A DNA stretch of 59,561 bases. It comes from Terriglobia bacterium. Lineage in GTDB: Bacteria > Acidobacteriota > Terriglobia > UBA7540. The stretch lies in the NCBI GenBank assembly GCA_035532595.1, contig DATKQU010000209.1, positions 1 through 59,561 of the forward strand, written 5' to 3'. The position numbers were made by a program, and so were the translations under genes. Below the pieces are notes generated by a model, which was not told where the DNA came from, made no database searches, and worked only from the letters and a program-made list of their open reading frames with translations. Positions 1-59,561 of this stretch are shown piece by piece. Position 1 is the first letter of the stretch, and each line of letters opens with the position of its first letter.

Positions 1-7
1 GCGAACA

Positions 8-44
8 GATGGTAGCCACGGCACCGATTTTGTGCCGTGGGCCT
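8..44. repeat. REP-like hairpin GATGGTAGCCACGG-loop-CCGTGGGCCT
   Basis: Stem CCACGGCAC/GTGCCGTGG. A second copy with the same flanks and a different loop lies at 41614..41652. Confidence 0.6.
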
Positions 45-658
45 CTTGCAGGCCAAAGCCCTAAGAACCCGCGGCATAGAAAGCCTGCCGTGGCGACCAA
101 CTTCTCCCGCCCTCGCCTTCAATTGAGCCTTCATGACTCAGAACTGCGCAATCGTCATTTGTAATTCGTAATTATCCCCGCAGGCCGCGCGTGGACGAAG
201 GAATTACACGCAAGCATAAGAGCCTAGTGTACTAGTCTATATATTGCATTCCAGCCCGCCAAATGAGACGCATGGGACTTTAGGCTGAGAAAAGCCTTAT
301 ATTAGTAAGTATAATTTTATCAGATGCTTACAAAAACTAAAGGGCGCTGAAATTTGAAAAAATGAGCCAATGTGTGCCATCTTTGCACACCGGGTAAAAA
401 TTACGGACTCCCAAATGCGCCGCGCCATTCCCGCTGGTAGCGGAGATATCTCCACTTGTAATTTCATGCTGTCCTCGCCGGACTCCGTCCCTTGCGCAAG
501 GCAGAGGCTCAGTCCTCTTCGGCTCGCGAATGTCGTTCCGCATTACCTCTCCCACCCTATCGCCCGAGGAACGGAGCTAACGGGAAGACTCGCTTTTGAC
601 TCGGGGACGATTGCACTATGCTCTATAATACGGGAGTTTTACTTAAGCTGAAGGCGGG

Positions 659-1927
659 ATGAGTCGCAGCGCAAGGCGATGCCGGAAATTTGGCAGGGCC
701 AGGAAAGAACAGGCAGTGAAGCAAACTAGGAAATTCATTGTAGTGATCGCGGGACTATGCGGATTTGTGGGTCTCGGTTGGCAAGCTGCGCGTGCCCAAG
801 TAAACACGCGGGTGTTGCTTTCCAGCGGCGCCGGCGTTCCAAACCATCCCGGCTTCACCTTTGGACCTTTTTACGATCTGGCCATGAACTCCCGAAAGCA
901 AATTGTCTTCCGCACAACGCTGCAAAGTCCCCGCACAGATTCGCCAGCCATCGTGCGTTCGGAGGGCGTCACGTTTTCGGTTGTGGCTTTCGGAGGACTT
1001 GTCTCCCCCGTCCCGCGAGAGGTCTATGACACCTTCAGCGCTCCCAGCATCAACGACGCGGGAAGCGTGGCCTTCACGGCGACTTTCAAAGAAGGGGCCA
1101 CTACGGCGGCGGTGGTGGAAGTTGAAGGCGACCAATCACGACTGGTGGCTGCGAATGGCAGCGCCGGGGCGAGCGATGGAGGCCCCGCCTTCAAAGAGTT
1201 TTCGGCGCCCGTCATCGGCTCGGACGGAGAGGTGCTGTTCGCGGCACGCATGGAGGGTTCGGGCTCAGGCCTGTATCTTTGGACGCCTCAGGGTATTCAT
1301 CAAGTGCCGCTGCCCCAGGGTTTCCATCTTGGGCCGCAAGACATCCTGCAGCCGTTGTTTTCCAGCAACAACGAAGCCGTATTTGTGCGGCGAGGGACGC
1401 CCCTGCAAGTCGCCAGTGAACAACTCTTTCGCGCCGTGGCCATCAAGAATTTCCAGCAGTTAAACACGCCTCCCGCCCCCGCTGAAACGGTGCAAGTCTT
1501 GCCGGCCCGGCCGGAGCAAGAGCCCGTCCAGTTGCTCCTGGTCTTGCTCGAGGGCGGAAATGCGCAGACCGCCGTGCTGGCAGGCGATCCCACTCAGCCG
1601 GTCATCGCCAAACGCTCACCCGGCATGGACTCTTCCGCCTCCGTATCGTTTAGCGAGATCCAGGGACAAGCGGCAGGACCCAACAGCGGCAGCGTCATCT
1701 TCGCGGGCCAGCCTGCGCAGCACGAAGACGGCTTCGGAATCTTTTGCTTTTGCCAAGGCGAGGTGGTTCGCCTGACCAGCCAGGAAGATTTCTCCATGCT
1801 CGTCCACAACCTGAATGGAAGACCTATTGTATCCCTCGCTGGCGACGCTCAGCATGTCGCGGCTTTCATCGCTCCGGTGGGAACGCAGCCGGATTCGAAC
1901 GCCATCTTCGTCTCTTACATCCCGTAG
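659..1927 (+). CDS. Secreted repeat protein with NxxGxxAF-type (choice-of-anchor tandem repeat-like) units
   Basis: N-terminal basic plus hydrophobic signal (FIVVIAGLCGFVGLGWQAARAQ). Recurring units INDAGSVAFTA, GSDGEVLFAA, SNNEAVFVR, GSVIFAG. Function unknown. Confidence 0.6.
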   Translation: MSRSARRCRKFGRARKEQAVKQTRKFIVVIAGLCGFVGLGWQAARAQVNTRVLLSSGAGVPNHPGFTFGPFYDLAMNSRKQIVFRTTLQSPRTDSPAIVRSEGVTFSVVAFGGLVSPVPREVYDTFSAPSINDAGSVAFTATFKEGATTAAVVEVEGDQSRLVAANGSAGASDGGPAFKEFSAPVIGSDGEVLFAARMEGSGSGLYLWTPQGIHQVPLPQGFHLGPQDILQPLFSSNNEAVFVRRGTPLQVASEQLFRAVAIKNFQQLNTPPAPAETVQVLPARPEQEPVQLLLVLLEGGNAQTAVLAGDPTQPVIAKRSPGMDSSASVSFSEIQGQAAGPNSGSVIFAGQPAQHEDGFGIFCFCQGEVVRLTSQEDFSMLVHNLNGRPIVSLAGDAQHVAAFIAPVGTQPDSNAIFVSYIP

Positions 1928-2045
1928 GGAGACGAGGCGCGCGCACTCCGCTTCGCAACTCAGCTTATCCCAGGCTCTCCCGAGCGTCCGGCTGAGCGAT
2001 GTCCGCCGGCAACCAGAGCACAGCAAGCTGCTGAAAAAGGTTATC

Positions 2046-2183
2046 GGTCATGCTGAGTGCCGCGAAGCATCTGCTGGATCTTCTTAAAAATGAACAAAGC
2101 AGATCCTTCGCGGAGTTTACCCTGAGCCCCTTCGCTTCGCTCAGGGCCGTTCGCGAACGGAGGGCGAACGGGCTCAGGATGAC
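2046..2183. repeat. Palindromic MITE/REP-like element with GTCATSCTGAG termini
   Basis: GTCATGCTGAG...CTCAGGATGAC termini. Internal hairpins GCGAAGCATCTGC/GCAGATCCTTCGC and GGGCCGTTCGC-n-GCGAACGGGC. Related copies at 5711..5778 and 41445..41529. Confidence 0.7.
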
Positions 2184-2210
2184 GTCGCGCGAGTGGTTTT
2201 CAGCAGCCCC

Positions 2211-3554
2211 TTAGACTTTCAGCTTCCACGGCGCGCGGTATTCCCGCATCAGGTATTGTTCCGCATTTCTTCCCGAGCTTCCGAACGCCAGGGCTTGCTT
2301 GCCAACATCCCAGACAATGCGTTCCTGGCTGCGCAAAGCGACGTTCCCCAGCAAACAGGCGCTGGTCGAACGATGCCCGATCTCGATATCGCTCGCGGGC
2401 CGCTGGCGTGACTTGACGCAATCCAGAAAGTTCCGCACGTGATCGAAGTGAGAATCGTTGGCCTCCTTCATTTGCATTGACGCCGTTTGCGCGACTTCCT
2501 TCCCGTCCAGCTTGCGCGATTCAGGGATGACCTCAAAACCGCCCCGGTCGACGAAGAGCGTTCCGTCGGTGCCGTGGAACTCAATGCCATAACTCTTGCC
2601 GTACATCGAGTTCGCGTTGTCCCAGCGATTCTCATAAACGCATACGAATTTGGGATTTTCGTACTGGTAGGTCACCTGGAGGGTGTCCGGAGTATCGGCG
2701 TTATCCTGAAGATAGAATTTCCCGCCCTGCGCGGTAATAACCTTCGGGCCGTCAACCTGCATTGCCCACTGGACGATGTCGATCAGGTGCACGCCCCAAT
2801 CGGTCATATACCCGCCCGCGTAATCCCAAAAATAGCGGAACGTCGACCAGCGTTCGCCCACCCCAAACCGATTCGAATTGAAAGGAACTTTCGGAGCAGG
2901 CCCCAGCCAGAAGTCCCAGTTCAGGTTTGAGGGCGGATCCGAATCGGCTGGGCTTCCGATGCCTTCCGGGTATTGATTGTCGTAATTCCAGGTGCGGACA
3001 AAGCTGACTTTGCCGATGAAACCATCCTGAACCAGCTTGACGGCCTTCTGGAAGTGAATGCCGGATCTCTGCTGCGTTCCGGCCTGCACGACCCGCTGAT
3101 ATTTGCGGGCGGCCTCCACCATGGCTTTGCCTTCATCGACACTGTGGCAAATGGGCTTTTCGACATAAACGTCTTTGCCGGCTTTGCAGGCCTCCACCAT
3201 CGGAAGCGCATGCCAGTGGTCCGGAGTGCCGATAATGACCACATTGATGTCCTGGCGATCCAGGATGTGTCGAAAGTCCGTGTAGGTCTGGGCCTTACCC
3301 TGGGTGGCCTCCAGGGCTTTATCAAGATTGGGCTGGTAGACGTCCGCCAATGCGGCGATTTCGACCTCCGGCTGCTTGGCGAAGTCTTTCAAATCATAAA
3401 GGCCCATGGCGCCAGTTCCGATGACGCCGGCAATGATCTTATCGTTGGCAGAAACCGTTTTCGCCGCACCGACGGCGGGAAATCCGATCCCTGCGCTCAC
3501 GGCCCCGATCGCGAAGCTTTTCATGAAGTCGCGTCGATTGAAGTCTTCGGTCAT
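2211..3554 (-). CDS. Gfo/Idh/MocA family oxidoreductase, Tat-exported
   Basis: Start moved to MTEDFNRRDFMKSFAIGAVSAG (twin-arginine motif). Rossmann motif IIAGVIGTGAMG. The ORF-track upstream 69 aa look like read-through. Confidence 0.85.
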   Translation of the reverse strand: MTEDFNRRDFMKSFAIGAVSAGIGFPAVGAAKTVSANDKIIAGVIGTGAMGLYDLKDFAKQPEVEIAALADVYQPNLDKALEATQGKAQTYTDFRHILDRQDINVVIIGTPDHWHALPMVEACKAGKDVYVEKPICHSVDEGKAMVEAARKYQRVVQAGTQQRSGIHFQKAVKLVQDGFIGKVSFVRTWNYDNQYPEGIGSPADSDPPSNLNWDFWLGPAPKVPFNSNRFGVGERWSTFRYFWDYAGGYMTDWGVHLIDIVQWAMQVDGPKVITAQGGKFYLQDNADTPDTLQVTYQYENPKFVCVYENRWDNANSMYGKSYGIEFHGTDGTLFVDRGGFEVIPESRKLDGKEVAQTASMQMKEANDSHFDHVRNFLDCVKSRQRPASDIEIGHRSTSACLLGNVALRSQERIVWDVGKQALAFGSSGRNAEQYLMREYRAPWKLKV

Positions 3555-3815
3555 GGTGAAGGTTCCGTTCCTTTCTTGGTGCGAGTTCCCTGCTTGGCGC
3601 CGATTGTATATCACCGCGGCCCCACATCCAAGCCGGGTCGCGGACTGCCTTGTGGTTTTCTTTGCATGAGCCGTGGGAGGGCGAAGCCTCAGGGTGGTGG
3701 GCGCAGGGTCATTCCTTTCTGCCGGAACTTTCCCGCAATGTGGCAAAATGGTTTGTTCCAAAGGGAGAGAAGGGGAGAGTGGTGAAATGGGATGCCGTGA
3801 GCTGCGCGGTGAAGC

Positions 3816-4154
3816 TTATTCCCTGCTCAACTTGCTGGCCAGGGTAAGAATTAGTTTTCGGTTGGCTGTGGACATATTTTCAAAATACTTCGCCAGCTTC
3901 CGCATCGATTTTGACTGGCTGGTGTGGGGAGGGACGCGGGCAGCCAACGGATGGCCGCCGCCGTGAAAAAGAAGCTGATAGGGTTCAACCTCCAAAGCCT
4001 TGGCGAACTTATCCAGCGTCGTCAAAGAAGGCGCGGTGTATCCGCCTTCCACACGGGAAATATACGAGCGCAACAAGCCCGAGCGCTTTTCAATGTCTCC
4101 CTGCGAGAGCCCTTTAGCCTCGCGCAGAGTCCGAATTCGCTTTCCGATATCCAC
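3816..4154 (-). CDS. XRE-family helix-turn-helix transcriptional regulator
   Basis: IRTLREAKGLSQGDIEKRSGLLRSYISRVEGG is a classic Cro/C1 HTH. Confidence 0.8.
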   Translation of the reverse strand: MDIGKRIRTLREAKGLSQGDIEKRSGLLRSYISRVEGGYTAPSLTTLDKFAKALEVEPYQLLFHGGGHPLAARVPPHTSQSKSMRKLAKYFENMSTANRKLILTLASKLSRE

Positions 4155-4264
4155 AGTCTTATCAGAACAGAAACCCCGTTCCTTGTCAATGATGGCCTAT
4201 TGTCGAAGTTGGTGGGATATTAGAATTAAATAATACAAAATTACCAGTCGGCAGGGAAGGCAAT

Positions 4265-5311
4265 CTAAGAGCTTGCGTGGCGGCGGGCTCGGCGGGAAGA
4301 TTCCGCCGAATGTCCCGCCGCGTGATGGGTTACACAATCAAGAAATGCCAGGGCCAGCAAGGCGCCTCCCGGCTCCGTCAGCGCCGGCAATAGCACGGAT
4401 ATCGCCGCGCTCCCGGAGAACTGCTGATCGTTGCTGTCCGTTATGGCGAAGAGTTTTCCGCCGTTTTTTTCCCCGGTGTCTGCTCCTACCTGGTGAACGA
4501 CCGCTTTGAGCGCGCAACGCGAGCCGGAAAGAATCACGACTCCGGTATCCTTTTCGATCAAGGGAAGCTCGGCATCGCGAAAATGCAGGAGTTCAAACCC
4601 TGCGGCCGGAAGCCCCGCCAGTTTCTCGAGATGGTGAGCGGCTTGAAGAGCGGCGGGGTGATACAGGCCGCCGCCGGTCACCACAACTTTCGGCAAGCTT
4701 CGGAGTTCGCCGGCAAGCGCCCGGGCAGCGTCGGTAAACTGATTGTGGACGCGCTCGATGTTTTCGGGCAGTTTTTCGAGTTCTGTTTCCTGTGCTTCCA
4801 CGAACGCCGCCGGCCGTTTCAGAACCCGCGCGGCGGCCAAAGCCAGAAAAAGCATTGCCGCATGCTGGCACAACGCCGACTGCATCCCATCGTCTGGGGC
4901 TTCATGAAGGTACAGTGGCGCGATACCGTCGGCCAGCGCGCCGAGCCTGCTGGCGGGGTTGGCCGTTAATCCCCAAACCATGGCGCCCCGGCTCTTCGCC
5001 GCTTGTGCGGCCTCCAACGTCTTCTCGCACTCGCCCGAAGGAGAAATCGCAATCAGCAGGGATCGAGAGGCGAGCACCGAACTGGTATAGGCAGTAAACA
5101 CCTCGGGGCTTCGCACCACAACCGGCAATTGCATGAGGGATTCAAAAGCATAGGCTCCCGTAAGCGCCGCCGAGTATGATGAGCCGCTGCCCGTTATAAA
5201 AACGGGCCTTTCACTCCAAGACGCCCGGCGAACCAGAGCGTCGTATTGGGGCCGTCCTTTCGCCCACATCAGCCGCAGCGCTCGCGGGATTTCAAGAATT
5301 TCCTGCCTCAT
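4265..5311 (-). CDS. Tandem-SIS-domain sugar phosphate isomerase/aminotransferase-like protein (GlmS isomerase-domain/AgaS-like)
   Basis: VFITGSGSSYSAA and LLIAISPSGE SIS motifs. Start chosen at MRQEILEIPRAL with AAGGCGGA upstream. The track start at 5341 is an alternative. Confidence 0.75.
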   Translation of the reverse strand: MRQEILEIPRALRLMWAKGRPQYDALVRRASWSERPVFITGSGSSYSAALTGAYAFESLMQLPVVVRSPEVFTAYTSSVLASRSLLIAISPSGECEKTLEAAQAAKSRGAMVWGLTANPASRLGALADGIAPLYLHEAPDDGMQSALCQHAAMLFLALAAARVLKRPAAFVEAQETELEKLPENIERVHNQFTDAARALAGELRSLPKVVVTGGGLYHPAALQAAHHLEKLAGLPAAGFELLHFRDAELPLIEKDTGVVILSGSRCALKAVVHQVGADTGEKNGGKLFAITDSNDQQFSGSAAISVLLPALTEPGGALLALAFLDCVTHHAAGHSAESSRRARRHASS

Positions 5312-5710
5312 ATTGGATTCCGCCTTAACAGCCGTCCCCATTGCCCGTTCCGGGTCGCGGCCAGGACAAGCGTGAAGGGGCCTTGTCGCCGCGGCCTACA
5401 AAACCGATCCACACCAGCATGGGAGCGTAGCAGATATTTGTACCATGAACCGGAGTCCGGCGGGTAAAACAGTGGCCGGCAGCTCGGAAAACGCCAGGAT
5501 AAGTTTGGCCCTGAAAACTCTCAAGGACATGCGGGGCGTTCCCTTTTCTGATTCGGGGAGTTCCGGCAGGATTGCGCCACCGGCCCTGCCAAAGGCCTGA
5601 AACCAATTCCTGGCGGCTTAATCTAATAGCTGGAGGAGCAGGCTTTGCTTTGCCATCAAGCGGGGAGTTATCCAGACCCCTGCGAGTTTGTTGAAAAGCG
5701 ATTTGGACAT

Positions 5711-5778
5711 GTCATGCGGCGCCCGTTCGCTTCGCTCAGGGCCGTTCGCAAGCTGAGGGCGAACGGGCTCAGGATGAC
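5711..5778. repeat. Half copy of the GTCATSCTGAG palindromic element
   Basis: GTCATGCGGCGCCCGTTCGCTTCGCTCAGGGCCGTTCGC-AAGCT-GAGGGCGAACGGGCTCAGGATGAC. Confidence 0.65.
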
Positions 5779-6119
5779 GGCGCGCAAGGTTTTCTCAGCA
5801 CCATGCTAAATAAAAGGTGACATCTTTGACCACGAAAAGTGATACCTCGGCCTGTTTCAATTATAATAATTGGGAACATGAAATTAGGAGGTTGTGCAAG
5901 GCGGCGGAAAGAGACGGGGGGGGAAGTGGGGCTTGGCGCCAGAGCCTCCGGGCCACGGCTCGCATGCCTGCCTGTAACGGGGAGGATGAGAAGGCTCCTC
6001 GATTCATTCCGCAAATGCTCACGCCCTCAATGCGGCGCCCAGCAGCGGCGGCGAAATTCGGCGGGTTCACTGTAACGCTTCCTCAAATACAATCGTCCTA
6101 AAAAGAATGAGGTCCTAGA

Positions 6120-7280
6120 TTGAAGAAACTGCCACTTTACAGACTGCAATGGGTTGGGTACGCCGCCTTGGCGATTGCTCTCACTCTATTCTCGATCGCC
6201 TGCGCAGAGAAGAAGCCTGGAAACGCTCCGGCGCTATCTCTAATGAATCAGCCTGTGCCGGTCACGGTCGCTGAGGCGGCAGAGAGAAGCGTGCCGGTCC
6301 AGGCGACGGCGATTGGCAACGTCGAGGCGTATTCTACGGTCACCATCAAGTCCCTGGTGGATGGAGAGATTCAGCGGGCCTATTTCACCCAAGGCCAGGA
6401 CGTGCACAAGGGTGATCTGTTATTCAGCATCGACTCTCGTCCTTTCAAGGCCACCCTTCAACAGGCGGAAGCCAACCTGGCCCGCGATGAGGCCCAGGCG
6501 AAAAACGCCCGGCAGCAACTCCAACGATACTCTCAACTGGAAAAGTCCGGCATCATCTCCGCGGACCAATACGATCAGTTCCAGACCAACTCCACGGCGC
6601 TCGAAGCGTCCGTTCGCGCGGACCAGGCCGCCGTCGAACAGTCTAAGATTCAGTTGGGCTATTGCTCGATCTACTCGCCCCTCGAAGGGCGCACGGGCAG
6701 CTTGCTGGTCTATCCCGGCAACCTGGTCAAGACCAACGACACGAGCTTGGTGGTGATCAATCAGGTCAGTCCGACTTACGTCGATTTCTCGGTGCCAGAA
6801 CAGTACTTGGGGCAGATAAAGTCATACCAGACCCACGGCCGGCTCCAGGTTCTTGCGGAAATTCCCAATAATGGAGGGAAGCCCTCTGTGGGCTGGCTGA
6901 CCTTCATCAATAATACCGTCGACAGCACCACCGGAACGATCATGTTGAAAGCAACGTTTCCTAACGAAGACCGGCGCTTGTGGCCCGGCCAATTCGTCAA
7001 CGTCACCCTGGACCTTACCGTGCAGCCCAGAGCGACGGTGGTTCCTGCGCAGGCTGTCCAGACAGGACAAGAGGGAAAATACATCTACGTGGTCAAGCCC
7101 GACCTGACCACCGAAGTTCGACCCGTGGAAGTGGGCAATTCGGTGAACGGGGTGACCGTCATTGAAAAGGGGATCAAACCCGGGGAAACGGTGGTCACCA
7201 ACGGCCAGCTTCGGCTTTACCCGGGGGCCAAGGTGTCGATCAAAAACGCCTCGGCTTCGGCGCAGGATAGCAGATCATGA
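6120..7280 (+). CDS. RND efflux periplasmic adaptor (membrane fusion protein)
   Basis: TTG start and a lipobox-like LFSIAC. Coiled-coil hairpin region (QQAEANLARDEAQAKNARQQLQRY) and an AcrA/HlyD-like C-terminal barrel. ATGA overlap with the pump gene. Confidence 0.9.
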   Translation: MKKLPLYRLQWVGYAALAIALTLFSIACAEKKPGNAPALSLMNQPVPVTVAEAAERSVPVQATAIGNVEAYSTVTIKSLVDGEIQRAYFTQGQDVHKGDLLFSIDSRPFKATLQQAEANLARDEAQAKNARQQLQRYSQLEKSGIISADQYDQFQTNSTALEASVRADQAAVEQSKIQLGYCSIYSPLEGRTGSLLVYPGNLVKTNDTSLVVINQVSPTYVDFSVPEQYLGQIKSYQTHGRLQVLAEIPNNGGKPSVGWLTFINNTVDSTTGTIMLKATFPNEDRRLWPGQFVNVTLDLTVQPRATVVPAQAVQTGQEGKYIYVVKPDLTTEVRPVEVGNSVNGVTVIEKGIKPGETVVTNGQLRLYPGAKVSIKNASASAQDSRS

Positions 7281-10200
7281 ATCTCTCTGAACTTTTTATC
7301 CGCCGCCCGGTGATGACGACGCTGGTCATGCTGGGAATCCTGCTGTTTGGCATCATGGCGTACCGGTTTTTGCCGGTCAACGACCTGCCGAACGTCGATT
7401 ACCCTACGATCACCGTGAGCGCGGGGCTTCCCGGAGCGAGTCCTGAAACCATGGCCTCGTCGGTGGCGACACCGCTCGAGAGGCAGTTTTCCACCATCGC
7501 CGGGCTTGACTCGATGTCGTCCACCAACACTCAGGGAATCGCGCAGATCAACCTGCAGTTTAACCTGAGCCGGAACATTGATGCGGCGGCCCAGGACGTT
7601 CAGGCCATGATCACCCAGGCCCAAGGCGATCTTCCTCCCGGGATGCCATCACCGCCAGTGTTCCGTAAAGTGAATCCGGCCGATCAGCCGATCCTCTACA
7701 TGGCGGTGTGGTCTGATACGCTTCCCCTCTACACCACAAGCGAGTATGCGGACACCCTCATGGCCCAGCGCATCTCCATGGTGAGCGGAGTGGCGCAGGT
7801 CTCAGTGTACGGTGAACAAAAGTATGCCGTCCATGTCCAATTCGATCCCAAAGCGCTGGCCACGCGGAAGATCGGGATCGACGAGGCTATCCAGGCGGTT
7901 CAGAACGCCAACGTCAATCTGCCCACGGGGACGCTCTACGGCACCCACAAGGCCTTCGTCGTCCAGGCGGAAGGCCAACTGAATGACGCGGCAGCCTACC
8001 GGCCTATTATCATCGCCTATCGGAACGGGGCCCCGGTGCGCCTGGACGCCGTGGCCAATGTGGTGAACGGCAGCCAAAGCGACAAAATCGCCAACTGGTA
8101 TAACGGCAAACGGGCGATGATTCTAGCAGTGCAACGCCAGCCCGGCACCAACACCGTGGAAGTGGTCGATAACATCCGGAAGCTGCTGCCCAACTTTCGA
8201 ACTGAAATTCCGGCCGCCATTCATCTCCACACGGTTTACGACCGGTCCGAGTCGATTCGGGATTCGATCAACGACGTCAAATTCACGCTCTATCTAACCC
8301 TCTGCCTCGTAGTCTTGGTGATCTTCGTTTTCTTGCGTAATATTTCCGCCACCATCATCCCCAGCTTGGCCCTTCCGATGTCGATTATCGGAACTTTTGC
8401 GGTGATGTACCTGGCGGGCTATACGGTGGACAACTTATCCCTCATGGCCCTGGTGCTCGCCGTGGGCTTCGTGGTGGATGACGCCATCGTCATGCTTGAA
8501 AACATTGTGCGTCACATGGAGATGGGCGAAAGCGTCATGGAAGCGGCGCTCAACGGCTCAAAGGAAATCAGCTTCACCATTCTTTCCATGACGCTCTCCT
8601 TGACCGCGGTTTTTATTCCCGTGCTCTTCATGAGCGGGATTATGGGCCGGCTGCTGCATGAATTTTCCGTGACCATCATGTCCGCGGTGCTGGTTTCCGG
8701 CATCGTGTCGCTGACGCTGACCCCCATGCTGTGCAGCCGCTTCCTGCGGCATCCGCGGGCCCAGAAGCACGGCCATCTGTTTGAGGTCTCCGAACGCTAT
8801 TTCAACCACTTCCTTCGCGGTTATGATTGGAGCCTGCGCGGGGCTCTCCGCCACCGCCTGACCGTCCTCATTGCGTCGATCGTGATTCTGATTGTGACCG
8901 GGTATTTGTTTTTCCTGATCCCCAAAGGATTCCTTCCCAGCGAAGACAGCGGAACCGTTCTGGGCTTCACCCTGGCCGCGCAGGGCACCTCCTTCGACGC
9001 CATGAAGGAGCTCCAGCAAGAGGTGGTAGCGATCGTGCGCGCCAACCCCAACGTCCATGACGTCTTCTCCCTGGCCGGCGCGGGCGGGCCGTCCTCGGGA
9101 GGAAATTCCGGTCTCTTCTTCTGCCATCTGAACCCGCGTCCCTCTGCGGGGCAGGATTTTGTGGCCGGGATCAAGGACTTCTTCCACATCCCGCACAAGC
9201 CCTTCGGCCCGGGATACCGGATGGTGAGCACGGACGCGGTGATTCAGCAATTGCGTCCGGAACTTGCGAGAGTCCCCGGGATCATGGCCTTCATGCAGAA
9301 CCCTCCTCCCATCCGCATTGGCGCCCATCTGACCAAAAGCGAGTACCAGTACACGCTGGAGGGGCCGGACACCAAGGAGCTATATCAGAACGCGCAAATT
9401 CTGAACGCGAAGATGAGCAAACTTCCCGGCTTCCAGGACGTCACGACCGACCTGCAGATCGACAATCCGCAGGTCAACGTGCAAATCGACCGCGATAAGG
9501 CCACGGCTTTGGGGGTGACCGCCTATCAAATCGAAAGCGCCCTGACCACCGCCTACGGCCAGGGACGGATCTCCACCATCTATGCTCCCAACAATGAATA
9601 TTGGGTGATCTCGGAGTTGGAGCCCCAATATCAGATGAATCCGGACGATCTGTCCATGCTGTACATTCGCTCTTCCAGCGGTCAACTCATCCCTCTGAAC
9701 ACCGTTGCGAACGTGACGGAAGGTCTTGGTCCCTTGTCCGTCAACCACTTTGGCCAGCTTCCTTCGGTCACCATCTCTTTTAACCTGAAGCCGGGAGTGG
9801 CCTTGGGCGGGGCGGTCTCGGACGTTGACCGTCTGGCGCGGGAAACGCTTCCCGCCGACATCAGCGCCACTTTTGAAGGAACCGCGCAGGAGTTTCAGTC
9901 GTCGCTAGTGGGCCTGGGCGTGTTGCTGATCGCCACGATCCTGGTGATTTACCTGGTTCTGGGCGTTCTTTACGAGAGCTTTATCCATCCCTTGACCATC
10001 CTTTCGGGCTTGCCTTCGGCAGCCCTGGGCGCCTTGGTGACCCTGATGGCCTTTCACCTGGATTTGGACCTCTACGGGTTTGTGGGCATCATCATGCTCA
10101 TCGGGATCGTTAAAAAGAACGCCATCATGATGATTGACTTTGCCCTGGACGCCGAGCGGAGCGGCGGGAAATCCACCCAGGAAGCGATTTACCACGGCGC

Positions 10201-10501
10201 CCTCGTCCGCTTCCGACCCATCATGATGACCACCTTCGCGGCCTTGATGGGGATCATGCCCATCGCCTTGGGCTTGGGAGCGGGCGCCGATTCACGGCGG
10301 CCTTTGGGATTGGCGGTGGTGGGAGGACTCGTCTTTTCACAAGTGATCACCCTGTACATTACCCCTGTTTATTACACCTACCTCGATCAGTTCCAGCGCT
10401 GGCTTGGCAGGCATTTCCGCCGCCGGCCCGCGGAAGGAGCGCTCGAAGTTCCGCCGGAATCCGTTCTGGCCGAAACCGGCGACGCTTCCCGGGGCCACTA
10501 A
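7277..10501 (+). CDS. RND multidrug efflux permease (AcrB/MdtB/MdtC family)
   Basis: 1074 aa. N-terminus MNLSELFIRRPVMTTLVML, motif VVDDAIVMLENI, 12-TM architecture with two large periplasmic loops. Confidence 0.95.
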   Translation: MNLSELFIRRPVMTTLVMLGILLFGIMAYRFLPVNDLPNVDYPTITVSAGLPGASPETMASSVATPLERQFSTIAGLDSMSSTNTQGIAQINLQFNLSRNIDAAAQDVQAMITQAQGDLPPGMPSPPVFRKVNPADQPILYMAVWSDTLPLYTTSEYADTLMAQRISMVSGVAQVSVYGEQKYAVHVQFDPKALATRKIGIDEAIQAVQNANVNLPTGTLYGTHKAFVVQAEGQLNDAAAYRPIIIAYRNGAPVRLDAVANVVNGSQSDKIANWYNGKRAMILAVQRQPGTNTVEVVDNIRKLLPNFRTEIPAAIHLHTVYDRSESIRDSINDVKFTLYLTLCLVVLVIFVFLRNISATIIPSLALPMSIIGTFAVMYLAGYTVDNLSLMALVLAVGFVVDDAIVMLENIVRHMEMGESVMEAALNGSKEISFTILSMTLSLTAVFIPVLFMSGIMGRLLHEFSVTIMSAVLVSGIVSLTLTPMLCSRFLRHPRAQKHGHLFEVSERYFNHFLRGYDWSLRGALRHRLTVLIASIVILIVTGYLFFLIPKGFLPSEDSGTVLGFTLAAQGTSFDAMKELQQEVVAIVRANPNVHDVFSLAGAGGPSSGGNSGLFFCHLNPRPSAGQDFVAGIKDFFHIPHKPFGPGYRMVSTDAVIQQLRPELARVPGIMAFMQNPPPIRIGAHLTKSEYQYTLEGPDTKELYQNAQILNAKMSKLPGFQDVTTDLQIDNPQVNVQIDRDKATALGVTAYQIESALTTAYGQGRISTIYAPNNEYWVISELEPQYQMNPDDLSMLYIRSSSGQLIPLNTVANVTEGLGPLSVNHFGQLPSVTISFNLKPGVALGGAVSDVDRLARETLPADISATFEGTAQEFQSSLVGLGVLLIATILVIYLVLGVLYESFIHPLTILSGLPSAALGALVTLMAFHLDLDLYGFVGIIMLIGIVKKNAIMMIDFALDAERSGGKSTQEAIYHGALVRFRPIMMTTFAALMGIMPIALGLGAGADSRRPLGLAVVGGLVFSQVITLYITPVYYTYLDQFQRWLGRHFRRRPAEGALEVPPESVLAETGDASRGH

Positions 10502-10543
10502 GCTCGCCGGGACTCGCCGCAGCCACCTTTCAGAAACTCCTGG

Positions 10544-10568
10544 TTGACAAATGTTCGAGTGCTATAAT
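10544..10568 (+). promoter_or_regulatory. Candidate promoter: perfect TTGACA and TATAAT hexamers with only a 13-nt spacer
   Basis: TTGACA at 10544..10549 and TATAAT at 10563..10568, about 110 nt upstream of the molybdo-enzyme operon. The spacer is shorter than the sigma70 optimum. Confidence 0.3.
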
Positions 10569-10675
10569 GGAGCCTCACCAAGTAATTGAACGGTCAGTGG
10601 TCTCAGTTTTGCAATGCAGTCGGGAACCCAAGTGCTCAAGTTGGGTAAAGCACAAATCCCCATAAGGAGCCCACA

Positions 10676-11332
10676 ATGAGACGAAAGAAAGACCGGCCTC
10701 GAGAAACAAACCCCGATAAAACTGCCTTAACGCGCCGGGATTTCCTGAAGGGCGCCGGCGTCACCGTATCCGGCGGATTGCTGGTCGGGAGCAAAGCTGC
10801 AGACGCCGCCCCGGCGCCGCCGGAGGCAGGGGTTGTGGGGCCGGGCGCCGTGCCGGTAACTCTCCGCGTAAATGGAAAAGTTCACAAGCTGAAACTCGAA
10901 CCGCGAGTCACGCTTCTCGACGCGTTGCGCGAACATCTGGACATTACGGGTTCGAAAGAGGTCTGCGACCGTGCCGTTTGCGGGTCCTGCACGGTAATGA
11001 TGGATCGCAAGCCTGTTTATGCCTGCACGGTTCTGGCTCTCGAAGCCGAAGGGCATGAGGTCACCACGATTGAGGGGCTCGCTGCAGATGGCAAGCTCAC
11101 CCCGGTGATGGCCGCCTTCGTTCGCCACGATGCCCAGCAGTGCGGCTTCTGCACGCCGGGATTTGTAATGGCCTGCACGGCGCTTCTGGAACGGAATCCG
11201 GACCCCTCTCTGGAGGAGATCGAGAAGGGGCTGGGAGGCAATCTGTGCCGGTGCGGAACCTACTGGGGCATCCGGCACGCGGTTCTGGACGTGGCAAAGG
11301 GAATGAAGGGAGGCGCATATGGCAAAGTGTAA
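10676..11332 (+). CDS. (2Fe-2S)-binding small subunit of a xanthine dehydrogenase-family oxidoreductase, Tat signal (PaoA-like)
   Basis: TRRDFLKGAGV Tat motif. Cys clusters CDRAVCGSCTV and CGFCTPG...CRCGTY. AAGGAG RBS. Confidence 0.9.
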   Translation: MRRKKDRPRETNPDKTALTRRDFLKGAGVTVSGGLLVGSKAADAAPAPPEAGVVGPGAVPVTLRVNGKVHKLKLEPRVTLLDALREHLDITGSKEVCDRAVCGSCTVMMDRKPVYACTVLALEAEGHEVTTIEGLAADGKLTPVMAAFVRHDAQQCGFCTPGFVMACTALLERNPDPSLEEIEKGLGGNLCRCGTYWGIRHAVLDVAKGMKGGAYGKV

Positions 11333-13484
11333 ATATGACTGGCCGCAGGCAGGCGAGCGCGAACTGATCGGCAAACGGATTGATCGGATTGACGGCCCGG
11401 AGAAGGCCAGCGGCCGGGCCAAGTACACTTATGATACGAACCGGCCGGGAATGCTTCGCGCCAAACTGCTGACCTGCCCTTACGCTCACGCCAAGATCAA
11501 ATCGATTGACCTTTCTTCCGCTCAAAACCTCCCGGGTGTCAAAGCCACGCTGGTTATTCAGGGGCCGGGTTCAGAGATTCAATGGGCCGGAGACGAAATC
11601 GCAGCCGTGGCGGCCGTTAGTGACGATATTGCGGAAGACGCCTGCCGGCGGATTCAAGTGGAGTACGAGCAGCTGCCGCACCTCGTTCGCGAAGAAGATC
11701 TGGACCGGGCGCAAGCGCAGGGCCGGACGAAAGCCGGCGGCGAAGAAACCACCGGCGACCCGGGCAAGGCCTTTCAGGACCCCGAAGCCGTCATTTCCAA
11801 AGGTTACTATGGGATTCCCGTCATTACGCATTGCTGCCTTGAATCGCATGGCAATGTTGCCGAGTGGCCTGATGCGAAGACCCTAAAGACGTGGTCTTCA
11901 ACGCAGAATGTTTCGGGCTTGCCAGGCCAGCTCGGCGCGGGACTGCGCCTGCAAAAAGTTGAGGTGGACGATAGCAACATTGAGACTGTCTGCCAATACA
12001 TTGGCGGAGGATTTGGCAGCAAGTTCTCTCCCGATCGCTGGGGCATCGTCGTTGCACAGCTCTCCAAGTTAGCGGGAAAACCTGTCCAACTGATGCTCGA
12101 ACGCAATATCGAGTTAGAGATGGCTGGGGCGCGGCCCTCGGCCTACGCGAAGATTCGCGTTGCCGCCAAGAAGGACGGTACGTTGACCGCGTGGGATTCA
12201 GAGTCCTGGGGAACCGGAGGGGTCGGACCCGCAGGTCATCCTCCCCTACCCTACGTGCTGCAGCCCCCGAACACGCACTGGAAACATACTATGATTGCTG
12301 CGAACGTCGGGCCCGCGCGCGCCTGGCGGGCGCCGAACCATCCGCAGGCCTGCCTGCTCACCCTGGGGGCGCTTGATGATCTGGCCGCCAAGCTGGAGAT
12401 GGATCCCGTCGAGTTTCTGATGAAAAATGCCCATCTTGCTCCACAGGGCTTGGGCCAAGTTTACACCGAGGAACTCCAAAAGGCTGCGGAACTTGCCGAA
12501 TGGAAGAAAAACTGGCATCCCCGCGGCGACAAAACTCCCGGGCACATCAAGCGCGGCATGGGAGTCAGTCTGCACACCTGGGGCGGAAGAGGCCACACCA
12601 GCTCCTGCAATGTCATTGTGCGCCCCGACGGCTCCGTCACCGTGCGCCTTGGGAGCCAGGATTTAGGTACCGGAACACGCACGGTCATCGCCATCTCCGT
12701 CGCCGAGACGTTGGGTCTTCCCGTCGAGGCCGTTAAGGTGGAAATTGGTGACAGCAAGTATCCGCCGGACGGCGCAAGTGGCGGCAGCACCACCGTGGGC
12801 GGAGTTTCCAGCTCCACTCGCCGCGGGGCTATCGATGCGCTCGATGAATTGTTTGCCGCGGTCGCCCCTTCGTTGGGTGTTCAGCCGGCGCAACTGGAGG
12901 CCTGGAACGGCCGGATCCGGGTCAAGGGCGATTCCTCAAAGAGTCTGACCTGGAAGCAGGCCTGCGCCAAGCTCGGGGTGAAGACCATCACGACCACGGG
13001 CAAGAACCCCGGCCCCTGCCACCTGAATGACAGCGGCGTGGGTGGCGTGCAAATCGCAGACGTTTCTGTGGACACGGAAACTGGTCAGGTCAAAGTCAAC
13101 CGAATCGTCGCCGCTCAGGATTGCGGCCTGGTAATCGACCTCAAGACGGCTGAAAGCCAAGTGTACGGCGCGCTGATCATGGGCATCTGTTACTCGCTCT
13201 TCGAGGAAAAGGTGATGGATGAAACGCTGGGCCGGATGCTCAATCCCAACATGGAGTTTTACAAGTTGGCTGGGATTGGAGATATCGGCGAGCTTATCGT
13301 GCACATGATGACGGGACCCGGCTATGACGAACGGGGAGTCATCGGGCTCGGGGAACCTCCCGTGATTTCCCCCGGTGCTGCGATCGCAAATGCCGTCGCC
13401 AATGCGATTGGGGTACGTGTCTCCACTCTCCCCTTAACTCCAGACAAAGTCCTGGCAGCTCTCGACAAAGGAGGTTTAGCCTGA
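11319..13484 (+). CDS. Molybdopterin-binding large subunit of a xanthine dehydrogenase-family oxidoreductase (PaoC-like)
   Basis: 721 aa. IGGGFGSK motif and a/b-hammerhead plus Moco-binding domain layout. Overlaps the small-subunit gene. Confidence 0.9.
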   Translation: MAKCKYDWPQAGERELIGKRIDRIDGPEKASGRAKYTYDTNRPGMLRAKLLTCPYAHAKIKSIDLSSAQNLPGVKATLVIQGPGSEIQWAGDEIAAVAAVSDDIAEDACRRIQVEYEQLPHLVREEDLDRAQAQGRTKAGGEETTGDPGKAFQDPEAVISKGYYGIPVITHCCLESHGNVAEWPDAKTLKTWSSTQNVSGLPGQLGAGLRLQKVEVDDSNIETVCQYIGGGFGSKFSPDRWGIVVAQLSKLAGKPVQLMLERNIELEMAGARPSAYAKIRVAAKKDGTLTAWDSESWGTGGVGPAGHPPLPYVLQPPNTHWKHTMIAANVGPARAWRAPNHPQACLLTLGALDDLAAKLEMDPVEFLMKNAHLAPQGLGQVYTEELQKAAELAEWKKNWHPRGDKTPGHIKRGMGVSLHTWGGRGHTSSCNVIVRPDGSVTVRLGSQDLGTGTRTVIAISVAETLGLPVEAVKVEIGDSKYPPDGASGGSTTVGGVSSSTRRGAIDALDELFAAVAPSLGVQPAQLEAWNGRIRVKGDSSKSLTWKQACAKLGVKTITTTGKNPGPCHLNDSGVGGVQIADVSVDTETGQVKVNRIVAAQDCGLVIDLKTAESQVYGALIMGICYSLFEEKVMDETLGRMLNPNMEFYKLAGIGDIGELIVHMMTGPGYDERGVIGLGEPPVISPGAAIANAVANAIGVRVSTLPLTPDKVLAALDKGGLA

Positions 13485-14470
13485 TGGAAGCCTTCGAATA
13501 CGCTAGCCCAAACACCACGCGGGATGCCCTTCAATTGCTGGGAAGCCAATGGGGCGAAATCGAGATTTTGGCGGGTGGAACCGACCTGATCAGCGCCATG
13601 AAGGACCGGATTACAACCCCCAAGCGGGTGGTAAGCCTGAAGAAAATCAAGGGGCTGAATCGGATCGAGTTCAGTGAACGCTCAGGGCTTCGAGTGGGCG
13701 CGCTGGTCACCATCCAGGAGATATTGGACAACCAGATGGTGCGCGAACACTATCCTGCTCTCCGGGAGGCTGCCGACGGCATTCGCGGCGAGCAGATGCG
13801 CCACATGGGCACGGCGGGCGGTGAACTGCTTCAGCGCCCTCGATGCTGGTACTTTCGCAACGGTTACGGGCAGCTGGCCGAATACCAGGGCAAATCCTTG
13901 GTCCCGGACGGCCAGAATCGCTACCATGCGATCCTGGGCAACTCGGGGCCGGCTTATTTCGTCAATGCCTCGAGCCTCGCCCCGGCGTTGATCGCGCTGG
14001 GCGGCAAGGTTCGGCTCCACGGGCCGGACGGCGAGCGCGAGGTTGAACTCGGCAAATTCTATACCACGCCCACCAAGGAAGGTGAGCGCGAGTACGTTAT
14101 CAAGCCCAATGAGATCCTGACGGAAATTCTTGTCCCGCCGCCGCACGGATTGAGGATGGCCGTTTATGAAGTGAGAGAGAAGACGGCGCTCGACTGGCCG
14201 TTGGTTGCAGCGGCCGTCGTCTTGCACATGAAAGGCCGCACGGTTAAGAGTGCGCGTGTGGTCATGGGGCACGTGGCTCCTGTTCCCTGGCCTTCGCCCG
14301 AAGCCGAGCAGGCGATTGAGGGCAAAACTGTCACGGAGGAAGTTGCTGAAGAGGCGGGCAAGGCTGCCGTCAGCAAGGCCACTCCCTTAAGCCAGAATGG
14401 TTATAAGGTACGACTTGCCCAGGTCGCTGTGAAAAGGGCCATCCTGAGCGCCATGAAAGGAGAAGCGTGA
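13484..14470 (+). CDS. FAD-binding subunit of a xanthine dehydrogenase-family oxidoreductase (PaoB-like)
   Basis: LAGGTDLISAMK FAD-binding PCMH motif and a CO-dehydrogenase flavoprotein-like C-terminus. The start overlaps the upstream stop. Confidence 0.9.
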   Translation: MEAFEYASPNTTRDALQLLGSQWGEIEILAGGTDLISAMKDRITTPKRVVSLKKIKGLNRIEFSERSGLRVGALVTIQEILDNQMVREHYPALREAADGIRGEQMRHMGTAGGELLQRPRCWYFRNGYGQLAEYQGKSLVPDGQNRYHAILGNSGPAYFVNASSLAPALIALGGKVRLHGPDGEREVELGKFYTTPTKEGEREYVIKPNEILTEILVPPPHGLRMAVYEVREKTALDWPLVAAAVVLHMKGRTVKSARVVMGHVAPVPWPSPEAEQAIEGKTVTEEVAEEAGKAAVSKATPLSQNGYKVRLAQVAVKRAILSAMKGEA

Positions 14471-14691
14471 GTATGCCTGAGCCCATGAATTTGACCGGAA
14501 TCAGTCACGCCGCATGCCGCTGCCTCCGCTCGAAAGAAATGTTTATTGACGCCGAACCCGACACCAGAATTCCCAGCGGCAGCAGTGGAATCTTTTGGTG
14601 CATTCACACGCACAATTGTCTGGGGCCGGATGGTCAGGTTGCCGAGCCCGCAGGCTGCAAACCCGGCCGCGGATGCTATGAGTCCATTTAG
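14467..14691 (+). CDS. Small Cys-rich hypothetical protein, translationally coupled to the oxidoreductase operon
   Basis: GTGA overlap with the upstream stop (ATG alternative at 14473). Cys pattern CxC...WCxHxxNC...CxxxxxC. No family recognised with certainty. Confidence 0.45.
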   Translation: MSMPEPMNLTGISHAACRCLRSKEMFIDAEPDTRIPSGSSGIFWCIHTHNCLGPDGQVAEPAGCKPGRGCYESI

Positions 14692-15114
14692 GCCATGGGT
14701 CGCTTGTGTTGGCGTCCTCTGTTGTGATGGGCAGAAGCCGGAGATGAGTGAAGGGGTCGGGGTCGGGGTCGCTGCGCTCTCCCGCCGCCTCCGGGTTTTA
14801 GTTTACGCAAGCGAGAGTTTCCTCAATCCTCTGGAGGATTTCTTGAAACCTCCCACCCGTAACGCGAATCTAATATGTAGCAGATCTGGGCGACTGGGAG
14901 CTTCAGACCGGAAGAGAATAGTCTTCCTCACGGTGGAGCTGCAGAGCATGGGGCGCCGCACGCAGGGGCAAGTAGGGGCAAAGGAAACGATACAAGGCTG
15001 CGAGTAAACTTCCATTGAGCATTTCGTCTTCTGCGGCAGCCTTTGAAAGCAGGCTGAATCCTGCGATAAAATTTAAACTAATGCCGCGATGAAGTTGAAG
15101 TTAAGGGGGTGAAT

Positions 15115-15786
15115 ATGCGTCGAATCGTATTAATGAGCTTGGCCAGCCTGGCTCTTCTCGCTCTGGCCGCGATGCCGGGCAAGGCTGCCATTGAAGGAAA
15201 TTACCTTGAAGTGCGAAACGCCGATGTGTGGACGGGTCCGTGTTTTGCCAATTCGGAAGTAGACTTGGCAGGCAAGCAGGCGATTCTCGCATGGAAAATC
15301 ACCAACGGAAGTTGGGATGGGACAAACTTACAGGGTTTAAGCGTGGTTGCCGTGGTCAAGGCCAGCGCAACTCTTGGCGATCCTTTTCATGATCCGTATC
15401 CGGCTGAATCGGTCTTGATTCTGGATCAGAAGGCAACACCCCAGCAGCAAAAGGTGTTGATGCGTTTTGCCAAATCGCGAGCCGGCAAACTGCTGGGCCA
15501 CGTGGTCCGAGTGGATGTTGCTCCGATTGACCTGGTGGCCGGGACGGGCGCAAACCACGGGGAGGGTGTGCTGAAGGCGGGGAACCTTGCCGTGGTGAAG
15601 ACAAGGGCCCTCTGCCAAGGGGATATGATGTGCGGCAACGAGACCGTCTATTATCCGCCCCTCACTAAGGTTGCCCACTCCATGCCCGCCTTTACCCGGG
15701 AAGATGCCTTCCATGGTAAAGGGCTGGGGGTTGTCTGGAACAACCGTGATGGCCGCAGCGCGTTTGTGGGTACATTTTCCGACTAA
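15115..15786 (+). CDS. Exported hypothetical protein
   Basis: AAGGGGG RBS and signal peptide MRRIVLMSLASLALLALAAMPGKA. Function unknown. Confidence 0.6.
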   Translation: MRRIVLMSLASLALLALAAMPGKAAIEGNYLEVRNADVWTGPCFANSEVDLAGKQAILAWKITNGSWDGTNLQGLSVVAVVKASATLGDPFHDPYPAESVLILDQKATPQQQKVLMRFAKSRAGKLLGHVVRVDVAPIDLVAGTGANHGEGVLKAGNLAVVKTRALCQGDMMCGNETVYYPPLTKVAHSMPAFTREDAFHGKGLGVVWNNRDGRSAFVGTFSD

Positions 15787-15888
15787 CACCCGGGGCGATC
15801 GGCTGATTGGAACTATCAAAACGGGAAGCAAAGGCTTGTTTCCCGCTTCTTTTCTGTGCAGTCTTAACGTCTTTGCCAGGAGGTTGAC

Positions 15889-16569
15889 ATGCGACGGCTC
15901 TTGATTCTTTCCCTGGTTTCATATTTGGCAGTTACAGTTACGGCTTTCGCGCAAGGCGCATATAAAATCGGAGCGGGCAGTGGGCTCCCGGCAGGCGACG
16001 TCAGTCAAGCGGTCAAGGATTCTCTCCAACCGGATGGATCGCGCCTGCTCAGCAGCGCCGGCAAGGAATTATGCGAGGTCTGGCTGCGCAAGCAGCTCCC
16101 GGCCGCGGAAAATTCCGATGCGGCCGCCAATGTGCTTTATGGCAAAGTGGCGCCTGGAAGTCTGATTGGCGTCATCCATTTTGCTGATCCGGCGAAAGAC
16201 TACCGCGGCCAGGACATCAAAGCCGGGTACTATACCCTCCGATACGAACTGATTCCGGAGGACGGAAACCATATGGGCGTCAGCCAATACCGCGATTTTC
16301 TGCTCCTGGTGCCGGCCGCCGATGACCCCGACGGCAGCAAGCCCCTGACTTTTAAAGAGACCGTGAGCCTGAGCCGCAAAGCGGCGAACACGGGCCACCC
16401 AGGCGTGATGCTGCTGGACGCCATCAGCGACTCCGACAAGACTTTTCCTTCTGTGTTTCAGGATTACTCGCAGAATTGGGCGCTCCAGGTAAAGTCCCAG
16501 ATTGAAACGGGCGGCAAAGCACAGGACTACCCGCTGGCGATCGTCCTTGTGGGACAATATCAAGGCTAA
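15889..16569 (+). CDS. Exported hypothetical protein
   Basis: AGGAGG RBS and signal peptide MRRLLILSLVSYLAVTVTAFAQG. Function unknown. Confidence 0.6.
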   Translation: MRRLLILSLVSYLAVTVTAFAQGAYKIGAGSGLPAGDVSQAVKDSLQPDGSRLLSSAGKELCEVWLRKQLPAAENSDAAANVLYGKVAPGSLIGVIHFADPAKDYRGQDIKAGYYTLRYELIPEDGNHMGVSQYRDFLLLVPAADDPDGSKPLTFKETVSLSRKAANTGHPGVMLLDAISDSDKTFPSVFQDYSQNWALQVKSQIETGGKAQDYPLAIVLVGQYQG

Positions 16570-16606
16570 ATTGGCCGGGGAATGCCGTGGGGATGGGAAA
16601 GTCGAT

Positions 16607-17113
16607 ATGAGACTGGTGGGACCGCGTTTTCCGGGTGTTTGTTTGAAAAGAGCCCAAGGAACCCGTTCGCCGCTCGCAGGCCTTGCAGGAATCATGCTAT
16701 CCGTGCCGTTCTTGCTGGCCGCGGCCATGCCATCGCGGGCGGCGAATATGACGGATCATCAGACACTGGAGGGCAAGCTCATTTTCGTTTCCGGAACCGG
16801 ACCGGTTCTCGAAACTCCCGGCAAGAATTATCCCCTGGCGGGCCGCAATCAATACGTCTTTAACACGCTCAAGGACAAGCGGCTGCGCAATGACAAGGTT
16901 CGTCTGGAAGGGAAAATGCGCGCGGACGGCAATTTCCAGGTGGACGATTTTTACACGATTCATCACGGAGAGCTTTATCGCATTCGCTATTACTGTGAAA
17001 CCTGCAATATCGTGGCTCTCGATCCAGGAAAGTGTGTCTGCTGCCAGCAGCCCACGGAGCTTCAGGAAACCCCTCTCAACAAGCAGGATCACAAAGTCTT
17101 GACTACCCACTGA
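16607..17113 (+). CDS. Exported hypothetical protein with a C-terminal CxxC...CxCC cluster
   Basis: Internal ATG chosen (MRLVGP...). Hydrophobic signal LSVPFLLAAAMPSRA. C-terminus YYCETCNIVALDPGKCVCCQ. The start is uncertain. Confidence 0.5.
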   Translation: MRLVGPRFPGVCLKRAQGTRSPLAGLAGIMLSVPFLLAAAMPSRAANMTDHQTLEGKLIFVSGTGPVLETPGKNYPLAGRNQYVFNTLKDKRLRNDKVRLEGKMRADGNFQVDDFYTIHHGELYRIRYYCETCNIVALDPGKCVCCQQPTELQETPLNKQDHKVLTTH

Positions 17114-17301
17114 CGCGAGCACGCATCGACTTTCATCAGAAAACAGAAGGCTGCCTGGGGCTGCTGTGAACTGCGGGCCTGTGGCGGGTCTCAGGCATGG
17201 ATTGGAAAATCTGCGCCGCCCTCGCAGGGGAGTAAGAACACCCTGCGCCGGGAGCCTTTGCGCCGACGGTTTGGAAGCGATCGCTTGCCGCCAACCCGCG
17301 T

Positions 17302-18297
17302 CTAGTCGCGGGGAACGGGCGCTTCGTCTGGAATGAGCCTTTGGGCGCGCATCTCGGCCCAGAAGGCGGCGGGAATAGGATGGCTGATGAGACGGAAGTT
17401 TTCCTCCACCTCGGCCACCGATCTCGCCCCGGGAATCACTGCGGCCACGGCCGGATGCGCCAGCGGGAATTGCAGCGCGGCGGCCTTCATCGGAACCTGA
17501 TGCCGGTCGCAGAGTTCCTGGACCTTGCGCACCTTGTCAAGAATCTCAGGGGGAGCATCGGCGTAATTGAACTTGGCGCCCGGCCGGGCTCCGGTGGCAA
17601 GGACGCCGCTGTTATAAGGGCCGCCGATAATGATGCTGATCTGCTTTTTGACGCAGAGAGGCAATAACTCTCGAAGGGCTGTGTGATCGATCAAGGTGTA
17701 GCGTCCTGCCAGGAGGAAGCAGTCAAAGTTCCCCGCCCGCGCAAAGCGCGCCAGCATCTCCCACTGGTTCATCCCGGCGCCAATGGCCTTGATCTGCCCT
17801 TCGCTGCGCAGCTTATCGAGAGCGGGATAGGCGCCCTCGATCGCCTGCTCGTAATGATCGTCAGCGTCGTGGATATGCAGGATGTCCACCCGGTCCAGAT
17901 TCAGCCGCTTCTTGCTTTCCTCGAAGGAGCGCATCACGCCGTCGTAGCTGTAATCGAACTCTGGCTCGAAAGGCGCGGGGTTGATGTAGCAGTCATCCTG
18001 GAGCTGGGTGGCAGGATCGACCGGCACCAGCAAACGCCCGACTTTGGAGGCCAGAACCCGGGAGTCAGGATCGACTCCGGCAAGGCCCTTGCCTAAATAC
18101 ATCTCGCTCTTGCCATGCCCGTAAAGAGGGGCCGTATCAAAGAAATTAATTCCGAAAGCCAAGGCGCGCCGAACCGTCGCGACGGCGCTCTCCTCCGGCA
18201 CGGTCTCAAAGAGTCCGCCGAGCGCCGCGCCCCCCAGCCCCATCCGCGTCACCCGCAGAGACGTTCTTCCGATTTGAGCTTTGGCCAAGGGGTCCAT
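17302..18297 (-). CDS. Aldo/keto reductase (sugar/aldose dehydrogenase-like)
   Basis: Start moved to MDPLAKAQIGRTSLRVTRMGLGGAALG. AKR motifs FFDTAPLYGHGKSE and HIHD. The track N-terminal extension would overlap the divergent gene. Confidence 0.85.
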   Translation of the reverse strand: MDPLAKAQIGRTSLRVTRMGLGGAALGGLFETVPEESAVATVRRALAFGINFFDTAPLYGHGKSEMYLGKGLAGVDPDSRVLASKVGRLLVPVDPATQLQDDCYINPAPFEPEFDYSYDGVMRSFEESKKRLNLDRVDILHIHDADDHYEQAIEGAYPALDKLRSEGQIKAIGAGMNQWEMLARFARAGNFDCFLLAGRYTLIDHTALRELLPLCVKKQISIIIGGPYNSGVLATGARPGAKFNYADAPPEILDKVRKVQELCDRHQVPMKAAALQFPLAHPAVAAVIPGARSVAEVEENFRLISHPIPAAFWAEMRAQRLIPDEAPVPRD

Positions 18298-18453
18298 GGT
18301 TTTCTCCCTTTCTGTATCTTCAAAAAGATGAGAATGCTTGGAAAGTCCTGCTGCGCTGCAAGGGTCGGAATGTATCATGGTTTCCGCACGGCAAGCAAGG
18401 CGCTTTATAGATCGGTATTGCCTTCCCGGCCCCGGCACAGGTAAACTGCATCC

Positions 18454-20025
18454 ATGACTATGGAACCGATACCCTTGCAAGAAGTCGCTATTGTTATCCG
18501 TCCCGGAAAGGACAACGTCGCCGTGGCCACCGTGGACCTCCTCGAACCGGGCAAAGTGCTCGCTTACGGCAAGGAACTCATTACCCTGTCAGGCCGGGTC
18601 TTGAGGGGACAAAGCTTCGCCGTCCACACCGTGGAAGATGGCAAGCCTTACATTACTCTCGGCGACCCCATTGGAATAGCGCGCGGAACCGTCTTGCCCG
18701 GCACACCCATCGATACGACGAATCTTGAAAATCGCCTGCCGCGCATTCCGGTCCGCTATCGCGACAACCCCAAACCCTCGCCGCGCGATCCAAGCCTGGC
18801 GTCGAGAACCTTCGAAGGTTACGTGCGGGCCGATGGCAGCGTTGGAACGCGAAACCTGGTGGGAGTGGTCAGCTCGGGGATGTGTTCTTCCACTGAATGC
18901 CGGGAAATCGCCACCCGCGCCATGCGAGAGATTTATTCCCGCGAGCGGTTTCCGAATGTGGACGGCGTGGTTCCCGTCGTGCACGAGTCCGGATGCGGCA
19001 TGCCCGACGGCCGGGCGGTCGATACGCTCAATCTACTGCTGGCGGACTCGCTCCGCCATCCGAATCTGGGAGCCGCCATCTATATCGACCTGGGGTGCGG
19101 AAAGACCTGCGTGGAATGTTCCGCGCCTGTCTTCCAAGCCGGCGTCCCCGACTACAACCAGCGGGTGGTTAACATGACCATCCAGCATGTGGGCGGAAGC
19201 CAGCGCACGGTGGAACGCGGCCTGCAAATCGTCGAGAAACTTCTCCATAACGCCAACCAATTCCGGCGGGAACCAGTTCCGATTTCCAAGCTGATTGTGG
19301 GAACCAAGTGCGGCGGATCCGACCGCTGGTCAGGAGTGACGGCCAATCCCGCCGTGGGCGTCGCCGCCGACATGTTCGTGAAGGCGGGGGCGGCGGTGCT
19401 GCTGCCCGAGATCCCTGAGCTGCAAGGGGCCGCGATGGTGGACCTGGTCCGGCGGGCTCGTACCCGGGCCGTGGGCCACAAGCTCATGCAGGCCCTCAAA
19501 CGCTACGAGAAATACGCCCGGATGTTTGGTGAAGACTTCCGCGACAACCCTTCACCCGGCAATAAGAAGGGCGGACTTTACAACATCTATCTGAAATCGA
19601 GCGGCGTCAAGGCCAAGGGAGGGAGTTCCATTGTCGAAGACCTGATCGAATACGGAGAATGGCTGGGCGATCGCAAGGGACTCTATGTGCTTTACACGCC
19701 AGGTTACGACCAAATTTCGACTCCCGCGCTGTTCCTGAGCGGCGCGCAGGTGGCGCTGTTCACCACCGGGAGAGGAACCGGCATTGGATGCGCCCTGGGC
19801 CCGGTGATGAAACTCGGCACCAACCCGTACCTTGCCAAAACCTACGCGGATATCGACATCGATGCAGGCGTTATCCTGGAGAACAAGGCCACCATCGAAG
19901 AGGTGGGGGGAAATATCTTTGAGGAAACCCTGGCCGTGGCTTCAGGCCAAAAGCTCGCACGGGCTGAAGAAACGGGATTCCATCACGAATTCAAGATTTG
20001 GGAATCGCTCTGGCCTGCTAATTGA
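18454..20025 (+). CDS. UxaA/GarD-family sugar-acid dehydratase (altronate/galactarate dehydratase-like)
   Basis: N-terminal SAF domain (IRPGKDNVAVATVDL). 523 aa with a C-terminal dehydratase domain carrying conserved Cys/His residues. Divergent from the AKR gene. Confidence 0.9.
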   Translation: MTMEPIPLQEVAIVIRPGKDNVAVATVDLLEPGKVLAYGKELITLSGRVLRGQSFAVHTVEDGKPYITLGDPIGIARGTVLPGTPIDTTNLENRLPRIPVRYRDNPKPSPRDPSLASRTFEGYVRADGSVGTRNLVGVVSSGMCSSTECREIATRAMREIYSRERFPNVDGVVPVVHESGCGMPDGRAVDTLNLLLADSLRHPNLGAAIYIDLGCGKTCVECSAPVFQAGVPDYNQRVVNMTIQHVGGSQRTVERGLQIVEKLLHNANQFRREPVPISKLIVGTKCGGSDRWSGVTANPAVGVAADMFVKAGAAVLLPEIPELQGAAMVDLVRRARTRAVGHKLMQALKRYEKYARMFGEDFRDNPSPGNKKGGLYNIYLKSSGVKAKGGSSIVEDLIEYGEWLGDRKGLYVLYTPGYDQISTPALFLSGAQVALFTTGRGTGIGCALGPVMKLGTNPYLAKTYADIDIDAGVILENKATIEEVGGNIFEETLAVASGQKLARAEETGFHHEFKIWESLWPAN

Positions 20026-20288
20026 CCGCACCGAGTTTCCGGGTGGGTTAGAAGCCCGCAGGTTCCGGCAAAACGTGCCGAAGAGGTTTGCTCTTCAAAT
20101 GTGTGGGGGGAAGACTTATAATATAAAAGATGGAAAGTTTCCTGATCTTTCTTCTCTTCATGGTTGTCTGGTTCGTGGTGCTGCCGCGAATACCGGGTGT
20201 CTCCCGGTTTACGTGAGCAACGAACCCCCGTCCCGGGTCGGGACCCAACTGCGCACCGGACAAACAGAAAAAGGGATGACGGAGTCCG

Positions 20289-20483
20289 ATGCCGATCTTC
20301 GAATACGCCTGCCATAAGTGTGGAAAAGTCTTTGAAAAATTAGTTCTGGGAAAAAAGCCGGAGGTGACCAAGTGTCCGCACTGCGGCTCACCCCGGACCG
20401 AACAGCAATTCTCCTCTTTCGCCACCTCCGGTGCGTCCGCCAAGCCGGGCGGTGGTGGCTGCTCCAGTGGCAGATTTACTTGA
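20289..20483 (+). CDS. FmdB-family zinc-ribbon protein
   Basis: MPIFEYACHKCGKVFE...CPHCGS signature. Confidence 0.8.
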   Translation: MPIFEYACHKCGKVFEKLVLGKKPEVTKCPHCGSPRTEQQFSSFATSGASAKPGGGGCSSGRFT

Positions 20484-20968
20484 GCGAGGTGATCGGAGAG
20501 CTGGAGGCTTCTCCGCGACCGCCCTTGCGCAAGGAATTTAGATCTTAGCAAGAAATTCCAGATTGCAATCCTCTTAAAATGATTGTGCCGGGCCATCCGT
20601 TTGCCCAATAAGGTTCCCCATGACCGGGTCACGCCTTCCGGGACTGCGCCCTCGATTTCCACTTCCATCCAACCAGCCGCTGAATCTGCCTTATTGAATC
20701 ACCTCTACAGGGCTTCCCCCCGTTCATTCCCTGCCGCGTTGCCCTCCGGCAAGCTCCCGTCGCAGCATCCTCGCCACGATCCTGCATCTCGGCACACGCC
20801 ACGTCGAACGATTCTGTTTCGTGTGACTTGCCACGCCTAAAACAGAAAATGCTTCCCTTCAGGTATCCAATTGTGAGATCATACACAATTTCCCAGAGGT
20901 AAAGATCGATAATGTCGAACCACGCTTCATTTCCACGGCTCGGTGGAAGCTCTAACTGACACCTACCC

Positions 20969-23230
20969 ATGGAAGCCCAACCTCCACTTCAACCTAAAGG
21001 CTCCAAGCGTACTGTGACGCTGCCGCGGGTCATGGTGGCCACGACGGCGATGCTGACGTTTATTTCTTTCTGGCGCGCCGCGGCCATTGTCCTGAACGAC
21101 CTCGCGTCGTCGGCGTTCTACGCGGGCGGCATCGCGGAGCAGGCGATTGGACCCTCGGCGCCGTGGTTCATATTGGCGGTCATGCTGTTTGCATACGCGA
21201 TCGCCCAGATGTACGTGGAAAGCTGCAGCATGTTTGTGCGGGGCGGCGTGTACCGAGTGGTCAAGGAGGCCATGGGCGGCACTTTGGCCAAATTTTCGGT
21301 CTCAGCCCTGATGTTCGATTACATCCTCACCGGACCGATCAGCGGCGTCTCCGCCGGGCAGTATTTAGTGGGTTTCATCAACGAGCTCTTCCAACACGCC
21401 CACCTGCACCTGGCGTTGCCGACCAATTCCACGTCGGCGATCTTCGCGGCGCTCGTGACGATTTATTTCTGGTGGGAAAACGTTAAAGGCATCGAGGAAT
21501 CCAGCGAAAAAGCGGCTCGGATTATGCAGTTCACCACCGCCCTGGTGCTCCTGATGATCGGCTGGTGCGGATACACCCTTTGGGTCAGGGGTGGCCACCT
21601 TCCGCCAGCTCCCATACCTTCCAACCTGCATTTTTCCGTCGATGCCGAGGGGTGGTTACGGTCCAGCCGCCTGCCGGAGATTATCGGTCTTGTCGGCATT
21701 CTCGTAGCCTTCGGACATTCAGTACTGGCGATGAGCGGCCTTGAAACCCTTGCCCAGGTCTATCGAGAAATCGAGCATCCCAAGTTGCCGAATCTCAAGA
21801 AGACCGCTTTTATTATTTTCGTTTACAGCATGGTTTTCACCTCGCTGGTTTCGTTTTTCGCCTTCATGATCATTCCCAATGCTCAGACGAGGCTCAGCTA
21901 CAAGGACAACCTGATCGCGGGTTTGGCGATGAACGTGACGGGGCCGTTGATGCTTCGGCTGCTGTTCCACGGATTCGTGGTTGTGGTGGGAATCATGATC
22001 CTTGCGGGAGCCGTCAACACGGCCATCGTCGGTTCGAATGGAGTGCTGAATCGCGTTTCCGAAGACGGAGTCCTGGCCGACTGGTTTAGGCGTCCCCACC
22101 CGCGCTTCGGAACATCCTACCGGATCATCAACCTGGTCGCAATACTCCAACTGCTGACGATTTTCCTCAGCCGCGGGAACGTCATTCTCCTGGGCGAAGC
22201 TTACGCCTTCGGCGTCATCTGGAGTTTTGCCATGAAGGGCCTTGCCGTTTTGGTTCTTCGCTTCACCGAACCTGGACCGCGCGAGTTCCGCGTTCCCTTG
22301 AACCTGAAGCTGATCCGGCTGGAAATTCCTCTGGGGTTGGTGCTGATTACGCTGACTCTGTTTGCAACCGCGATCATCAATCTGTTCACCAAGGAAATTG
22401 CCACCGTTTCCGGGGTCACCTTCACGTTACTCTTTTATACTCTATTCACCGTCTCTGAAAAACATGCACAACGAAGGGCACAGCGCGCTGATCTCGACCA
22501 GTTCAATCTGGAACCTAGCGAAGAAATCACGACCGTGGCGGTCGGCTCCAGAGCCGGCAATATCCTGGTTCCGATCCCTGACTACTACAAGCTTTACCAT
22601 CTAGCCTCCGTTCTGGAGCATGTGGACATCGAACGGCAGGATGTGGTGGTTCTTCACATTCGCGCCCTGCTGCGGGCCGGTTCCGGCGAACACGGTCTGG
22701 CCCCGGAACAACTCTTTACGGTCAACGAGCAGGAACTTTTTACCCGCGCGCTCGCATTGTCGGAAAAATACGGCAAATCCGTGAAACTGGCGGTCATCGC
22801 CGCTACCGATACTTGGGACGGAATGTTGCGCGCGGCTCAGAACCTTCAGTCGGCGGCGATGGTTCTCGGATCGTCCTCAAAAATGTCTGCGGCGGAAGAA
22901 GCGCGCCGGGCCGGGCTGGCGTGGGAAAAGCTGTCTGAACCCAAGCCCCAATTGACCGTCGAGGTTTACACGCCGCGCGGGCAGGAAGACGTCTTCTATC
23001 TGGGCCCGCACGCCCCTCATCTGACTCCGAAGGAAATCGACCTCCTTCACAAGATTTGGCTTGAGTGCAGCGCCCGCTTGGAGCCGGAGGAAATCCACCA
23101 CCACGACATCATCCATTTTGCACTGACCGAGATGCAACGCAAACTTTGTGACCCGGAGGATGCCGAAGTTCTGGAGCGCCTCAAGCGACACATTGAGGAA
23201 ATCAGGTCCCGCCGGATGCCACATCTATAA
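20969..23230 (+). CDS. APC-superfamily permease with a C-terminal USP-like cytoplasmic domain
   Basis: About 12 TM segments over the first roughly 500 aa, followed by a soluble roughly 250-aa tail (VVVLHIRALL...AVIAATD...VLGSS). Confidence 0.85.
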   Translation: MEAQPPLQPKGSKRTVTLPRVMVATTAMLTFISFWRAAAIVLNDLASSAFYAGGIAEQAIGPSAPWFILAVMLFAYAIAQMYVESCSMFVRGGVYRVVKEAMGGTLAKFSVSALMFDYILTGPISGVSAGQYLVGFINELFQHAHLHLALPTNSTSAIFAALVTIYFWWENVKGIEESSEKAARIMQFTTALVLLMIGWCGYTLWVRGGHLPPAPIPSNLHFSVDAEGWLRSSRLPEIIGLVGILVAFGHSVLAMSGLETLAQVYREIEHPKLPNLKKTAFIIFVYSMVFTSLVSFFAFMIIPNAQTRLSYKDNLIAGLAMNVTGPLMLRLLFHGFVVVVGIMILAGAVNTAIVGSNGVLNRVSEDGVLADWFRRPHPRFGTSYRIINLVAILQLLTIFLSRGNVILLGEAYAFGVIWSFAMKGLAVLVLRFTEPGPREFRVPLNLKLIRLEIPLGLVLITLTLFATAIINLFTKEIATVSGVTFTLLFYTLFTVSEKHAQRRAQRADLDQFNLEPSEEITTVAVGSRAGNILVPIPDYYKLYHLASVLEHVDIERQDVVVLHIRALLRAGSGEHGLAPEQLFTVNEQELFTRALALSEKYGKSVKLAVIAATDTWDGMLRAAQNLQSAAMVLGSSSKMSAAEEARRAGLAWEKLSEPKPQLTVEVYTPRGQEDVFYLGPHAPHLTPKEIDLLHKIWLECSARLEPEEIHHHDIIHFALTEMQRKLCDPEDAEVLERLKRHIEEIRSRRMPHL

Positions 23231-23308
23231 AGCGTCACCCCTGAAACTTCCTGGGGGGCGGACGTTCTATCCGTACGCTCGTCCCGCCCTGTTCCAGCGG
23301 ATAACCTC

Positions 23309-24748
23309 TCAGCGGGTGTTGCTCGGACTTTCGAAGTCCGCGATGCCTAAACGCACAATGGTATGGTGGGCAGGGCCCCCATCCCGGCGACTGCCGGAGC
23401 GTGGCCGCTCCTCGGCCCAGACCCCGTAGACCCTTCCGTGGTAGGCTGCAATCCCTGTGTAATCTCCCAAGAAATCCTGATCTGGATCAAATTCCTTACG
23501 CGTCCAGGCATAATTCTGAAAGGTTTTGCCGTCGTCCGTGGAACGGGCAAGAACTATGAAAGTCTTCCGATTGGCAGGGTCCCGGCGCCGGTCGTAGAAA
23601 ACAAGATTGGCCGCGCCTGATACGGGATCAACGGCCAGCCACTGGAAAAACTGATCGGCGCCATTGTGAAGGGGATCCGAGTTGACGCGAACCTCGGGAG
23701 TCCACGTCAGTCCCCGGTCTCGCGAAGTTGAACAGAAGATGTCCACGTCGCCGTTGCGGTAGTCGCTCCACGCCAAGTACAGGATGCCCGCCCCGTTTCC
23801 CCCGTGGGGATCGATCGAAATCACCGGAAACCCGTCCGTCCGGTCCACGCCGGTGATGTGGAAGTACGGCGGGGCAATATCGACGATGGCGCGCGAGGGA
23901 GCAAAGCTGTGACCGCCGTCCGGCGAGGTGGTAAAAACAATGTGGGAGCCGTCAGCCCACACCGCGTAGACCGTGCCATCCGGGCCGACCGCCCCCGTAA
24001 ATCCCTCGACCGCGCCATTATCATCCCGCGGCAGTCCCGCTTGCGTGCTGATGCGTAGAGGCCCGGACCAGGTTGCGCCATCATCTTCAGAACGCGAGAA
24101 CAAAATGATGGATTGAGTCAGGCTGAACTCTGTCCAGCCCACATAGAGACGGCCCGCGTAAGGCCCCCGGGTGTTGTCGGCCACGATGTAGGGCTTGTCT
24201 TCAAAGGGAATGCCAGGCCGCGTCGGGTGCTCGATCACCGGAACGTCTTCGCGCTGCCAGGTCTTGCCCCCATCCGGCGACCGGCGCACAAAGATTCCGT
24301 TGCGAGTGGCATTATGCCCCCAGTAATTTTCGGTTCCGAGTTTGTCGAATGCGATATAACAAAGGAAAGCGTGGCCACGATTATCGTAGGCAACCGACAC
24401 GTCCCCGGAAACCGCGTAGTTGCGGGGCTCGGTTCCGGAGGCCAATTCCCAGTGCTCCCCCAAGTCGCGCGAATAGGCAATCCGAGCTCCGGTCTGGAAT
24501 GCCGCTACCAATTCCTGGGGCTCGCGGGGATTCACCGCAATCGAGGGTTCGTTGAAATACCCAGCGTGATGAGTAAGGTTGATAACCTTCGCGCCGGGAG
24601 GGCCCAGCAGCGCCGGACTTTGCCCACGCAGCGACAGGGCACAAACACCCAGCACGCAGAGCAAAATAACCCGGAGCGCACAACCCCAATAGATCCTAGA
24701 TTGCCTAATATGCCGAGCGCTGCGTTTCCAAAAAATCGGGAGGGACAT
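23309..24748 (-). CDS. BNR/Asp-box repeat exo-alpha-sialidase-like glycosidase, exported
   Basis: Asp-boxes SRDLGEHW, SPDGGKTW, SEDDGATW, SPDGGHSF, SRDRGLTW, STDDGKTF. N-terminal signal or anchor. Confidence 0.8.
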   Translation of the reverse strand: MSLPIFWKRSARHIRQSRIYWGCALRVILLCVLGVCALSLRGQSPALLGPPGAKVINLTHHAGYFNEPSIAVNPREPQELVAAFQTGARIAYSRDLGEHWELASGTEPRNYAVSGDVSVAYDNRGHAFLCYIAFDKLGTENYWGHNATRNGIFVRRSPDGGKTWQREDVPVIEHPTRPGIPFEDKPYIVADNTRGPYAGRLYVGWTEFSLTQSIILFSRSEDDGATWSGPLRISTQAGLPRDDNGAVEGFTGAVGPDGTVYAVWADGSHIVFTTSPDGGHSFAPSRAIVDIAPPYFHITGVDRTDGFPVISIDPHGGNGAGILYLAWSDYRNGDVDIFCSTSRDRGLTWTPEVRVNSDPLHNGADQFFQWLAVDPVSGAANLVFYDRRRDPANRKTFIVLARSTDDGKTFQNYAWTRKEFDPDQDFLGDYTGIAAYHGRVYGVWAEERPRSGSRRDGGPAHHTIVRLGIADFESPSNTR

Positions 24749-24941
24749 AGCACCACGCCTTAGTTTCCTGCGATAGGTGGAAGCAGGCCGTTACAATGTA
24801 AGGCCCCGGTTTCTTCCTCTGGCCTGCATTGTTCATGGCATGACTGGGATTCGCGAAGGGGCGCGACCGAAAGTCGTGCCCCTTCGCGCTCCGCAGCGGT
24901 CAATTCATAAATAAACCGGAAGAGTGTCAATGGCCGTTGAG

Positions 24942-26837
24942 TCATCGGGACGCAAGGGGCTTCAGTATTTGATCGAGGAGGTCCCGCCGGCCGGATTCCC
25001 GCACCACGTGTGGGTACCTCTCGCCTCCGTGGTAATCGACATCGTACGTCTTGTAGTAGTCGTCGTTAAGAACCAGCAACCGGAGCGGCTGGGAGGTATC
25101 TTTGCCGGCCTTCAGGGCGGCGCGAAGCACTTCCGGCGTAAAGCTGCGCCCGTTGACCGCCACAAGCTTCATCCCGGGAGCAATGCCCGCCTTATATGCT
25201 GGCATCGTCACGATGGAATCTTCAATCGTGCCGTCGTCTTTCAGCAGAAGACCGATGGAATAGGCCGCGTTCATCGAATCGTGAACTTGCTCTGAAGCTT
25301 TCAGCAGCGGAGGCTCCACATCTGTGTAAACAACCTTCCAGCCGCTGGCTTCGATCCCGCCCAAAGGAGCTTCCGAAGATGTTGAGTCAAGACGCTTGTG
25401 AAAGAAGTCCGCCCAGGGGTAAGGCGCAATTTGATTTAAAACATCGACCAGTTCTTGGAAAGTATACGGCTTCAACTGCGGCCCTTTGTTCGGCCCTCCG
25501 TAAAACAGGCGGCAGAAATCGTCCAGGGATTTCTTTCCGTGGGTCTGCTGGTTAATGATCATGTTGACTTCCAGCCATAACAAGACGCCTTCGTCGTAAA
25601 AATCCACGCCCCGCCGCCAGTTCGTCCACTCCGCAGGAGCGAAATAAAGGCTCTGAGCTGCGTCGGTGGTATCTTGAAGCGGGCGCCAAGTGCGACCAGG
25701 GCGTCCGGGGCCAAGGGCAGCAGATGTCAAGGCGAGAGATTGGCGATATTGCTCGGGGGTCCACAAGCCGCTGCGGGCCGCCAGAAGATCGCCAAGGTAT
25801 TCTGTTAAGCCTTCGTATACCCAAAGCATGTCCGTCTTCATCGGAGCTTCGTAATAGGGAGGGCTTAGATCCTTGGGTCGCCGGAATTTGCCATTCCAGG
25901 AATGTACGAATTCGTGCGGCAGCAGAAAGGCCATCAGCTCGCGCTGCTGTGGGTCGATGAGAGAAACTTCATTAACCCGGCTGTCGTCCGATTCGTGATG
26001 TTCCAGACCGAATTGCGCGACATGATTGCTCAGGGTTAACAGGAAGTGATAATCACGATAGTGGCGCGCCCCAAACAACTTCCCTGTCTCGGCCACCAGG
26101 TTGGTGTAATCCTGTTGGAGAGCGGGGCTCATATCCAGCGCTGCTTCGCTGTCCGCGGCCATGTCAATCTCGTGATGGATCGGTTCCCCGGGCGGCGTCA
26201 CGTCAACCACCCGAAAATATTGACCGCTGATCACGGGGGAATCGACCAGGCGATTTAACGAGGCCGGCCGGAATTCCACGACATCGCCATTCTGATTGGC
26301 CACCGGAAGTGCGGTGCCGAACTTCCAGCCGGCGGGAAGTTTCAGCGTGGCCTTGTAGACGAGATCCTCGGCTAGATGCCCGGCGGGATAGAGCAGGTTC
26401 TGATTCCAACTGATCACCGCCAGCTTTTCCGTGGTCGATGCGCCGGCGGTAAATCCTGAGGTGGCACTGGGCTCAACGTAATCGAATGAAACCTCCAGCG
26501 TTCTAACCCCCGCCGGAACGTTGACGTGGAAGGCAAACATATCTAAAAGGTCGCGGCGCCATGGAATGGTCTGCCCATCGGCGCTCAGTTTCAGGCCAGT
26601 CAAGTCCACAATCGGCCCGTCCGGAGCGTGCTCTCCCGGAATCCATTTGGGATAGCAGAGCGTCAAGGGACCCGGCGAGACAGGCATGGACATTCGTGAA
26701 TGGATAATGTTCTGAGGCGCCTGAGTGGCATCGACCTCCAGATTGATGATTGGGGCGGTCTGGGCCTGCAGGCTGAGAACGGTAAACGCAAAAGGCATTA
26801 TGAAAAACAGACAAATTCGAGATCGCAATCTTGTCAT
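24942..26837 (-). CDS. M61 family glycyl aminopeptidase with a C-terminal PDZ domain, exported
   Basis: Start moved to MTRLRSRICLFFIMPFAFTVLSLQAQ. Zinc motif HEFVHSWNGK. PDZ-like GIAPGMKLVAVNG. Confidence 0.85.
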   Translation of the reverse strand: MTRLRSRICLFFIMPFAFTVLSLQAQTAPIINLEVDATQAPQNIIHSRMSMPVSPGPLTLCYPKWIPGEHAPDGPIVDLTGLKLSADGQTIPWRRDLLDMFAFHVNVPAGVRTLEVSFDYVEPSATSGFTAGASTTEKLAVISWNQNLLYPAGHLAEDLVYKATLKLPAGWKFGTALPVANQNGDVVEFRPASLNRLVDSPVISGQYFRVVDVTPPGEPIHHEIDMAADSEAALDMSPALQQDYTNLVAETGKLFGARHYRDYHFLLTLSNHVAQFGLEHHESDDSRVNEVSLIDPQQRELMAFLLPHEFVHSWNGKFRRPKDLSPPYYEAPMKTDMLWVYEGLTEYLGDLLAARSGLWTPEQYRQSLALTSAALGPGRPGRTWRPLQDTTDAAQSLYFAPAEWTNWRRGVDFYDEGVLLWLEVNMIINQQTHGKKSLDDFCRLFYGGPNKGPQLKPYTFQELVDVLNQIAPYPWADFFHKRLDSTSSEAPLGGIEASGWKVVYTDVEPPLLKASEQVHDSMNAAYSIGLLLKDDGTIEDSIVTMPAYKAGIAPGMKLVAVNGRSFTPEVLRAALKAGKDTSQPLRLLVLNDDYYKTYDVDYHGGERYPHVVRESGRRDLLDQILKPLASR

Positions 26838-27150
26838 TATGAAACCCCTCAACTCGATGATGCTTTTGGGGTACGCCGTCACCCTAAGGTTCAATTCCCA
26901 AAGTGAATCGCCTTCGGATTCCTAACGTACCCTTCATGACAAACGAAAGGGAATACGCGGCGGGAAAGTCCCCTCACAAATCCTATAATCATAGCGCGGT
27001 TCAGGCCCGGCGTCCAAGTGTGCCCGAGCGCTTTCGCGACGCCGGCCGGCTCCCTATAAACGCCTCGGTGATGCGACCGATACTCCTTTAACTTGGCTCT
27101 TGGCCGGTATGCTTTGGCGCCAAACCGCGCTCCTCCCCCGCGCCGCGACA

Positions 27151-29100
27151 TCACTTAGTCGGATCGGTAATGGGGCGTGGATTGAAGTCGGGAGGAATGG
27201 AATTCGCAATCTTGAGCTGGCGGTCGGTGGTGACAATCCCCAGCGCCTTGCAGCCATAGCCGCTTTCTTCGGGCAAAAGAATAATTAACGATTCGGGTAT
27301 TTTTACATAGCTAGCGGGCAAGGGCTCCGCTTGTCCAAGAAGACGCAACGGGCTGAAAGCCTCGGTCAGGTTAGTGACCCCGGGGGTGAGCGCGTCTTCG
27401 GGACCCAGATTCTTCTCTCCGAACCTTTTTTCCCCCAAGCGCCGCCCGCGCTCTTCATCCGGCAAGAGCGCCAGCGGCGGCAGGTCAAAGACCGCATCGA
27501 TCAGCTTGACCACCGAGGCATGGTTTCCCTCGGCGTGGGCGACAAAGTGGGTGCGGGCAAATGGAGAAATCAGGATGAGCGGAACGCGCGGGCCATTGCT
27601 GATCGGAGAGCCATCCGGCCCCTTGGCAAGGATGGGCGGCGGCACATGGTCGTAATCGCCTTCCGAATCGTCCCACGTAACGATAATCGCACTTTCCATC
27701 CAATAGGGGCTGGCGGCTATTTTGTTAATGGCCTCGGCCACCATAGCTTCGCTGATCTGTGCGTCGGAATAGGCCGGATGATCGTCATCTCCCAAAAAAT
27801 TCTTCTGTACCGCGGGATCGGGATCAGCGGGATTAAGGTGAAGCAAATTCCGAAGGCCGCCCTTCACAAAGAAAACACCGCCGCCCGTGGGAAGACTTTT
27901 CTGCTTGAGGACATCGAAGAAGTTCTGGAGCCCGTGCAGTTGCCGGCGCATCTGCGGATTGTTCGCGATGTACCCGAAGTATTGCGGACCGTTGTGGTGC
28001 GTAATATAGGAGGCGTGGAAACCGTTCGCATCGAGAGGGCCGTCATCGGGGTCCGCGGGCCCTCCGTCATAGCCTTCCTGATACCACCCGAAAGCGATGG
28101 GAGACTGGTCCCGGCTGGTGATGAAAGCAACGTCGTGCTGAACGTCGGCCAGGTCACGGCGCGGGTTCTTGTCCTGCCGGGTGACAGTGTTAAGCTGGTG
28201 CCCTTGAAGGGTGAGAAGGAGCGAAGCAAAGGTCAAGTTGATTGCCACCGGGAGTTTTGGTCCGTAAGTAAAGTCCCACCGGTTGATTGGCATCTTTTCG
28301 GCAGTCGGAGTTGGGTCTAAGGGCGAACCCCAAAATGGGTTGTTGTCATTCAAAACGGGTACGCCGGGAGAGTACGCTCCGTTGTCTTTATAAGCTTCAT
28401 CGGGGTGCAGTGCCCATTGGGTTTGGCCCGTCTGTGCCGCAATGATGGCAAGGTTCCCAAGCGTAGAGGGCCCGGTCATCTCCTGGAAGATGTGATCGAA
28501 CAGCACGAAACGGCTGGCATACCGCCAGAGGAGTGGAACGGTATCGCAATCCTCGTAGGCCATCGCCAACTCACCCATCTGTTTTGCCTTGAGTGAAGGG
28601 TTGCCAGGCCCCATGAATTTCTGTTCTTCAGCGAGGGCGAATCGATCCATCCTGGGAACTCCACTTTCGATGTGCATCTTCGCAACAATCATAGGATGCG
28701 AATGATCGACGTCGTCGGTGTCAGCCGCAAAGTGCTTCGTCCCGATGCGAAAAGGATGAATCGTTCCGGTTGACCCGTCAGCGTTCATCAAAGGCTGATA
28801 AAATCCTGGCGTGTCTTCAGGCTTGTGGCTGAACATCCCTTCGGCGCCCGGAAACGTGCCAAAGTACGAATCGAAGGACCGGTTCTCCTGGTAGATGACG
28901 AAAATATACTTGATCTTCTGCCGCAACAGCTTGGTCATTTGCTGCGGCGAGAGATGGGGTTCCTTCAATGACGCTATTTGATATCTTTCGACACCCTGCT
29001 GCTTGGGATTGGATTCCTTCTTTGGCTGGCATCCCGTAAACAGCAAGCCCATTAGGCCGACGAGCGCCATACGGGTAATTGAAAAAGAGAGTCGGTTCAT
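27151..29100 (-). CDS. Phosphoesterase-family protein (phospholipase C / AcpA-like)
   Basis: IKYIFVIYQENRSFDSYFGTFPGAEG signature. Lipoprotein-like N-terminus (LLFTGC). Confidence 0.85.
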   Translation of the reverse strand: MNRLSFSITRMALVGLMGLLFTGCQPKKESNPKQQGVERYQIASLKEPHLSPQQMTKLLRQKIKYIFVIYQENRSFDSYFGTFPGAEGMFSHKPEDTPGFYQPLMNADGSTGTIHPFRIGTKHFAADTDDVDHSHPMIVAKMHIESGVPRMDRFALAEEQKFMGPGNPSLKAKQMGELAMAYEDCDTVPLLWRYASRFVLFDHIFQEMTGPSTLGNLAIIAAQTGQTQWALHPDEAYKDNGAYSPGVPVLNDNNPFWGSPLDPTPTAEKMPINRWDFTYGPKLPVAINLTFASLLLTLQGHQLNTVTRQDKNPRRDLADVQHDVAFITSRDQSPIAFGWYQEGYDGGPADPDDGPLDANGFHASYITHHNGPQYFGYIANNPQMRRQLHGLQNFFDVLKQKSLPTGGGVFFVKGGLRNLLHLNPADPDPAVQKNFLGDDDHPAYSDAQISEAMVAEAINKIAASPYWMESAIIVTWDDSEGDYDHVPPPILAKGPDGSPISNGPRVPLILISPFARTHFVAHAEGNHASVVKLIDAVFDLPPLALLPDEERGRRLGEKRFGEKNLGPEDALTPGVTNLTEAFSPLRLLGQAEPLPASYVKIPESLIILLPEESGYGCKALGIVTTDRQLKIANSIPPDFNPRPITDPTK

Positions 29101-29297
29101 GGCCTCCCTAGTTTAATCCGAAACGGCTGTGGGAAGCACTCTCCCATCATGGCGGCGCGGAACGGTGCTTCCGGGCTTGCTTTACCGAACTGCCAGGTGC
29201 GAGCCGGACCGCCAGCATTGGCCGGCCCTGGAAAGCCGCCCAGCTTGAGCCGGCGTGCTTTTTCGTGGTATAAATGAGTCTGACAAGCAGTAGCAAT

Positions 29298-29464
29298 GAC
29301 CTTCGGGGCAGGGTGAGGGAAGAAAGGATTCTTCCCAATTCCCGATCGGCGGTAGAGCCCGCAAGGGGAAGAGGACGAGCAAGACTGCCGGATGGCAGAT
29401 GCCCGAATCCCCACGACCCGGTGAAACTCCGGGGCCGACGGTAAAGTCCGGATGGGAGAAGGTC
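29298..29464 (+). promoter_or_regulatory. FMN riboswitch (RFN element)
   Basis: P1 GACCTTC/GAAGGTC. Conserved GGGGCAGGGTGA...AATTCCCGATCGGCGGTAGAGCCCGC and GGTGAAACTCCGGGGCCGACGGTAAAGTCCGGATGGGAGAAGG. Lies upstream of ribE. Confidence 0.9.
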
Positions 29465-29726
29465 AGGGTCCCACGACCTCTGCGTTGCGGTCCATTGGCA
29501 GCCGCGGCGGAGTGTGGCCATGGGTATTGAGCGGTATCCCACCTTGCCCCGCGCGGGGAATTTCCCCCGATGATACTGAGATCCTGAACCCATTCCGATC
29601 CGTCGGGCTGATCTGCGGACCTTGAGCACGTCGCGGGCGGACCCCTCTCGAGCGCGCTTCAAAACACCGGGCGCGGCGAGGTGAGACCCGAATGCCAGCC
29701 GAAATTTCAGAGCAAGCGAGTGATTT

Positions 29727-30311
29727 GTGTTTAGCGGCATCGTAGAAGCAACTGGCATGGTTGTAGGGCTTGAGACCAAGCGGCAACAACGAGTCCTAAC
29801 CATCCGGAAGCCCTCGGGCTGGAAATTCCGGGAAGGAGAAAGCGTCTCGGTCGAAGGCGTGTGCTCAACGGTGCAGCAAACCAAGCGCGGCACGTTCCAG
29901 GTGACCTATATGCCTGAGACCCTGCGCAAATCGACTCTCGGCAGCTTGCGCCTCCACGACGAAGTCAACCTGGAACGCAGCCTCACGCTCAACACCCTGA
30001 TTGGCGGGCATCTCGTTCAGGGTCACGTGGACACCACGGGACGAATCCGAAAGATCAAGCCTGAAGGCGAGGCAAAAATTTACACCTTTGACGCTCCGGC
30101 GCGGTTTGCCCGCTACATTGTGCCCAAGGGTTCAATCGCCGTGGACGGCATCAGCCTCACGGTGGTCAATCCCCGGCGCAACACATTCGAAGTTTCCTTA
30201 CTGGCTTACACGCTCAGCCACACCACGCTGGGCAAGAAAGGCGTGGGCGATCGGGTCAACATCGAGGTTGACATGCTGGCGAAGTACATCGAAAGGCTGC
30301 TCGGAAAATGA
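29727..30311 (+). CDS. ribE: Riboflavin synthase
   Basis: GTG start, MFSGIVEATG N-terminus, two lumazine-binding repeats (second repeat GHLVQGHVD). Confidence 0.9.
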   Translation: MFSGIVEATGMVVGLETKRQQRVLTIRKPSGWKFREGESVSVEGVCSTVQQTKRGTFQVTYMPETLRKSTLGSLRLHDEVNLERSLTLNTLIGGHLVQGHVDTTGRIRKIKPEGEAKIYTFDAPARFARYIVPKGSIAVDGISLTVVNPRRNTFEVSLLAYTLSHTTLGKKGVGDRVNIEVDMLAKYIERLLGK

Positions 30312-30805
30312 GATTGCGAATCTCACCACCGGAACACGGAACATGGCAACTGCCTCGAAGCAAGGCCGCAAGGACCCGCCTGGCGATTATTCGGGCCGAA
30401 TACAACAGCGAGATCACCCGGAGCCTGGAAAAGAAGTGCGTGGAGAGCCTGATCGCAGCCGGAATCGCGCCGAAGAATATTAGCGTATACACCGTTCCCG
30501 GATGTTTCGAGATTCCGATCCTCGCTCAGAAATTGGCGGCCCATAAACGCTACGACGCGATGATTGCGCTGGGGGCCGTGATTCGCGGGGATACTTACCA
30601 CTTCGAACTGGTGGTGAACGGATGCGCGCAAGGCATCATGGAAGTTTCGCTGCGCCACAACGTGCCGATTATTTTTGAAGTTTTGGCAACCTACAACCGC
30701 CGCGACGCTCTGCGCCGCGCCGGGAACAATGACCTCAATAAGGGAATCGAGGCGGCCCGGTCGGCGCTTTCCTTGCTAGCCACGCTGAGCGAGATTAAGG
30801 ACTGA
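30308..30805 (+). CDS. ribH: 6,7-dimethyl-8-ribityllumazine synthase
   Basis: RLAIIRAEYNSEIT, VPGCFEIP, ALGAVIRGDTYHFE motifs. ATGA overlap with ribE. Confidence 0.9.
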   Translation: MRLRISPPEHGTWQLPRSKAARTRLAIIRAEYNSEITRSLEKKCVESLIAAGIAPKNISVYTVPGCFEIPILAQKLAAHKRYDAMIALGAVIRGDTYHFELVVNGCAQGIMEVSLRHNVPIIFEVLATYNRRDALRRAGNNDLNKGIEAARSALSLLATLSEIKD

Positions 30806-30814
30806 AAGGGACCC

Positions 30815-32029
30815 ATGTCGCAATTTGTCAGTGTCGAGGAAGCAATACAGGAAATACGGCGCGGCCGGCTGGTGATCGTGCGCGACAGCCTGGAGCGTGA
30901 AAACGAGGCGGATCTGGTCATGGCGGCGGAAAAGCTCACTCCCGCCCACATGAACTTCATGATCAAACACGGCGGAGGGCTCATCTGCGCGGCCCTGACG
31001 CGCGAGCGCGCCATGAAGCTGGGGCTCCCGCCAATGGTGACGGCAGATGAAAACTCCACGCCCTTCGGCTGCGATTTCACCGTATCGGTTGACGCGCGCA
31101 AAGGAATCACCACTGGGATCTCGGCCGAAGACCGCGCGGTCGCGGTCCGTTTGTTGGCGTCGCCCCGAACTCGGTCTTTCGATCTGATTCGTCCGGGTCA
31201 CGTTTTCCCCATCCGGGCGCGAGCGGGAGGCGTGCTGGCGAGAGCCGGTCACACCGAGGCGGCGGTTGACTTGGCGCGCCTGGCGGGGCTGAAGCCGGTG
31301 GGCGTCATGTGTGAGGTTTTAGATGAGGATGGCAAGGCCGCCCAAACGCGCAGCATTGAAAAACTGGCCCGGCGGTATCACCTGAAGGTCCTGAGCATCG
31401 AACAGCTGATCGACTATCGGCGATACCGGGAAAAGCTGGTCGAGCGGGTTGCCAGCGCCCAGTTACCCACCGAATACGGAGCTTTCACCGTACACGTTTA
31501 CGAGTGCCCTTCCCAAAACCGGGAGCACTTGGCCTTAGTCAAGGGGAAGATCTCTCCCGACCGTCCCGTCCTGGTTCGGGTTCATTCGCAGTGTCTGACC
31601 GGGGACACGCTTCACTCCATCCGGTGCGATTGCCGCGATCAGCTTGCGACGGCCATGAAGGAAATCGGCCAGAAAGGTGAGGGCGTGCTTGTGTACCTCA
31701 GCCAGGAGGGGCGCGGCATCGGATTGGCCAACAAGATTCGCGCCTACGCCCTTCAAGATAAGGGGTTGGACACTGTGCAGGCGAACGAGCGACTGGGCTT
31801 TCCTGCCGACATGCGTGATTACTCGGTGGGAGCCCAGATTCTGGCGGACCTGGGTGTTCACAAGATTAATCTGCTCACCAATAATCCCAAAAAGGTTTCG
31901 GGTATCAGACGATACGGACTCCGGATTCTTCGCCGCATCCCTCTGGAAATTCCCCCGACCAAGAGCAATCGCACTTACCTCAAAGTGAAGAAAGACAAGC
32001 TTGGACACCTCTTGAGCAAGGTGCAGTGA
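30815..32029 (+). CDS. ribBA: Bifunctional 3,4-dihydroxy-2-butanone-4-phosphate synthase / GTP cyclohydrolase II
   Basis: DHBPS motif RENEADLV. GCH-II motifs VRVHSQCLTGD and CDCRDQL. Confidence 0.95.
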   Translation: MSQFVSVEEAIQEIRRGRLVIVRDSLERENEADLVMAAEKLTPAHMNFMIKHGGGLICAALTRERAMKLGLPPMVTADENSTPFGCDFTVSVDARKGITTGISAEDRAVAVRLLASPRTRSFDLIRPGHVFPIRARAGGVLARAGHTEAAVDLARLAGLKPVGVMCEVLDEDGKAAQTRSIEKLARRYHLKVLSIEQLIDYRRYREKLVERVASAQLPTEYGAFTVHVYECPSQNREHLALVKGKISPDRPVLVRVHSQCLTGDTLHSIRCDCRDQLATAMKEIGQKGEGVLVYLSQEGRGIGLANKIRAYALQDKGLDTVQANERLGFPADMRDYSVGAQILADLGVHKINLLTNNPKKVSGIRRYGLRILRRIPLEIPPTKSNRTYLKVKKDKLGHLLSKVQ

Positions 32030-32035
32030 CCTCCT

Positions 32036-33139
32036 ATGCCAACTTCTCGCCGTTCCCCTGAGTTTTACATGCGGGAGGCCTTGTGCTTGGCGCGCCGGAG
32101 CCCTGCGTGGCCTTACCCGAATCCCTGGGTCGGCTGCGTGATCGTCCGGGACGGGCGGATCGTAGGGCGAGGGTTTCATCGCGGGATGGGCTCGAACCAC
32201 GCTGAAGTGGAGGCGCTCGCGGAGGCCGGGCCGCGCGCCCGGGGCGCCACTCTTTACGTCACGCTCGAACCCTGCTGCCACTACGGCCATACTCCGCCTT
32301 GCACGGAGGCCATCCTCAAGTCCGGAATCCGCGAAGTCTGCTATGCGTTAAAGGATCCCAACCCTCTGGTCGCCGGCGAAAGCGCCAGGATCCTGCGCGC
32401 TCACGGATTGCAAGTGAGCCGGGGTCTTTGCTCGCCGGAGGCGGCTGCCTTGAACGAAGTATATTTGAAGTTTCGAGCTGCCGGCATGCCTTTCGTAACC
32501 GTCAAAGTAGCGACCAGCCTGGACGGTAAAATCGCCACACGGACCGGACAATCCAAGTGGATCACGGATGCCCTGGCCCGGCAGTGTGCAAGGCAACTGC
32601 GTACACAGCACCAAGCGATCCTAGTCGGGATCAACACGATTCTTGCCGACAATCCTCACCTTGGTCCCCGAACGCCAGGCGCCCCTGAACCCTGGAGGAT
32701 CGTTCTCGACTCCCACTTGCGGATTCCGCCGGGATCCGAAGTTTTGAAATCGAAGAAATGCATCGTGGCGTGCACAGCGGGAGCCCTATCCCGGAAGAAA
32801 GCCCAGTTGGAACGCTGCGGAGTGAACGTGATGGCCTTCAAAGGAAAAAGAGTGCCTTTGAAACCGTTGCTGTCCGCGCTGGCCCGGCAGGGGATTATCA
32901 GTCTGATGGTTGAAGGCGGAGGCGAGGTCCTGGGAAGTTTCTTCGACATGCGGCTGGTGGACAGGGTCTACTGGTTCATCTCACCGGTCATTATAGGTTC
33001 TTCGCAAAGTCGTGTGGCTGTTGCGGGAACCGGCGCCGCCCGGCTTGCCGAAGCCAGTTGGCTGCGCAGCAGCAGCATCTCCCCAGCAGGGAATTCCTGG
33101 CTGGTCCGGGGGAATTTGTCTCCCTGGGCCCTGGACTAA
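32036..33139 (+). CDS. ribD: Bifunctional riboflavin deaminase/reductase
   Basis: Deaminase zinc motifs HAEVEAL and LEPCCHYGHTPPC. C-terminal RibD reductase domain. Confidence 0.95.
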   Translation: MPTSRRSPEFYMREALCLARRSPAWPYPNPWVGCVIVRDGRIVGRGFHRGMGSNHAEVEALAEAGPRARGATLYVTLEPCCHYGHTPPCTEAILKSGIREVCYALKDPNPLVAGESARILRAHGLQVSRGLCSPEAAALNEVYLKFRAAGMPFVTVKVATSLDGKIATRTGQSKWITDALARQCARQLRTQHQAILVGINTILADNPHLGPRTPGAPEPWRIVLDSHLRIPPGSEVLKSKKCIVACTAGALSRKKAQLERCGVNVMAFKGKRVPLKPLLSALARQGIISLMVEGGGEVLGSFFDMRLVDRVYWFISPVIIGSSQSRVAVAGTGAARLAEASWLRSSSISPAGNSWLVRGNLSPWALD

Positions 33140-33349
33140 AAGCTCCAGAGCATCGTCTTGTCCTTTGATCCATAGCGCATCGCTGGCCTCGCCTTTTGGT
33201 CAGCACTCCTGCTCGGGTGGATTCGCCCACTCCACGCCTTGATTTACAGTTTTCGCATACATTCTCGCATTTCTGGGCAACCATCTGACAATGCGCCAGC
33301 CTCATAGTTAATAGAAGTTAGAATTTTAATTGGGAGGTTGATCTTTTAT

Positions 33350-33739
33350 ATGAGAAGCGAACTTCACGTAAGGCTCATTTCATCGGTGGGCGTTGTTTTT
33401 TTATTCGGGGGAATGGCATTCGCCAAGACCAAGCAAATCGACGTACTCTTCCCCTCAACGGTCGGCAATTCGCTGAAACTACAGCCCGGCAAGTATCGTA
33501 TTGATGTTGCGCAAAATATGAAGAAGTCGGAGGTCAAATTCTATAATCGAAATGGAAATCTGGTGGGCCAAGTTCCCGCCAAGGTGGTTGACAGGACTCA
33601 AAAGAATCACCGAACGCAAATCGATTATGACAAGTTGGCCTCAAACCATGAGGTTCTTACCGAAATCAGCCCGAGGGGCTGGAGAGAAAACTTAGTTTTC
33701 AATCACCCGGGCGCAAATCAGAAGACAGCCAGAGAATAG
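33350..33739 (+). CDS. Small exported hypothetical protein
   Basis: GGGAGG sits 12 nt upstream of the ATG. Signal LISSVGVVFLFGGMAFA. The track TTG start at 33338 lies directly against the RBS. Confidence 0.5.
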   Translation: MRSELHVRLISSVGVVFLFGGMAFAKTKQIDVLFPSTVGNSLKLQPGKYRIDVAQNMKKSEVKFYNRNGNLVGQVPAKVVDRTQKNHRTQIDYDKLASNHEVLTEISPRGWRENLVFNHPGANQKTARE

Positions 33740-33748
33740 TGAAGAATG

Positions 33749-33790
33749 GAGTCCCAGAGTCACGGCAAGTGACCCTGGGACTCATTCTTT
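33749..33790. terminator. Hairpin terminator between convergent genes
   Basis: GAGTCCCAGAGTCAC-GGCAA-GTGACCCTGGGACTC followed by ATTCTTT. Lies between the 33739 (+) and 33882 (-) gene ends. Confidence 0.5.
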
Positions 33791-33881
33791 AGGGCGGGGC
33801 GATGCCCAAAGCGCTCAAGGCACTCTCCGCATCTCCGCCCGCGACTATCGAGGCGGGCTCTTTGAACGGGCAAGAGCAAAC

Positions 33882-35312
33882 CTAAGACCGCAGGCGGTTC
33901 ATGCCGTCAAAGGCGGCGTTTTTATAGCATTCGGCAAGGGTCGGGTAATTGAAGACTGTGTTAACGAAATAATCGATCTGTCCGCCAAAGGCGAGAACGG
34001 CCTGGCCGATGTGCACCAGGTCGCTCGCCCCCTCGCCGATAATGTGAACTCCCAGCAAGTCGCGAGTCTCAAGGTGAAAGATCAGCTTCAGCAGGCCCGT
34101 GACATCGCCAATGATCTGGCCTCGCGCGGTTTCCTTGTACTGAGCTTTGCCCACTTCATAGGGGACTCCCTGCTGGGACAGTTCTTCTTCGTTGCGCCCC
34201 ACCATGGAGATCTCAGGAATCGTGTAAATCCCGTAGGGGAACAATTCCCGCACGCTGGCCGCCTCAACGCCAAAAGCGTGGCACGCCGCCAGTCTTCCCT
34301 GCTCCATGGAAATCGAGGCCAGGCTGGGAAAGCCGATGACATCGCCGACGGCGTAGATATGCGGCGCCGCGGTCTGGTAATGTTCGTTCACTTTCAGCCG
34401 GCCCCGCTCATCGGCGGAAAGGGCCGCCGCCTCGAGCTTGAGCCGGTCGGTCGCGCCCGTGCGGCCGATGCTGTAGAGAGCCTTCTCGGTGACAATCTGC
34501 TTGCCGCTTGAAAGGTGAATCGTCACCCCGCCGCCGTGGTCATTATCGTAGGGCTCGATCGCCCGAACTTCCTCATGGAGCCACAAGGTCACCCGATTGT
34601 TGCGCATGTGGTAGGCGAGCGTGTCAATGATCTCTGCGTCCACAAAAGGCAGCAGGCGCGGATGCATATCGATCAGCGTAACTCGAACTCCCAGCGCCGC
34701 AAAGATGCTGGCGTATTCGCACCCAATCACTCCCGCCCCGACCACCGTGAGCGTCCGCGGCAAGCGGTCGAGCGTCAGGATTTCATCGCTGGTAAAGATT
34801 CGCTGGCCGTCGAAGGGAATATGCGGGTCTTTCGTGGCCGTGGAGCCCACCGCAATAACAACTTTCTCCGCCGTGACGTCCCGGTACCCTTGCGTCTCAA
34901 CATAATTCAGGCGAACGGTGTGGGGATCGACAAAGGAGGCCTCGGCGTTCACCAGCTCCACCCGGTTTCGAATCAACTGGTTCCGGAACACGTCGATTTC
35001 GTGGCGGATCACGTGTTCTGTGCGAAAGAGCAAGTCCTCTTTCGTAATGTTCTGCTTGACCGTGTAAGATTCCCCGTAGACTTCGTGCTCATGATAACCC
35101 GATAGGTAAAGCACCGCTTCACGCAACGTTTTGCTGGGAATCGTGCCCAGGTTGATGCAGACTCCGCCCACCACTCCTTTGCGCTCAGCAAGCGCAACCT
35201 TCTTAGCCAACTTTGCCGCCTGAATCGCCGCGTGATGGCCCGCGGGACCCGAGCCGATGACCAGGATGTCATAGTCGCAGTTCAGTTCTTCACTCCTCGT
35301 GGCTCTCCACAA
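33882..35312 (-). CDS. sthA: Soluble (Si-specific) pyridine nucleotide transhydrogenase
   Basis: YDILVIGSGPAGHHAA...GGVCINLGTIPSK. Two dinucleotide-binding folds and a dimerisation domain. Confidence 0.9.
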   Translation of the reverse strand: MWRATRSEELNCDYDILVIGSGPAGHHAAIQAAKLAKKVALAERKGVVGGVCINLGTIPSKTLREAVLYLSGYHEHEVYGESYTVKQNITKEDLLFRTEHVIRHEIDVFRNQLIRNRVELVNAEASFVDPHTVRLNYVETQGYRDVTAEKVVIAVGSTATKDPHIPFDGQRIFTSDEILTLDRLPRTLTVVGAGVIGCEYASIFAALGVRVTLIDMHPRLLPFVDAEIIDTLAYHMRNNRVTLWLHEEVRAIEPYDNDHGGGVTIHLSSGKQIVTEKALYSIGRTGATDRLKLEAAALSADERGRLKVNEHYQTAAPHIYAVGDVIGFPSLASISMEQGRLAACHAFGVEAASVRELFPYGIYTIPEISMVGRNEEELSQQGVPYEVGKAQYKETARGQIIGDVTGLLKLIFHLETRDLLGVHIIGEGASDLVHIGQAVLAFGGQIDYFVNTVFNYPTLAECYKNAAFDGMNRLRS

Positions 35313-35530
35313 GAGCCAAAGATTGTTCCGCCCGCCTAACCGTCATTTACAACCGTGACCGGGAAGCAGTCACAAAATAATCAGATTGCTCATGCCGCCC
35401 GGTCCGCTTGTCGCTGGTGGAAACCGTTATTGCAATCACGCATCACAATTGCAGCCCGGAGGTTCAACGGGAATTCCAGTAGGACAGAATTCTTGCTTTT
35501 CTTCAACACTTTTGATACACACAGACCCTC

Positions 35531-37006
35531 ATGGTCAAGGCCAACGATAGCGATTGCCGGTGGAGGGGGATCAGGCTTTTCCTGGCCCTTTCAACCATTC
35601 CCATGATTGTCATCACCCTGCTTCGCATTCACACCTGTTGGAGAAACGACGCCTATCTCGACCAAGTCTCCGGAGTTTGGATTGCCCTGGCCAATGACCT
35701 TTACCACGGGGTCTTTTACCGGCCGCTTTACGGGCCGCTTGGTTACGGCGGAACCCGGTACTTCCCGCTCGTCTTCGTGCTGCACGCCGGGCTCATGAAG
35801 TTGGGCGGCGGTCCCATCCTGACGGGCCACCTTCTTTGCCTCGCCTCGACCCTCGCCTTACTGGCAGGGGTGTATGCGCTCCTGCGAAGTCTGGGCGTTG
35901 ACAAGCTGCTCGCCGCCTGTTCGTCCCTGTTCGTTCTCTGCTCCGAATCAACTCAGTTGGCGCTGCTCGCGATCCGCGGCGATGTCTTGCCCGCGGCGCT
36001 GATCGTCTGGGGGTTTGTAGCGTGTTGCGGACCCACCATCGGCCTCCGCCAATTGATTGTTGCAGCCGCCTTCTTTACTCTCGCTTTTTCCGCGAAGGTC
36101 ACCGCCGCCTATGGCTTGGGCGCTGCGTTCATCTACTTCTGGTTTCGAGGCCAGCGCCGGCAAGCATGGACTCTGGCAGCCTTCGGGGCCGCCGGCTTCA
36201 CGATCGTGCTGGCGGCCATGCTCATCGCAAGCCACGGCCGCGTTTATGAAATTCTGAAATCGTGCGCAACGGCGGGAGCGCCATGGACTGAAATCTTTCT
36301 TGTTCCTCAGCACTTTGCCATGTTTACGGGCGTGGATGATTTGAGCGGATTTCCCTTTCTAATCTTGGCCGCCGCCGCGCTGGTGGCATGGCCGGGACGC
36401 TTCTGGCGGGAGTTGCCGCCGCTTTTTTTCCTGTTCGCCGCAGCCACGATTCTGGTTATTTTCGGCACTCCCGGGGCGGACTACAACCACCTGATCGACC
36501 TCCAGGCCGCCGCCGTTGTTCTGCTTGCAGTCTGGATCTCCCGTTCCGATCCGCAGCCGGCCACCTTTGGAATGGCGGCTCTGGGAATCGCCGCTCTGAT
36601 GGCTGTCTTCCCTGCCGCACGGAATTTACGCCACGGGATCGATACGATTCCACGCCGGGAGGAATTCCAGACCGTACTGCAGACGGTTGGAAACAATCCG
36701 AACCCGATCCTTTCGGGAAACTCCTTGATTCCGGTTCTGGCCGGTCAGACCCCTTACGTTCTCGACCCTTTCATGCTCAGAGCTCTCAGGCTTCACAACC
36801 CTCATTTTGCCGATCCGTTGTGGGAGATGCTCGAGAAGAAGAATTTCAGCGCCGTGGTCACGATCATGGATCCCAATTCCGAGGAAGGGGAAAGCGTCTA
36901 TACGCACGGCTTTTATGGCCCCGGTTTCCGCAAGAAGCTGCTTGAAAACTACAAGTTGTACATGGAAATGAAAGACAACTATATCTTCTTGCCCCGGCAG
37001 CACTGA
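35531..37006 (+). CDS. Polytopic membrane protein, possibly a GT-C-fold glycosyltransferase
   Basis: At least 10 hydrophobic segments and a soluble C-terminal tail. The functional assignment is weak. Confidence 0.55.
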   Translation: MVKANDSDCRWRGIRLFLALSTIPMIVITLLRIHTCWRNDAYLDQVSGVWIALANDLYHGVFYRPLYGPLGYGGTRYFPLVFVLHAGLMKLGGGPILTGHLLCLASTLALLAGVYALLRSLGVDKLLAACSSLFVLCSESTQLALLAIRGDVLPAALIVWGFVACCGPTIGLRQLIVAAAFFTLAFSAKVTAAYGLGAAFIYFWFRGQRRQAWTLAAFGAAGFTIVLAAMLIASHGRVYEILKSCATAGAPWTEIFLVPQHFAMFTGVDDLSGFPFLILAAAALVAWPGRFWRELPPLFFLFAAATILVIFGTPGADYNHLIDLQAAAVVLLAVWISRSDPQPATFGMAALGIAALMAVFPAARNLRHGIDTIPRREEFQTVLQTVGNNPNPILSGNSLIPVLAGQTPYVLDPFMLRALRLHNPHFADPLWEMLEKKNFSAVVTIMDPNSEEGESVYTHGFYGPGFRKKLLENYKLYMEMKDNYIFLPRQH

Positions 37007-37086
37007 GTCTTTCCCCTGGCGCCCGCCCAGCGGAGCATTTCCAGGTGATTCCTTGAAGGGCGTCACGAACAGCGTGCCGGCACGAA

Positions 37087-38553
37087 TTACAATTTCAAGC
37101 TTGCCCAGAGCTTGTCGATTTTCGCTTTGGTTTCCTCGTCCATGACCACCTCGTCGGGCCATGGCCGCGCAAAGCCTTCACTGGGCCACTTGCGCGTGGC
37201 GTCAATCCCCATCTTGGACCCGAAATTGGGCAACCGAGAGGCGTGTTCAAGCTGGTCCACCGGCCCCAGCACGAACTGGATGTCGCGTTCCGGATCGATG
37301 TGGTTCAAAGCTTTCCACGCCACCTCCCGAACGTTGTGGACGTCAACATCGTCATCCACCACAACGATGCACTTGCTGAACATGGCTCCGGGCAATCCCC
37401 AAATCGCGTTCATCACCTTGCGCGCGTGGCCGGGGTAACTCTTGCGGATGGAAACAATCAGCAGGTTGTGAAAGACCCCTTCCACGGGCATGTGCATGTC
37501 CACCACTTCGGGCATCTGCTTGCGCATTAGCGGCAGAAATAAGCGCTCGACGGCATAACCCATCCAATAATCTTCCATGGGCGGAACGCCCACGATGGTG
37601 GAAACATAAATGGGGTCTTTGCGCCGCGTGATGCAAGTCAGATGGAAGGCGGGAAACTTGTCTTCAAGGGAATAGAAGCCGGTATGGTCGCCGAAAGGCC
37701 CTTCCACGCGGATGTCATCCAGGTCAACGTAACCTTCCAGCACAATCTCCGCGTGGGCGGGAACCTCCAGGTCCACGGTTTCACACGCGACCAGTTCCAC
37801 CGGGTCCTTGCGCAGGAAGCCGGCAAAAAGAAACTCATCCAGATCCTCGGGCAGCGGCAGAATTCCCGCGAGCATGGTGATGGGATCGGCGCCGATGGCC
37901 ACAGCCACCTCCAGCCGGCGTCCCTTCCCTTGGCGCTCAAGCCAACGGAAGTGCTCCGCGCCGCCCTTGTGGATTTGCCAGTGCATCCCTGTGGTTCGTT
38001 CGTCATAAACCTGCATGCGATAGCAGCCCACGTTCCGCCGGCCGCTCCGCGGGCTGCGCGTGATGACCATGGGGAAGGTAATAAAGCGCCCGCCATCCTG
38101 CGGCCAGCACTTCATGACAGGGAGATGTGCCAAAGAAAAGTCTTCGCGCTCGATGATCTCCTTGACGGGACCCGTCTTCACGGTCTTGGGAAAAAAGGAT
38201 CCGATCTCGGCCAGCTTGGGCAGCATCTTCATTTTGTCAAGAAGCCCTTCGGGCGGCCGCATTTCAAGCAGGTCTTCGATGCGCCGCGCCACATCTTCCA
38301 GGGAAGAGACGTCGAGCGCCATTTCCATTCTCTTCTTGGAACCCAGCGTGTTGATCAAGAGCGGCATGCGATATGCGAGGGAATCTTTTTGGGAGCGTGG
38401 CTTCTCAAAGAGCAACGCCGGCCCTCCCTGTTTGGACACTCGGTCCGTGATCTCGGTGATTTCAAGGTCCACGTCGACTTCGGCGCTGATCCGCTTCAGT
38501 TCCCGCTCCCGTTCCAATCGCTTGATGAATTCTCGAAGGTCTTTATACGCCAC
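37087..38553 (-). CDS. ubiD: UbiD-family (prenylated-FMN) decarboxylase
   Basis: MAYKDLREFIKRLERERELKRI N-terminus and full-length UbiD-like sequence. Confidence 0.9.
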   Translation of the reverse strand: MAYKDLREFIKRLERERELKRISAEVDVDLEITEITDRVSKQGGPALLFEKPRSQKDSLAYRMPLLINTLGSKKRMEMALDVSSLEDVARRIEDLLEMRPPEGLLDKMKMLPKLAEIGSFFPKTVKTGPVKEIIEREDFSLAHLPVMKCWPQDGGRFITFPMVITRSPRSGRRNVGCYRMQVYDERTTGMHWQIHKGGAEHFRWLERQGKGRRLEVAVAIGADPITMLAGILPLPEDLDEFLFAGFLRKDPVELVACETVDLEVPAHAEIVLEGYVDLDDIRVEGPFGDHTGFYSLEDKFPAFHLTCITRRKDPIYVSTIVGVPPMEDYWMGYAVERLFLPLMRKQMPEVVDMHMPVEGVFHNLLIVSIRKSYPGHARKVMNAIWGLPGAMFSKCIVVVDDDVDVHNVREVAWKALNHIDPERDIQFVLGPVDQLEHASRLPNFGSKMGIDATRKWPSEGFARPWPDEVVMDEETKAKIDKLWASLKL

Positions 38554-38698
38554 GGTTCTCCTCGCCTCGCTTGCAGCGCCGGGCTAGATGCCCGGCATGC
38601 CGCCCTGAAGGGCGGCGCTGCGAACAAAGATGTTTTCCGAATGCAACCCTTGGAAGAATTACAGATCGCGCCCGGCAAATCAAGCTGCGAGCCCGCTG

Positions 38699-38787
38699 GG
38701 TAGTGGGTCGATTTGGCCGGGTAGCGGCAAGTTTACCTCGCCATGTGGCGGCATAAAGCCGCCTCTACGTCAAAATGACCCACTACC
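38699..38787. mobile_element. 89-nt MITE with GGTAGTGGGTC terminal inverted repeats and a perfect 8-bp TSD (GCCCGCTG)
   Basis: GCCCGCTG at 38691..38698 and at 38788..38795 flank the element. The second copy (4 mismatches) is at 52182..52270. Confidence 0.75.
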
Positions 38788-38933
38788 GCCCGCTGAATGA
38801 CGTATTGACAATTTTACCCTTAAGAACTGATACTTGGTTTGCTTAGTTGATGGAAAGAGCAAAGGACGCACAGAAAATCAGGACATTTGACCCCTTGCCG
38901 CTGCGGGAACGCTTCTCCTCCCGGGATTTTTCC

Positions 38934-40331
38934 ATGAAAAGTTACGGGCAAGCCTCTTTGCCGCGAGGGCGCACTGTCACGCTCCGCGTGGTTTTGGGAT
39001 GCCTGTTAACGGTCGTGGCATTCAGCCTCGCTGCCCAGAGCGCTCAAAAGCATCGCACCAGGCAGCATCATACTGCCAAGAAAACCGCTCCCAAGGCAAG
39101 AGTGTCCACCACGCCGGTGCCGCCCGTTCAGGTGTGCGTGGTGGTACGCGGACGGGGAGGCCGGGCGGTCGGAAACTTGCGGAAGAGCGACTTCCGCCTG
39201 TTCGACGACAACAGGATCCAGCACATCGCGGACTTCGGGTCCAATCTGGTTCCCGTGTCCGCTGATCCCATGGTTCCGGGAACGGTCCGTTACACGGCTC
39301 TTTACTTCGATGACCTTCACTACACTTTTACGGACACCATTCGCGCTACGGACAGCGCCTATGCGACCTTCGGGCCAAGGCTCAATCCGCGAAATCAGTT
39401 CGGCATCTTCACGGCCTCCGGCAAAATCACGCTGAACTTTACCGGCGACCGGGAGAAATTTCACAAAGCGTTGCTGGCCATTCGACCCCATCTTCCTTCC
39501 CCGACCATGGCCAAGGCCTGCCCCAAAATTTCCGACTATCAAGCCTACCTGCTTTTTTACCTTCACGACCCCTTGGCGCTGAAAGTCGCCTTCTATGACA
39601 TGCAGCATTGCGGGGGGCCCGACGGCGCCACGGATCCGGTTTCGCCCCGGCCGACTCTGGTTGAAATGAAGCGCATGAAAACCCGCGTCGACGAACAGGC
39701 CGGAAAGGTCATCGCGGAAGATGAAACGCGTTCCACTCAAACGCTTGCCGGGATCGAGCAACTCATCGGCGAGGTGGCCAAGCTTCCGGACCCGCGCACG
39801 ATCATGGTGGCTTCTCCCGGATTTCTGACCGGCACGCTCGGCCGGCGCGTCGATGAATTGTCCCGGCGCGCCACGCAACTCCACGTCATCGTAAATACCT
39901 TAAACACCGCCGGCTACGTCCGGCAGATTCCGCTCCCCGCGTCGCTGGGCCGCGGCCGGCAGGCCGAGGAGGCGGAGGGGATCATCGACGCCAAGAATGA
40001 AATGCGGGCAGACCGCGCGGGCGCGATTTCCGACCCCTTGGCGGATTTGGCCACCATGACCGGCGGCAATTTCGTCACCAATGTCGACGACCTGGATATG
40101 GGATTCAAGATGGCCGCGCCCCTGCCCGAAGCCTACTACGTTCTTGGTTACTTCCCGAACAACCTGCGGCCCAACGGCCGCTTCCACTCCGTGCATGTAA
40201 CGCTGGTCAGGCAATACCGCATGGAGGTCCAAGCCCCCGCGGGATATTTCGCTCCGGGGACGCCGCCCGAGATCGCGGCTTCCTCGCTCCGCGACCGGCA
40301 CGCGCGGCGCCGTCCTCGCCGCCGAAAATGA
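38934..40331 (+). CDS. VWFA-related Acidobacterial-domain protein, exported
   Basis: Start moved to MKSYGQ. TM/signal VVLGCLLTVVAFSLAAQS. N-terminal VCVVVRGRGGRAVGNLRKSDFRLFDD pattern typical of this family. Confidence 0.8.
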   Translation: MKSYGQASLPRGRTVTLRVVLGCLLTVVAFSLAAQSAQKHRTRQHHTAKKTAPKARVSTTPVPPVQVCVVVRGRGGRAVGNLRKSDFRLFDDNRIQHIADFGSNLVPVSADPMVPGTVRYTALYFDDLHYTFTDTIRATDSAYATFGPRLNPRNQFGIFTASGKITLNFTGDREKFHKALLAIRPHLPSPTMAKACPKISDYQAYLLFYLHDPLALKVAFYDMQHCGGPDGATDPVSPRPTLVEMKRMKTRVDEQAGKVIAEDETRSTQTLAGIEQLIGEVAKLPDPRTIMVASPGFLTGTLGRRVDELSRRATQLHVIVNTLNTAGYVRQIPLPASLGRGRQAEEAEGIIDAKNEMRADRAGAISDPLADLATMTGGNFVTNVDDLDMGFKMAAPLPEAYYVLGYFPNNLRPNGRFHSVHVTLVRQYRMEVQAPAGYFAPGTPPEIAASSLRDRHARRRPRRRK

Positions 40332-41404
40332 CGGCCGGCATGTCACGTCTCACTTCTTCTGAAGCTGCGGCCTTTCGAGCCGCGCTGCTCCGCTGGTTCG
40401 GCCGGCACGCTCGCCGGCTGCCCTGGCGAGGATCGAAGTCTGCCTACGAAGTATGGGTCTCCGAGATCATGCTGCAACAGACCCAGATCGCCGCCGCCAT
40501 TCCTTTTTACCAGCGATTCATGGCAGAGTTTCCCGCCGTGGAGCGCCTTGCCGCGGCGCCCCTCGAGCGTGTGATGGAACTGTGGTCGGGACTCGGTTAT
40601 TACCGCCGGGCCCGGCATCTGCACCTTGCGGCACGCAAGCTGGTGGAAGAATATGGCGGCCGCTTTCCAAAAGATTTTGCCCAGGCGCGACGCCTGCCGG
40701 GCGTGGGTGACTACACTGCACGCGCCGTGCTGAGCATCGCTTATGGCCAGCCTTACGCCGTGCTTGACGGCAACGTGGCGCGCGTGATGGCCAGGATTCT
40801 GGCGCAGCGCGGCAGCCTCGCTCAGCCAAACTTTCGCCGGACGGTCGAGAAAACTCTCGATCTGCTTCTTTCCCGCCGCAGCCCCGGCAACTTCAATCAG
40901 GCGCTGATGGAACTGGGGCAAACCATTTGCCTGCCGCGCTCGCCGCACTGTCCTGCATGCGCGTTGCGGCGTTGGTGCCGAGCTTTCCTCCAGGGCAAAC
41001 CCGAGGCCTATCCCGAAGCGCGGCCCCGCCGCCAGGCGGAAGAATGGCACCTGGCAGCGGCCGTCCTGCGCCGGAATCACCACATTTTATTGTTCCGGGG
41101 CCTTGATGACGGTCTGCTCGATGACCTCTGGAATTTCCCTTCGGCGCTGGGCCAGTCGAGCGGAAAGGCGTTGGCGCGCCTGAAGGAAAAACTCCGTTCC
41201 ACGCTTGGCGCCACAATCTCCTTGAAAGACCAAAGGCGCCAACTTCGCCACAGCATTACCTACCGGTCCATCCGCGTCCAGATTTACACGGGTAAATGGT
41301 CTGGAAAACCGCGCGGGAACAATATCCGCTGGTTTCCGGCAGCAGGCATCGAGCAAGCCGCCGTGTCGCAGTTGGCCCGCAAGATCGCGCGGGAGATTGC
41401 CTAA
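40328..41404 (+). CDS. mutY: A/G-specific adenine DNA glycosylase
   Basis: LPWR...YEVWVSEIMLQQTQ. HhH-GPD region with VGDYTA. 4Fe-4S loop CLPRSPHCPACALRRWC. NUDIX-like C-terminus. Confidence 0.9.
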   Translation: MTAGMSRLTSSEAAAFRAALLRWFGRHARRLPWRGSKSAYEVWVSEIMLQQTQIAAAIPFYQRFMAEFPAVERLAAAPLERVMELWSGLGYYRRARHLHLAARKLVEEYGGRFPKDFAQARRLPGVGDYTARAVLSIAYGQPYAVLDGNVARVMARILAQRGSLAQPNFRRTVEKTLDLLLSRRSPGNFNQALMELGQTICLPRSPHCPACALRRWCRAFLQGKPEAYPEARPRRQAEEWHLAAAVLRRNHHILLFRGLDDGLLDDLWNFPSALGQSSGKALARLKEKLRSTLGATISLKDQRRQLRHSITYRSIRVQIYTGKWSGKPRGNNIRWFPAAGIEQAAVSQLARKIAREIA

Positions 41405-41761
41405 TCTTTGGCGGCGATCTCCCCCGAACAGCGCAAAGCGAAAAGCAGATTCCTCGCGGAGTTTACCCTGAGCCCCTTCGCTTCACTCAGGGCCGTTCGC
41501 TAGCGGAGGGCGAACGGGCTCGGAATGACTGTTTGAGGAGGCCGGTCGCCGACGGCACGTCGCCGCTACAATAGGCGTGCCGAAGGGACTTTCTTGCCGG
41601 GCGTAAAATGGAAGATGGTAGCCACGGACAGTGCCTTTCTGTCCGTGGGCCTTTCAATACGGCACCAACCCACTAAAGCTGTAGCGGCGATCTATGATCG
41701 CCGGCCGTTTGGAAAAATCAAAAACCGGCGGCCATAGGCCGCCGCTACAATAGGCGCGGGC
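41405..41761. repeat. REP cluster with three families
   Basis: GTCATSCTGAG-family copy 41445..41529. GTAGCGGCG half unit 41541..41570. GATGGTAGCCACGG hairpin 41614..41652. GTAGCGGCG palindromic doublet 41679..41749. Confidence 0.8.
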
Positions 41762-43093
41762 TCATTGCTTGATGATGGCGCCATCGTACCGCCGGATTTC
41801 TCCCCAGCCGCCGTTCAGGTGATCGGGGCCGCCGCGGAAAGGGTGCTTCGAGGCGAGCTGCTCATCCACTTCAATGCCCCACCCCGGCGCATCGCTGGCA
41901 TACAAATAACCGTCTTTATAAGTTGCGCAGCCCTTGAAAATCTCGGCCTCGAGCCCTTGGATGATGCCGCCCTCCTGGATGCCGAAGTTGGTGCTGGCAA
42001 GATCCAGATGCAATTGCGCCGTGTGGCCGACAGGCGAGACGTCCGGGGGGCCGTGCCACGCGGTCTTAACGCCATACTGCTCCGCGAGGATGGCGATCTT
42101 GCGCGCTGGCGTCAGGCCTCCGGCTTGCGACAAGTGAACGCGGATGTAATCGATCAGGCGCTCCTCAATCAGCGGCTGCCACTCGTGCGGGCTATTAAAG
42201 AGTTCTCCCATGGCCAAGGAGGTTGCGCACTGCTGCCGAATCTGCCGGAAGTAGTCGATGTCTTCGGGCGAGAGCGCGTCTTCCAGATAGAACAACCGAT
42301 AAGGCTCGAGTTCTTTGGCAAATTGCACGGCCTGGCGCGGGCTCACGCGCTCGTGCACGTCATGGATCAGCCCGATCTCTTCGCCGAGTTGTTTGCGGCA
42401 CTCTTCCAGCATTTGGCGCGTGCGGCGCATGTAAGGGCCCGGCTCGAACACGGGCCCCGAGTGCAACCCTTTCAATGGCGGGCCGCTACTCGGGCCGTAT
42501 CCGGACATGCCGGGCACCCCCACCATGACTTTGACACATTTGAATCCCTTCTCCATGGAGGCGCGGACGCGCTCGACGGCCTGGGAGGCCTCGACGGCGC
42601 CTACGGTGTCATAAGTGAGGGCAGCTTCCCGCGCCTTGCCGCCCAGCAACTGGTACACCGGCATGTTAGCCTGGCGGCCCTTGATGTCCCAAAGCGCCTG
42701 GTCCACGCCGCTGATGGCGTTGTTGAGCACCGGGCCGTTGCGCCAGTAGGAACTGTTGTAGCAGGCCTGCCAGGTGTCCTCGATGCGGTCCGCCGGCTTG
42801 CCGAGCAGGAGCGGCTTGAGATATTTTTCCACCGCGGGCACCACCAGATCGGCGCGCTGGGTAAAGGTGGCGCAACCGTAACCGTAAAGGCCATCCTGAT
42901 CGGTAAGAACCTTCACCACCACCAGGCGCACGGCGCCGGGCTGGGTGGCGATTACCTGGATGTCTTTGATGATGGGAGACGGCAAGCCACTGATCGCGCG
43001 CGCCTCTTGCTCCCTGGCCGCGAGCGGCTCCGCCGACAAGGCCGCGCCGGCAACTCCCGCCACGGCAAGGTGAAAACATTCTCTTCTGTCCAT
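41762..43093 (-). CDS. Enolase-superfamily dehydratase, D-mannonate dehydratase (ManD)/RspA-like, with an N-terminal Tat-like signal
   Basis: ADRIEDTWQACYNSSYWRNGPVLNNAISGVDQALWDIKGRQANMPVYQLLGG matches the ManD-type N-terminal domain. N-terminus is MDRRECFHLAVAGVAGAAL. Confidence 0.85.
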   Translation of the reverse strand: MDRRECFHLAVAGVAGAALSAEPLAAREQEARAISGLPSPIIKDIQVIATQPGAVRLVVVKVLTDQDGLYGYGCATFTQRADLVVPAVEKYLKPLLLGKPADRIEDTWQACYNSSYWRNGPVLNNAISGVDQALWDIKGRQANMPVYQLLGGKAREAALTYDTVGAVEASQAVERVRASMEKGFKCVKVMVGVPGMSGYGPSSGPPLKGLHSGPVFEPGPYMRRTRQMLEECRKQLGEEIGLIHDVHERVSPRQAVQFAKELEPYRLFYLEDALSPEDIDYFRQIRQQCATSLAMGELFNSPHEWQPLIEERLIDYIRVHLSQAGGLTPARKIAILAEQYGVKTAWHGPPDVSPVGHTAQLHLDLASTNFGIQEGGIIQGLEAEIFKGCATYKDGYLYASDAPGWGIEVDEQLASKHPFRGGPDHLNGGWGEIRRYDGAIIKQ

Positions 43094-43467
43094 TGGAGGC
43101 TCCTTTGATGTTGGTCTGTGCCTGCTCCCTCGAGGCCAAGAGCAGGCCGCGCAGAAGGGGAAACGTTCAGTGCATTCCTCTTTTCATGAACCTCTGCATG
43201 GCCCCCTATTAAAGACCAGAAATCCTGAAACCGCAATCGTTCGCAATGTTACTCGCCGCACGGGTTGAGAACAACCGTAACCTGCTTAACGATTGAAGTT
43301 TCCTGGGAAGTACCCGGCGGGTCAATTGAATCCCAAACCAGAAAACGTAACACCTTCGGGTTCAGCAGATACTCTTCGGCGCCACATTACTGGTCCGCGG
43401 AGCGGATATTCTTCCCGTGCAACCGCAGACATGTGATGTTGAATATTGATTTAATATCCATCACTTG

Positions 43468-44124
43468 CTAGAATTCGCTATGCGTTCGGGGGTGATCGAT
43501 GATCCCCAACGAGTTGAACTCATTCTTTCTGGCAGCATCGAGCGCCGCTTCAACATCATGAAGAACCACGGCGAGACCTCTTGTTGCAGCTACGAGCCGG
43601 CGCTTTCGCTCAAGGAGGGAAAATCCTAAAGACCTCCAGCGTTTAGCACATTTTCCACAACCAGTGAGGCAAGTTCCTATGAACGGATCTGGAAGTTTCC
43701 ACGCCTGTGCGGTGTGCAACCGCCAAGTCTCGAGAGATTTTTCGCACGGATGCGTTAAAAATACAGTCGCAAACGCCGCCTCCAAAATACCCACGCCGCT
43801 CGCCAGCGCGGCCGAAGGAAACTTCGTCGCGTCGCTCTTTGCATTCCCCCGCACCCATAACACAGCACCCGCGAAGAGCGGATTCAGAACCTTCATAGCC
43901 GCAAAGATTCCCATTGTGCTGAACCCGGTTGATGACCTCGATATCAAGACGCCGAGTGTAATTCCAAATCCCGATACAATTGCGGAAGCAAGTGCCTTCG
44001 CAATGGTTCTTAATCCCGAATACGACGCGAAGTCAGGAGGCTCCTTGAATGCAGGGTCCAAGTCCAGAACTGGCCGATCACACGCCGGCACCTTAAACTT
44101 CTTCCTACCGTCTTGATCCGCCAC
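43468..44124 (-). CDS. Hypothetical membrane protein
   Basis: AT-richer segment. Central hydrophobic helices and a Cys-containing C-terminal part (CLTGCGKCAKRW). No family recognised. Confidence 0.4.
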   Translation of the reverse strand: MADQDGRKKFKVPACDRPVLDLDPAFKEPPDFASYSGLRTIAKALASAIVSGFGITLGVLISRSSTGFSTMGIFAAMKVLNPLFAGAVLWVRGNAKSDATKFPSAALASGVGILEAAFATVFLTHPCEKSLETWRLHTAQAWKLPDPFIGTCLTGCGKCAKRWRSLGFSLLERKRRLVAATRGLAVVLHDVEAALDAARKNEFNSLGIIDHPRTHSEF

Positions 44125-44214
44125 ACGTGAGAACCGGTCCGGTTCTGAAAGTAATCATGAACAATAGGTATCAATAATCCTAGCGATGTTGTATCCACTA
44201 TACGAGGCACTTGA

Positions 44215-47200
44215 ATGCAAAATCGATCGATTTTGAAGACGTTAGGTTTCTTCGTACTAATATTTCTCGTCGCTCTCGCGGTTGGCCGCGCCCAGTCAAC
44301 CACCACCGGAGCGGTCACGGGGCGAGTGATCGACCCTTCCGCCGCCGTGATCCCTAATGCCTCCGTTACCCTAACAAACGCGGGAACCGGCGCCACAAGA
44401 GCCATCGTAACTGGGGGAAATGGTACTTATCATTTTGCTTTCCTGGAACCCGGCAATTATATGGTGAGTGCAGGAGCCTCGGGGTTTCGCACAACCTCGC
44501 GGCCGGTAACGATTGCGGTGGGGCAGATCAAGACCGCGGACATCGAGCTCCAAGTCGGAGCAGCCACGCAGACCGTGACGGTAACTTCCGAAGTGCCACT
44601 GGTGCAGACGAACAATGCAAACATTTCCACCACGATCGATCAGCTCGAGATCTCGCAGATCCCCAATCCGGGCAACGATCTGACTTTCATCGCCCAGATG
44701 GCACCCGGGACCGTGGCCAATACCGGGGCTGGATACGGCAATCTCTCGCTGTACGGGTTGCCGGCCACATCCAATATGTTCACCGTCAATGGGATGAACG
44801 ACATGGATCCCCTGTTCAACACCAACAACTCCGGGCCCACCAACTTGCTGCTGGGCCTGAACGATATTAAGGAAGCGACGGTGGTCACCAACGGCTATTC
44901 GGGAGAGTATGGCGGCCTGGCCGGCGCGAACATCAATTACGTCACCAAGTCTGGAGCCAACGCCTTCCACGGAAACGCCAACTACTACTGGAACGGCCGG
45001 GCGCTTGACGCCAACAGTTTCTTTAACAACGCCACGGACACCCCGCGCCCCTTTGTCAATGCCAACCAGTGGTCGGCCTCCTTGGGCGGCCCGATTATGA
45101 AGGACAAGGCTTTCTTCTTTGTGGATCAGGAAGGAATACGGCTGCTGATTCCCACCAGCACGCAAGCACGGATACCAACCCAAGCCTTCGAGCAGGCGAC
45201 CCTGGATAACCTTTCAAACCTCGGGCTGAGCGCCTCCGTTCCCTTCTATCAGAACATGTTTGACCTTTACAACCATGCTCCCGGGGCCAGCCGGGCCCAA
45301 CCTTTGCTTGACTGCGGCAGCGTCGGAATTACGGCTCTTCCTGCAAGCAGCACCTGTGTGAGCGCGTTTCGCTCCACCGTCGGCCAACTTACGGACCAGT
45401 GGATTCTGACCTCGCGCCTGGACTTCAACCTCAGTTCCAAAGACACCCTATTCATCCACGGAGAAGTCGACCGGGGGTTCCAGGCGGCATTCACCGATCC
45501 CATTAATCCGGTCTTCAACATGGTGAGTAACCAGCCTGAAGAGCAGGGGCAGATCGGGTGGACTCACGTGCTGGGCACCAACAAAGTGAACTCTTTCCGG
45601 GGTACCCTGCAGTATTATTCCGCCCTCTTCAATGCCCCCGACCTAAACAAGGCCTTGCAAGCGTTTCCGACCACCATGTATTTCTACGACGGGTCTCTGA
45701 CCACTCTGGGAGGCCAGGACTATTATGTTCCTCAGGGCCGGAACGTCACCCAATATCAGTTTGTGGACGACTTTTCATGGATCCACGGGAACCACAATCT
45801 GAAGTTTGGAATCAATTATGCCCGAAGCGACATAAGTCTCTACGATTTTGGAATTTTATCGAGCGGCTTTCTGGGGGTCTTCAGCCTGAATGATTTTTAT
45901 AACGGCGGTTCGACAGGTGACCTTCTGGACAAGGTATTCCCCACCGCGCAGGTTCAGCCTTTTGCCGATTATCGCCTGGGGTTCTACGCCCAGGACGAAT
46001 GGAGAGTCGCGCACAACCTTAAGTTGACCCTGGCATTGAGGGCTGACCATGCGTCCAATCCGGTTTGCCAGCACAACTGCTTCGCCCGCACCGTTCAGCC
46101 TTTTATCAGCCTTAATCACGATGCTTCCCTTCCTTACAACCAGGCCATCCAGGTCGGGCAGCATCAGGAATTCACAGGGATGACCAATCTGGCCTGGCAG
46201 CCGCGCCTCGGGATGGCTTGGCAGCCCTTTGGCGCTCAGCACAACTTTGTGGTGCGCGGCGGAATTGGCTTGTTCTACGACGGCATCCCCGGCTTGACGG
46301 TAGAAAGCATCGCAGGAAATCCTCCCTATCAAAATGAGTTCATCCCATTTTTCGATAACATTGCACCGGCCGAATCATCGAACATTTTTGCGGACGCCGC
46401 AAATTCCAACAACGCCTTTATCAATGCGTTTGCAAACGGAGGAACGCTGGCGAGCATCAGCGATTCTCTGGCGTCTCTGGGCCAATACTTTTCGCCTCCC
46501 AATCTCGCTAGCTCCGCACAAACCATCCGCCTGCCCCAGTACCAGGAATGGAACCTGGAAATCCAGAAGGGCTTCGGGCAAAACACGATCCTGAGTCTGG
46601 ATTATGTGGGGAACCACGGCATCCACGAAATGATTCCTAATCGGTCCATCAACGGATACTGGCCAGGGTTCGCGGGGATGCCTGCGGCCGCCCCCGACCC
46701 AAGGTTCGGGATCGTCAACTATCTTGTGAGCGCCGGCGTCTCCAGCTACAACGGCATGACGCTCAGTTTCCGGCACAACTTTTCCCACGGCCTGGTCACC
46801 GCGAACTATACGTACGGCCATGCGCTGGATATCATCTCGAACGGCGGGAGCACACTGGCATTCATTTACGACACCAACGAGAGCATCCTCTATCCTCAGA
46901 ACCCCTACAACATTAGGGACAACTACGGCAATGCCGATTATGACAATCGTCATAATCTAAATATAGGCTACGTATATAACCTTCCAATCAAAAGCCTGCT
47001 TTTCGGCCATGGCTGGAACACGCTGGTGAATGGCTGGCAGATTTCCGGGACGCTCTTCACGCACTCCGGATTTCCATACACCGTGGAAGATGGCAATGCG
47101 GAAAGTTATCTGGCAGGGCAGGGCTTTGGCGGGCCCCTTTACGCAACTTACCTGAACTCGGCAGCCTCGGCGGTTGCCTGCAACAGCCCGGACCATCCTT

Positions 47201-47541
47201 GCTTGACCACTGCGCAGTTCGCGCCTTCCACCACCAACCCGGCCCACTTTGGCATCCAGGGCAGGAACAAGTTCCGGGGACCAGGGTATTTCAACACCGA
47301 TCTTGGAATTATGAAGACCACTTCCTTGCCGCATTGGGAGTCCGCGAAGCTCTCCCTGGGTTTCCAATTTTTCAACGTGCTGAACCACCCGAATTTCGAC
47401 CAGCCCATTGCCAACCTGGCCGATAGCCAGTTCGGGCAAATTCTCAACACCGTCAGCCCTCCGACCAGCATCTTCGGGTCAGGCCTGGGCGCCGATGCTT
47501 CACCCCGGCTCATTCAGGTACGAGCTTCACTCACCTTCTAA
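44215..47541 (+). CDS. TonB-dependent outer-membrane receptor with an N-terminal carboxypeptidase-regulatory-like domain
   Basis: Signal peptide. GAVTGRVIDPSAAVIPNASVTLTN...GNGTYHFAFLEPGNY. Plug and long beta-barrel. C-terminal ...RASLTF. Confidence 0.85.
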   Translation: MQNRSILKTLGFFVLIFLVALAVGRAQSTTTGAVTGRVIDPSAAVIPNASVTLTNAGTGATRAIVTGGNGTYHFAFLEPGNYMVSAGASGFRTTSRPVTIAVGQIKTADIELQVGAATQTVTVTSEVPLVQTNNANISTTIDQLEISQIPNPGNDLTFIAQMAPGTVANTGAGYGNLSLYGLPATSNMFTVNGMNDMDPLFNTNNSGPTNLLLGLNDIKEATVVTNGYSGEYGGLAGANINYVTKSGANAFHGNANYYWNGRALDANSFFNNATDTPRPFVNANQWSASLGGPIMKDKAFFFVDQEGIRLLIPTSTQARIPTQAFEQATLDNLSNLGLSASVPFYQNMFDLYNHAPGASRAQPLLDCGSVGITALPASSTCVSAFRSTVGQLTDQWILTSRLDFNLSSKDTLFIHGEVDRGFQAAFTDPINPVFNMVSNQPEEQGQIGWTHVLGTNKVNSFRGTLQYYSALFNAPDLNKALQAFPTTMYFYDGSLTTLGGQDYYVPQGRNVTQYQFVDDFSWIHGNHNLKFGINYARSDISLYDFGILSSGFLGVFSLNDFYNGGSTGDLLDKVFPTAQVQPFADYRLGFYAQDEWRVAHNLKLTLALRADHASNPVCQHNCFARTVQPFISLNHDASLPYNQAIQVGQHQEFTGMTNLAWQPRLGMAWQPFGAQHNFVVRGGIGLFYDGIPGLTVESIAGNPPYQNEFIPFFDNIAPAESSNIFADAANSNNAFINAFANGGTLASISDSLASLGQYFSPPNLASSAQTIRLPQYQEWNLEIQKGFGQNTILSLDYVGNHGIHEMIPNRSINGYWPGFAGMPAAAPDPRFGIVNYLVSAGVSSYNGMTLSFRHNFSHGLVTANYTYGHALDIISNGGSTLAFIYDTNESILYPQNPYNIRDNYGNADYDNRHNLNIGYVYNLPIKSLLFGHGWNTLVNGWQISGTLFTHSGFPYTVEDGNAESYLAGQGFGGPLYATYLNSAASAVACNSPDHPCLTTAQFAPSTTNPAHFGIQGRNKFRGPGYFNTDLGIMKTTSLPHWESAKLSLGFQFFNVLNHPNFDQPIANLADSQFGQILNTVSPPTSIFGSGLGADASPRLIQVRASLTF

Positions 47542-47718
47542 AATGCGGGTCTCGAGGAGTGGTGTGCCGTTCACAAAATACCGTGAGGCACACCACTTCC
47601 CTTTGCCCTCCAGATGCACGGCCGTGGCAGCCAGAAGAGAGAATCCCACGGCCCGCCGGACGGCTTGCCGGTTCGAGCAGGACACGGGACTCCATGCAGA
47701 AAACTTACCGCAGTTTCT

Positions 47719-48252
47719 TTAATAGAAGAGGTATTTCCGCCAGCGCTGGTCCGCGCGCCCCAGCATGCGCATAATGTGGCGGCTGGTATGAAGGGTAAAG
47801 GGCCGGGGTTGCTGGCGCAGTTTCAAGCCCGCTTCTTCCGGCAGGCGATCCCCTTTGAGACTGTTGCAGGAATGGCAGCAGGCCACCAGGTTGTCCCAAT
47901 CCGTGTGGCCGCCCTTCGACCGCGGGATGATGTGGTCCAGAGTCAATTCGCCGGCGGGCACGGTCCGCCCGCAAAACTGGCAGGTGTTGCGGTCTCGCAT
48001 GAGGATGTTCTTGCGGGACAGGGCGCGGGTTTGGTGGGGAATCCGCCGAAACTCGGTGAGCCTGATCACGGACGGAATGCGAAATGCCACCCGGGTGGAA
48101 TGGATGAAGCTGCCGTTTTCTTCCTCGGTGGTGGCGTTCCCCTTAAGGACCAGCACGAGCGCCCGCCGCGCCGCCGTTACGTTAATGGGCTCATAGGTGG
48201 CATTGAGCACCAGAACCGGCGCCTGCAACAGGCGTTCACCATTCTCCGCCAT
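47719..48252 (-). CDS. HNH endonuclease-family protein
   Basis: CQFCGR...[32 protein letters not shown]. Start chosen at MAENG with GGGAAGG upstream. The track start at 48294 is an alternative. Confidence 0.8.
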
Positions 48253-48294
48253 AGCCTTCCCTTTCAGGGAGCCGTTTCCCCCGTCATGAACCAA

Positions 48295-49143
48295 TTATGT
48301 CCAGTCCCCGCCCGATTCGTCAACATTCACTACTTCTCGCTGATCTGCCGTATCCGGGAATTGGGGCGTTGACCGCGCGAGCGCCAGCGCAAATACCGTT
48401 TTGGCTCCTCCCTGTTTAAGCGCCTGGGCACAGGCTGAAAGCGTGGCGCCCGTCGTCATGACGTCGTCGATGAGGACCACCTGGCGGCCCTCGAGGCGCT
48501 CCGGCTTTATCGCCCTGAAAGCCCCTTGGACGTTTTTCCGGCGCGCGTGGGCCTTCAGGCCGGTTTGGGGGAGCGTCTGCCGGGTGCGCACCAGCACCTT
48601 GGTGGCAACCCTCAGAGCCTTCCTGCCGTGGCCCTTCGGCAAGTGGTGTGCCAATCCCTCCGCGAGGGCTCGGGCCTGGTTAAAGCCGCGCTCTCGTTCC
48701 CGAGCGTGGAAGAGCGGGACGGGCACCAGCAGCACGGGTTGCGCTTCCCGAAAAACCTCCAGCCTTTCCCAAGTCTGCGCCAGATAACCACCCAGCCTTC
48801 GGCCCAGCCGCTCTCGCCGTTGAAATTTCAGTTGCAGGATAAGGGCTCGCAAATTTTCCCGGTAAAGCCCAAAGGTGCGCGCGACATCGAAATCCGGATC
48901 GGCAATCCGGCACTGGCCGCAGAGGACGGAATCCGATTCCTCCAGCAGGCGGGAAGCCATCGGGAGCCCGCATCGCCCGCAACAAATCCCTTCCCAGGGT
49001 TCCACGCCCGACCAACACCGGCGGCAAACCCCCAGCCCCGTAACGCGAACAACTTCACCGCCGCAAATCGAACATTGGGTCGGGAACAAGACAGAAAATA
49101 AGCTATCGGCTATCTCTTGAAGAGGAGAGCGGGGATCGGGCAA
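48295..49143 (-). CDS. ComF-family phosphoribosyltransferase-like protein
   Basis: N-terminal Cys4 finger (CSICGG...CRRCW, CGRCG...CGQC). PRTase motif VVLIDDVMTTGAT. TTG start. Confidence 0.8.
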   Translation of the reverse strand: MPDPRSPLQEIADSLFSVLFPTQCSICGGEVVRVTGLGVCRRCWSGVEPWEGICCGRCGLPMASRLLEESDSVLCGQCRIADPDFDVARTFGLYRENLRALILQLKFQRRERLGRRLGGYLAQTWERLEVFREAQPVLLVPVPLFHARERERGFNQARALAEGLAHHLPKGHGRKALRVATKVLVRTRQTLPQTGLKAHARRKNVQGAFRAIKPERLEGRQVVLIDDVMTTGATLSACAQALKQGGAKTVFALALARSTPQFPDTADQREVVNVDESGGDWT

Positions 49144-49291
49144 GGATGGGTGGGTCGAAGTGAAAGCAAACCTCGCTTTCTGCTGCCGGGAGTTCGCTAG
49201 TACTTAGTGCCGCCAGTTCGCGTTATGTTTGCGCCAGCTAAGCCGCTTGTTTGCCGATGGTTGAAATAACGGCCACTTTTGTCACGAAGTA

Positions 49292-49645
49292 CTAGAGCAG
49301 TCCCTTTTCCTGCTTTTCCTGGCATTCAATGCAATGGCGGGCCCAGGGCACAGCCTCCAAACGCTTGACTTGGACGTATTCCTGGCATTCAACGCAAAGA
49401 CCGTACGAACCATTCTCCATGCGCCCAAGGGCCTCCTCGATCAGGTGCAGGATCCGGTGGTTGTCATGACTTTGATGGAAAAGAAACTCCTTGGTATAGG
49501 AGTTCGCCGCTTTGTCAGCGGGGTCCTGAGTAGCTTCCCCATCCGCCTCGCGACCGTCTTGTTCGGATTTTGCGACCGTGCGTCGAAGCTCTTCCTGCTT
49601 TTCCAATAAGCGCTTCCTGTAGGTCTGAATCTTTCTCTTATCCAT
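49292..49645 (-). CDS. DksA/TraR-family C4 zinc-finger protein
   Basis: Coiled-coil N-terminus and CVECQEYV...HCIECQ C4 finger. Confidence 0.85.
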
Positions 49646-49901
49646 GGCCCTCTTGCACTAAAAGTCTGTTAAGTTTTTAAACGTTTGATTCTATCGTTCA
49701 CGCCGTCCATGTGTCAATCCAAACCTCAGCAAGGTGGTGTCCAATTTGCCTGAGCCGGTCGCGTAAATAACTTGCTTTTGGAGACAAAATATAACCCACA
49801 ACACACTGAAAGTGTATCATGGGCTACCCGGCCTTATGCGGGTGCCGTTGTACGTTCAACAGACAACGAGGAGCAAAGAACACCAGCTAAACCAGTACAA
49901 C

Positions 49902-50780
49902 ATGACTATTGGTATTAGTTTACTTTGCGAGTCTGGCAACACACTTCTATTGGGAGCAGATGCACGTGCGTCGTATGCTGGTACGCAACCGCTCCCCCGC
50001 CCGCATGATGATATGTGCAAGATATTTACTCTTCCTTTGGGGTTTCAAGCCGTTATCGCCGGATACTTTGATGCCTGCGAAGCCGTGATAGCCTCTCTTA
50101 CAGAAGCATTTAGGCGCGTTAAACAAGAATTACAAGGAAAAGAAGTGGGGCTAGATCATCTTCGTTTTGCTGTTACAGAAGCAGAAGCGCACGAATGGCA
50201 GATTATTCTTGATAGGGAATTTCAAAAACATCTTGGTATACGGCATCGGGATTGGACAACAGGCCCGCTAGATACGCGCCTAGTTCGAGCGGGTAAGCGG
50301 ATAGTACAGCAAACAAATTTTCCCGTACACCTCATCATTACCGGTTTTACCAGCTATGAGCCAATCATTTTCACTGTATCGGGACTCGATACTATCAGTT
50401 TCCCGCAAAAATTTGCTGTTATTGGCAGCGGTTTTACATTGGCAACAAACGCCTTAAATCAACGCCAGCAGTATGAGCACATGACCTTTCAAAGAAGTGT
50501 CTTTCACTTGATCGAGGCACTAGAAGCGGCAAGGCAAGAACCGCAAGGAACGGTTGGACCGCCAAGGGACATTGTTGTAATCGAGAGAGGGGCCTATAGG
50601 TCGCTACCTGTCCAAGACCCCGTCGTGCGCCAATTGCTATCACAGTATCAAGGCAAAGACAGCAAAGACCTCGATAACGATAATGCCATTCGGCAAAAGC
50701 TACAAAGTATTTTGTACGCCAATCCGCTTGATGAAAGCAATCGGGGGCCGTCGCCGGGCGGGGTTATACCTTCTTCTTAG
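49902..50780 (+). CDS. Proteasome-beta/HslV-like Ntn-hydrolase-fold protein (orphan)
   Basis: MTIGISLLCESGNTLLLGADARAS resembles the T1...G-x-x-L-x-x-D-x-R proteasome-beta N-terminus. A Lys-Ile pair (CKIF) follows downstream, and AVIGSGFTLA appears later. Upstream track starts (49812, 49836) are possible as a propeptide. Confidence 0.55.
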   Translation: MTIGISLLCESGNTLLLGADARASYAGTQPLPRPHDDMCKIFTLPLGFQAVIAGYFDACEAVIASLTEAFRRVKQELQGKEVGLDHLRFAVTEAEAHEWQIILDREFQKHLGIRHRDWTTGPLDTRLVRAGKRIVQQTNFPVHLIITGFTSYEPIIFTVSGLDTISFPQKFAVIGSGFTLATNALNQRQQYEHMTFQRSVFHLIEALEAARQEPQGTVGPPRDIVVIERGAYRSLPVQDPVVRQLLSQYQGKDSKDLDNDNAIRQKLQSILYANPLDESNRGPSPGGVIPSS

Positions 50781-50925
50781 CCCATCGCGCTAACACCGCT
50801 TTCCGCGCTGACTGACTGCGTTGCTCTGGCGTCATAGCTGCGGCCCTGGCAGGACCGCCCTTCTTACCACCCTTGCTTCCGAGCTTGGCAAGGTAAGCTC
50901 GAAGTTCTGGAGGCATCTTGTTCAT
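50764..50925 (-). CDS. Candidate 53-aa lysine/arginine-rich small protein (below the ORF-track cutoff)
   Basis: Reads MNKMPPELRAYLAKLGSKGGKKGGPARAAAMTPEQRSQSARKAVLARWAKKKV. Convergent with, and overlapping by 17 nt, the 3' end of the Ntn-hydrolase-like gene. Confidence 0.35.
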   Translation of the reverse strand: MNKMPPELRAYLAKLGSKGGKKGGPARAAAMTPEQRSQSARKAVLARWAKKKV

Positions 50926-50966
50926 GGCCCAAACCTACCTGAGCCGCTCACGAAAGTCAAGGAAAA

Positions 50967-51128
50967 CTAGAGTGGGTGCTTCTTGAGATACAAAAACATG
51001 CCGTATGCGAGCATTACGGCGAGCATAAAGCCGTACTTACCTTTTTCTGAAGCCAGCCACAAAATGAACGTTGCGCTCGCCAATAAGCCCACAAGTGCAA
51101 ATAGCGATTTTGAAGAGTTGTCCGCCAT
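50967..51128 (-). CDS. Candidate 53-aa two-helix small membrane protein (below the ORF-track cutoff)
   Basis: Reads MADNSSKSLFALVGLLASATFILWLASEKGKYGFMLAVMLAYGMFLYLKKHPL. Two hydrophobic stretches. Weak RBS. Confidence 0.35.
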   Translation of the reverse strand: MADNSSKSLFALVGLLASATFILWLASEKGKYGFMLAVMLAYGMFLYLKKHPL

Positions 51129-51310
51129 AGGTTTTTAGGGTTTCCGGTGTGCCTGTGCCAAGGCGTCGCTTCGGCGCGGTGTGTATGGCATTTCCCCGCC
51201 TACTGGCAACGGCGATAGCCCGAGCAACAGGCACGCCGGAAATATAGCACAACCCTACGCTTAACTAGTGTCAAAACTGCCTGCAATGCAGTGCAGGCCT
51301 AAAAGTTTAT

Positions 51311-51651
51311 GGGGTGAGTAGGTCTGAGGGCTGGTGTCAATCCAGACACCAGCCCCTTAACGCCGGGCTGGTTTCTGTTAACGAGTTGCCAGTCCGACGG
51401 CAACGATTGCCAGAAGGTCAAAACCGCCTTACGACGACTCCGTTTCGGACGCAGCGCAGAATCCCTGCTTTGCGTCAGGATGCATAGTCTCTATAGGCAA
51501 AGTACACCTATGGCAAGATGGCTGTTGCCGTACCGTTGCGCGGCTGATCCTGCCGCCATCCGCACTTCTGGCCCCAGGTGCATCAAAAGTGTTTTCAATG
51601 CACACCTCCTCCCGGAGTGCCGGGTCGCCAGAATTGTAACTCACCCCACCA
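51311..51651 (+). ncRNA. Candidate structured RNA of unknown class
   Basis: A 9-bp long-range helix GGGGTGAGT (51311..51319)/ACTCACCCC (51639..51647), followed by ACCA, encloses at least 6 local hairpins (for example the 11-bp GGGCTGGTGTC/GACACCAGCCC at 51328..51355). No convincing ORF. Confidence 0.3.
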
Positions 51652-51757
51652 GTTCTGATACCGATTAAGTCACCGGCAGTGATGTCCGATCTGCCATGAG
51701 TAGCTTACGCAAATAGTTAACCTGTAGGGCAACCAAATCCAAAAAGAGAGGTATGCA

Positions 51758-52102
51758 ATGACCAAAACGCAGTGCTATAGTTCTTGGCCGGAGGGTCTAT
51801 ACCGCATGAGCCAAGAAGATCAAGACAAGCAGTTTATCAGCGACCTACAAAAATATACCGAGTTGCAAGCTAGCTTGGCGTCTGTCCAAGCAACGCTCAC
51901 CGACATCGGAAGAAATCTGAAAGGAACAGGTGAGAGCGTGGAACGCGACCCTTATAACTGCTCAACCGAGTGGGGTATATTTAAGAGCCAAACAAGCCAA
52001 ATTGAGGGGCTCGTAAAGCAGTTCAAAGAGGAATCGAACGAAAGCCAAAGGCTTGCAGAGTCATTAAGAAAAAGACGGTTTACCTTCCCGCCCAATAAGT
52101 AA
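51758..52102 (+). CDS. Hypothetical coiled-coil protein (114 aa)
   Basis: AGAGAGG RBS. Heptad-like LQKYTELQASLASVQATLTDIG and IEGLVKQFKEESNESQRLAESL. No family recognised. Confidence 0.5.
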   Translation: MTKTQCYSSWPEGLYRMSQEDQDKQFISDLQKYTELQASLASVQATLTDIGRNLKGTGESVERDPYNCSTEWGIFKSQTSQIEGLVKQFKEESNESQRLAESLRKRRFTFPPNK

Positions 52103-52181
52103 CCAACTCACGCAATTCCACCACCAAAGCCTGTGCAAGTACGTGACCGGCTCAGGCAAATTAGGACACCACCCTCAGCAA

Positions 52182-52270
52182 GGTAGTGGGTCAATTTGGC
52201 TGGGTAGCGGCGAGTTTACCTCGCCATGTGGCGGCATAAAGCCGCCTCTAGGTCAAAATGACCCACTACC
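52182..52270. mobile_element. 89-nt MITE (second copy) directly abutting the cassette TSD
   Basis: Same element as 38699..38787. Flanked by CTCAGCAA (52174..52181) and CTCAGCGA (52271..52278). Confidence 0.75.
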
Positions 52271-52457
52271 CTCAGCGACTTAGCCTACACGCGCTGGATC
52301 GACCGCGCTTGCAAAGCAATCCTCCAGGCTTAAGCGGCCAGGAAGAGCGTTTTCACAACGAAGAGGAACGCCAAGCCTGCCGTCCCGGCTGCGCTGTCGG
52401 AGTAAATTCGAAGTAAAGAGCGAATCGGCCTTCGCAGACCGAATGCAGGGAAAAACA

Positions 52458-53023
52458 GGTAAGCGCGAGCAAGCCTGTAAGCCGAATTTTGTACCCCGGA
52501 GGTCCGGGGTGGCGATCATTCATCTAGCCCCGTCATTGCTGGCGGGGTCAAGCGACCTACCCGAGAGTTGCCAGCCCGTAGCGGCGGCCCGTGACCGCCG
52601 TGCGCGGCCCGCGGGAACCCCGGCGATCACCGATCGCCGCTACAGACCTTGCGGAGCGGGTCACTCCTCCTCTCCTATTTGGTCTTGCTCCGTGTGGGGT
52701 TTGCCCTGCCCCCCATATCGCTATGGAGGCGGTGCGCTCTTACATTAAGCCGCCTGCGCGGCCGCACCTTTTCACCCTTACCGCGTCCCCATTCTGGAAT
52801 TCCAGAGGAGACGCCGGCGGTATCTTTTCTGTGGCACTTTCCGTACCGGAGGCGTACGCTCGCTTGCGCGAAATCCCCCTCCGGCCCTCGCTGTTAGCGA
52901 GCACACTACCCTGTGGAGTTCGGACTTTCCTCTCCTCCGCTCCCGCTTGCCTGCCCCGTGCCCGTGAAGGCCGGAAACAGGCGCCTGAGCGGAGCAGCGA
53001 TCACCCGGCTTACTCGCGCTGCC
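52458..53023 (-). ncRNA. rnpB: RNase P RNA, bacterial type A, unusually long
   Basis: The minus strand reads GGAGGAGAGGAAAGTCCGAACTCCACAGGG, GGTAAGGGTGAAAAGGTGCGG...TAAGAGCGCACC, CACGGAGCAAGACCAAATAGG and GGGTAGGTCGCTTGA...CTAGATGAATGATCGCCAC...ACAAAATTCGGCTTACAGG. P1 is GCGCGAGTAAGCC/GGCTTGCTCGCGC. Ends are good to about 5 nt either way. Confidence 0.9.
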
Positions 53024-53078
53024 AGATTTTATGATAGGCTTTGGAAGACGGCGGGGTCAAGCGGCCCGGCGTCTGCCT

Positions 53079-54419
53079 ATGATGCGACGTCTCCTTTTGC
53101 TCGTTTCTTTGTTTACCTTTCTGGGGGCCCAGGGTTTCTCCGGCCCCAGCTCCGCCAGGGGGTTCGACCAACAGGCAAACCCGCCCTCGCCTTCTACATC
53201 CCTCGAGTCGCCGGCGGCCAACCCGCAATCGGTCCTTGCGCAAGCCGATTCGATTTTCGAACAGATGAGCCGCATTACCGGGTTGCCCATCAAGTCACCA
53301 CTCAAGAAGCGGATCGTGAGCCGTCCCGAAATCCGGAAATTCTTGATTGGCAACTTGCACGCCGAGTACACTCCCCAGGAAATCCACGTGCAAGAAGCCA
53401 CCCTGCGGGCCTTCGGCCTGGTCTCGCGGAACTTTGACCTGGAAAAATTCCTCATCGGCTTTTATACGGAGCAAGCCGCCGGATTTTACGATCCGCGCAC
53501 CAAAACCATGTACCTGGCCGACTGGGTTCCAGCCGACACCCAGCAGATGGTGCTGGCCCACGAATTGACTCACGCCCTGCAAGATCAAAATTTCAATCTC
53601 CTGCGCTACATGCACGCCGTGAAATCCGATGATGACGCAGAGGCCGCTCGCCAAGCCGTGGTGGAGGGCTATGCGACCGCGGCCATGTTTCAACGCATGC
53701 TCGGATCGACCAACCTGGCGGTGCTTCCCTCTTTCGATACCCTGATCGGGCCTCTGATCCATCAGCAGATGGCAGAGTTTCCGGTCTTCTCAAACGCCCC
53801 TCTCTTTTTCCGCCTGGAGGCGCTTTTCCCCTATATTCAAGGCGCAACTTTTATTGAAAAGGGGCTCAAAAAGGCAGGAGGGTGGAAGGAACTGAACACC
53901 CTTTTCACTTCGCCGCCCACATCCACCAAAGCCATCTATCAGCCGGATGTCTATTTCGGTCACATGCCGCTTCCCAAGGTCCAGCTTCCGGCGCGGACCC
54001 CGCTCGACTCCGTTCCGGGACTGGCGAAGCTCGATGAAAACAGCCTGGGCGAGCTTGGTTTCAATGCGCTGCTGGGGCAGTTTCTCTCCGAAGAGAGAGC
54101 CAAGTCGGTCAGCGCCGATTGGCTTGCCGACCGCTACATGCTTTACGAAGATGGCGCCAAGCACAGCTACGCCCTGGTTGCCCGAGCGCGCTGGGCGAAT
54201 CCGGAAGCGGCGCTGACGTTCTTCCGCGATTACCACGCCGTCCTGGTGCAGAAATACGCCGAGCTTTCGCCGGACGCCCGTTCCACGCCGCAGTGCTTTA
54301 TCGGCCACACTTCGAGCGGCGAGGTCATTCTTTCGCGGGCGGGCGACGAAGTCCGCTGGGCGGAGGGCGTCCCTGCCAACAAAGTTCAAGCCATGATGAA
54401 GTGGCTGAATTCCCTTTGA
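53079..54419 (+). CDS. Exported HExxH zinc-metalloprotease-like protein
   Basis: Start moved to MMRRLLLLVSLFTFLGAQG (the track start would overlap the rnpB promoter). HELTHALQDQ motif. Confidence 0.7.
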   Translation: MMRRLLLLVSLFTFLGAQGFSGPSSARGFDQQANPPSPSTSLESPAANPQSVLAQADSIFEQMSRITGLPIKSPLKKRIVSRPEIRKFLIGNLHAEYTPQEIHVQEATLRAFGLVSRNFDLEKFLIGFYTEQAAGFYDPRTKTMYLADWVPADTQQMVLAHELTHALQDQNFNLLRYMHAVKSDDDAEAARQAVVEGYATAAMFQRMLGSTNLAVLPSFDTLIGPLIHQQMAEFPVFSNAPLFFRLEALFPYIQGATFIEKGLKKAGGWKELNTLFTSPPTSTKAIYQPDVYFGHMPLPKVQLPARTPLDSVPGLAKLDENSLGELGFNALLGQFLSEERAKSVSADWLADRYMLYEDGAKHSYALVARARWANPEAALTFFRDYHAVLVQKYAELSPDARSTPQCFIGHTSSGEVILSRAGDEVRWAEGVPANKVQAMMKWLNSL

Positions 54420-54960
54420 TCCCCAGGCTGGTTTCTCCAAAGGCGATCCGGTTGCCGTCTTGCTATGGTTTGCCGGGAACCGCTTCTGTGCCAGCGTCTT
54501 TCACAGCAGGCAGCGCAGGGCTCGCAACGGGCGGCTTTTCGTCTCTGTAGCGGCGATGTGCCATCGCCGGATTTGCCGCCCTTCCAGTTCTTGCGGTTTG
54601 CGGGATCGCGCCCCTCATGCTCTGTAGCGGCGTCTATGACCGCCGGCCTTTGCCGTTCTGCAATCTCAAATCTGCAATCTTCAATCGCCGCGAGCCGGCA
54701 GCCTCGGCATGCTCTCTATGCCGCGCGCCCTTCGCTCCAGAACGTATGCGGATTGCCGAAAACGGGCGGACACCGTCCGCCCCTACGATCCGAGCGGCGC
54801 TTTGTCGCCGGTTGGTTTGTAGGGGCAATTCACGAATTGCCCTTTTGGAGTTCGTCGCCACATCCCCCGCCCCGCTTCGCGTTTATTCCTGTAGCGGCGC
54901 TCTGCGAGCGCCGGTTCGTGCTTAGATAAAAACCGGCGGTCATAGAGCGCCGCTACAGTG
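54420..54960. repeat. REP cluster (BIME-like) in a 785-nt noncoding gap
   Basis: CTGTAGCGGCG-loop-CGCCGG units at 54545..54570 and 54621..54645. Palindromic doublet at 54889..54957. Other hairpins GGGCGGACACCGTCCGCCC (about 54763) and GGGGCAATTCACGAATTGCCC (about 54822). AATCTSAAATCTGCAATCTTCAATC tract. Confidence 0.8.
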
Positions 54961-55204
54961 GGTTGGCTCGCTTGGCGCATTCCCAACCGCGGGCCGTTTG
55001 CATTGGCAGACAACCCCACGGTGCCAACAACTGTATTCTGTTTCAGGAGAATTGCGTTCCGCTTGGTACGTTCTCTTCTTGCCCGGCTCATTCCTTCGTG
55101 ATAACTTTCAACGCTTGTAAAGCAAGTAATCAGTCGCCTCGATTCCATGCCACTCCGAGGCACATTTCTATGCAAGCTAACTCAACCGGCGACGGCGGCA
55201 TTCA

Positions 55205-57604
55205 ATGCATGATCAGCCTGAAGCTTTTTCCCGTGTCCTGATAGATCAAGCCCTCCGAGAGAGTGATTGGGACCTCCTCGACCCGCACCGGGTTCGTTTT
55301 GAGCTTAATGGTCATAGCGGGCGGGCGGATTATGTCTTGAGCGGGTCGCGCGGGCCGCTCTGCGTTTTGGAAGCCAAGCGCGAAGATAAGGACCCCTACG
55401 AAGCCAAAGAGCAAGCGCGCGGCTATGCGGAAAACCTTCGTGCGCCCTTCATTATTCTTTCCAACGGGCGAGAACATTGGTTCTGGAACTACGAGCGAGC
55501 AGACCAGCGTGATGCCTACCGCATCGAGCGCTTACCGTCCCCCCAAGACCTCGACCGTCTCCGCCTCAAGAATCTCCAGCCGCCCCGTCCCTTAATGACG
55601 GAGGTCATTGGGCCAGATTACCTTAACGCGTACAAGCCGGACGTGACATTGCGGCGTTACCAGATCGCCGCCATGGATGAAGTTTCAAGGCAGTTTGACG
55701 ACCAGGGAAAACGAAGGTTTCTGCTGGAAATGGCCACCGGGACCGGTAAAACGCTCTTGTGCGCGGCGCTGATTCGCCGTTTCCTTGCCACGCGAAACGC
55801 CGAGCGCGTGCTTTTCATCGTGGACCGTATCGAACTGGCAAAGCAAACGATGGAGGACTTTAACGTCGTGCTGCGGGAATTCAGCCCCGTAGTGTTCAAG
55901 ACCGCACGCCGCCACCCGTCGGAATTGCTGGGCTCCTGCGTGGTGGTGGCAACGCTCCAATCCCTCATGGTGGACCGTCGCTTTCGCCAGGAGTTCACGC
56001 CATTCCACTTTGATCTGGTCATTGCCGATGAAGCGCACCGTTCCATATATGGCAACGCTCGCGAGGTCGTACATTTCTTTCAGGCGACTCGCATTGGCCT
56101 GACTGCCACGCCCAAGGCATATCTCAAGAATATTGATTTGGCCCGGCTCGGGCGGGAAAACCCTAAAGCCCTTGAAGCCCGCGAGCTTCGCGACACCTAC
56201 CACTACTTTGGCTGCGAGGCCGGTTTCCCCACATTTCGCTATGACATCATTGAGGCCGTCCAGGACCCCGAAGGGCCGTTCCTCTGCATGCCGAAGATTT
56301 ACGACATCCGTTCGGACATCACCACTCAGGCACTGGACGAAAACGGCTGGGCCGTGGTGGTTAACGAACAGGAGGAAAACTTCAAGATTCAGGACCTGGA
56401 GCGCAAAATCTTCACCCCGGAGCGGAACCGGGTGATGTGCGAAGCGTTTCTCAAACATGCCCAAAAGGACCCTTCCGGCCAGATCGGCAAGTCCGCCATT
56501 TTTGCGGTCAATCAAGACCACGCGACGAACCTTACTAAAATCCTTAACCTCATCCAGCCGGGCTTGGCCGTCACCATCACTTCGCGTATTCCCGAAGCGG
56601 CTTCCATCTCGAAAGATTTCCGCGACGGCAAGCGCTCCGAGCGCGTGGCGGTGTCCGTCGATATGCTCTCCACGGGGTACAACTGCCGCGACCTGTTGAA
56701 TGTGGTCCTCATGCGGCCGATTTTTTCTCCCACCGAATACATCCAGATCAAGGGCCGGGGCACGCGCCTTTTCACTTTTCGCTTTGGCAACACCGAATAC
56801 GAAAAGAAAGTATTCTTCCTGCTTGATTTCTGCGGGGTGGCCGAGTACTTCGAGGACACGTACGATTACAGCGAACCCCTGCCCATCCCCGTCCTGAGGG
56901 GAAAGCCATCCGTGCAGCTTGAGGTGGCACGGGCTTCCAGCCCGTGGACGGATGACACGGGCATTCTGCCTACGGCCAGGCACGGTCAAGATGACCATGC
57001 CACAGGCATCCCCGTGTGGGAAGGCAAGGACGTCATCATTTCCGAAGAAATCCGTATCGTGGGACCCAACGGTGAAAAGGTGGATGTGATGACCTTCCGG
57101 GGTTCTTTCGAGCGGGACATCAAAGAATTTGACCGTAAGGATGAGGAATTTCACGAAGCGGTCGAGACTGAAGGCGATGACGCCGTTGAAGAAATCCTTG
57201 GCGAACGTTTCTTTCACAAACCCGAGATGTTTTATTCCCCGGACAAACTGGTGTTATCCTATGGCGTTCCGGCTCCTACGCCTACTTTTGTTTACGGCGC
57301 TCTGGGCAAGAAGCCCTTGCCGAGCAAAGACGAGGTGGTTGCCGATGCCGTGGATTCCATCGCCGCGCGGTTCAATCTCCACTACAGCGAACAGAAGTGG
57401 TTGAACGCCACGGCACAGCTTCTCGCGCATGACCCGGCGGCTCTCAAACGCTTTGCGCAGGGTGACATGACGATTTTCGCGTCCAGCCAGTTCAATCAAT
57501 TGGGGGGCCTCGAAGCGCTGAACGAATTCACTGACCGCGACGAGGTTTTTGAGGCGCTTCGGCAATCCACCATGGTCCGCCAGTCGCTTCTGGCCGCTCA
57601 GTAA
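55205..57604 (+). CDS. hsdR: Type I restriction enzyme R subunit (EcoEI-type C-terminal domain)
   Basis: PD-(D/E)xK region ADYVL...VLEAKRE. Helicase motifs MATGTGKT, IADEAHRS, IGLTATP, QIKGRGTR. C-terminal FNQLGG tail. Contains an in-frame REP copy. Confidence 0.9.
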   Translation: MHDQPEAFSRVLIDQALRESDWDLLDPHRVRFELNGHSGRADYVLSGSRGPLCVLEAKREDKDPYEAKEQARGYAENLRAPFIILSNGREHWFWNYERADQRDAYRIERLPSPQDLDRLRLKNLQPPRPLMTEVIGPDYLNAYKPDVTLRRYQIAAMDEVSRQFDDQGKRRFLLEMATGTGKTLLCAALIRRFLATRNAERVLFIVDRIELAKQTMEDFNVVLREFSPVVFKTARRHPSELLGSCVVVATLQSLMVDRRFRQEFTPFHFDLVIADEAHRSIYGNAREVVHFFQATRIGLTATPKAYLKNIDLARLGRENPKALEARELRDTYHYFGCEAGFPTFRYDIIEAVQDPEGPFLCMPKIYDIRSDITTQALDENGWAVVVNEQEENFKIQDLERKIFTPERNRVMCEAFLKHAQKDPSGQIGKSAIFAVNQDHATNLTKILNLIQPGLAVTITSRIPEAASISKDFRDGKRSERVAVSVDMLSTGYNCRDLLNVVLMRPIFSPTEYIQIKGRGTRLFTFRFGNTEYEKKVFFLLDFCGVAEYFEDTYDYSEPLPIPVLRGKPSVQLEVARASSPWTDDTGILPTARHGQDDHATGIPVWEGKDVIISEEIRIVGPNGEKVDVMTFRGSFERDIKEFDRKDEEFHEAVETEGDDAVEEILGERFFHKPEMFYSPDKLVLSYGVPAPTPTFVYGALGKKPLPSKDEVVADAVDSIAARFNLHYSEQKWLNATAQLLAHDPAALKRFAQGDMTIFASSQFNQLGGLEALNEFTDRDEVFEALRQSTMVRQSLLAAQ
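56924..57003 (+). repeat. GTGGCACGGGC-type REP copy inside hsdR
   Basis: GTGGCACGGGCTTCCAGCCCGTG...CACGGTCAAGATGACCATGCCAC, translated as ...VARASSPW...ARHGQDDHAT. Confidence 0.75.
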
Positions 57605-57606
57605 AG

Positions 57607-57658
57607 GTGGCACGGGCATCTTGCCCGTGAAGCCTCATGGCCCGGAGGGCCATGCCAC
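57607..57658 (+). repeat. GTGGCACGGGC-type REP copy in the hsdR-hsdM spacer
   Basis: GTGGCACGGGCATCTTGCCCGTGAAGCCTCATGGCCCGGAGGGCCATGCCAC. Two nested hairpins inside an outer GTGGCA/TGCCAC stem. Confidence 0.8.
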
Positions 57659-57681
57659 AGGGCAATTAGCTGATTCTTCTT

Positions 57682-59124
57682 ATGGGAAATAACACGCAAC
57701 AACACAACGGGAGTAATTTTCATTCCTCCGGCCTGCGCCAAAAGATTGACCTGCTCATGGACATCCTTTGGGCGGGCGGCGTGAATAACCCCATGGATTC
57801 CATCGAGCAGATTTCCTACTTGCTCTTTCTGCGCCTGCTCACGGAAAGGGATGACATTCTCGCCTCGCTCCAGAAGAAGGGCTACCAGCGCATCTTTTCG
57901 GGATCGTGGGCGCGCTACGCCTGGGGGAATTTTGTCACCCTCACCGGCGATCAGCTTTTTGACGCCGTCCGGTCTGCGATTGAAAGCATCCACGAACTGC
58001 CGGGGCTTTCGGGAACCGGAAAACTTCTTTTCAATCGCGCCACGCTCAAGATTTATGACCGCCCCACGCTTCGGGCCGTTGTCCAGGCCATCCATGAGAT
58101 GGATCTTGCCTCACACAATGGACATGACATCAAGGGCGATATGTACGAGTACCTGCTCAGCAAACTCCAATTGTCCGGCACCAACGGCCAATTCCGGACC
58201 CCGCGCCACATTATCGCCATGATCGTGGCACTCGTTGATCCCAAGCCGGGAATGCGCATCTGCGACCCTGCCTGTGGCACAGCAGGCTTCCTCATCGCAG
58301 CATACAACCATATCTTGCGGCAGAACACATCCAAGGCGGCGCTCGCCAAAGGCGATTCAGACGGCGATTTATTGAAGCCTGCACAATGGAGATTCCTGGA
58401 GGAACACGCCTTCACCGGCTATGACAATGACGCCAACATGGTAAAGATTGCGATTTTGAATCTTTATCTGCACAAGCTGGAAAGGGCCAACATTGAGCTT
58501 CACAATCCCCTGACCACAAGCAAGGGTAACCCCTATCCCGGCTTCACCTTTGACACGATTCTCGCCAATCCGCCGTTTGCGGGACAGATTCAAAAGGAAA
58601 GTATCCTTGCGGACATCAACCTTGAGACGCGAGACACAGAACTGCTCTTCCTCAAGTGGTTCCTCGACCACCTGAATCCCGTCGGACGCGCCGGTGTGAT
58701 CGTTCCGAACGGCGTGTTTAAGCCCTATTCCGGCGTCGGCACTGCGGCGCTGATTCTTGAAAAATGTGGCACGGGCGTCCCTCCCGTTAAAGACCATGGT
58801 CAGGATGACCATGCCACGGAGTTTGTCTGGTTCTATGACCTCACGGCGGATGGATTTTCCCTCGATGATAAGCGCGCTCCAATTGAGGCCAATGATATTC
58901 CCGATGTTCTAGCTAAATGGCCCAAGCGCGAAGAAGGTCCGAACAGTTACCGTGTGCCAATTGAGAAGATTCGCGAGCACGATTGGAGTCTCGCGTCAGG
59001 CAGATACAAGCCGGTGGTGGTGGAGACGGTTAAGCACGATGCACCGGCAAAAATTGTCGGCGCCATCTTGAGTCTCGAGAAGCAGATCACCGAAGAAATC
59101 CAGAAGCTGATGGAGAAGCTGTAA
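57682..59124 (+). CDS. hsdM: Type I R-M N6-adenine DNA methyltransferase subunit, probably defective
   Basis: HsdM N-terminal domain, motif I DPACGTAGFL, motif IV NPPF. Carries an in-frame REP insertion and appears to lack about 30 aa between PNGV and FKPYSGV. Confidence 0.8.
   Translation: MGNNTQQHNGSNFHSSGLRQKIDLLMDILWAGGVNNPMDSIEQISYLLFLRLLTERDDILASLQKKGYQRIFSGSWARYAWGNFVTLTGDQLFDAVRSAIESIHELPGLSGTGKLLFNRATLKIYDRPTLRAVVQAIHEMDLASHNGHDIKGDMYEYLLSKLQLSGTNGQFRTPRHIIAMIVALVDPKPGMRICDPACGTAGFLIAAYNHILRQNTSKAALAKGDSDGDLLKPAQWRFLEEHAFTGYDNDANMVKIAILNLYLHKLERANIELHNPLTTSKGNPYPGFTFDTILANPPFAGQIQKESILADINLETRDTELLFLKWFLDHLNPVGRAGVIVPNGVFKPYSGVGTAALILEKCGTGVPPVKDHGQDDHATEFVWFYDLTADGFSLDDKRAPIEANDIPDVLAKWPKREEGPNSYRVPIEKIREHDWSLASGRYKPVVVETVKHDAPAKIVGAILSLEKQITEEIQKLMEKL
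58766..58817 (+). repeat. GTGGCACGGGC-type REP copy inside hsdM
   Basis: GTGGCACGGGCGTCCCTCCCGTTAAAGACCATGGTCAGGATGACCATGCCAC, translated as CGTGVPPVKDHGQDDHAT. Confidence 0.8.
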
Positions 59125-59127
59125 GGT

Positions 59128-59213
59128 GTGGCACAAACGTGGCACGGGCGTCCCGCCCGTGAAGAACCATGGCCAGGAGGGCCATGCCACTGCGCATGAC
59201 CAGGATGGTCATG
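59128..59213 (+). repeat. REP array (partial unit, full unit and an extra hairpin) between hsdM and the RAYT gene
   Basis: GTGGCAC-AAAC-GTGGCACGGGCGTCCCGCCCGTGAAGAACCATGGCCAGGAGGGCCATGCCAC-TGCG-CATGACCAGGATGGTCATG. Confidence 0.8.
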
Positions 59214-59220
59214 CAACATT

Positions 59221-59561
59221 AAAGGTTCGCCATGGCGCTTACTTGCCCCATTGGACGCGTGATGGTGCTATCTATGCCGTCAATTTCCGTCTGGCTGATT
59301 CGCTGCCCAAGCCGGTGCTCGAATCCTGGAAATTTGAGAGGAAGGATATTATCAAGACTGCGCGGCAAATGAAGCGACCGCTGAGCGCCTCTGAAGAAGA
59401 ACGGCTCGATAAACTCTTTTCCGAAAAAGTTGAAAAATACTTGGACGAAGGCCGGGGAGCATGCTGGATGCGAAGAGATGAAGTGGCAGCGCGGGTGGCG
59501 GGCGCTCTCGAACACTTCGATGGCAAGCGTTACCGCCTTGCCGCCTGGTGCATCATGCCGA
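59221..59561 (+). CDS. REP-associated tyrosine transposase (RAYT/IS200-like Y1) family, partial; 5' start unresolved, 3' end cut by the window
   Basis: Open frame reads KVRHGAYLPHWTRDGAIYAVNFRLADSLPKPVLESW...LDEGRGACWMRRDEVAARVAGALEHFDGKRYRLAAWCIMP. This matches the LPHW...YFVTFRLADSLP...G.G.C.L...FDG.RY.L.A.VVMP pattern. It is not in the ORF track because there is no stop within the window. Confidence 0.7.

Follow-up and report, generated by a model that had tools for sequence, protein, structure and literature searches.

The window analysed here was a 59,561-nucleotide stretch of contig DATKQU010000209.1 from a Terriglobia bacterium (Acidobacteriota). It contained a cassette of 2,441 bp (49733–52173), which lay between a DksA/TraR zinc-finger gene and the RNase P RNA gene rnpB and, by direct reading, was bounded flush by the 8-bp duplication CTCAGCAA. 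The features of the locus, and a second copy of the adjoining MITE found elsewhere in the window, were as follows.

38699–38787, plus strand: second copy of the 89-bp MITE, 95.5% identical, with a perfect 8-bp duplication GCCCGCTG
49292–49645, minus strand: DksA/TraR zinc-finger gene, neighbour of the cassette (Pfam E 5.8e-13)
49725–49732: left target-site duplication CTCAGCAA (direct reading)
49733–49765, plus strand: left terminal inverted repeat, 33 nt, starting with GGTGGTGTCCAATTTGCCTGAGCCGGTC (49733–49760) and having the IS1-type tip GGTGGTG
49902–50780, plus strand: gene of a 292-aa proteasome-beta-like Ntn hydrolase (predicted structure, Foldseek, profile search and conservation)
50764–50925, minus strand: gene of a small basic protein, 53 aa (...GSKGGKKGGPARAAAMTPEQRSQSARKAVLARWAKKK); 17-nt overlap with the convergent protease gene
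50967–51128, minus strand: hypothetical 53-aa ORF with two hydrophobic segments (2-TM), from the ORF list only
51129–51757: noncoding gap of 629 nt with a structured core at about 51133–51680 (about 550 nt; folding z-scores)
51758–52102, plus strand: gene of a 114-aa protein, with its reading frame kept in the 71%-identical variant in L021
52140–52173, minus strand: right terminal inverted repeat, 34 nt, with the minus-strand tip GGTGGTGTCCTAATTTGCCTG
52174–52181: right copy of CTCAGCAA, doubling as the left target duplication of the adjoining MITE (direct reading)
52182–52270, plus strand: older MITE, 89 bp, sharing the IS1 subgroup of the cassette and having ends GGTAGTGGGTC..., present in filled and empty-site strains
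52462–53016, minus strand: rnpB, neighbour of the cassette (236 bits)

The coordinates given for the duplications and ends in a preliminary description of the locus were all correct on re-reading, and the 8-bp target duplication, the setting between a DksA-like gene and rnpB and the AT-richer interior (G+C 0.45–0.54 within the element, 0.55–0.65 in the flanks) were confirmed. The inverted repeats described there as 28/29 bp long (49733–49760 and 52145–52173), and as equal except for one extra T, were present with the extra T, but their real length was 33/34 nt, and over this full length there was a further G/A mismatch. The description had also raised the worry that the 28-mer end was an abundant REP. 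At up to 3 mismatches it occurred once in the window, compared with 0.00 expected from shuffled sequences; therefore, it was not an abundant REP.

Cargo genes and the structured noncoding region

The start of the 292-aa ORF (MTIGI...) would leave a Thr exposed as the N-terminal nucleophile. An upstream ATG at 49836 was the alternative start in a metagenome gene caller, and an exact look-up of the 292-aa protein found it absent from the record because gene callers chose another start. An AF2 model built from 48 aligned sequences reached a pLDDT of 92.7 and a pTM of 0.88 (two sequences had given a pLDDT of only 33, and the larger alignment was used instead). Its best Foldseek match was the Thermoplasma acidophilum 20S beta subunit (E 1.5e-11), the target-normalised TM-scores with 20S beta subunits were 0.75–0.77, and a PDB profile search gave E 4e-14. 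Among the 48 sequences, K40 and G175 were invariant, T2, D20, G54 and G177 were at least 90% conserved, and most homologues began with MT. These residues correspond to the Thr nucleophile and to the equivalents of Asp17, Lys33 and Gly-Ser-Gly of proteasome-beta and HslV. According to the model, the predicted fold of the protein is the alpha-beta-beta-alpha Ntn fold of proteasome subunits, in agreement with the proteasome-like Ntn hydrolase proposed at first reading; peptidase activity and ring assembly are putative.

The score against the Pfam Proteasome family was 19.1 bits, below the threshold of 22.4, and 15 of the 48 family members matched at E < 0.01, which marks a divergent branch. The family had about 160 representatives among 1.8 billion clusters. 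The prokaryotic proteasome homologues HslV, Anbu, BPH and further groups were catalogued by Fuchs, Alva and Lupas in 2021 (PMC8665760); phage-borne homologues are reported in that paper, and the string "transpos" occurs 0 times. The protein shares with these groups the proteasome-beta fold, the Thr after Met and the conserved Asp, Lys and Gly-Ser-Gly, and differs from them in its size (about 280–330 aa, including a C-terminal extension and a helical insert some 45 residues long) and in falling below the Pfam threshold. A tblastn search of plasmids with the protease gave no match.

Apart from the protease and basic-protein genes, about 1.2 kb of the cassette was left; it comprised the 114-aa gene, the 2-TM ORF and the RNA-like structured stretch, none with an assigned function. 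The two tiny ORFs had been described as convergent with each other; they are instead in tandem, both on the minus strand, and only the basic-protein gene is convergent with the protease gene. The noncoding stretch had rightly been called highly structured, and it extends over about 550 nt compared with the roughly 340 nt claimed. Folding z-scores of the whole gap were -5.4 (plus strand) and -5.8 (minus strand); 150-nt windows over its core reached -3 to -4.6, while most coding windows were within about 2 of zero. It contained a long hairpin at 51140–51245 and a perfect hairpin at 51319–51347. Rfam 15 gave no family at the gathering threshold for the structured region; relaxing the limit to E 10 added nothing but spurious sub-threshold matches. 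The gap (51383–51396) and rnpB (52565–52578) shared a 14-nt match, which was treated as chance. Compared with the L021 variant, the 114-aa ORF had a dN/dS of about 0.21 and codon-position differences of 19/21/50; judged by this comparison, it is under purifying selection.

The payload could be an addiction or defence module, as the preliminary description had speculated. The 2-TM ORF and a structured minus-strand leader of about 600 nt would then be a type I toxin-antitoxin-like unit of the hok/sok kind, the protease would be a second effector, and the cassette would be retained either through a cost of losing it or through protection of the host. On the minus strand, the structured region is directly followed by the 2-TM ORF, with the long hairpin ending about 10 nt ahead of the start codon of this ORF; a sibling element in contig L014 carries an MqsA-like antitoxin and a SecB-like chaperone as passengers. 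However, the PADLOC defence models had no match among the four cargo ORFs, which left the idea without direct support, the 2-TM ORF had only weak, sub-threshold Pfam matches, and no DNA similar to the structured gap was found in the fetched loci, plasmids or phages. Moreover, the protease and the basic protein recur with transposases in elements lacking the 2-TM ORF and the RNA. We consider such a module improbable.

Empty site and target of insertion

The preliminary description had proposed a search for an empty site in related strains, and one was found. Strains L031 and L035 had one copy of CTCAGCAA at the same dksA–rnpB locus and lacked the cassette, and their flanks were 99.8% identical to those of the window. 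The order at the empty site was ...tccaaac, CTCAGCAA, the MITE and CTCAGCGA..., and the distance between the flanking genes in L031 was shorter by 2,449 nt, which is the length of the cassette plus one duplication (2,441 + 8). The cassette was 100% identical in contigs of at least five samples, and a diverged second variant occurred in L021. These results showed that the cassette was recently inserted between the dksA-like gene and rnpB with duplication of 8 bp.

In the reverse order of events, the cassette would be old at this locus and the empty strains would have arisen from filled ones, either through its precise excision or through recombination of one CTCAGCAA copy with the other. Precise deletion can occur between 8-bp direct repeats, and the MITE allele beside the cassette differs from that of the empty-site strain at 4 of 89 nt, compared with 0.2% in the flanks; thus, the filled and empty haplotypes are not trivially related. 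Loss is nevertheless quite improbable, since transposition is far commoner than recombination across 8 bp, the cassette shows complete identity across contigs from the different samples, and its G+C content is below that of the surroundings, as expected of a recent arrival. Under gain and loss alike, the element is a mobile cassette.

The MITE with related ends at 52182–52270 was overlooked in the preliminary description. It begins at the nucleotide next to the right CTCAGCAA, and CTCAGCGA follows it at 52271–52278. The cassette thus went into the 8 bp immediately beside the end of a MITE that was already resident and belongs to the same subgroup; these 8 bp are the MITE's own target duplication. 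Insertion right at the end of the resident MITE suggests end-directed target choice in this IS1 subgroup.

Family of the ends and probable mobilisation in trans

The 21-nt tip GGTGGTGTCCTAATTTGCCTG was found, identical, at the ends of elements in three MAG contigs and ten other metagenome contigs (Acidobacteriota). It bounded the element at 149–3698 in L014 (target duplication CAAAATTG) and the element at 1294–4333 in L019 (target duplication AACGGTCA). The 268-aa protein of L014 exceeded the Pfam DDE_Tnp_IS1 threshold (34 bits, cutoff 24.1); its best NCBIfam match was transpos_IS1, below cutoff (58.5, cutoff 100). The transposases of L014, L026 and L038 scored 32–34 bits against PF03400, with the same Pfam cutoff of 24.1, and L019 and L013 encoded proteins 50% identical to the L014 transposase. 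The plasmid homologues of the transposase were named IS1 family transposase by PGAP. Candidates for the autonomous partner that the preliminary description had proposed to search for by its end sequence were thus found on other contigs, L014, L019 and L013, where the tip bounds elements with IS1-family transposases. Transposase-less siblings with different cargo occurred in L015 and L017.

The tip pattern GGT[A/G][A/G]TG was common to the cassette, E. coli IS1A and nine related elements. On direct comparison, the cassette tips matched those of IS1A of E. coli K-12 (GGTAATG/GGTGATG), and its ends fit the IS1-family form GGnnnTG. Duplications of 8 bp also surrounded the elements in L014, L019, L022, L026, L029, L038, L040 and L041 and the MITE. 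Tips, duplication length and partner transposases above the DDE_Tnp_IS1 threshold all resemble the IS1 family, from which the cassette departs in having no transposase of its own. In canonical E. coli IS1 the transposase is made by an InsA/InsB' frameshift; the partner transposases are single ORFs of 268–296 aa without the two-frame insA/insB' organisation, and they are therefore grouped with the single-ORF relatives of IS1. The IS1 family, as organised in ISfinder, includes single-ORF and passenger-carrying subgroups. IS1595 was rejected as the family of the cassette, as the IS1595 element around the protease relative P0002 had unrelated ends (CAGGATTATTTACTT...; target duplication TTACAAAA).

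Searches of Pfam and NCBIfam revealed no transposase or recombinase among the interior ORFs, and tblastn and tblastx with five transposases, including those of IS1 and IS1595, detected no remnant in the cassette or the 629-nt gap. These results agree with the first reading, which had recognised no such gene. No cognate transposase was found in the DNA inspected, which comprised the 59.5-kb window and a little flanking sequence, and the autonomous partners were on other contigs or in other organisms; movement would therefore be in trans. An IS1-family single-ORF DDE transposase encoded elsewhere would recognise the tips GGTGGTGTCC(T)AATTTGCCTG and join them to target DNA whose two strands are cut 8 bp apart; repair of the staggered ends would duplicate CTCAGCAA.

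The cassette is very probably a non-autonomous derivative of the IS1 family, i.e., a mobile insertion cassette (MIC), as the preliminary description had proposed; the empty site, the IS1-type ends and the lack of a transposase support this. MIC231 is an IS231-derived MIC of the Bacillus cereus group. In ISfinder usage, MICs are defined as a class beside MITEs and transporter IS. Like MICs, the cassette has passenger genes enclosed by IS-type inverted repeats and a target duplication, lacks a transposase, is probably mobilised by a cognate IS acting in trans and is accompanied by MITEs of that IS. It differs in its derivation from the IS1 family, as opposed to IS4 or Tn3, and in residing in Acidobacteriota; no IS1-derived MIC was found described in the literature searched. 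Two of its genes recur in autonomous relatives and are not arbitrary passengers, which is a further difference. The ends belong to the class of L014, while the protease and basic-protein genes are of the type of the GGTAATGGTACAGTTTGAAAT class, and the transposases of the two classes are only 44% identical; simple deletion of a transposase gene therefore does not account for the whole of its origin.

The cassette could instead be autonomous if one of its own products (Ntn hydrolase, 114-aa protein or structured RNA) acted as an unrecognised recombination system. Of its five interior features, three are without an assigned function, and the noncoding region is unusually structured. However, the ends and the 8-bp duplication are identical in kind to those of elements encoding an ordinary IS1-family DDE transposase, and the protease has the complete catalytic set and fold of proteasome-beta with no nuclease or recombinase features. 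In its relatives the protease stands beside a transposase (7 of 8 contexts), not in its place, and the RNA region matched no Rfam guide-RNA family. Autonomy is therefore highly improbable. The view that this is ordinary chromosomal DNA whose repeats arose by chance or are REP-like can be dismissed almost completely, given the shuffles, the precise presence and absence between closely related strains, with an empty site that refutes it, and the identical tip at the ends of other duplication-flanked elements.

Recurrence of the protease and basic protein in IS1 relatives

The basic protein matched the C-terminal part of small proteins of IS1 elements (L026, E 2.6e-16; a Mesorhizobium loti plasmid, E 2.2e-12), with further homologues in L022, L029, L038 and L044, and it also matched PHROG 2384, a function-unknown family. 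In total, its homologues were found in nine related IS1-family elements, including plasmids of cultured Acidiphilium, Mesorhizobium, Methylocapsa and Hoeflea.

Relatives of the protease gene were located tail-to-tail with an IS1 or IS1595 transposase gene in seven of the eight other contexts; the contexts represent few sampled lineages and were located via the protease itself. Six of the seven relatives (P0163, P0155, P0158, P0169, P0091 and P0156) were convergent with an IS1-family transposase gene and overlapped its 3' end by 4–73 nt (66–73 nt in five of the six), and P0002 was likewise arranged with an IS1595 transposase gene. Four protease-carrying elements (L022, L026, L029 and L041) had perfect 8-bp target duplications at different sites. 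The window protease shared 23–28% identity with the IS1-linked proteases. Related elements carried other, unrelated proteases of ClpP-like, SDH-type and ImmA/IrrE-type, and in L029 there was a putative second Ntn-like passenger (236 aa, start MTMQIAIVAKNG...; profile comparison E 0.022).

The cargo had been taken for passenger genes mobilised in trans. The cassette does carry genes, but its protease and basic-protein ORFs recur in autonomous IS1-family relatives, and on the strength of this recurrence we read the two as probably an accessory module belonging to the IS1 lineage itself and not as host cargo. InsA of IS1 is an example of an accessory protein in a transposition module. The gene of the basic protein is promoter-proximal in the autonomous relatives, upstream of the transposase gene; as this is the place of InsA in IS1, the basic protein may, by analogy, be an end- or DNA-binding regulator. 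Toxin-antitoxin pairs of the Tn3 family have been argued, in a preprint (bioRxiv 10.1101/848275), to be part of the transposition module. The elements studied here are like both systems in that non-transposase genes recur at fixed places beside the transposase gene, and like IS1 in the promoter-proximal location of a gene for a small basic protein; they differ in having proteases of four unrelated types and a KGG/ARW-type basic protein instead.

The protease may act on the element's proteins and thereby tune transposition or maintenance. It is a tentative and, in our view, unlikely possibility that this IS1-family lineage and at least one IS1595 element have domesticated proteases into their own control or maintenance circuit, accompanied in the IS1-family elements by the conserved small basic protein, whose gene is at the transposase-proximal end. 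By analogy with ImmA/ImmR of ICEBs1, the protease would then cleave the regulator or the transposase as a switch, the cassette would be a reduced "parasite of the parasite" in which the components of the switch were retained, and the orphan structured RNA would add another, undescribed part to the regulation.

The locus provides a natural example of a gene-carrying, non-autonomous IS derivative that segregates as filled and empty sites in a soil Acidobacteria population, and it adds the IS1 family to those from which such cassettes derive. Its insertion into the duplication of a MITE hints at end-directed target choice within this subgroup. In addition, a poorly known branch of proteasome homologues was found repeatedly embedded tail-to-tail with IS transposase genes. 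If these proteases do act on the proteins of their elements, this would be a new layer of transposition control and would give a functional handle on orphan proteasome homologues.

The cassette, its neighbours and its empty site

Direct reading of the cassette ends and of the 8-bp duplication agreed exactly with the preliminary description. The 28/29-bp terminal inverted repeats (TIRs) given there were present, and the inverted repeat in fact reached 33/34 nt, with one indel and one mismatch. As described before, the cassette was AT-richer than its flanks (G+C 0.45-0.54 vs 0.55-0.65) and lay between the dksA-like gene and rnpB, identified as a DksA/TraR-type gene and RNase P RNA. Both 53-aa ORFs, taken earlier to be convergent with each other, were in tandem on the minus strand. 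An 89-bp MITE, absent from the earlier description of the locus, was found adjoining the right duplication.

Features of the locus and the second MITE copy (window positions)
38699-38787: second 89-bp MITE copy, flanked by a perfect GCCCGCTG duplication
49688-49717, minus strand: promoter-like TTGACA-18-TAGAAT, 11/12 matches, upstream of the dksA-like gene
49725-49732 and 52174-52181: 8-bp duplication CTCAGCAA, read directly
49733-49765: left TIR; left end GGTGGTGTCCAATTTGCCTGAGCCGGTC, read directly
49791-49827, minus strand: hairpin of 17 pairs followed by a T-rich tail, within the left end of the cassette
50764-50925, minus strand: 53-aa basic ORF
51129-51757: 629-nt gap
52140-52173: right TIR, inverted copy of the left end with one extra T
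52182-52270: 89-bp MITE directly after the right CTCAGCAA, followed by CTCAGCGA; ends GGTAGTGGGTCAATTTGGCTG..., related to the cassette ends
52462-53016: RNase P RNA match, 555 nt against a 367-position model, with about 190 nt of insertions

Contigs encoding the identical DksA-like protein (n = 7) were looked up. The cassette was absent from L031 (JGI 3300031672), whose flanks were 99.8% identical to the window, and from L035 (SRR8554501; 99.1-99.2%). Both read ...tccaaac CTCAGCAA GGTGGTGGGTC...[MITE]...CCCACTACC CTCAGCGA cttagcc..., thus the MITE and a single CTCAGCAA without the cassette, which is the empty site that the preliminary description had proposed looking for in related strains. 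The flanking genes were 2,449 nt closer there (2,441 + 8). Filled alleles were seen in the window, L001/L030, L002, L032 and L033; contig L034 covered no more than 10 nt of the left end, where its sequence followed the cassette and not the MITE allele. The cassette was therefore inserted precisely, precise excision being less likely, and its target was the 8 bp already serving as the MITE's left duplication.

The MITE had IS1-type ends (GGTAGTGGGTC...) and 8-bp duplications, with two copies in the 59.5-kb window. Its copy between dksA and rnpB differed at 4/89 nt between filled and empty-site strains, with flanks 99.8% identical, which may reflect gene conversion among copies. The -35 hexamer of the dksA-like promoter site lay 7 nt from the duplication, so the site remained intact after insertion; the hairpin could insulate it from inward transcription.

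Assignment to the IS1 family

An exact scan for the tip GGTGGTGTCC(N)AATTTGCCTG across MAG and metagenome contigs found it on 3 Acidobacteriota MAG contigs and 11 metagenome contigs, including the window's own locus (L012); the others differed in flanks and interiors. A mismatch-tolerant search paired these tips with a second end, GGTAGTGTCCTAATTTGG..., and delimited several elements.

Elements compared with the cassette
L014 149-3698: tip pair, TSD CAAAATTG
L019 1294-4333: tip pair, TSD AACGGTCA
L015, L017: tip pair, shorter, without transposase
L022 3143-7476; L026 4652-7397; L029 3625-7465; L041 4448-7694: protease and IS1-family transposase, GGTAATGGTACAGTTTGAAAT ends, perfect 8-bp TSD
L038: SDH/ClpP-like serine protease
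L040: XRE-HTH + Peptidase_M78 protein
L039: XRE-HTH + Peptidase_M78 protein, M78 match below the Pfam cutoff
L044: XRE-family regulator in the same position as the L040 and L039 proteins

The search for an autonomous partner, suggested earlier, led to another contig: a 268-aa protein of L014 scored above the Pfam DDE_Tnp_IS1 threshold, with transpos_IS1 as best NCBIfam match, and L019 and L013 encoded homologues 50% identical to it. Autonomous relatives with the cassette's tip thus exist. The tips of the family matched GGTAATG/GGTGATG of IS1A (E. coli K-12), and by these sequence matches the cassette family is assigned to IS1. The autonomous L014 element also carried a SecB-like chaperone, an MqsA-like antitoxin and two unknown ORFs, which looks like a toxin-antitoxin-chaperone-type set.

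With as many as 3 mismatches allowed, the window contained no second match to the 28-mer end, and none was expected from shuffles. No transposase was found in the cassette or window by tblastn with IS1-family element transposases. The reading as a mobile insertion cassette was checked against three alternatives, namely the same genes at this locus without TIRs or duplication, an end that is an abundant REP, and a transposase among the cargo ORFs; cassette-free strains showed a clean empty site, and neither of the other two was found.

The protease and the remaining cargo

Among 5.8 billion clusters, the 292-aa ORF had one close relative (P0002, 51% identity), and an exhaustive profile search gave 164 representatives at E < 1e-3. 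In an alignment of 48 sequences, K40 and G175 were invariant, T2, D20, G54 and G177 were at least 90% conserved, and the majority started with MT. The window protease was below the Pfam threshold; in a PDB profile search an archaeal beta subunit was matched with E 4e-14. The structures most similar to the AlphaFold2 model from this alignment (pLDDT 92.7) were 20S beta subunits of archaea and eukaryotes, and Anbu; the protein also has an inserted helical segment of about 45 aa and is extended at its C terminus. Profile, conserved residues and predicted fold agreed with proteasome beta subunits, in line with the Ntn-hydrolase first proposed, and the protein is predicted to be a divergent proteasome-like Thr hydrolase. 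A catalogue of proteasome homologues (PMC8665760) reports phage-borne groups and no transposon association.

The P0002 gene was convergent with, and overlapped, an IS1595-family transposase gene in an element bounded by CAGGATTATTTACTT... repeats and the duplication TTACAAAA. Six further relatives (P0163, P0155, P0158, P0169, P0091 and P0156) were convergent with IS1-family transposase genes, with 4-73-nt overlaps; these transposases were of 282-284 aa, except the frameshifted P0091 partner (L037, 244 aa). The four protease elements tabulated with GGTAATGGTACAGTTTGAAAT ends lay at different sites, and L022 also carried a ClpP-like gene. Among the contexts examined, only P0170 (L028, 5001-6042, 2.3-Mb contig) was without a nearby transposase; a degenerate basic-protein ORF there was convergent with and overlapped the protease 3' end, as in the cassette.

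Homologues of the basic ORF occurred in all of these IS1-family protease elements and in related IS1-family elements on Acidiphilium, Mesorhizobium, Methylocapsa and Hoeflea plasmids, the Mesorhizobium one being named "histone H1" by PGAP. The plasmid elements, located via transposase and not via protease, also carried protease-domain genes. One IS1-family clade (L022, L026, L029, L041, L038 1267-3900 and L040 796-4165) had ends GGTA[A/G]TG...CAGTTTGAAAT. Its elements had perfect 8-bp duplications, and every member had a small basic KGG/ARW-type protein and a protease, of mutually unrelated types (proteasome-like, ClpP-like, SDH-type, and XRE-HTH with Peptidase_M78).

The 114-aa ORF had one homologue, 71% identical, on L021 (ENA ERZ27256799 k141_608560); dN/dS of about 0.21 and differences per codon position of 19/21/50 showed it to be a real gene. 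L021 1-1242 aligned to window 51010-52260, with 100% identity over 51010-51840 (830 nt) and about 70% from there through the 114-aa gene to the end of the right TIR; L021 represents a second copy that has recombined, or else a chimera of the assembly. Its cassette variant adjoined another MITE copy, in opposite orientation and 7 nt away, a second case of cassette-MITE abutment. The 629-nt gap was strongly structured on both strands, bearing out the structured noncoding stretch noted earlier; it matched no Rfam family and nothing similar in the compared loci, plasmids and phages. On the minus strand it immediately precedes the 2-TM 53-aa ORF, which makes a putative type I toxin-like unit conceivable.

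Other window features and proposed mobilization

The window and the near-identical contig L001 differed at 177 positions, 165 of them within 41759-43100 (1.3 kb), inside a mandelate racemase/muconate lactonizing enzyme family gene; recombination is the probable origin of this tract. The genes hsdR, hsdM and hsdS of a type I restriction-modification locus lay at about 55205-59561 (L001 13448-19365), with a weak Y1_Tnp (PF01797) match in a gene between hsdM and hsdS. An FMN riboswitch (29295-29467, 94.6 bits) was ordinary.

The cassette combined IS1-type ends, an 8-bp duplication and precise presence/absence polymorphism with the lack of a transposase. An IS1-family DDE transposase would act on it in trans, and the resident MITE end would direct target choice. 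In autonomous relatives the basic protein was encoded at the transposase-proximal end, which is the InsA position in IS1; by this analogy it might serve as a regulator that binds DNA. The protease might act on element proteins. The cassette is a mobile insertion cassette derived from the IS1 family, with a rare proteasome homologue. Mobile insertion cassettes are a known kind of element; the analysis adds the empty site, the IS1 assignment and the recurring pairing of an IS transposase with a protease and a small basic protein.

Follow-up and report, generated by a model that had tools for sequence, protein, structure and literature searches.

A proteasome β-subunit-like protein encoded in a transposon-like cassette of a Terriglobia bacterium has homologues carried by IS1595-family elements

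Bacterial proteasome homologues are usually regarded as ancient housekeeping proteases. The locus described here, on contig DATKQU010000209.1 of a Terriglobia bacterium (Acidobacteriota), encodes such a protein between the inverted repeats of an apparent mobile element. The original prediction, made from the letters of the window (the entire stretch of 59,561 nucleotides analyzed here), described the gene at positions 49902..50780 as an orphan of the proteasome β/HslV type and as the main passenger of a mobile cassette. The best explanation, which we consider quite probable as a whole, is that the gene codes for an Ntn threonine hydrolase with a Met-Thr start, that it is a passenger of the IS1595 type, and that the cassette in the window is non-autonomous.

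Sequence conservation and predicted fold

The gene is located on the forward strand (49902..50780) and encodes a protein of 292 amino acids, identified as a proteasome β-like Ntn (Thr) hydrolase from its open reading frame, family profile searches, an AlphaFold2 (AF2) model, Foldseek comparisons, and residue conservation. A word-indexed search with the single protein retrieved only one relative with more than 35% identity among 5.8 billion proteins, and the family, with 164 cluster representatives (clusters at 50% identity), became visible only in an exhaustive HMMER search. Almost all of these come from metagenomes and metagenome-assembled genomes of Acidobacteria. The family is highly divergent, with a mean column identity of 18%. 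It has no meaningful match to the PADLOC defence models and no relatives in IMG/VR contigs, PLSDB plasmids, or GenBank phages; the only PHROGs family matched is an HslV-like one, by 8 of 69 members.

Taken alone, the protein shows a specific but weak match to the Pfam proteasome family PF00227 (E-value of 1e-3), its 19.1 bits falling below the gathering cut-off of 22.4, and a match to the archaeal β subunit model with an E-value of 9e-5. Among its 69 relatives, PF00227 is matched by 23 (E < 0.01) and the arc_protsome_B model by 36. The NCBIfam models matched by any of these 69 members at E ≤ 0.01 are those of the archaeal proteasome β and α subunits only. Profile searches of PDB point in the same direction: a two-sequence profile has β subunits of T. 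acidophilum as its top three matches, and the 69-member family profile yields 290 matches, all of them proteasome subunits, with the M. jannaschii β subunit (3h4p_a, E-value of 5.4e-17) as the best one. In the latter alignment, the Met-Thr, Asp, Arg, and Lys residues of the family are paired with Met-T1, D17, R19, and K33.

The AF2 model (pLDDT of 94.1, pTM of 0.90) bears out the predicted α-β-β-α Ntn sandwich. Foldseek searches of PDB place 20S β subunits at the top (E ~7e-11, target-normalized TM scores of 0.7 to 0.82); out of 1188 matches at E ≤ 1e-3, the best 50 listed are all proteasome subunits or Anbu, with target-normalized TM scores of 0.65 to 0.82. In the model, helices H1 (residues 56 to 77) and H2 (84 to 111) are followed by two extra helices (115 to 120 and 125 to 137). 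The C-terminal extension, originally put at about 50 residues, continues for ~55 residues beyond the last core strand and is modeled as helices between residues 240 and 280.

The catalytic positions proposed from the single sequence are conserved throughout the family. The nucleophile position is occupied by Thr2 (codon 49905-49907) in 66 of the 69 homologues and by Ser in 2; Asp20 (49959-49961) is found in 68 and Lys40 (50019-50021) in all 69. This Lys belongs to the CKIF segment, 20 residues past Asp20, as had been suggested. Arg22 is encoded at 49965-49967. The segment AVIGSGFTLA occupies residues 172 to 181, and its G-S-G motif (Gly175-Ser176-Gly177, 50424-50432) is conserved in the family, with G175 in 69/69 members and Ser or Thr at position 176 in 54/69. 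Gly54 (50061-50063) is retained in 57/69, and the spacing of 14 residues between K40 and G54 is the same as in β subunits. The periphery of the active site differs from that of 20S β subunits, in that a conserved Val (V218) takes the place of Ser169, and the position of Asp166 is variable. Taken together, these data speak against a chance likeness and support the view that the protein is a bacterial relative of the proteasome catalytic β subunit and belongs to a little-known family.

Relation to known proteasome-like proteins

The closest sequence and structure matches are to archaeal-type 20S β subunits (MEROPS T1A; PF00227; TIGR03634), which share the Ntn fold and whose Thr1, Asp17, Arg19, Lys33, Gly47, and Gly-Ser129-Gly positions align with those of the window protein. 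It differs from them in ~90 extra residues (long H1/H2, the two helices inserted after H2, and the C-terminal helical extension), in the replacement of Ser169, in having no α-subunit partner and no propeptide with Gly at position -1, and in being encoded on a transposable element.

The HslV part of the original label fares less well than the β-subunit part. HslV (ClpQ) is a bacterial member of the same Thr1 protease superfamily, with a propeptide-less Met-Thr start, but it is a compact protein of ~175 amino acids encoded beside hslU. The window protein has 292 residues and no hslU within ~10 kb, none of the 69 family members matches an HslV NCBIfam model at E ≤ 0.01, and its hhalign similarity to E. 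coli HslV is remote (probability of 85%, E-value of 7e-6). Anbu, another bacterial homologue with a C-terminal helical extension, is among the Foldseek matches (5nyg, E-value of 4e-10), but its structural alignment is poorer, with an rmsd above 7 Å, and the partners of the Anbu operon (ATP-grasp, transglutaminase-like, and alpha-E) are absent from the neighborhood of the window gene. The protein is not an orthologue of HslV, Anbu, or the 20S subunit. The PHI proteins of Fuchs et al. (2021), represented by WP_012956871.1 (KEGG OC.1181028), resemble it by description, as orphan prokaryotic proteins close to archaeal β subunits, with no propeptide, a helical insertion after H1/H2, and a helical C terminus, all of these being descriptive features only.

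Translation start

The longest open reading frame extends from a GTG at 49812 to 50780 (322 amino acids). Its Met31 is the ATG at 49902, which is followed by TIGISLLCESGNTLLLGADARAS, in agreement with the predicted N terminus of Met and then the catalytic Thr. The 30-codon in-frame extension (49812..49901, forward strand), which also contains an ATG at 49836, is probably a 5' untranslated region, and translation most likely starts at 49902, judging from comparison of the homologues: the codon preceding Thr fits a start codon in 97 of 98 family members, the -1 residue being Met, Val, or Leu in each of them, including all 43 with called extensions. In addition, 55 family proteins begin exactly at Met/Val-Thr, and at most homologue loci a Shine-Dalgarno-like run precedes the pre-Thr codon.

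An alternative, which appears unlikely, is that translation from GTG 49812 or ATG 49836 yields a precursor whose propeptide, ~30 amino acids long, is removed by autoprocessing before Thr, as in 20S β subunits. The window gene has no obvious Shine-Dalgarno sequence before ATG 49902, and all 30 upstream codons are open. They include HGLPGLMRVP, which resembles an RGLPAIL motif upstream of several homologues; RGLPA(I/L)L is found at the same in-frame distance in P0003, P0006, P0011, P0098, and L020, and between the window and L020 all five identical residues differ at the third codon position, a coding-like pattern. The start at 49902 is the better supported one, the conserved motif keeping an extended precursor as a minority possibility. 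Against such a precursor, Gly, which is typical of autoprocessed β subunits, is never found at position -1, and propeptides are reported only in 20S β subunits and HslV (Fuchs et al., PMC8665760). The other conserved upstream peptide, YPFTHP, was rejected as a propeptide motif: it coincides with a -10 box, which lies 17 nt downstream of a TTGAC(A/G) -35 box within the left inverted repeat, so that its conservation is at the DNA level.

The mobile cassette and its genomic context

The gene is found in a low-GC island (0.45 to 0.50, versus 0.55 to 0.65 in the flanks), which is bounded by inverted repeats together with a direct repeat of 8 bp. These delimit a cassette of 2441 bp (49733-52173) that has inverted repeats of 33/34 nt and is flanked by a perfect 8-bp duplication, CTCAGCAA. 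The left copy of the duplication (49725..49732) is followed by the left terminal inverted repeat, GGTGGTGTCCAATTTGCCTGAGCCGGTCGCGTA (49733..49765, forward strand), with 96% identity over 23 nt plus an extension; the right repeat (52140..52173, reverse strand) is followed by the right copy of CTCAGCAA at 52174..52181, which doubles as the left flank of an adjacent miniature inverted-repeat transposable element (MITE). The cassette ends are of the GGTGGTGTCCAATTTGCC type. A diverged second copy of the cassette, on L071, has kept the right repeat with 2 mismatches.

Downstream of the hydrolase gene, the cassette contains a small basic, KGG/ARW-rich open reading frame of 53 amino acids (50764..50925, reverse strand), which is convergent with the hydrolase gene, overlaps its 3' end by 17 nt, and has no Pfam match. 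It is followed by CCAAACCTACCTGAGCCGCTCACG (50929..50952, forward strand), a third, incomplete copy of the left-end repeat that a nested or rearranged element may have left as a scar, and by a small putative hydrophobic open reading frame of 53 amino acids (50967..51128, reverse strand). The second cargo gene of the cassette (51758..52102, forward strand) codes for 114 amino acids and has a good Shine-Dalgarno sequence; its sole homologue, 71% identical, is on L071.

The adjacent MITE (52182..52270, forward strand) is 89 bp long, has ends related to those of the cassette (GGTAGTGGGTCAATTTGG...), and is directly followed by a third target copy, CTCAGCGA (52271-52278). Its second copy (38699..38787, forward strand) is 95% identical and is surrounded by the perfect 8-bp duplication GCCCGCTG (38691-38698 and 38788-38795), so that 8-bp duplications are found at both MITE sites. 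When metagenomes were scanned with the 18-nt core of the repeat, 41 of 42 matches were due to chance, having unrelated flanks, and one (L023) was from the same genome.

In a tblastn search of 50.8-52.1 kb, neither three IS1595 transposases nor one DDE_Tnp_1 transposase, used as queries, revealed a significant transposase remnant, and a transposase with the Zn-ribbon and DDE_Tnp_IS1595 domains is absent from the window as judged by tblastn with the three IS1595 transposases. The best match (51456-51521, E-value of 0.36) is in the expected place and on the expected strand; it is not significant and is not taken as evidence. Because the 2441-bp unit has no transposase, its sequence indicates that the cassette is non-autonomous and would need to be moved in trans.

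The cassette lies in intergenic DNA, with a dksA-like gene on one side and rnpB on the other; other neighbors are a comF-like gene, an HNH gene, and a gene for a DUF6782 peptidase. No gene for an HslU-like ATPase, an α subunit, an ATP-grasp, or a transglutaminase is found within ~10 kb, and the gene is an orphan, as originally predicted.

Homologues in IS1595-family elements

Related loci were gathered with 11 close sequences. In six independent lineages, the homologue is located inside an IS1595-family element (L001, L005, L010, L016, and L019, plus L018, where only a remnant is left). The order is left inverted repeat (IRL), hydrolase homologue, convergent transposase, and right inverted repeat, and both genes are enclosed by inverted repeats and 8-bp target duplications. 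An IS1595 transposase in convergent orientation adjoins P0002, P0160, P0157, P0156, and the L019 homologue, and is a deleted remnant in L018; in the other five lineages it combines a Zn-ribbon with DDE_Tnp_IS1595. These elements have an inward promoter in IRL. Among the 13 homologue lineages examined (excluding the window), 4 have no transposase and 2 are located beside other transposase types. Target duplications of 8 bp are not confined to IS1595.

The window gene occupies the same position in the 2441-bp unit as its homologues do in the IS1595 elements. The window copy differs from these loci in the absence of a transposase and in the sequence of its repeats, as the homologue-bearing elements have CA(G/A)GATTAT-type ends (CA(G/A)GATTAT...ACTTGACAAAAG). 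The related loci carry at least one passenger gene beside the transposase, between terminal inverted repeats and 8-bp duplications, and correspond to the “transporter IS” (tIS), which are recognized as a class of both the IS1595 and the IS66 family (TnCentral preprint). In those lineages that are closest to the window, the family is the conserved passenger of such IS1595-family elements. That the gene is a passenger on a mobile cassette is thus upheld, both by the repeats and duplication in the window and by homologues in bona fide elements.

The passengers are always far more diverged (24 to 56% identity) than the transposases (66 to 82%). In a test for co-evolution of the two, their divergences were not correlated (Spearman coefficient of 0.10, n = 10 pairs).

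Predicted mechanism and function

In the proposed mechanism, methionine aminopeptidase would remove Met from the Met-Thr product made from ATG 49902, Thr being permissive as the second residue, as in E. coli HslV, and would expose Thr1; that this is the most likely route follows from the start-codon character of the residue before Thr. Thr1 would act with D20, K40, the oxyanion Gly (G54), and S176 of the G-S-G motif, as in 20S β subunits. The predicted scaffold for this chemistry is the α-β-β-α sandwich, to which helices inserted at the “pore-loop” site behind H2 and the helical C-terminal extension are added. Since no ATPase, α-subunit, or Anbu-type partner is encoded nearby, the hydrolase probably works alone. 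It may serve in the turnover or processing of either the transposase or a host factor, or it may function in conflict, the latter being suggested by the much faster divergence of the passenger than of its transposase. A more specific reading would make the hydrolase a functional module of the transposon and not inert cargo: an IS-encoded, ATPase-independent Thr protease or transpeptidase that processes or degrades the transposase of the element itself, or else a factor of the host or of a competitor. The conserved convergent gene order with adjacent or overlapping 3' ends, the inward promoter in IRL, and the rapid divergence of the passenger support this reading, whose probability is nevertheless rather low.

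Two other explanations bear on what the protein is. It might have the proteasome fold and yet be no protease, acting instead as a silent scaffold, like α subunits, or as a sequence-specific transpeptidase or ligase, like the archaeal connectase, which is reported to ligate, and not to degrade, with this same fold (PMC7980362). The helical insertion and C-terminal extension may block ring assembly, and subunits of 20S and HslV have no activity unless assembled into rings (PMC8665760); the changes at Ser169 and Asp166 would fit such a protein as well. However, conservation of the Thr, Asp, Lys, Gly, and G-S-G positions across so divergent a family would be unexpected in a dead scaffold, and connectase lacks H1/H2 and has a two-helix insertion between S3 and S4, whereas in the AF2 model H1/H2 are long and this insertion is missing. 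A non-protease accordingly seems decidedly unlikely. Least probable is an ordinary chromosomal housekeeping homologue of the HslV, Anbu, BPH, or 20S type with incidental flanking repeats. Housekeeping genes do surround the locus (dksA-like, comF-like, and rnpB), and some family members are solo chromosomal genes, but no HslV, Anbu, or BPH model was matched; the missing partner genes, the low GC content, the 33-nt inverted repeat with its perfect duplication, the rarity of close relatives in the databases, and the location of homologues inside IS1595 elements all argue against it. A threonine hydrolase carried as a passenger thus remains the preferred explanation.

Implications

The notion that proteasome homologues on mobile cassettes had not been described holds in part. 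Orphan homologues as such have been catalogued by Fuchs, Alva, and Lupas (2021; PMC8665760), who do not mention transposons and report phages, with the PPH and AAH families, as the only mobile carriers; a literature search found no paper identifying an IS1595 passenger as a proteasome homologue. What is new is the genomic setting: a family that recurs in a two-gene unit of predicted protease and IS1595 transposase represents a new kind of passenger for the “transporter IS”. It offers a tractable two-gene system for finding out how a proteasome-like enzyme that stands alone functions when it has no unfoldase, and possibly a new case in which a protease controls transposition or takes part in conflict between elements. 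Should the hydrolase prove to be a functional module of the transposon, it would be the first proteasome homologue on a transposon to take part in controlling transposition or in genetic conflict. Like connectase, the family may also prove useful to biotechnology, as a source of compact Thr hydrolases or ligases that need no partner.

Proteasome-like protein and its catalytic residues

The longest frame of the protease gene opens with GTG 49812 and closes with the stop at 50780 on the forward strand (322 aa), with ATG 49902 as Met31. From this ATG, it encodes MTIGISLLCESGNTLLLGADARAS...CKIF...AVIGSGFTLA, which confirms the frame and the motifs of the original prediction. The signals from the window protein alone are weak but specific: the Proteasome family (Pfam ID PF00227) matches with an E value of 1.1e-3 and 19.1 bits, below its cut-off of 22.4, and the archaeal β-subunit model TIGR03634 matches with an E value of 9e-5. 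The only relative retrieved from 5.8 billion proteins by word-indexed search was P0002 (51% identity). When a profile of these two proteins was run exhaustively with HMMER against 1.84 billion cluster representatives, 164 clusters were retrieved with E<=1e-3, 76 of them with E<=1e-10. At E<=1, the profile of 69 full-length family members finds 290 distinct PDB sequences; the best 60 of these 290 matches are all proteasome subunits, led by the β subunit of M. jannaschii (3h4p_a; E value, 5.4e-17). In this alignment, the family M-T falls on M-T1, D on D17, R on R19, and K on K33, and, in the second half, IGSG falls on the G-S129-G motif. PF00227 is matched by 23 of the 69 members and the archaeal β model by 36; the same model searches give no consistent matches to other families.

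Mean column identity among the 69 members is only 18%. The conserved positions (numbered from Met1 at 49902) are Thr2 (66/69, plus 2 Ser), Asp20 (68/69), Arg/Lys22 (56/69), Lys40 (69/69), Gly54 (57/69), Gly175 (69/69), Ser/Thr176 (54/69), and Gly177 (63/69), bearing out the predicted Thr/Asp/Lys triad. The 14 residues from Lys40 to Gly54 equal the Lys33-Gly47 spacing of β subunits. An AlphaFold2 model from the 69-member alignment is very confident (pLDDT, 94.1; pTM, 0.90), and Foldseek places archaeal and eukaryotic 20S β subunits at the top of its PDB matches (E value, ~7e-11; target-normalized TM, 0.7 to 0.82), with Anbu lower in the list. Given the profile match, the model, the residue conservation, and the Lys-Gly spacing, homology, fold, and the integrity of the catalytic constellation are established computationally, and membership in the proteasome-β fold with intact catalytic positions is virtually certain. 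Judging from residue conservation, the protein is probably a Thr-dependent hydrolase.

Comparison with known proteasome relatives

Compared with 20S β subunits, the modeled window protein has long helices H1 (residues 56 to 77) and H2 (84 to 111), two additional predicted helices (115 to 120 and 125 to 137) at the "pore-loop" site after H2, and a C-terminal extension. The latter, noted already in the original prediction, comprises ~55 residues, is helical in the model, and carries a conserved (K/R)D(T/S)xxLD motif. The insertions may alter or prevent oligomerization. A conserved Val (V218) stands in for Ser169 of 20S β subunits, and the Asp166 position is variable in the family.

No gene for an AAA+ unfoldase, a proteasome α subunit, an ATP-grasp protein, or a transglutaminase is found within ~10 kb of the protease gene, in agreement with its predicted orphan status. 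A bona fide 20S β subunit is ruled out by the lack of an α subunit and of a Gly-1 propeptide. HslV is ruled out by the lack of hslU, by length (292 versus ~175 aa), and by an hhalign probability of only 85% to Escherichia coli HslV; Anbu is ruled out by the absence of its operon partners, and connectase by the presence of H1 and H2. A further 22 orphan families of proteasome-like proteins are described by Fuchs, Alva and Lupas (2021; PMC8665760). One of these, PHI (short for "Proteasome homolog with Helical Insertion"), is characterized by an insertion following H1/H2, close ties to archaeal β subunits, and, in some cases, a helical C terminus. These features fit the window protein, a likeness drawn from the published description.

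Translation start

The Thr motif was located in 98 family proteins. The preceding residue is Met in 75, Val in 20, and Leu in 2 of them, so that an ATG, GTG, TTG, or CTG start is compatible with this position in 97 of 98, including all 43 with upstream-extended gene calls; in 55 proteins, the called start is exactly there. At most loci, a purine run resembling a Shine-Dalgarno sequence lies 5 to 11 nt ahead of this codon. The near-universal possibility of a start before Thr argues strongly for translation from the Met at 49902, and a start there with Met removal is quite likely. Methionine aminopeptidase removes Met before small second residues and in HslV; in the window protein, it would expose Thr1.

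An extended precursor made by a subclade from an upstream start is unlikely, given that the residue before Thr fits a start codon even in the extended gene calls, but is kept in view for several reasons. The window upstream frame encodes HGLPGLMRVP, and RGLPA(I/L)L is found at a similar in-frame distance upstream in P0003, P0006, P0011, P0098, and locus L020; the window and L020 share five identical residues in this stretch, with different third codon positions in all five; and the window has no Shine-Dalgarno sequence ahead of 49902. Upstream motifs can, however, reflect conservation at the DNA level: YPFTHP, a candidate conserved upstream peptide, overlaps a TA[TC]CCT -10 box that lies 17 nt after a TTGAC(A/G) -35 box within the left inverted repeat (loci L018 and L019).

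IS1595 elements carrying the family

Genomic context was read for 13 independent homologue lineages. A convergent Zn-ribbon/DDE_Tnp_IS1595 transposase lies directly downstream of P0002 (L001-4) and P0156 (L016-17), with overlapping 3' ends in both, and of P0160 (L005), P0157 (L010-13), and the homologue in an Acidobacteriaceae MAG (L019). The arrangement in a "Ca. Acidoferrum" MAG (L018) is the same, with an internally deleted transposase (residues 1 to 39 and 220 to 294 left). In these six cases, both genes lie between CA(G/A/C)GATTAT..ACTTGACAAAAG-type terminal inverted repeats, and 8-bp direct repeats (TTACAAAA, GGAATTCT, AGAAATCC, TACGAATC, and TTTGAC(C/T)T) flank elements of 1.6 to 2.9 kb. 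They are bona fide IS1595-family transporter IS, a class recognized for IS1595 and IS66 (TnCentral preprint). Elsewhere, P0164 has an IS1595 transposase 3 kb off in a phage-like region, P0166 adjoins a DDE_Tnp_1 transposase and is accompanied by a second homologue, and P0161 adjoins a Y1 transposase; P0154, P0159, P0152, and L020 are without a transposase. The family as such very likely rides as a passenger on IS1595-type elements.

Identity among the transposases of L001, L005, L016, and L019 is 66 to 82%, against only 24 to 56% among their passengers, indicating that passenger evolution is much faster than that of the transposase or that passengers have been swapped between elements. Inward-facing TTGACA/TTGACG boxes are found in the left repeats of L001 (6676-6700), L005 (7887-7916), L016 (1108-1127), and L019 (5911-5935). 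With the TA(T/C)CCT box that comes 17 nt later in L018 and L019, they probably make up an IS-end promoter that drives the passenger gene.

The L018 element (DATNMU010000115.1, 1233-2828) is a natural non-autonomous derivative that keeps the passenger gene between IS1595-type inverted repeats and is flanked by an 8-bp duplication (TACGAATC); L020, from the same MAG, holds a second, apparently frameshifted passenger copy. At L009 (925-4908), a DDE_Tnp_1/SWIM transposase and a 141-aa ORF lie between two divergent proteasome-like genes; here, cargo of this kind goes with a different transposase family. The distant member P0152 is in tandem with a 404-aa paralogue that has a faint PF00227 match (L069, 318-2499; L070, 1702-3883). 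This pair adjoins ruvA-ruvB and may represent a two-subunit system.

Window cassette

The protease gene starts 169 nt inside the 33-nt left inverted repeat (49733-49765; GGTGGTGTCCAATTTGCCTGAGCCGGTCGCGTA). The right repeat (52140-52173) differs from it by one indel and one mismatch, and a perfect 8-bp direct repeat (49725-49732 and 52174-52181; CTCAGCAA) flanks the 2441-bp unit. With the window gene in a repeat-bounded unit and six homologue lineages inside IS1595-family elements, the predicted passenger status on a mobile cassette holds. The unit contains no transposase (best tblastn match, E value 0.36). Its other ORFs are one of 114 aa, with one known homologue, and two of 53 aa on the reverse strand. 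One of the latter (50764-50925; …SKGGKKGGPARAAAMTPEQRSQSARKAVLARWAKKKV) is very basic, has no Pfam match, and is convergent with the protease gene, overlapping its 3' end; intact IS elements have the transposase 3' end at this site. The cassette is read as a non-autonomous, 8-bp-duplicating unit served by a transposase acting in trans. Its layout is like that of IS1595 transporter IS, whereas the repeat type is different and the transposase is absent; from the 8-bp duplication, layout, and passenger, we infer a putative IS1595 affiliation.

An 89-bp hairpin MITE with ends related to those of the cassette (GGTAGTGGGTCAATTTGG) follows directly (52182-52270), with CTCAGCGA immediately behind it; apparently, one 8-bp target took up two insertions in succession. 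A second, 95% identical copy (38699-38787) has a perfect 8-bp duplication, GCCCGCTG. A third, inverted and with a different junction, is found in L071, a contig from another metagenome. Positions 1-850 of L071 are 100% identical to window 51010-51860, mostly without long ORFs; identity then drops abruptly, inside the 114-aa ORF, to ~60%. Two related elements have either recombined into a mosaic or been assembled into a chimera. Despite its ~60% surroundings, the right inverted repeat is kept in L071 with 2 mismatches; together with the inverted MITE, this suggests cassette ends under constraint and an arrangement that differs between genomes.

The region around the protease gene is an island with a GC content of 0.45 to 0.50, versus 0.55 to 0.65 in the flanks. 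On the left are reverse-strand genes for an HNH nuclease, a ComF-like phosphoribosyltransferase, and a DksA/TraR-type zinc-finger protein. The right neighbor is a class A bacterial RNase P RNA (52462-53016, reverse strand; 236 bits), with the cassette and MITE just downstream of its 3' end and a DUF6782 metallopeptidase beyond it. The window also has an FMN riboswitch (29295-29467, forward strand; 94.6 bits) and forward-strand type I restriction-modification genes (55205-59124), encoding an HsdR-like helicase (ResIII/HSDR_N) and, after it, an HsdM methylase.

Novelty and possible role

The original interpretation as a whole is supported by the family-profile match, the confident model, the conserved residues, and the IS association. 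Orphan proteasome homologues were known before. Phages are reported as carriers of the PPH and AAH families, with transposons unmentioned (PMC8665760). Full-text literature searches that paired IS1595 with proteasome, or proteasome-like proteins with transposase and passenger, found nothing. Recurrent packaging as IS1595-type cargo, here in a transposase-less derivative, appears undescribed in the searchable literature, in line with the original prediction for bacterial proteasome homologues on mobile cassettes. Plasmid, phage, and viral-contig collections yield no relatives, phage proteasome-like proteins match the family at the fold level only, and PADLOC defense models include none that matches. 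That the two-gene architecture is conserved and the passenger diverges fast tentatively favors, as a possibility still short of likely, a function tied to the element, which might be the control of the transposase or of a host factor, or a role in conflict.

What the first reader, a model, noticed from the sequence alone, without database searches (positions are those of the whole stretch)
51311..51651. Roughly 340-nt densely structured noncoding region closed by a 9-bp long-range helix ending in ACCA
GGGGTGAGT (51311..51319) is perfectly complementary to ACTCACCCC (51639..51647), which is followed by ACCA. Between them lie several local hairpins: GGGCTGGTGTC-AATCCA-GACACCAGCCC (11 bp), GTTGCC-AGTCCGAC-GGCAAC, GACGCAGCGCAG-AATCC-CTGCTTTGCGTC, GATGGC...GCCATC enclosing GCCG...CGGC, GGTGCAT...ATGCACACC and CCCGG-AGTG-CCGGG. 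The segment is GC-richer than the rest of the cassette. The only ORFs in it (51429..51644 -, 51480..51668 +) have no protein-like character. It could be a cassette-encoded regulatory, guide or scaffold RNA. I cannot assign it to any family.
Basis: seen in the sequence. Interest (0 to 1): 0.6.

Follow-up and report, generated by a model that had tools for sequence, protein, structure and literature searches.

The report
Transposon-borne structured RNA with micro-ORF
The flagged stretch is a real, transcribed member of a previously unlisted family of about 300-nt folded RNAs carried by jumping genes in soil bacteria, but it most likely reads on the opposite strand, has its own promoter and a tiny translated reading frame, and its "closing helix plus ACCA" is not part of the conserved design.

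Summary
The sequence features are all present and fold far better than shuffles (z -8.6). No Rfam 15 family, tRNA or tmRNA matches.

A profile search found 14 relatives in 13 other genomes of the same bacterial class, in about 5% of genomes searched. On a 15-sequence alignment, 43 base pairs in seven helices are 91% kept. These include an 8-bp long-range helix and a pseudoknot. 27 pairs show double compensatory changes, against 14.6±2.2 in shuffles (0/500).

A soil metatranscriptome holds a 185-nt contig lying exactly inside the element and nothing else of the cassette.

Four lines of evidence favour the minus strand:
- G·U pairs outnumber the opposite kind 54 to 23.
- The consensus fold energy is better (-40.8 against -27.2 kcal/mol).
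- The conserved plus-strand ATTATA reads TATAAT (TAnnnT in 12/15, extended TG in 8/15).
- The nearly invariant plus-strand CACCUCC reads GGAGGUG, followed at a short spacing by a start codon and a micro-ORF (M-x-K-L-x-A-Y-L-V-x-E-S-R in ten members).

The 9-bp closing helix lies upstream of that promoter. It recurs in only 3 of 15 members, and ACCA is not conserved.

The unit travels with IS1595-type elements. Its function is unknown; my best guess is a self-contained RNA gene whose fold and micro-ORF translation exclude each other.

The parts
51633..51638 (-). Predicted -10 promoter box TACAAT. It is the minus-strand reading of the conserved plus-strand block ATTGTA/ATTATA.
   Evidence: The same alignment columns read TAnnnT in 12 of 15 members. 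TG sits at -15/-14 in 8 of 15 and no -35 box is conserved (alignment). This is a consensus match only. No transcription start was mapped.
51611..51624 (-). Hairpin Hf (CCCGG-CACU-CCGGG on the minus strand). It begins 8-11 nt after the -10 box, so it would be a 5'-terminal stem-loop.
   Evidence: Conserved hairpin with GC/CG exchange at one pair (6 GC, 5 CG).
51603..51609 (-). Shine-Dalgarno sequence GGAGGUG, the complement of the plus-strand CACCUCC.
   Evidence: Conserved in nearly all members, with G510 AGAGGUG, G687 GAGGUG and G699 GGAGCGUG as variants. A start codon follows at a short spacing.
51491..51598 (-). Micro-ORF: TTG start, 35 codons, LKTLLMHLGPEVR.... It is the window's version of the family's 15-36-codon ORF.
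   Evidence: Ten members share M-x-K-L-x-A-Y-L-V-x-E-S-R. Synonymous differences make up 32% of differing codon pairs in this frame, against 11% and 15% in the other two frames. The window's copy shares only the first five or so residues and then runs in another frame relative to the RNA helices.
51577..51606 (-). On the minus strand it encloses the start codon and part of the Shine-Dalgarno sequence.
   Evidence: The arms differ between members but stay complementary, read by eye in the alignments: GCCAU:AUGGC, AUGCG:CGCAU, GGAAG:CUUCC, and GUGCAU:AUGCAC in the window. It was not counted with a tool because the alignment is ragged here.
51549..51578 (-). Pseudoknot. On the plus strand, CCUG 51549-51552 pairs with CAGG 51575-51578 across helices Hb and Hd.
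   Evidence: 85% of cells are paired. The window and G699 have CCUG:CAGG where others have CCCG:CGGG.
51409..51572 (-). Long-range helix Hb. GCCAGAAG 51409-51416 pairs with CUUCUGGC 51565-51572 and closes the core domain.
   Evidence: 8 pairs, 93% of cells paired, and 6 pairs with changes on both sides, for example GUCAGUAG:CUACUGAC in G483.
51513..51563 (-). It encloses helix He (51528-51531 with 51540-51543).
   Evidence: Hd has 10 pairs, 96.7% of cells paired, and 8 pairs with changes on both sides. He has 4 pairs, all with double changes.
51483..51512 (-). Hairpin Hc. CAUAG 51483-51487 pairs with CUAUG 51508-51512 on the plus strand.
   Evidence: 5 pairs, of which 4 show changes on both sides.
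51448..51476 (-). Its length varies between members, and its loop reads GGAUU or GAUC on the minus strand.
   Evidence: Homologues have a hairpin of different sequence at the same place (alignments). It was not counted because the alignment is ragged.
51327..51356 (-). It may be a terminator.
   Evidence: 7 pairs, 95% of cells paired. The closing pair is G·U in 11 members and G-C in 4 on the minus strand, which reads as A·C on the plus strand. There is no clean U-tract, so a terminator role is inferred only.
51368..51552 (.). Stretch held as one 185-nt contig, depth 14.8, with no differences from the window, in a soil metatranscriptome run.
   Evidence: It is the only single-copy part of the cassette present in RNA run X4. 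rnpB in the same run has depth 517, and the DNA runs have depth about 5. Contigs show neither strand nor ends.
51311..51319 (.). Left arm of the 9-bp (10-bp with the flanking T/A) inverted repeat around the unit.
   Evidence: It is not conserved in the family.
51639..51647 (.). Right arm of the inverted repeat. On the minus strand it lies just upstream of the -10 box, so it is probably not transcribed from that promoter.

Best explanation
The stretch is one copy of a self-contained, mobile RNA gene that reads on the minus strand of the window, from about 51629 down to about 51320.

In order along the RNA it has:
- an extended -10 promoter;
- a 5'-terminal hairpin;
- a strong Shine-Dalgarno sequence and a micro-ORF (15-36 codons in the family, 35 in the window) whose start codon sits in a hairpin;
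- a core of about 230 nt, built from a pseudoknot, an 8-bp long-range helix that closes the domain, and four or five further helices with highly conserved joining strands;
- a terminal GC-rich hairpin.

The 3' half of the micro-ORF, and in the 18-codon members its stop codon, are one strand each of the pseudoknot, the long-range helix and helix Hd. A ribosome translating the ORF must therefore melt the folded core. From this I infer that the RNA toggles between a translated state and a folded state. The output would be one of two things:
- read-through past the terminal hairpin into whatever lies downstream (in the window, the two tiny minus-strand ORFs);
- an activity of the folded RNA itself.

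Shown:
- conservation and covariation of the fold;
- presence in an RNA library;
- conserved promoter-like, ribosome-binding and ORF signals;
- association with IS1595-type elements.

Inferred:
- the strand;
- the transcript ends;
- translation of the ORF;
- the toggle and its output.
For: Family and fold:
- Profile R1 found six relatives in the same family at E 6e-34 to 5e-11.
- Profile R2 found more in three other families of the class.
- Covariation on the minus strand: 43 pairs, 91.1% of cells paired against 80.4±0.8 in shuffles. 27 pairs have double changes against 14.6±2.2, and the covariation score is 0.434 against 0.224. No shuffle of 500 reached any of these values, and the slid controls score 0.10-0.12.

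Strand:
- The RNAalifold consensus energy is -40.8 kcal/mol on the minus strand and -27.2 on the plus strand.
- In a union of 46 pairs, 54 cells are G·U on the minus strand only and 23 on the plus strand only.
- Helices Hb, Hd and H1 lengthen through such G·U pairs.

Signals:
- The -10 box and TG motif.
- The Shine-Dalgarno sequence, start codon and conserved peptide.
- Synonymous changes are enriched two- to threefold in the ORF's frame.

Expression: RNA run X4 holds only 51368-51552 of the cassette.

Autonomy and mobility:
- No protein is shared between the flanks of the 15 loci.
- The G617 copy sits alone between inverted repeats of about 30 bp.
- The G049b copy sits 10 nt behind an IS1595 transposase gene.
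- The window's copy lies inside a cassette bounded by terminal inverted repeats that is absent from one contig of DNA run X3.
Against: - No strand-specific data exist; contigs show neither strand nor ends.
- Helix He has a G·U pair in five members that works only on the plus strand.
- MFEs of single sequences favour the plus strand in 5 of 15 members.
- In five 'short-form' members, the window among them, the peptide diverges after about five residues or changes frame. The peptide sequence itself may therefore not matter there.
- The terminal hairpin lacks a clean U-tract.
- Genes downstream on the minus strand are inconsistent and sometimes convergent, which weakens a purely cis-regulatory role.
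- The 15 sequences are related, so the shuffle controls overstate significance.
- The alignments are MAFFT alignments, and ragged regions (Hg, H3, P3) were judged by eye.
Confidence: 0.5

Rival explanations
1. One reading: a plus-strand noncoding RNA of about 340 nt, running from 51311 to 51651. It would be closed by the 9-bp helix, end in a tRNA-like ACCA, and act as a guide, scaffold or tmRNA-like RNA.
For: - The helix is perfect and has probability about 1.0 in the ensemble.
- The z-score is better on the plus strand (-8.56 against -6.18).
- G475 has a 13-17-bp flanking helix whose single non-Watson-Crick pair is G·U on this strand.
- In about seven loci a gene starts 40-190 nt after the plus-strand 3' end.
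- Covariation is also highly significant when counted on the plus strand.
Against: - The closing helix is absent from 12 of 15 members, and ACCA is not conserved.
- ARAGORN finds nothing even when relaxed, and Rfam finds nothing.
- There is no T-arm and no G3:U70 pair. The genome has its own tmRNA on another contig.
- G·U asymmetry, consensus fold energy, and the conserved TATAAT, GGAGGUG and start codon all point to the other strand.
Confidence: 0.12
2. A cis-acting leader, that is a leader-peptide attenuator, which controls the cargo genes downstream of it on the minus strand. In the window these are the 2-TM peptide gene 51128..50967 and the basic peptide gene 50925..50764. Translation or stalling on the micro-ORF would decide whether the terminal hairpin H1 terminates transcription.
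For: - The layout is a micro-ORF with a strong Shine-Dalgarno sequence, then structure, then a GC-rich hairpin.
- In the window, CCAGCCC can pair with either of two GGGCUGG copies.
- Same-strand genes follow H1 within 300 nt in the window, G510, G518, G475, G649, G714 and G684.
- Earlier notes of this scan describe structured RNA leaders in front of IS1595 cargo operons.
Against: - The alternative pairing is not conserved in other members (read).
- There is no U-tract after H1.
- In about six loci the next gene is convergent or far away.
- The G617 copy is the sole content of a MITE-sized element.
- The core is much larger, and its single strands far more conserved, than known attenuators need.
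Confidence: 0.2
3. A type I toxin-antitoxin-like addiction module. The structured mRNA would keep a small toxic peptide untranslated until it is processed, which would stabilise the transposon.
For: - The RNA has a 5' hairpin, an occluded Shine-Dalgarno sequence and start codon, and long-range pairing. It is a roughly 300-nt mRNA for a peptide of 15-36 residues and sits on a mobile element.
Against: - The peptide is not hydrophobic beyond seven residues (KLLAYLV) and is half charged.
- Its sequence is not kept in the short-form members.
- No antisense RNA or second promoter was looked for or seen.
- No PADLOC hit was found for the cassette proteins.
Confidence: 0.06
4. A protein-titrating sponge RNA of the CsrB/RsmZ kind. 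On the minus strand several hairpin loops display GGA (UGGAUU, GGAUU, GUCGGACU, AGGAUCA).
For: - The minus strand has GGA in four hairpin loops of the window.
- The H1 loop motif GGAUU recurs in many homologues.
Against: - No CsrA (PF02599) gene was found in the window's genome or in 24 genomes of its family and 4 of its genus.
- There are only 2-4 such loops.
- AATCC enrichment is weak: 3 observed against about 0.9 expected.
Confidence: 0.04

Closest known systems
Dual-function small RNAs that are both folded regulators and mRNAs for a small peptide (S. aureus RNAIII with hld, E. coli SgrS with sgrT, B. subtilis SR1). Recalled from general knowledge, not tested here.
   Same: - It has its own promoter.
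- It is a few hundred nucleotides long and has many hairpins plus long-range helices.
- It carries a short ORF with a real ribosome-binding site inside the RNA.
- It ends in a terminal hairpin.
   Different: - There is no sequence or Rfam relation.
- No target pairing is known.
- The ORF overlaps strands of the core helices and a pseudoknot.
- The gene is transposon cargo with a patchy distribution.
Leader-peptide systems in which translation of a short ORF remodels a pseudoknotted leader (the repY/repZ leader of IncI-alpha and IncB plasmids, and classical attenuators). Recalled from general knowledge.
   Same: - It has a short ORF with a strong Shine-Dalgarno sequence.
- A ribosome translating the ORF must open conserved structure.
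- A pseudoknot is part of the design.
   Different: - There is no constant downstream gene.
- No antisense RNA was seen.
- The core is larger and more conserved.
- The terminal hairpin has no U-tract.
Transporter IS (tIS) of the IS1595 family, that is passenger-carrying IS1595 elements
   Same: - The window's copy lies inside a cassette bounded by terminal inverted repeats with an 8-bp duplication (note e1-4361271).
- The G049b copy follows an IS1595 transposase gene.
   Different: - The passenger here is an RNA gene rather than a protein gene.
- The same RNA also occurs alone between other inverted repeats (G617) and next to an IS1-like gene (G049a).
tmRNA (Rfam RF00023)
   Same: - In the window only: it is about 340 nt, starts GGGG and ends CCCCACCA, and its ends pair.
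- It has pseudoknotted structure and a short internal ORF.
   Different: - There is no T-arm and no G3:U70 pair.
- ARAGORN and Infernal do not call it.
- The end helix and ACCA are not conserved.
- The ORF has its own Shine-Dalgarno sequence and start codon and lies on the other strand.
- The genome has a normal tmRNA elsewhere.

Membership tests
tmRNA | Detected by the covariance model RF00023 or by ARAGORN | tested here: not met
   There is no hit at gathering threshold or at E<=10. ARAGORN finds nothing, also at relaxed settings. The genome's real tmRNA is on contig C162 at 155.6 bits.
tmRNA | A tRNA-like domain: a 7-bp acceptor stem with G3:U70, and a T-arm directly 5' of the 3' acceptor strand | tested here: not met
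   The third pair is G-C. The 3' strand is preceded by 14 unpaired nucleotides and a 5-bp hairpin with a 4-nt loop. The end helix is absent from 12 of 15 homologues.
Any Rfam 15 family | A match at or near the gathering score | tested here: not met
   In the window the best scores are 14-22 bits against thresholds of 36-87, and they cover single hairpins only. The 14 homologous loci yield only two tRNAs and two chance miRNA hits, none on the element.
CsrB/Rsm-type sponge RNA | The partner protein CsrA/RsmA is encoded by the host | tested here: not met
   PF02599 was not found in G000, which is 72% complete. It was also not found in 0 of 4 genomes of the genus or 0 of 24 of the family, and was present only in 3 genomes of other families of the class.
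Leader-peptide transcription attenuator | A short ORF with a ribosome-binding site inside the leader | tested here: met
   GGAGGUG is followed at a short spacing by AUG, GUG or UUG, and in 13 of 15 members by an ORF of 15-36 codons (G510 has 60; G518 has no start at the usual spacing). The frame is enriched in synonymous changes.
Leader-peptide transcription attenuator | An intrinsic terminator (hairpin plus U-tract) with a conserved competing anti-terminator | tested here: inconclusive
   H1 is a conserved GC-rich hairpin, but it is followed by CUCARAUU rather than a U-run. A competing pairing is seen in the window only.
Leader-peptide transcription attenuator | A constant regulated gene downstream on the same strand | tested here: not met
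   The downstream genes differ in every locus and are convergent or distant in about six loci.
Type I toxin mRNA | A small hydrophobic (membrane) peptide | tested here: not met
   The consensus is MRKLLAYLVRESRSQLCR: seven hydrophobic residues followed by charged ones.
Type I toxin mRNA | A cis-encoded antisense RNA antitoxin | not tested
   No strand-specific data exist, and no search for a second promoter was made.
IS1595-family passenger (tIS cargo) | Lies between terminal inverted repeats with a target-site duplication | tested here: met
   The window has terminal inverted repeats at 49733-49760 and 52145-52173, flanked by CTCAGCAA on both sides. An empty-site contig in DNA run X3 joins 49736 to 52186.
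IS1595-family passenger (tIS cargo) | An IS1595 transposase in the same element in at least some copies | tested here: met
   The G049b copy has PF12762 at 1.2e-29 plus the zinc ribbon PF12760 at 6.7e-14. That gene ends 10 nt from the unit, on the unit's strand. The window's own genome has no PF12762 hit.

The most novel reading that the evidence does not exclude
The folded core of about 230 nt is a new class of large functional RNA, a ribozyme or the RNA part of an RNP. It would spread as the cargo of DDE (IS1595-type) transposons, with its activity gated by translation of its own micro-ORF. It might serve the transposon, for example in maintenance, copy control or target choice, rather than the host. 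The co-travelling proteasome-like hydrolases, found near 3 of 15 copies, could be functional partners.
Probability: 0.2. Interest if true: 0.85.

Novelty: new variant of a known kind. Interest (0 to 1): 0.66.

Why it matters
Large bacterial RNAs with conserved tertiary-looking cores are rare, and they have repeatedly turned out to be ribozymes, riboswitches or RNP scaffolds.

This one has three features that make it worth follow-up:
- It has about seven covarying helices including a pseudoknot, so its fold is well supported.
- It is expressed in soil, where it is the only part of its cassette detected in the RNA library.
- It is mobile: it travels on IS1595-type elements and in one case sits alone between inverted repeats.

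It also builds a translated micro-ORF into strands of its own core helices. That gives a directly testable link between translation and RNA folding.

It shows as well that DDE transposons carry RNA genes as passengers, in line with several earlier notes of this scan on IS1595 cargo. If the function serves the transposon, it would add an RNA layer to a family thought to be purely protein-driven.

Tried and rejected
- **tmRNA or tRNA-like reading:** rejected.
- **REP element or genomic repeat:** rejected. The stretch is unique in its genome. The best short matches elsewhere are 15-17 nt, at chance level, so no antisense target was found either.
- **Decayed IS1595 transposase gene:** rejected. 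There is no PF12762 signal in six frames of the genome.
- **Coding 71-aa minus-strand ORF 51429-51644:** no homologue among 5.8 billion clusters. Indels between homologues are not multiples of three across the core.
- **blastn searches** of 60 relatives, plasmids and phages found nothing. Only the profile search succeeded.
- **Protein-guided routes failed.** The hydrolase and the 114-aa ORF have almost no relatives that could be fetched. Alignments were too divergent for the search for related loci.
- **L020, L036 and L043** were dropped as false or partial matches.
- **A shared TIR pattern** was not found in the homologous loci. My pattern was mis-spaced for the cassette's own ends, so this says little.
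- **Literature search** found nothing relevant.
- **Outside the class:** about 139 genomes of the phylum sampled outside the class gave no match. The sequence-only model may simply not reach that far.

Full report
**1.

The nine bases GGGGTGAGT (51311-51319) are the exact complement of ACTCACCCC (51639-51647), which is followed by ACCA.
- The 341-nt stretch folds at -157.2 kcal/mol against -113.7±5.1 for dinucleotide shuffles (z -8.56).
- The other strand folds equally well in absolute terms (-157.5 kcal/mol, z -6.18).
- The stretch stays a closed domain when 140 nt of downstream sequence are added.

**2. It matches nothing known**

- Rfam 15 gives no match at gathering scores. At E<=10 it gives only chance hits on single hairpins.
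- ARAGORN finds no tRNA or tmRNA, even when relaxed.
- The genome has an ordinary tmRNA on another contig.
- The stretch is single-copy in its genome and has no significant complementarity elsewhere in it.
- It is not a decayed IS1595 transposase gene.

**3. Context**

- The stretch lies inside a 2.4-kb cassette, 49725-52181, bounded by inverted repeats and an 8-bp duplication.
- One contig of a soil DNA run joins 49736 to 52186, so the cassette is absent from part of the population.
- The cassette holds four genes:
  - a proteasome-beta-like hydrolase gene (49902-50780, plus strand);
  - two 53-codon ORFs on the minus strand;
  - a 114-codon ORF (51758-52102, plus strand).

**4. Expression**

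- Three soil DNA runs cover the whole region at depth about 5.
- A small metatranscriptome run from another study (X4) holds one 185-nt contig at depth 14.8, identical to 51368-51552.
- Apart from that, X4 covers only the multicopy MITE and rnpB (depth 517) in this 2.8-kb region.
- DNA carry-over would not single out this stretch, so I read it as an abundant, stable RNA.
- Contigs give neither strand nor ends.

**5. Homologues**

blastn found none in 60 relatives, plasmids or phages. A sequence-only profile of the 341 nt found six in other genera of the same family, at E 6e-34 to 5e-11 and covering nearly the full length. A second profile extended the set:

| Group searched | Result |
|---|---|
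| Window's own family, other genomes | 6 of 132 genomes |
| Second family (that of G049) | two copies in one genome |
| Third family (that of G617) | 7 of 151 genomes; one match (G728) partial and dropped |
| About 139 genomes of the phylum outside the class | none |

- After dropping one false and two partial matches, 15 sequences remain.
- None of the homologous loci matches an Rfam family at the element.
- Indels between members are not multiples of three across the core, and reading frames differ, so the core is noncoding.

**6. Covariation**

On the plus-strand alignment:
- 39 pairs are 90.3% kept, against 79.7±0.9 in shuffles.
- 24 pairs carry double compensatory changes, against 13.2±2.0 (0/500).

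On the minus-strand alignment:

| Measure | Observed | Shuffled |
|---|---|---|
| Cells paired (43 pairs) | 91.1% | 80.4±0.8 |
| Pairs with double changes | 27 | 14.6±2.2 |
| Covariation score | 0.434 | 0.224 |

- No shuffle of 500 reached any observed value.
- Sliding the partners by 1-3 columns drops pairing to 35-46%.

The best-supported helices are:
- the long-range helix Hb (window 51409-51416 with 51565-51572; 6 of 8 pairs with double changes);
- Hd (8 of 10 pairs);
- Hc (4 of 5 pairs);
- He (4 of 4 pairs);
- the terminal hairpin H1;
- the 5' hairpin Hf;
- a pseudoknot (CCUG 51549-51552 with CAGG 51575-51578), where the window and G699 have CCUG:CAGG and others have CCCG:CGGG.

The sequences are related, so these controls overstate significance. 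The effect is nevertheless large and is spread over many helices.

**7. Which strand**

Several independent observations favour the minus strand:
- RNAalifold gives -40.8 kcal/mol on the minus strand against -27.2 on the plus strand.
- On the minus strand, helices H1, Hb and Hd extend through G·U pairs that would be A·C on the plus strand. For example, the closing pair of H1 is A·C in 11 members and G-C in 4 when read on the plus strand.
- Over a union of 46 pairs, 54 cells are G·U only on the minus strand and 23 only on the plus strand.
- The conserved plus-strand block ATTATA reads TATAAT on the minus strand. It fits TAnnnT in 12 of 15 members, with TG at -15/-14 in 8 of 15 and no conserved -35 box. 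Hairpin Hf begins 8-11 nt after it, where a transcript would start.
- The nearly invariant plus-strand CACCUCC reads GGAGGUG on the minus strand and is followed at a short spacing by AUG, GUG or UUG.

Points in favour of the plus strand:
- one G·U-rich pair in He;
- better MFEs for 5 of 15 single sequences.

I put the minus strand at about 0.75.

**8. The micro-ORF**

- Behind the Shine-Dalgarno sequence, ten members encode M-x-K-L-x-A-Y-L-V-x-E-S-R, followed by a few more residues. Six of these ORFs are exactly 18 codons long.
- Among these ten, differing codon pairs are synonymous in 32% of cases in this frame, against 11% and 15% in the other two frames.
- The start codon and part of the Shine-Dalgarno sequence sit in hairpin Hg, whose arms change between members but stay complementary.
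- Five 'short-form' members, the window among them, lack about 15 nt here. They keep only the first five or so residues and then run in another frame or for longer.
- The window's ORF is 51598..51491, 35 codons, with a TTG start.
- What is conserved everywhere is therefore initiation at this site. The peptide itself is conserved only in the long form.

**9. What follows from the anatomy**

- In the long form, codons 11-18 and the stop codon are one strand each of the pseudoknot, Hb and Hd.
- A ribosome that translates the ORF must open the helix that closes the whole core.
- Translation and the folded state therefore exclude each other. This is inference from geometry and was not tested.

**10. 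The closing helix and ACCA**

- On the minus strand, the right arm (51647..51639) lies directly upstream of the -10 box, so it is outside the predicted transcript.
- Only three members have a significant inverted repeat around the unit, and the sequences are unrelated:
  - window: 10 bp, reached by 3 of 300 shuffles;
  - G475: a 10-bp perfect core that extends to 13-17 bp with one G·U;
  - G617: a 13-bp perfect core within an inverted repeat of about 30 bp.
- In G617 the repeat looks like the ends of a MITE-sized element whose only content is this unit.
- ACCA is ACAU in G475.
- The title feature of the finding is thus a local, probably DNA-level trait and not part of the family's RNA design.

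**11. Mobility and neighbours**

- The 15 loci share no flanking protein at blastp E<1e-4, and gene orientation on both sides varies.
- In G049b the unit follows an IS1595 transposase gene by 10 nt on the same strand. In G049a it follows an IS1-like gene.
- Proteasome-family genes lie within 1.6 kb in three loci: the window, G518 and G475.
- Each of these genomes has only one to three such genes, so the linkage is far beyond chance. It may reflect shared passage on the same transposons, or a function.
- The host family has no detectable CsrA, which argues against a Csr-type sponge despite GGA-bearing loops.

**12. Verdict**

- The finding is real and more interesting than a lone hairpin cluster. 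It is a member of an unlisted family of roughly 300-nt pseudoknotted RNAs with a built-in micro-ORF, carried by transposons in one class of soil bacteria.
- The function is not established. I commit to a self-contained minus-strand RNA gene whose fold is gated by translation of its micro-ORF (about 0.5 for the architecture, about 0.3 for the toggle having a regulatory output).
- The main rivals are a cis-acting attenuator for downstream cargo (0.2) and the plus-strand reading (0.12).

**Limits**

- All alignments are therefore sequence-driven.

Noticed in passing
window 51140-51245: A separate branched hairpin of about 105 nt with a 16-bp base helix (z -4.7 on the plus strand, -3.3 on the minus strand). 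It lies between the RNA unit and the tiny minus-strand ORF 51128..50967. Its one non-Watson-Crick pair is G·U on the plus strand. I did not see it conserved alongside the unit in the homologues.
   Followed up: partly
window 49736 / 52186: One contig of soil DNA run X3 joins 49736 directly to 52186. The 2.4-kb cassette is therefore missing from part of the population, which gives an empty-site allele. X3 also carries SNPs at 51440 (C>T) and 51592 (T>C), both at positions predicted to be unpaired.
   Followed up: partly
L035 (G617), flanks of the unit: The unit is bracketed by inverted repeats of about 30 bp, GGGGACTTATAC.CTTAACTACCTAA(A)CCG, with a 13-bp perfect core. It looks like a MITE-sized element whose only cargo is this RNA gene. 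An IS481/IS3-like transposase gene lies 146 nt away.
   Followed up: partly
L037:514-1491 (G049b) and L034:658-1488 (G049a): An intact IS1595 transposase gene (PF12762 plus its zinc ribbon) ends 10 nt from the RNA unit, on the unit's strand. The second copy in the same genome sits behind a gene with a weak IS1-like match.
   Followed up: partly
L021:4650-5621 (G518), L022:8339-9091 (G475), window 49902-50780: Proteasome-family (PF00227) genes lie within 1.6 kb of the RNA unit in 3 of 15 loci. Each genome has only 1-3 such genes. phmmer did not link the window's hydrolase to the other two, which are shown related only through their Pfam PF00227 matches.
   Followed up: partly
window 51758-52102: The 114-codon ORF has a good ribosome-binding site. 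It has exactly one relative (71% identity) in 5.8 billion clusters, on a 1242-nt ENA contig that could not be fetched. It diverges from the RNA unit's predicted promoter, 120 nt away.
   Followed up: partly
L040 (G649) and L034 (G049a): tRNA genes lie 1.2-1.4 kb from the RNA unit in two loci, as is common at the edges of integrated elements.
   Followed up: no
window 52462-53016 and 29295-29467: There is an RNase P RNA of 555 nt with large insertions (236.5 bits) right next to the cassette. An FMN riboswitch (94.6 bits) lies further upstream.
   Followed up: no

Follow-up and report, generated by a model that had tools for sequence, protein, structure and literature searches.

Tandem insertion of a MITE and a cargo cassette on one 8-bp target upstream of dksA suggests end-targeted transposition in an IS1-like clade

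The window analysed here, a stretch of 59,561 nucleotides from a Terriglobia bacterium, carries between dksA and the RNase P RNA gene two mobile elements that lie only 8 bp apart, and the question raised by this locus is how two different elements came to duplicate one and the same target. Read base by base, the order along the window is CTCAGCAA, a cassette, CTCAGCAA again, a MITE and CTCAGCGA (Table 1). The original prediction was that the MITE had inserted exactly on the target duplication of the cassette, giving three tandem copies of one 8-mer; this layout holds to the base, the third copy being identical at seven of eight positions, whereas the assumed order of events, MITE after cassette, is not supported, given an allele that carries the MITE alone (see below). 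The 8-mer itself is not rare, as CTCAGCRA has six matches in the window against 4.6 expected. By simple arithmetic, the chance of an exact 8/8 match across the cassette is 4^-8 = 1.5e-5 and that of 7/8 or better across the MITE is 3.8e-4 (about 6e-9 jointly); the occurrence of a CTCAGCAA-type 8-mer at three element boundaries is not due to chance. The tandem of cassette and MITE is also present in independent assemblies (L001, L239 and L240) and is therefore no assembly artefact, so that chance and assembly error are ruled out as the origin of the stack by the flank arithmetic and the independent assemblies together.

Table 1. Positions in the window of the stacked elements, their parts and neighbours, and the second MITE copy.
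Feature	Positions	Strand	Remarks
Second MITE copy with its duplications	38691..38795 (MITE 38699-38787)	+	GCCCGCTG at 38691-38698 and 38788-38795
dksA	49292-49645	-	
dksA promoter candidate, sigma-70-like	49688..49717	-	TTGACA, 18 nt, TAGAAT; 11/12 matches (promoter scan)
8-bp target duplication, copy 1, CTCAGCAA	49725..49732	+	left of cassette (sequence, promoter scan)
Cassette, 2441 bp	49733..52173	+	transposase-less mobile insertion cassette
Cassette left inverted repeat, GGTGGTGTCCAATTTGCCTGAGCCGGTCGCGTA	49733..49765	+	
Cargo ORF, 292 aa (314 aa from upstream GTG)	49902..50780	+	
Cargo ORF, 53 aa, small basic protein	50764..50925	-	motif KGGxKGGxxRAxxxTPEQRxxxARxAxxARW
Cargo ORF, 53 aa, hydrophobic	50967..51128	-	
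Cargo ORF, 114 aa	51758..52102	+	
Cassette right inverted repeat, reverse complement GGTGGTGTCCTAATTTGCCTGAGCCGGTCACGTA	52140..52173	-	one T more than left repeat
8-bp duplication, copy 2, CTCAGCAA	52174..52181	+	spacer, cassette right end to MITE left end
MITE, 89 bp	52182..52270	+	
8-bp duplication, copy 3, CTCAGCGA	52271..52278	+	7/8 identical; same variant in MITE-only allele
RNase P RNA gene, class A	52462..53016	-	184 nt right of stack

The smaller of the two elements has 30-nt imperfect terminal inverted repeats (GGTAGTGGGTCAATTTGGC... and GGTAGTGGGTCATTTTGAC...) whose arms are 77% complementary, and it folds into a strong hairpin (z-score -7.6). It has the features by which a MITE is recognised: it is short (<~300 bp) and non-coding, it has inverted repeats and the 8-bp duplication that its autonomous relatives make, it occurs in several copies (two in the window), and its termini are common to autonomous elements, with 17-19 nt the same in L042, L069 and L247. 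The second copy in the window, 96% identical to the stacked one, has GCCCGCTG on both sides, which bears out the earlier statement that the other MITE copy had used a different target. The MITE is a very abundant repeat family in the soils from which sequencing runs were searched, with word depths of 2400-4100 in these runs against about 2-10 for the adjoining unique sequence.

The larger element stands out from its surroundings by a GC content of about 50%, compared with 57-59% in the adjoining 2-kb bins, and has imperfect inverted repeats of about 33-34 nt at its two ends; it starts with GGTGGTGTCC, and its right end, ahead of copy 2, is ...GGACACCACC. None of its four ORFs contains a transposase domain according to Pfam and NCBIfam, and this large element is therefore a cargo cassette devoid of transposase. 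As tblastn found no homologue of the clade transposase described below in the whole window either, mobilisation must have occurred in trans. Its 33/34-nt inverted repeats, the CTCAGCAA on both sides, the cargo and the lack of a transposase are those of a mobile insertion cassette, and its mobility is evident from its presence or absence at one site in one population, the difference being exactly 2441 + 8 bp.

For the cargo, no above-threshold match was found in Pfam, NCBIfam, PADLOC, PHROGs or Rfam. The 292-aa ORF gave a weak, sub-threshold proteasome/Ntn-hydrolase-like match in a profile search. The small basic protein is 64% identical over 33 aa to the product of a 'histone H1' gene in the Mesorhizobium loti element L247, and its motif recurs in L042, in L247 and in a 419-bp element that encodes this protein alone (L044). 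An exact copy of the 114-aa protein was found at the dksA-rnpB locus only, so no other insertion site of the cassette was found in this way, and in 1.39 Mb of retrieved loci there were no other cassette-type ends except an internal GGTAGTGTCCTAATTTG in L069.

Several observations support the assignment of both elements, by sequence, to the non-autonomous members of one widespread IS1-like clade, characterized by termini of the form GGTRGTG..., 8-bp duplications, a single-ORF DDE transposase and, often, passenger genes. A scan with the MITE terminus, covering one genome per species, returned at least 106 loci. Among the matches listed, the same 11-19 bases form the termini of diverse elements from several phyla, including palindromes of 21-29 bp, MITEs of 50-420 bp, cargo cassettes and autonomous elements; one 750-bp cassette (L071) carries a beta-carbonic-anhydrase-like gene. 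Four autonomous members were recovered: L042 (4097 bp, duplication GGAAATGC, 282-aa single-ORF transposase), L069 (3042 bp, duplication GACTTTTG/A, 272-aa single-ORF transposase), L246 from Acidiphilium (GGTARTGTCTC-type TIR with GGTARTGTCTCAGTTTGAAA ends, duplication AAGCCGAG) and L247 from a complete plasmid of Mesorhizobium loti (3370 bp, TIR GGTAGTGGGTCAGTTTGAAAT, duplication CGCTGGTG).

The transposases of L042 and L069 match Pfam DDE_Tnp_IS1 (PF03400) with 29.6 and 30.4 bits, above the gathering score of 24.1, over about 40 residues, and their best NCBIfam model is transpos_IS1, with 57 and 68 bits, below the cut-off of 100. Plasmids of two cultured species, Mesorhizobium loti and Acidiphilium multivorum, encode relatives 55-59% identical to them that are annotated as 'IS1 family transposase'. 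Members of the IS1 family, as described in ISfinder, have GGnnnTG ends and 8-9-bp duplications, and a subgroup carries passenger genes. The end form GGTAGTG or GGTGGTG and the 8-bp duplications found in 25 elements fit this definition. The clade thus resembles the single-ORF members of IS1 in its DDE_Tnp_IS1 matches, ends, duplications and passenger genes, and is unlike them in that the two elements of the window lack a transposase and in that the clade transposases stay at 57-68 bits against an NCBIfam IS1 cut-off of 100. The enzyme family behind these end types, which the original prediction had left to be identified, is probably that of an IS1-like single-ORF DDE transposase, as encoded by L042, L069, L246 and L247. 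Parentage by IS1595 was rejected, because the ends of L242, a true IS1595 element, are unrelated and IS1 is the best match of the transposases that lie between GGTRGTG termini; the IS1595 domain PF12762 reached 19.4 bits against a cut-off of 27 in one of two transposases, and the NCBIfam IS1595 model gave the clade transposases 34 against a cut-off of 75. As a separate observation, the cassette's sole cargo homologue found, a protein 51% identical to the 292-aa ORF product, sits inside an IS1595-family element elsewhere.

The resemblance between the ends of the two stacked elements was also borne out, since the right end of the cassette and the left end of the MITE are alike at 17 of 23 positions in an ungapped alignment. 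The GGTGGTGTC-type terminus of the cassette resembles the GGTARTGTCTCAGTTTGAAA ends of the Acidiphilium IS1-family element L246, which places the cassette termini within the range of the clade, and the small basic protein is a second link of the cassette to it. Of the suggestion that both elements use the same or a related transposase, the 'related' part is therefore upheld by the MITE termini (17-19 nt), the cassette terminus and the basic protein, while the 'same' part is unproven, as no autonomous element with the exact ends of the cassette was found.

Could a preference for a particular target sequence explain why the same 8 bp were used twice? Both elements make 8-bp duplications, as had been claimed (CTCAGCAA at the cassette, CTCAGCAA/CTCAGCGA and GCCCGCTG at the MITEs), and the wider survey confirmed that the flanking 8-mers are true duplications in 25 independent elements of the clade, 23 from an unselected genome sample and two from the window. 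These 25 target 8-mers hold 0.8-0.9 bit of information in total over the eight positions. With less than 1 bit, sequence specificity cannot explain the re-use of the 8 bp, and a sequence-specific target was ruled out, in agreement with the earlier view that simple sequence specificity was not involved.

A different regularity emerged from a scan of metagenome contigs for a right end followed by a left end, outward-facing, within 0-30 bp, which yielded at least 121 junctions in at least 120 loci. Among the matches listed, the spacing was exactly 8 bp in 83 of 121 junctions, and the next commonest spacings were 7 bp (10 junctions) and 10 bp (five junctions). When spacers with at most two base differences in either orientation were merged, a clustering that handles orthologous or copied junctions and over-merges, 28 of the 58 clusters among the matches listed were at 8 bp (P ~2e-26 versus a uniform distribution). 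Eight bp is the minimal spacing beside an intact resident end for an insertion that duplicates 8 bp, and the peak therefore represents insertion into the 8 bp that abut it, at one fixed distance from the resident repeat, as is expected of IR targeting. Selection for harmless sites may well enrich insertions near elements, but it would not favour 8 bp over 9-30 bp. The targeting to an existing element end that had been suggested for this locus thus finds support in the 8-bp register of end-to-end junctions in metagenomes.

The metagenome contigs are mostly short, and a minority of the junctions can be checked on both sides. Among those checkable, in which the contig extends to the far end of a neighbouring element, spacer and outer flank are usually the same, and among the matches listed 22 real element sides have a spacer that departs from the outer duplication at no more than one position. 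Two loci are exact triples, GTCAAGAG - 421 bp - GTCAAGAG - 384 bp - GTCAAGAG in L123 and, in L122, TAAAAATA - 2767-bp IS with transposase - TAAAAATA - 29-bp palindrome - TAAAAATA; in L215 three different elements follow in series with the same CATTCACG between them. At L159 a 1009-bp and a 55-bp element have GAATTTTT as inner spacer and CGGCGTTC as outer duplication on both sides; this pair has moved as one composite. At a further locus, L213, the inner spacer corresponds to the outer duplication read in reverse complement. Homologues of the IS1-like transposase, from full length to short fragments, were detected by tblastn in 39 of the 120 junction loci listed. IR targeting by IS30 is characteristically orientation-specific; in the clade the terminal 11 nt are the same at both element ends, and junctions occur at either end of transposase-bearing elements. 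Tandem stacks are a minority outcome, with none of 133 ends in a junction in the unselected genome sample, among the matches listed; the 45 non-junction ends in the metagenome loci were defined as such and hence are no independent test.

We propose that the stack arose by insertion targeted to the end of a resident element, in an 8-bp register and by a transposase of the clade acting in trans, a reading to which we give a probability of roughly 0.6. Under this proposal both the MITE and the cassette would be moved by a single-ORF DDE transposase whose gene lies in another part of the genome and which would make 8-bp staggered target cuts with almost no sequence preference, and one of the two elements would have entered the 8-bp duplication abutting the end of the other, resident element, thereby creating the third copy of the 8 bp. 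The transpososome with the incoming element may take the resident terminal repeat for a donor end, and this recognition would set the target cut in register with the resident end: one strand would be attacked at the 3' tip of the resident element, the bond normally cleaved in a donor, and the other strand 8 bp outside that tip. The product, right end / 8 bp / left end, would be like the IR-IR junctions of copy-out-paste-in elements. Such stacks may grow, as to three elements in L215, may later move as a composite, as in L159, and may be resolved again, by analogy with IS30, which would account for the cassette-free allele. As such stacking recurs in the metagenome survey, an incoming copy probably settles next to an element end that is already there. 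The sequences themselves show the anatomy, the assignment to the clade, the 8-bp register, the absence of target specificity and the polymorphism in the population, whereas resident-end recognition, the geometry of strand transfer and reversibility are steps that we infer.

Which of the two elements was resident can be approached through the variation of the locus. Among contigs with an identical DksA, the cassette is present in L001, L003, L004, L005 and L240 and absent from L002, which comes from a JGI soil metagenome, and from the Logan contig L006. The MITE-only allele reads ...aaac CTCAGCAA MITE CTCAGCGA ctta..., and in the contigs of three soil runs aligned to the window a joint that skips exactly 2449 nt (2441 + 8) has a depth of 8.8 in run X2, beside a cassette depth mostly of 3-6; the cassette is a recent gain or loss within one soil population. 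The A/G difference between the outer 8-mers CTCAGCAA and CTCAGCGA is common to the stacked and the MITE-only alleles. Because a MITE-only allele exists, the cassette either came second or was later lost, and the order MITE after cassette is not supported; this allele argues against the simple order of the original prediction without settling the matter.

The reversed history, in which the stack came first and loss of the cassette then gave rise to the MITE-only allele, is itself compatible with end-targeting, and we regard it as a serious possibility that falls somewhat short of even odds. The cassette could have disappeared through a deletion between the two 15-bp direct repeats CTCAGCAAGGT(G/A)GTG, one at each left end, or because the transposase resolved the IR-IR junction, a reaction by which IS30 dimers shed one element (PMC9333248). 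The MITE-only allele starts with GGTGGTGGGTC, as against GGTAGTGGGTC in the stacked MITE and GGTGGTGTCC in the cassette. A crossover within the final 3 nt of the 15-bp repeat would leave exactly the GGTGGTG followed by GGTC of the MITE-only allele, the joint skipping 2449 nt has three ambiguous nucleotides, and the usual family base at position 4 is A, all of which speak for such a loss, but the MITE alleles differ at three further internal positions that a recent deletion leaves unexplained. It also speaks against such a loss that simple insertion into an existing MITE-only allele asks for no more than a single additional base change or a conversion by another MITE copy. Overall, four differences separate the stacked from the MITE-only allele in the 89-nt MITE, versus about four in the other 3,700 nt aligned, a distribution suggesting that the MITE was converted by other copies or that its two alleles have been separate for longer.

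End-targeting has also to be weighed against explanations in which the resident end plays no part. A property of the site itself, such as DNA bending, a protein bound upstream of the dksA -35 hexamer or an ancestral hairpin, might draw insertions to this position. Copy 1 of CTCAGCAA begins 7 nt upstream of the -35 hexamer of the near-consensus dksA promoter candidate, in a region where GTGTCAA is invariant among relatives; a relative with a DksA 93% identical (L234) bears a third, different element, starting with GGTAATGGGTGATTTTAAC, at the same spot after CTCAGCGG, and in a 91% relative (L241), whose spacer between dksA and rnpB is empty, CTCAGCGG lies inside a hairpin with a 9-bp stem. The pattern seen in L234 and L241 would also fit element turnover at one docking site. 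What makes such a hot spot unlikely in our view is that the 8-bp register is repeated at dozens of unrelated sites with unrelated spacers, that the target 8-mers hold less than 1 bit, and that a first insertion replaces one half of any symmetric site context by an element end. The ancestral empty site could be recovered neither from L241 nor from L235, in which an FMN-reductase gene occupies the dksA-rnpB spacer, both being too diverged for base-by-base alignment.

It is very improbable, finally, that the pair arrived at the locus as one composite or that the repeated 8-mers reflect coincidence or an assembly artefact. The pair at L159, with its outer CGGCGTTC on both sides and its inner GAATTTTT, is a precedent for movement as a unit, but at the stack described here inner spacer and outer flank are identical, which in a composite would be a coincidence of probability 1.5e-5; moreover, the MITE-only allele at the same site shows the two elements to be separable, and several independent assemblies agree on the arrangement.

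The end-targeting that we favour can be compared with several known systems. Tandem Tn7-like elements, tandem casposons and growing CRISPR repeat-spacer arrays also reach the form X-element-X-element-X by re-use of one duplicated target. Those systems recognise a specific host sequence or leader, whereas the 8-mers described here are essentially random and their common feature is the neighbouring end. Laboratory studies of IS30 and IS911 have established insertion beside an element's own ends. When IS30 inserts next to its IRs a new IR-IR junction results, and IS30 dimers can resolve (PMC9333248). The elements of the clade are like IS30 in their entry directly beside a resident terminal repeat, in an IR-IR spacer that equals their own duplication length (2 bp in IS30, 8 bp here) and in the building of stacks, the dissolution of which is known in IS30; they are unlike it in their IS1-like transposase family, in the 8-bp register, in having different non-autonomous elements as partners and in junctions that persist in natural genomes. 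In IS911, as cited in PMC7986276, insertion is targeted next to a resident IR-like sequence, which acts as a surrogate end at a fixed short insertion distance, much as proposed here. Family and spacing are different, however, and the IS911 reaction depends on the OrfA/OrfAB ratio and on RecG. Targeted conservative integration by IS26 is not known to make a new target duplication, whereas here the 8 bp were duplicated again. That reaction, which likewise places a new unit immediately beside an existing copy, requires identical ends and an identical transposase (PMC7986276); as the ends of the MITE and of the cassette differ, the stack is not of the IS26 type.

The elements themselves are of known kinds, namely a MITE, a mobile insertion cassette and IS1-family relatives with passenger genes. 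New are the end-targeted behaviour in an IS1-like clade, a register equal to the 8-bp duplication, and a natural footprint on a population scale that involves different non-autonomous partners; a limited literature search found no description of end-targeted stacking for IS1-type elements or bacterial MITEs, nor of the footprint that insertion beside own ends leaves in natural genomes. If the proposal is true, the behaviour would have a simple signature, outward-facing ends one duplication length apart with the same 8-mer outside, and it would explain how single sites come to collect MITEs, IS and cargo cassettes and how these become joined in composites. It would also suggest that the clade uses an IR-IR junction with an 8-bp spacer. 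IS1 circles reportedly have a spacer of 6-9 bp. IS1 is among the families listed with circular intermediates (bioRxiv 10.1101/2023.06.07.543989). In the soil-run contigs, of low depth only, no joint going back from 52173 to 49733 was seen.

More tentatively, resident MITEs could serve as landing pads at which cassettes and IS dock in the 8-bp register, stack, leave again through the IR-IR junction or fuse into composites, which would amount to a reversible, end-guided plug-in system in soil bacteria. Such a system may be like an attachment site in its effect, and yet be built from a DDE transposase and its own terminal repeats alone. Mesorhizobium loti 582 and Acidiphilium multivorum JZ-6 offer cultured hosts in which end-targeting can be tested. 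At the locus described here, the stack adjoins the dksA core promoter on its upstream side and is polymorphic in a single population, and it may therefore affect the expression of a global regulator.

Stacking of elements with the termini of this IS1-like clade (GGTRGTG ends, 8-bp duplications) was also found at the metagenome loci L159, L213 and L215 (Table). At L213 the 8-bp inner spacer, CCCGTTTA, is the reverse complement of the outer duplication, and this spacer seems to have been inverted between the two inverted termini. The pair stacked at L159 is one composite unit that transposed as such, and the row at L215 includes a middle element of 3772 bp with a disrupted transposase gene. Besides these stacks, short palindromes of 21-29 bp consist of nothing but two element tips (for instance GGTAGTGGGTCGACCCACTACC) and retain their 8-bp duplications, and they are probably remnants left after the element interior was lost by deletion. 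In a relative whose DksA is 93% identical (L234), the corresponding site upstream of the dksA promoter holds an element different from those stacked in the window; the far end of this element could not be located on that contig.

Features located in the window and at other loci
Feature	Location	Description
Stack of two elements (758 and 1955 bp)	L213 2355-5075	outer duplication TGAACGGG/TAAACGGG
Pair of elements (1009 and 55 bp)	L159 43-1114	spacer GAATTTTT; CGGCGTTC on each outer side
Row of three different elements	L215 1896-5705	8-mer CATTCACG as both spacers
Tip-only palindromes	L019 6101-6127; L031 1149-1175; L107 1865-1891; L146 1239-1260; L122 2836-2864	
Element in the relative	L234 ~560-800, reverse strand	starts GGTAATGGGTGATTTTAAC, after CTCAGCGG; 140-aa ORF
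Small basic protein genes	window 50764-50925 (-); L042 3255-3545; L044 6194-6612; L247 1075-1284	
Transposase-less element, 750 bp	L071 6986-7735	clade termini; duplication CGTATCCG/A
Second polymorphic insertion, ~91-93 bp	window 49201-49291	GTACTTAGTG...CACGAAGTAC; between comF-like ORF and dksA
88-nt repeat unit, 3 copies	window 2096-2183, 5691-5778, 41442-41529	repeat search
62-nt hairpin repeat unit, 4 copies	window 56948-59196	repeat search

Among the genes carried by elements of the clade, one recurs whose product is small and basic and has the motif KGGxKGGxxRAxxLxPEQRxxIAxxAAxARW. It is the sole gene of one 419-bp element (L044), and its copy in Mesorhizobium loti (L247) is annotated as 'histone H1'; the product may serve the clade elements as an accessory factor. 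The 292-aa proteasome-like cargo protein of the cassette has a single homologue, with 51% identity, carried by a 2.06-kb IS1595-family element (L242 4959-7018, also L243-L245) with ends (AACAGGATTATTTACTT...) unrelated to those of the cassette, and therefore the same type of cargo has been acquired by two different small transposons. The 750-bp element of L071 contains a single ORF of 206 aa, whose product, judged by eye from its sequence, looks like a beta-carbonic anhydrase.

The second polymorphic insertion near dksA is bordered by a TA/CTAG duplication and is absent from the cassette-bearing contigs L003 and L005, from the Logan contig with the MITE-only allele (L006) and from L007; at this place a 95-nt skip was observed in the soil metagenome runs mapped on the window. 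This insertion is unrelated to the elements of the stack and appears to be a MITE from a different family.

The RNase P RNA gene (rnpB, 52462-53016) has 555 nt versus the 367 positions of the model, and its variants on soil contigs contain a 33-nt hairpin in place of 110 nt. The extra segment (~52563-52674) holds palindromes belonging to a family of repeats, CTGTAGCGGCG...CGCCGCTACAG, also found in the window at 41679, 54545 and 54889, and looks like a REP-like insertion within an rnpB helix. Small repeats are plentiful in the window, including the 88-nt and the 62-nt hairpin units.
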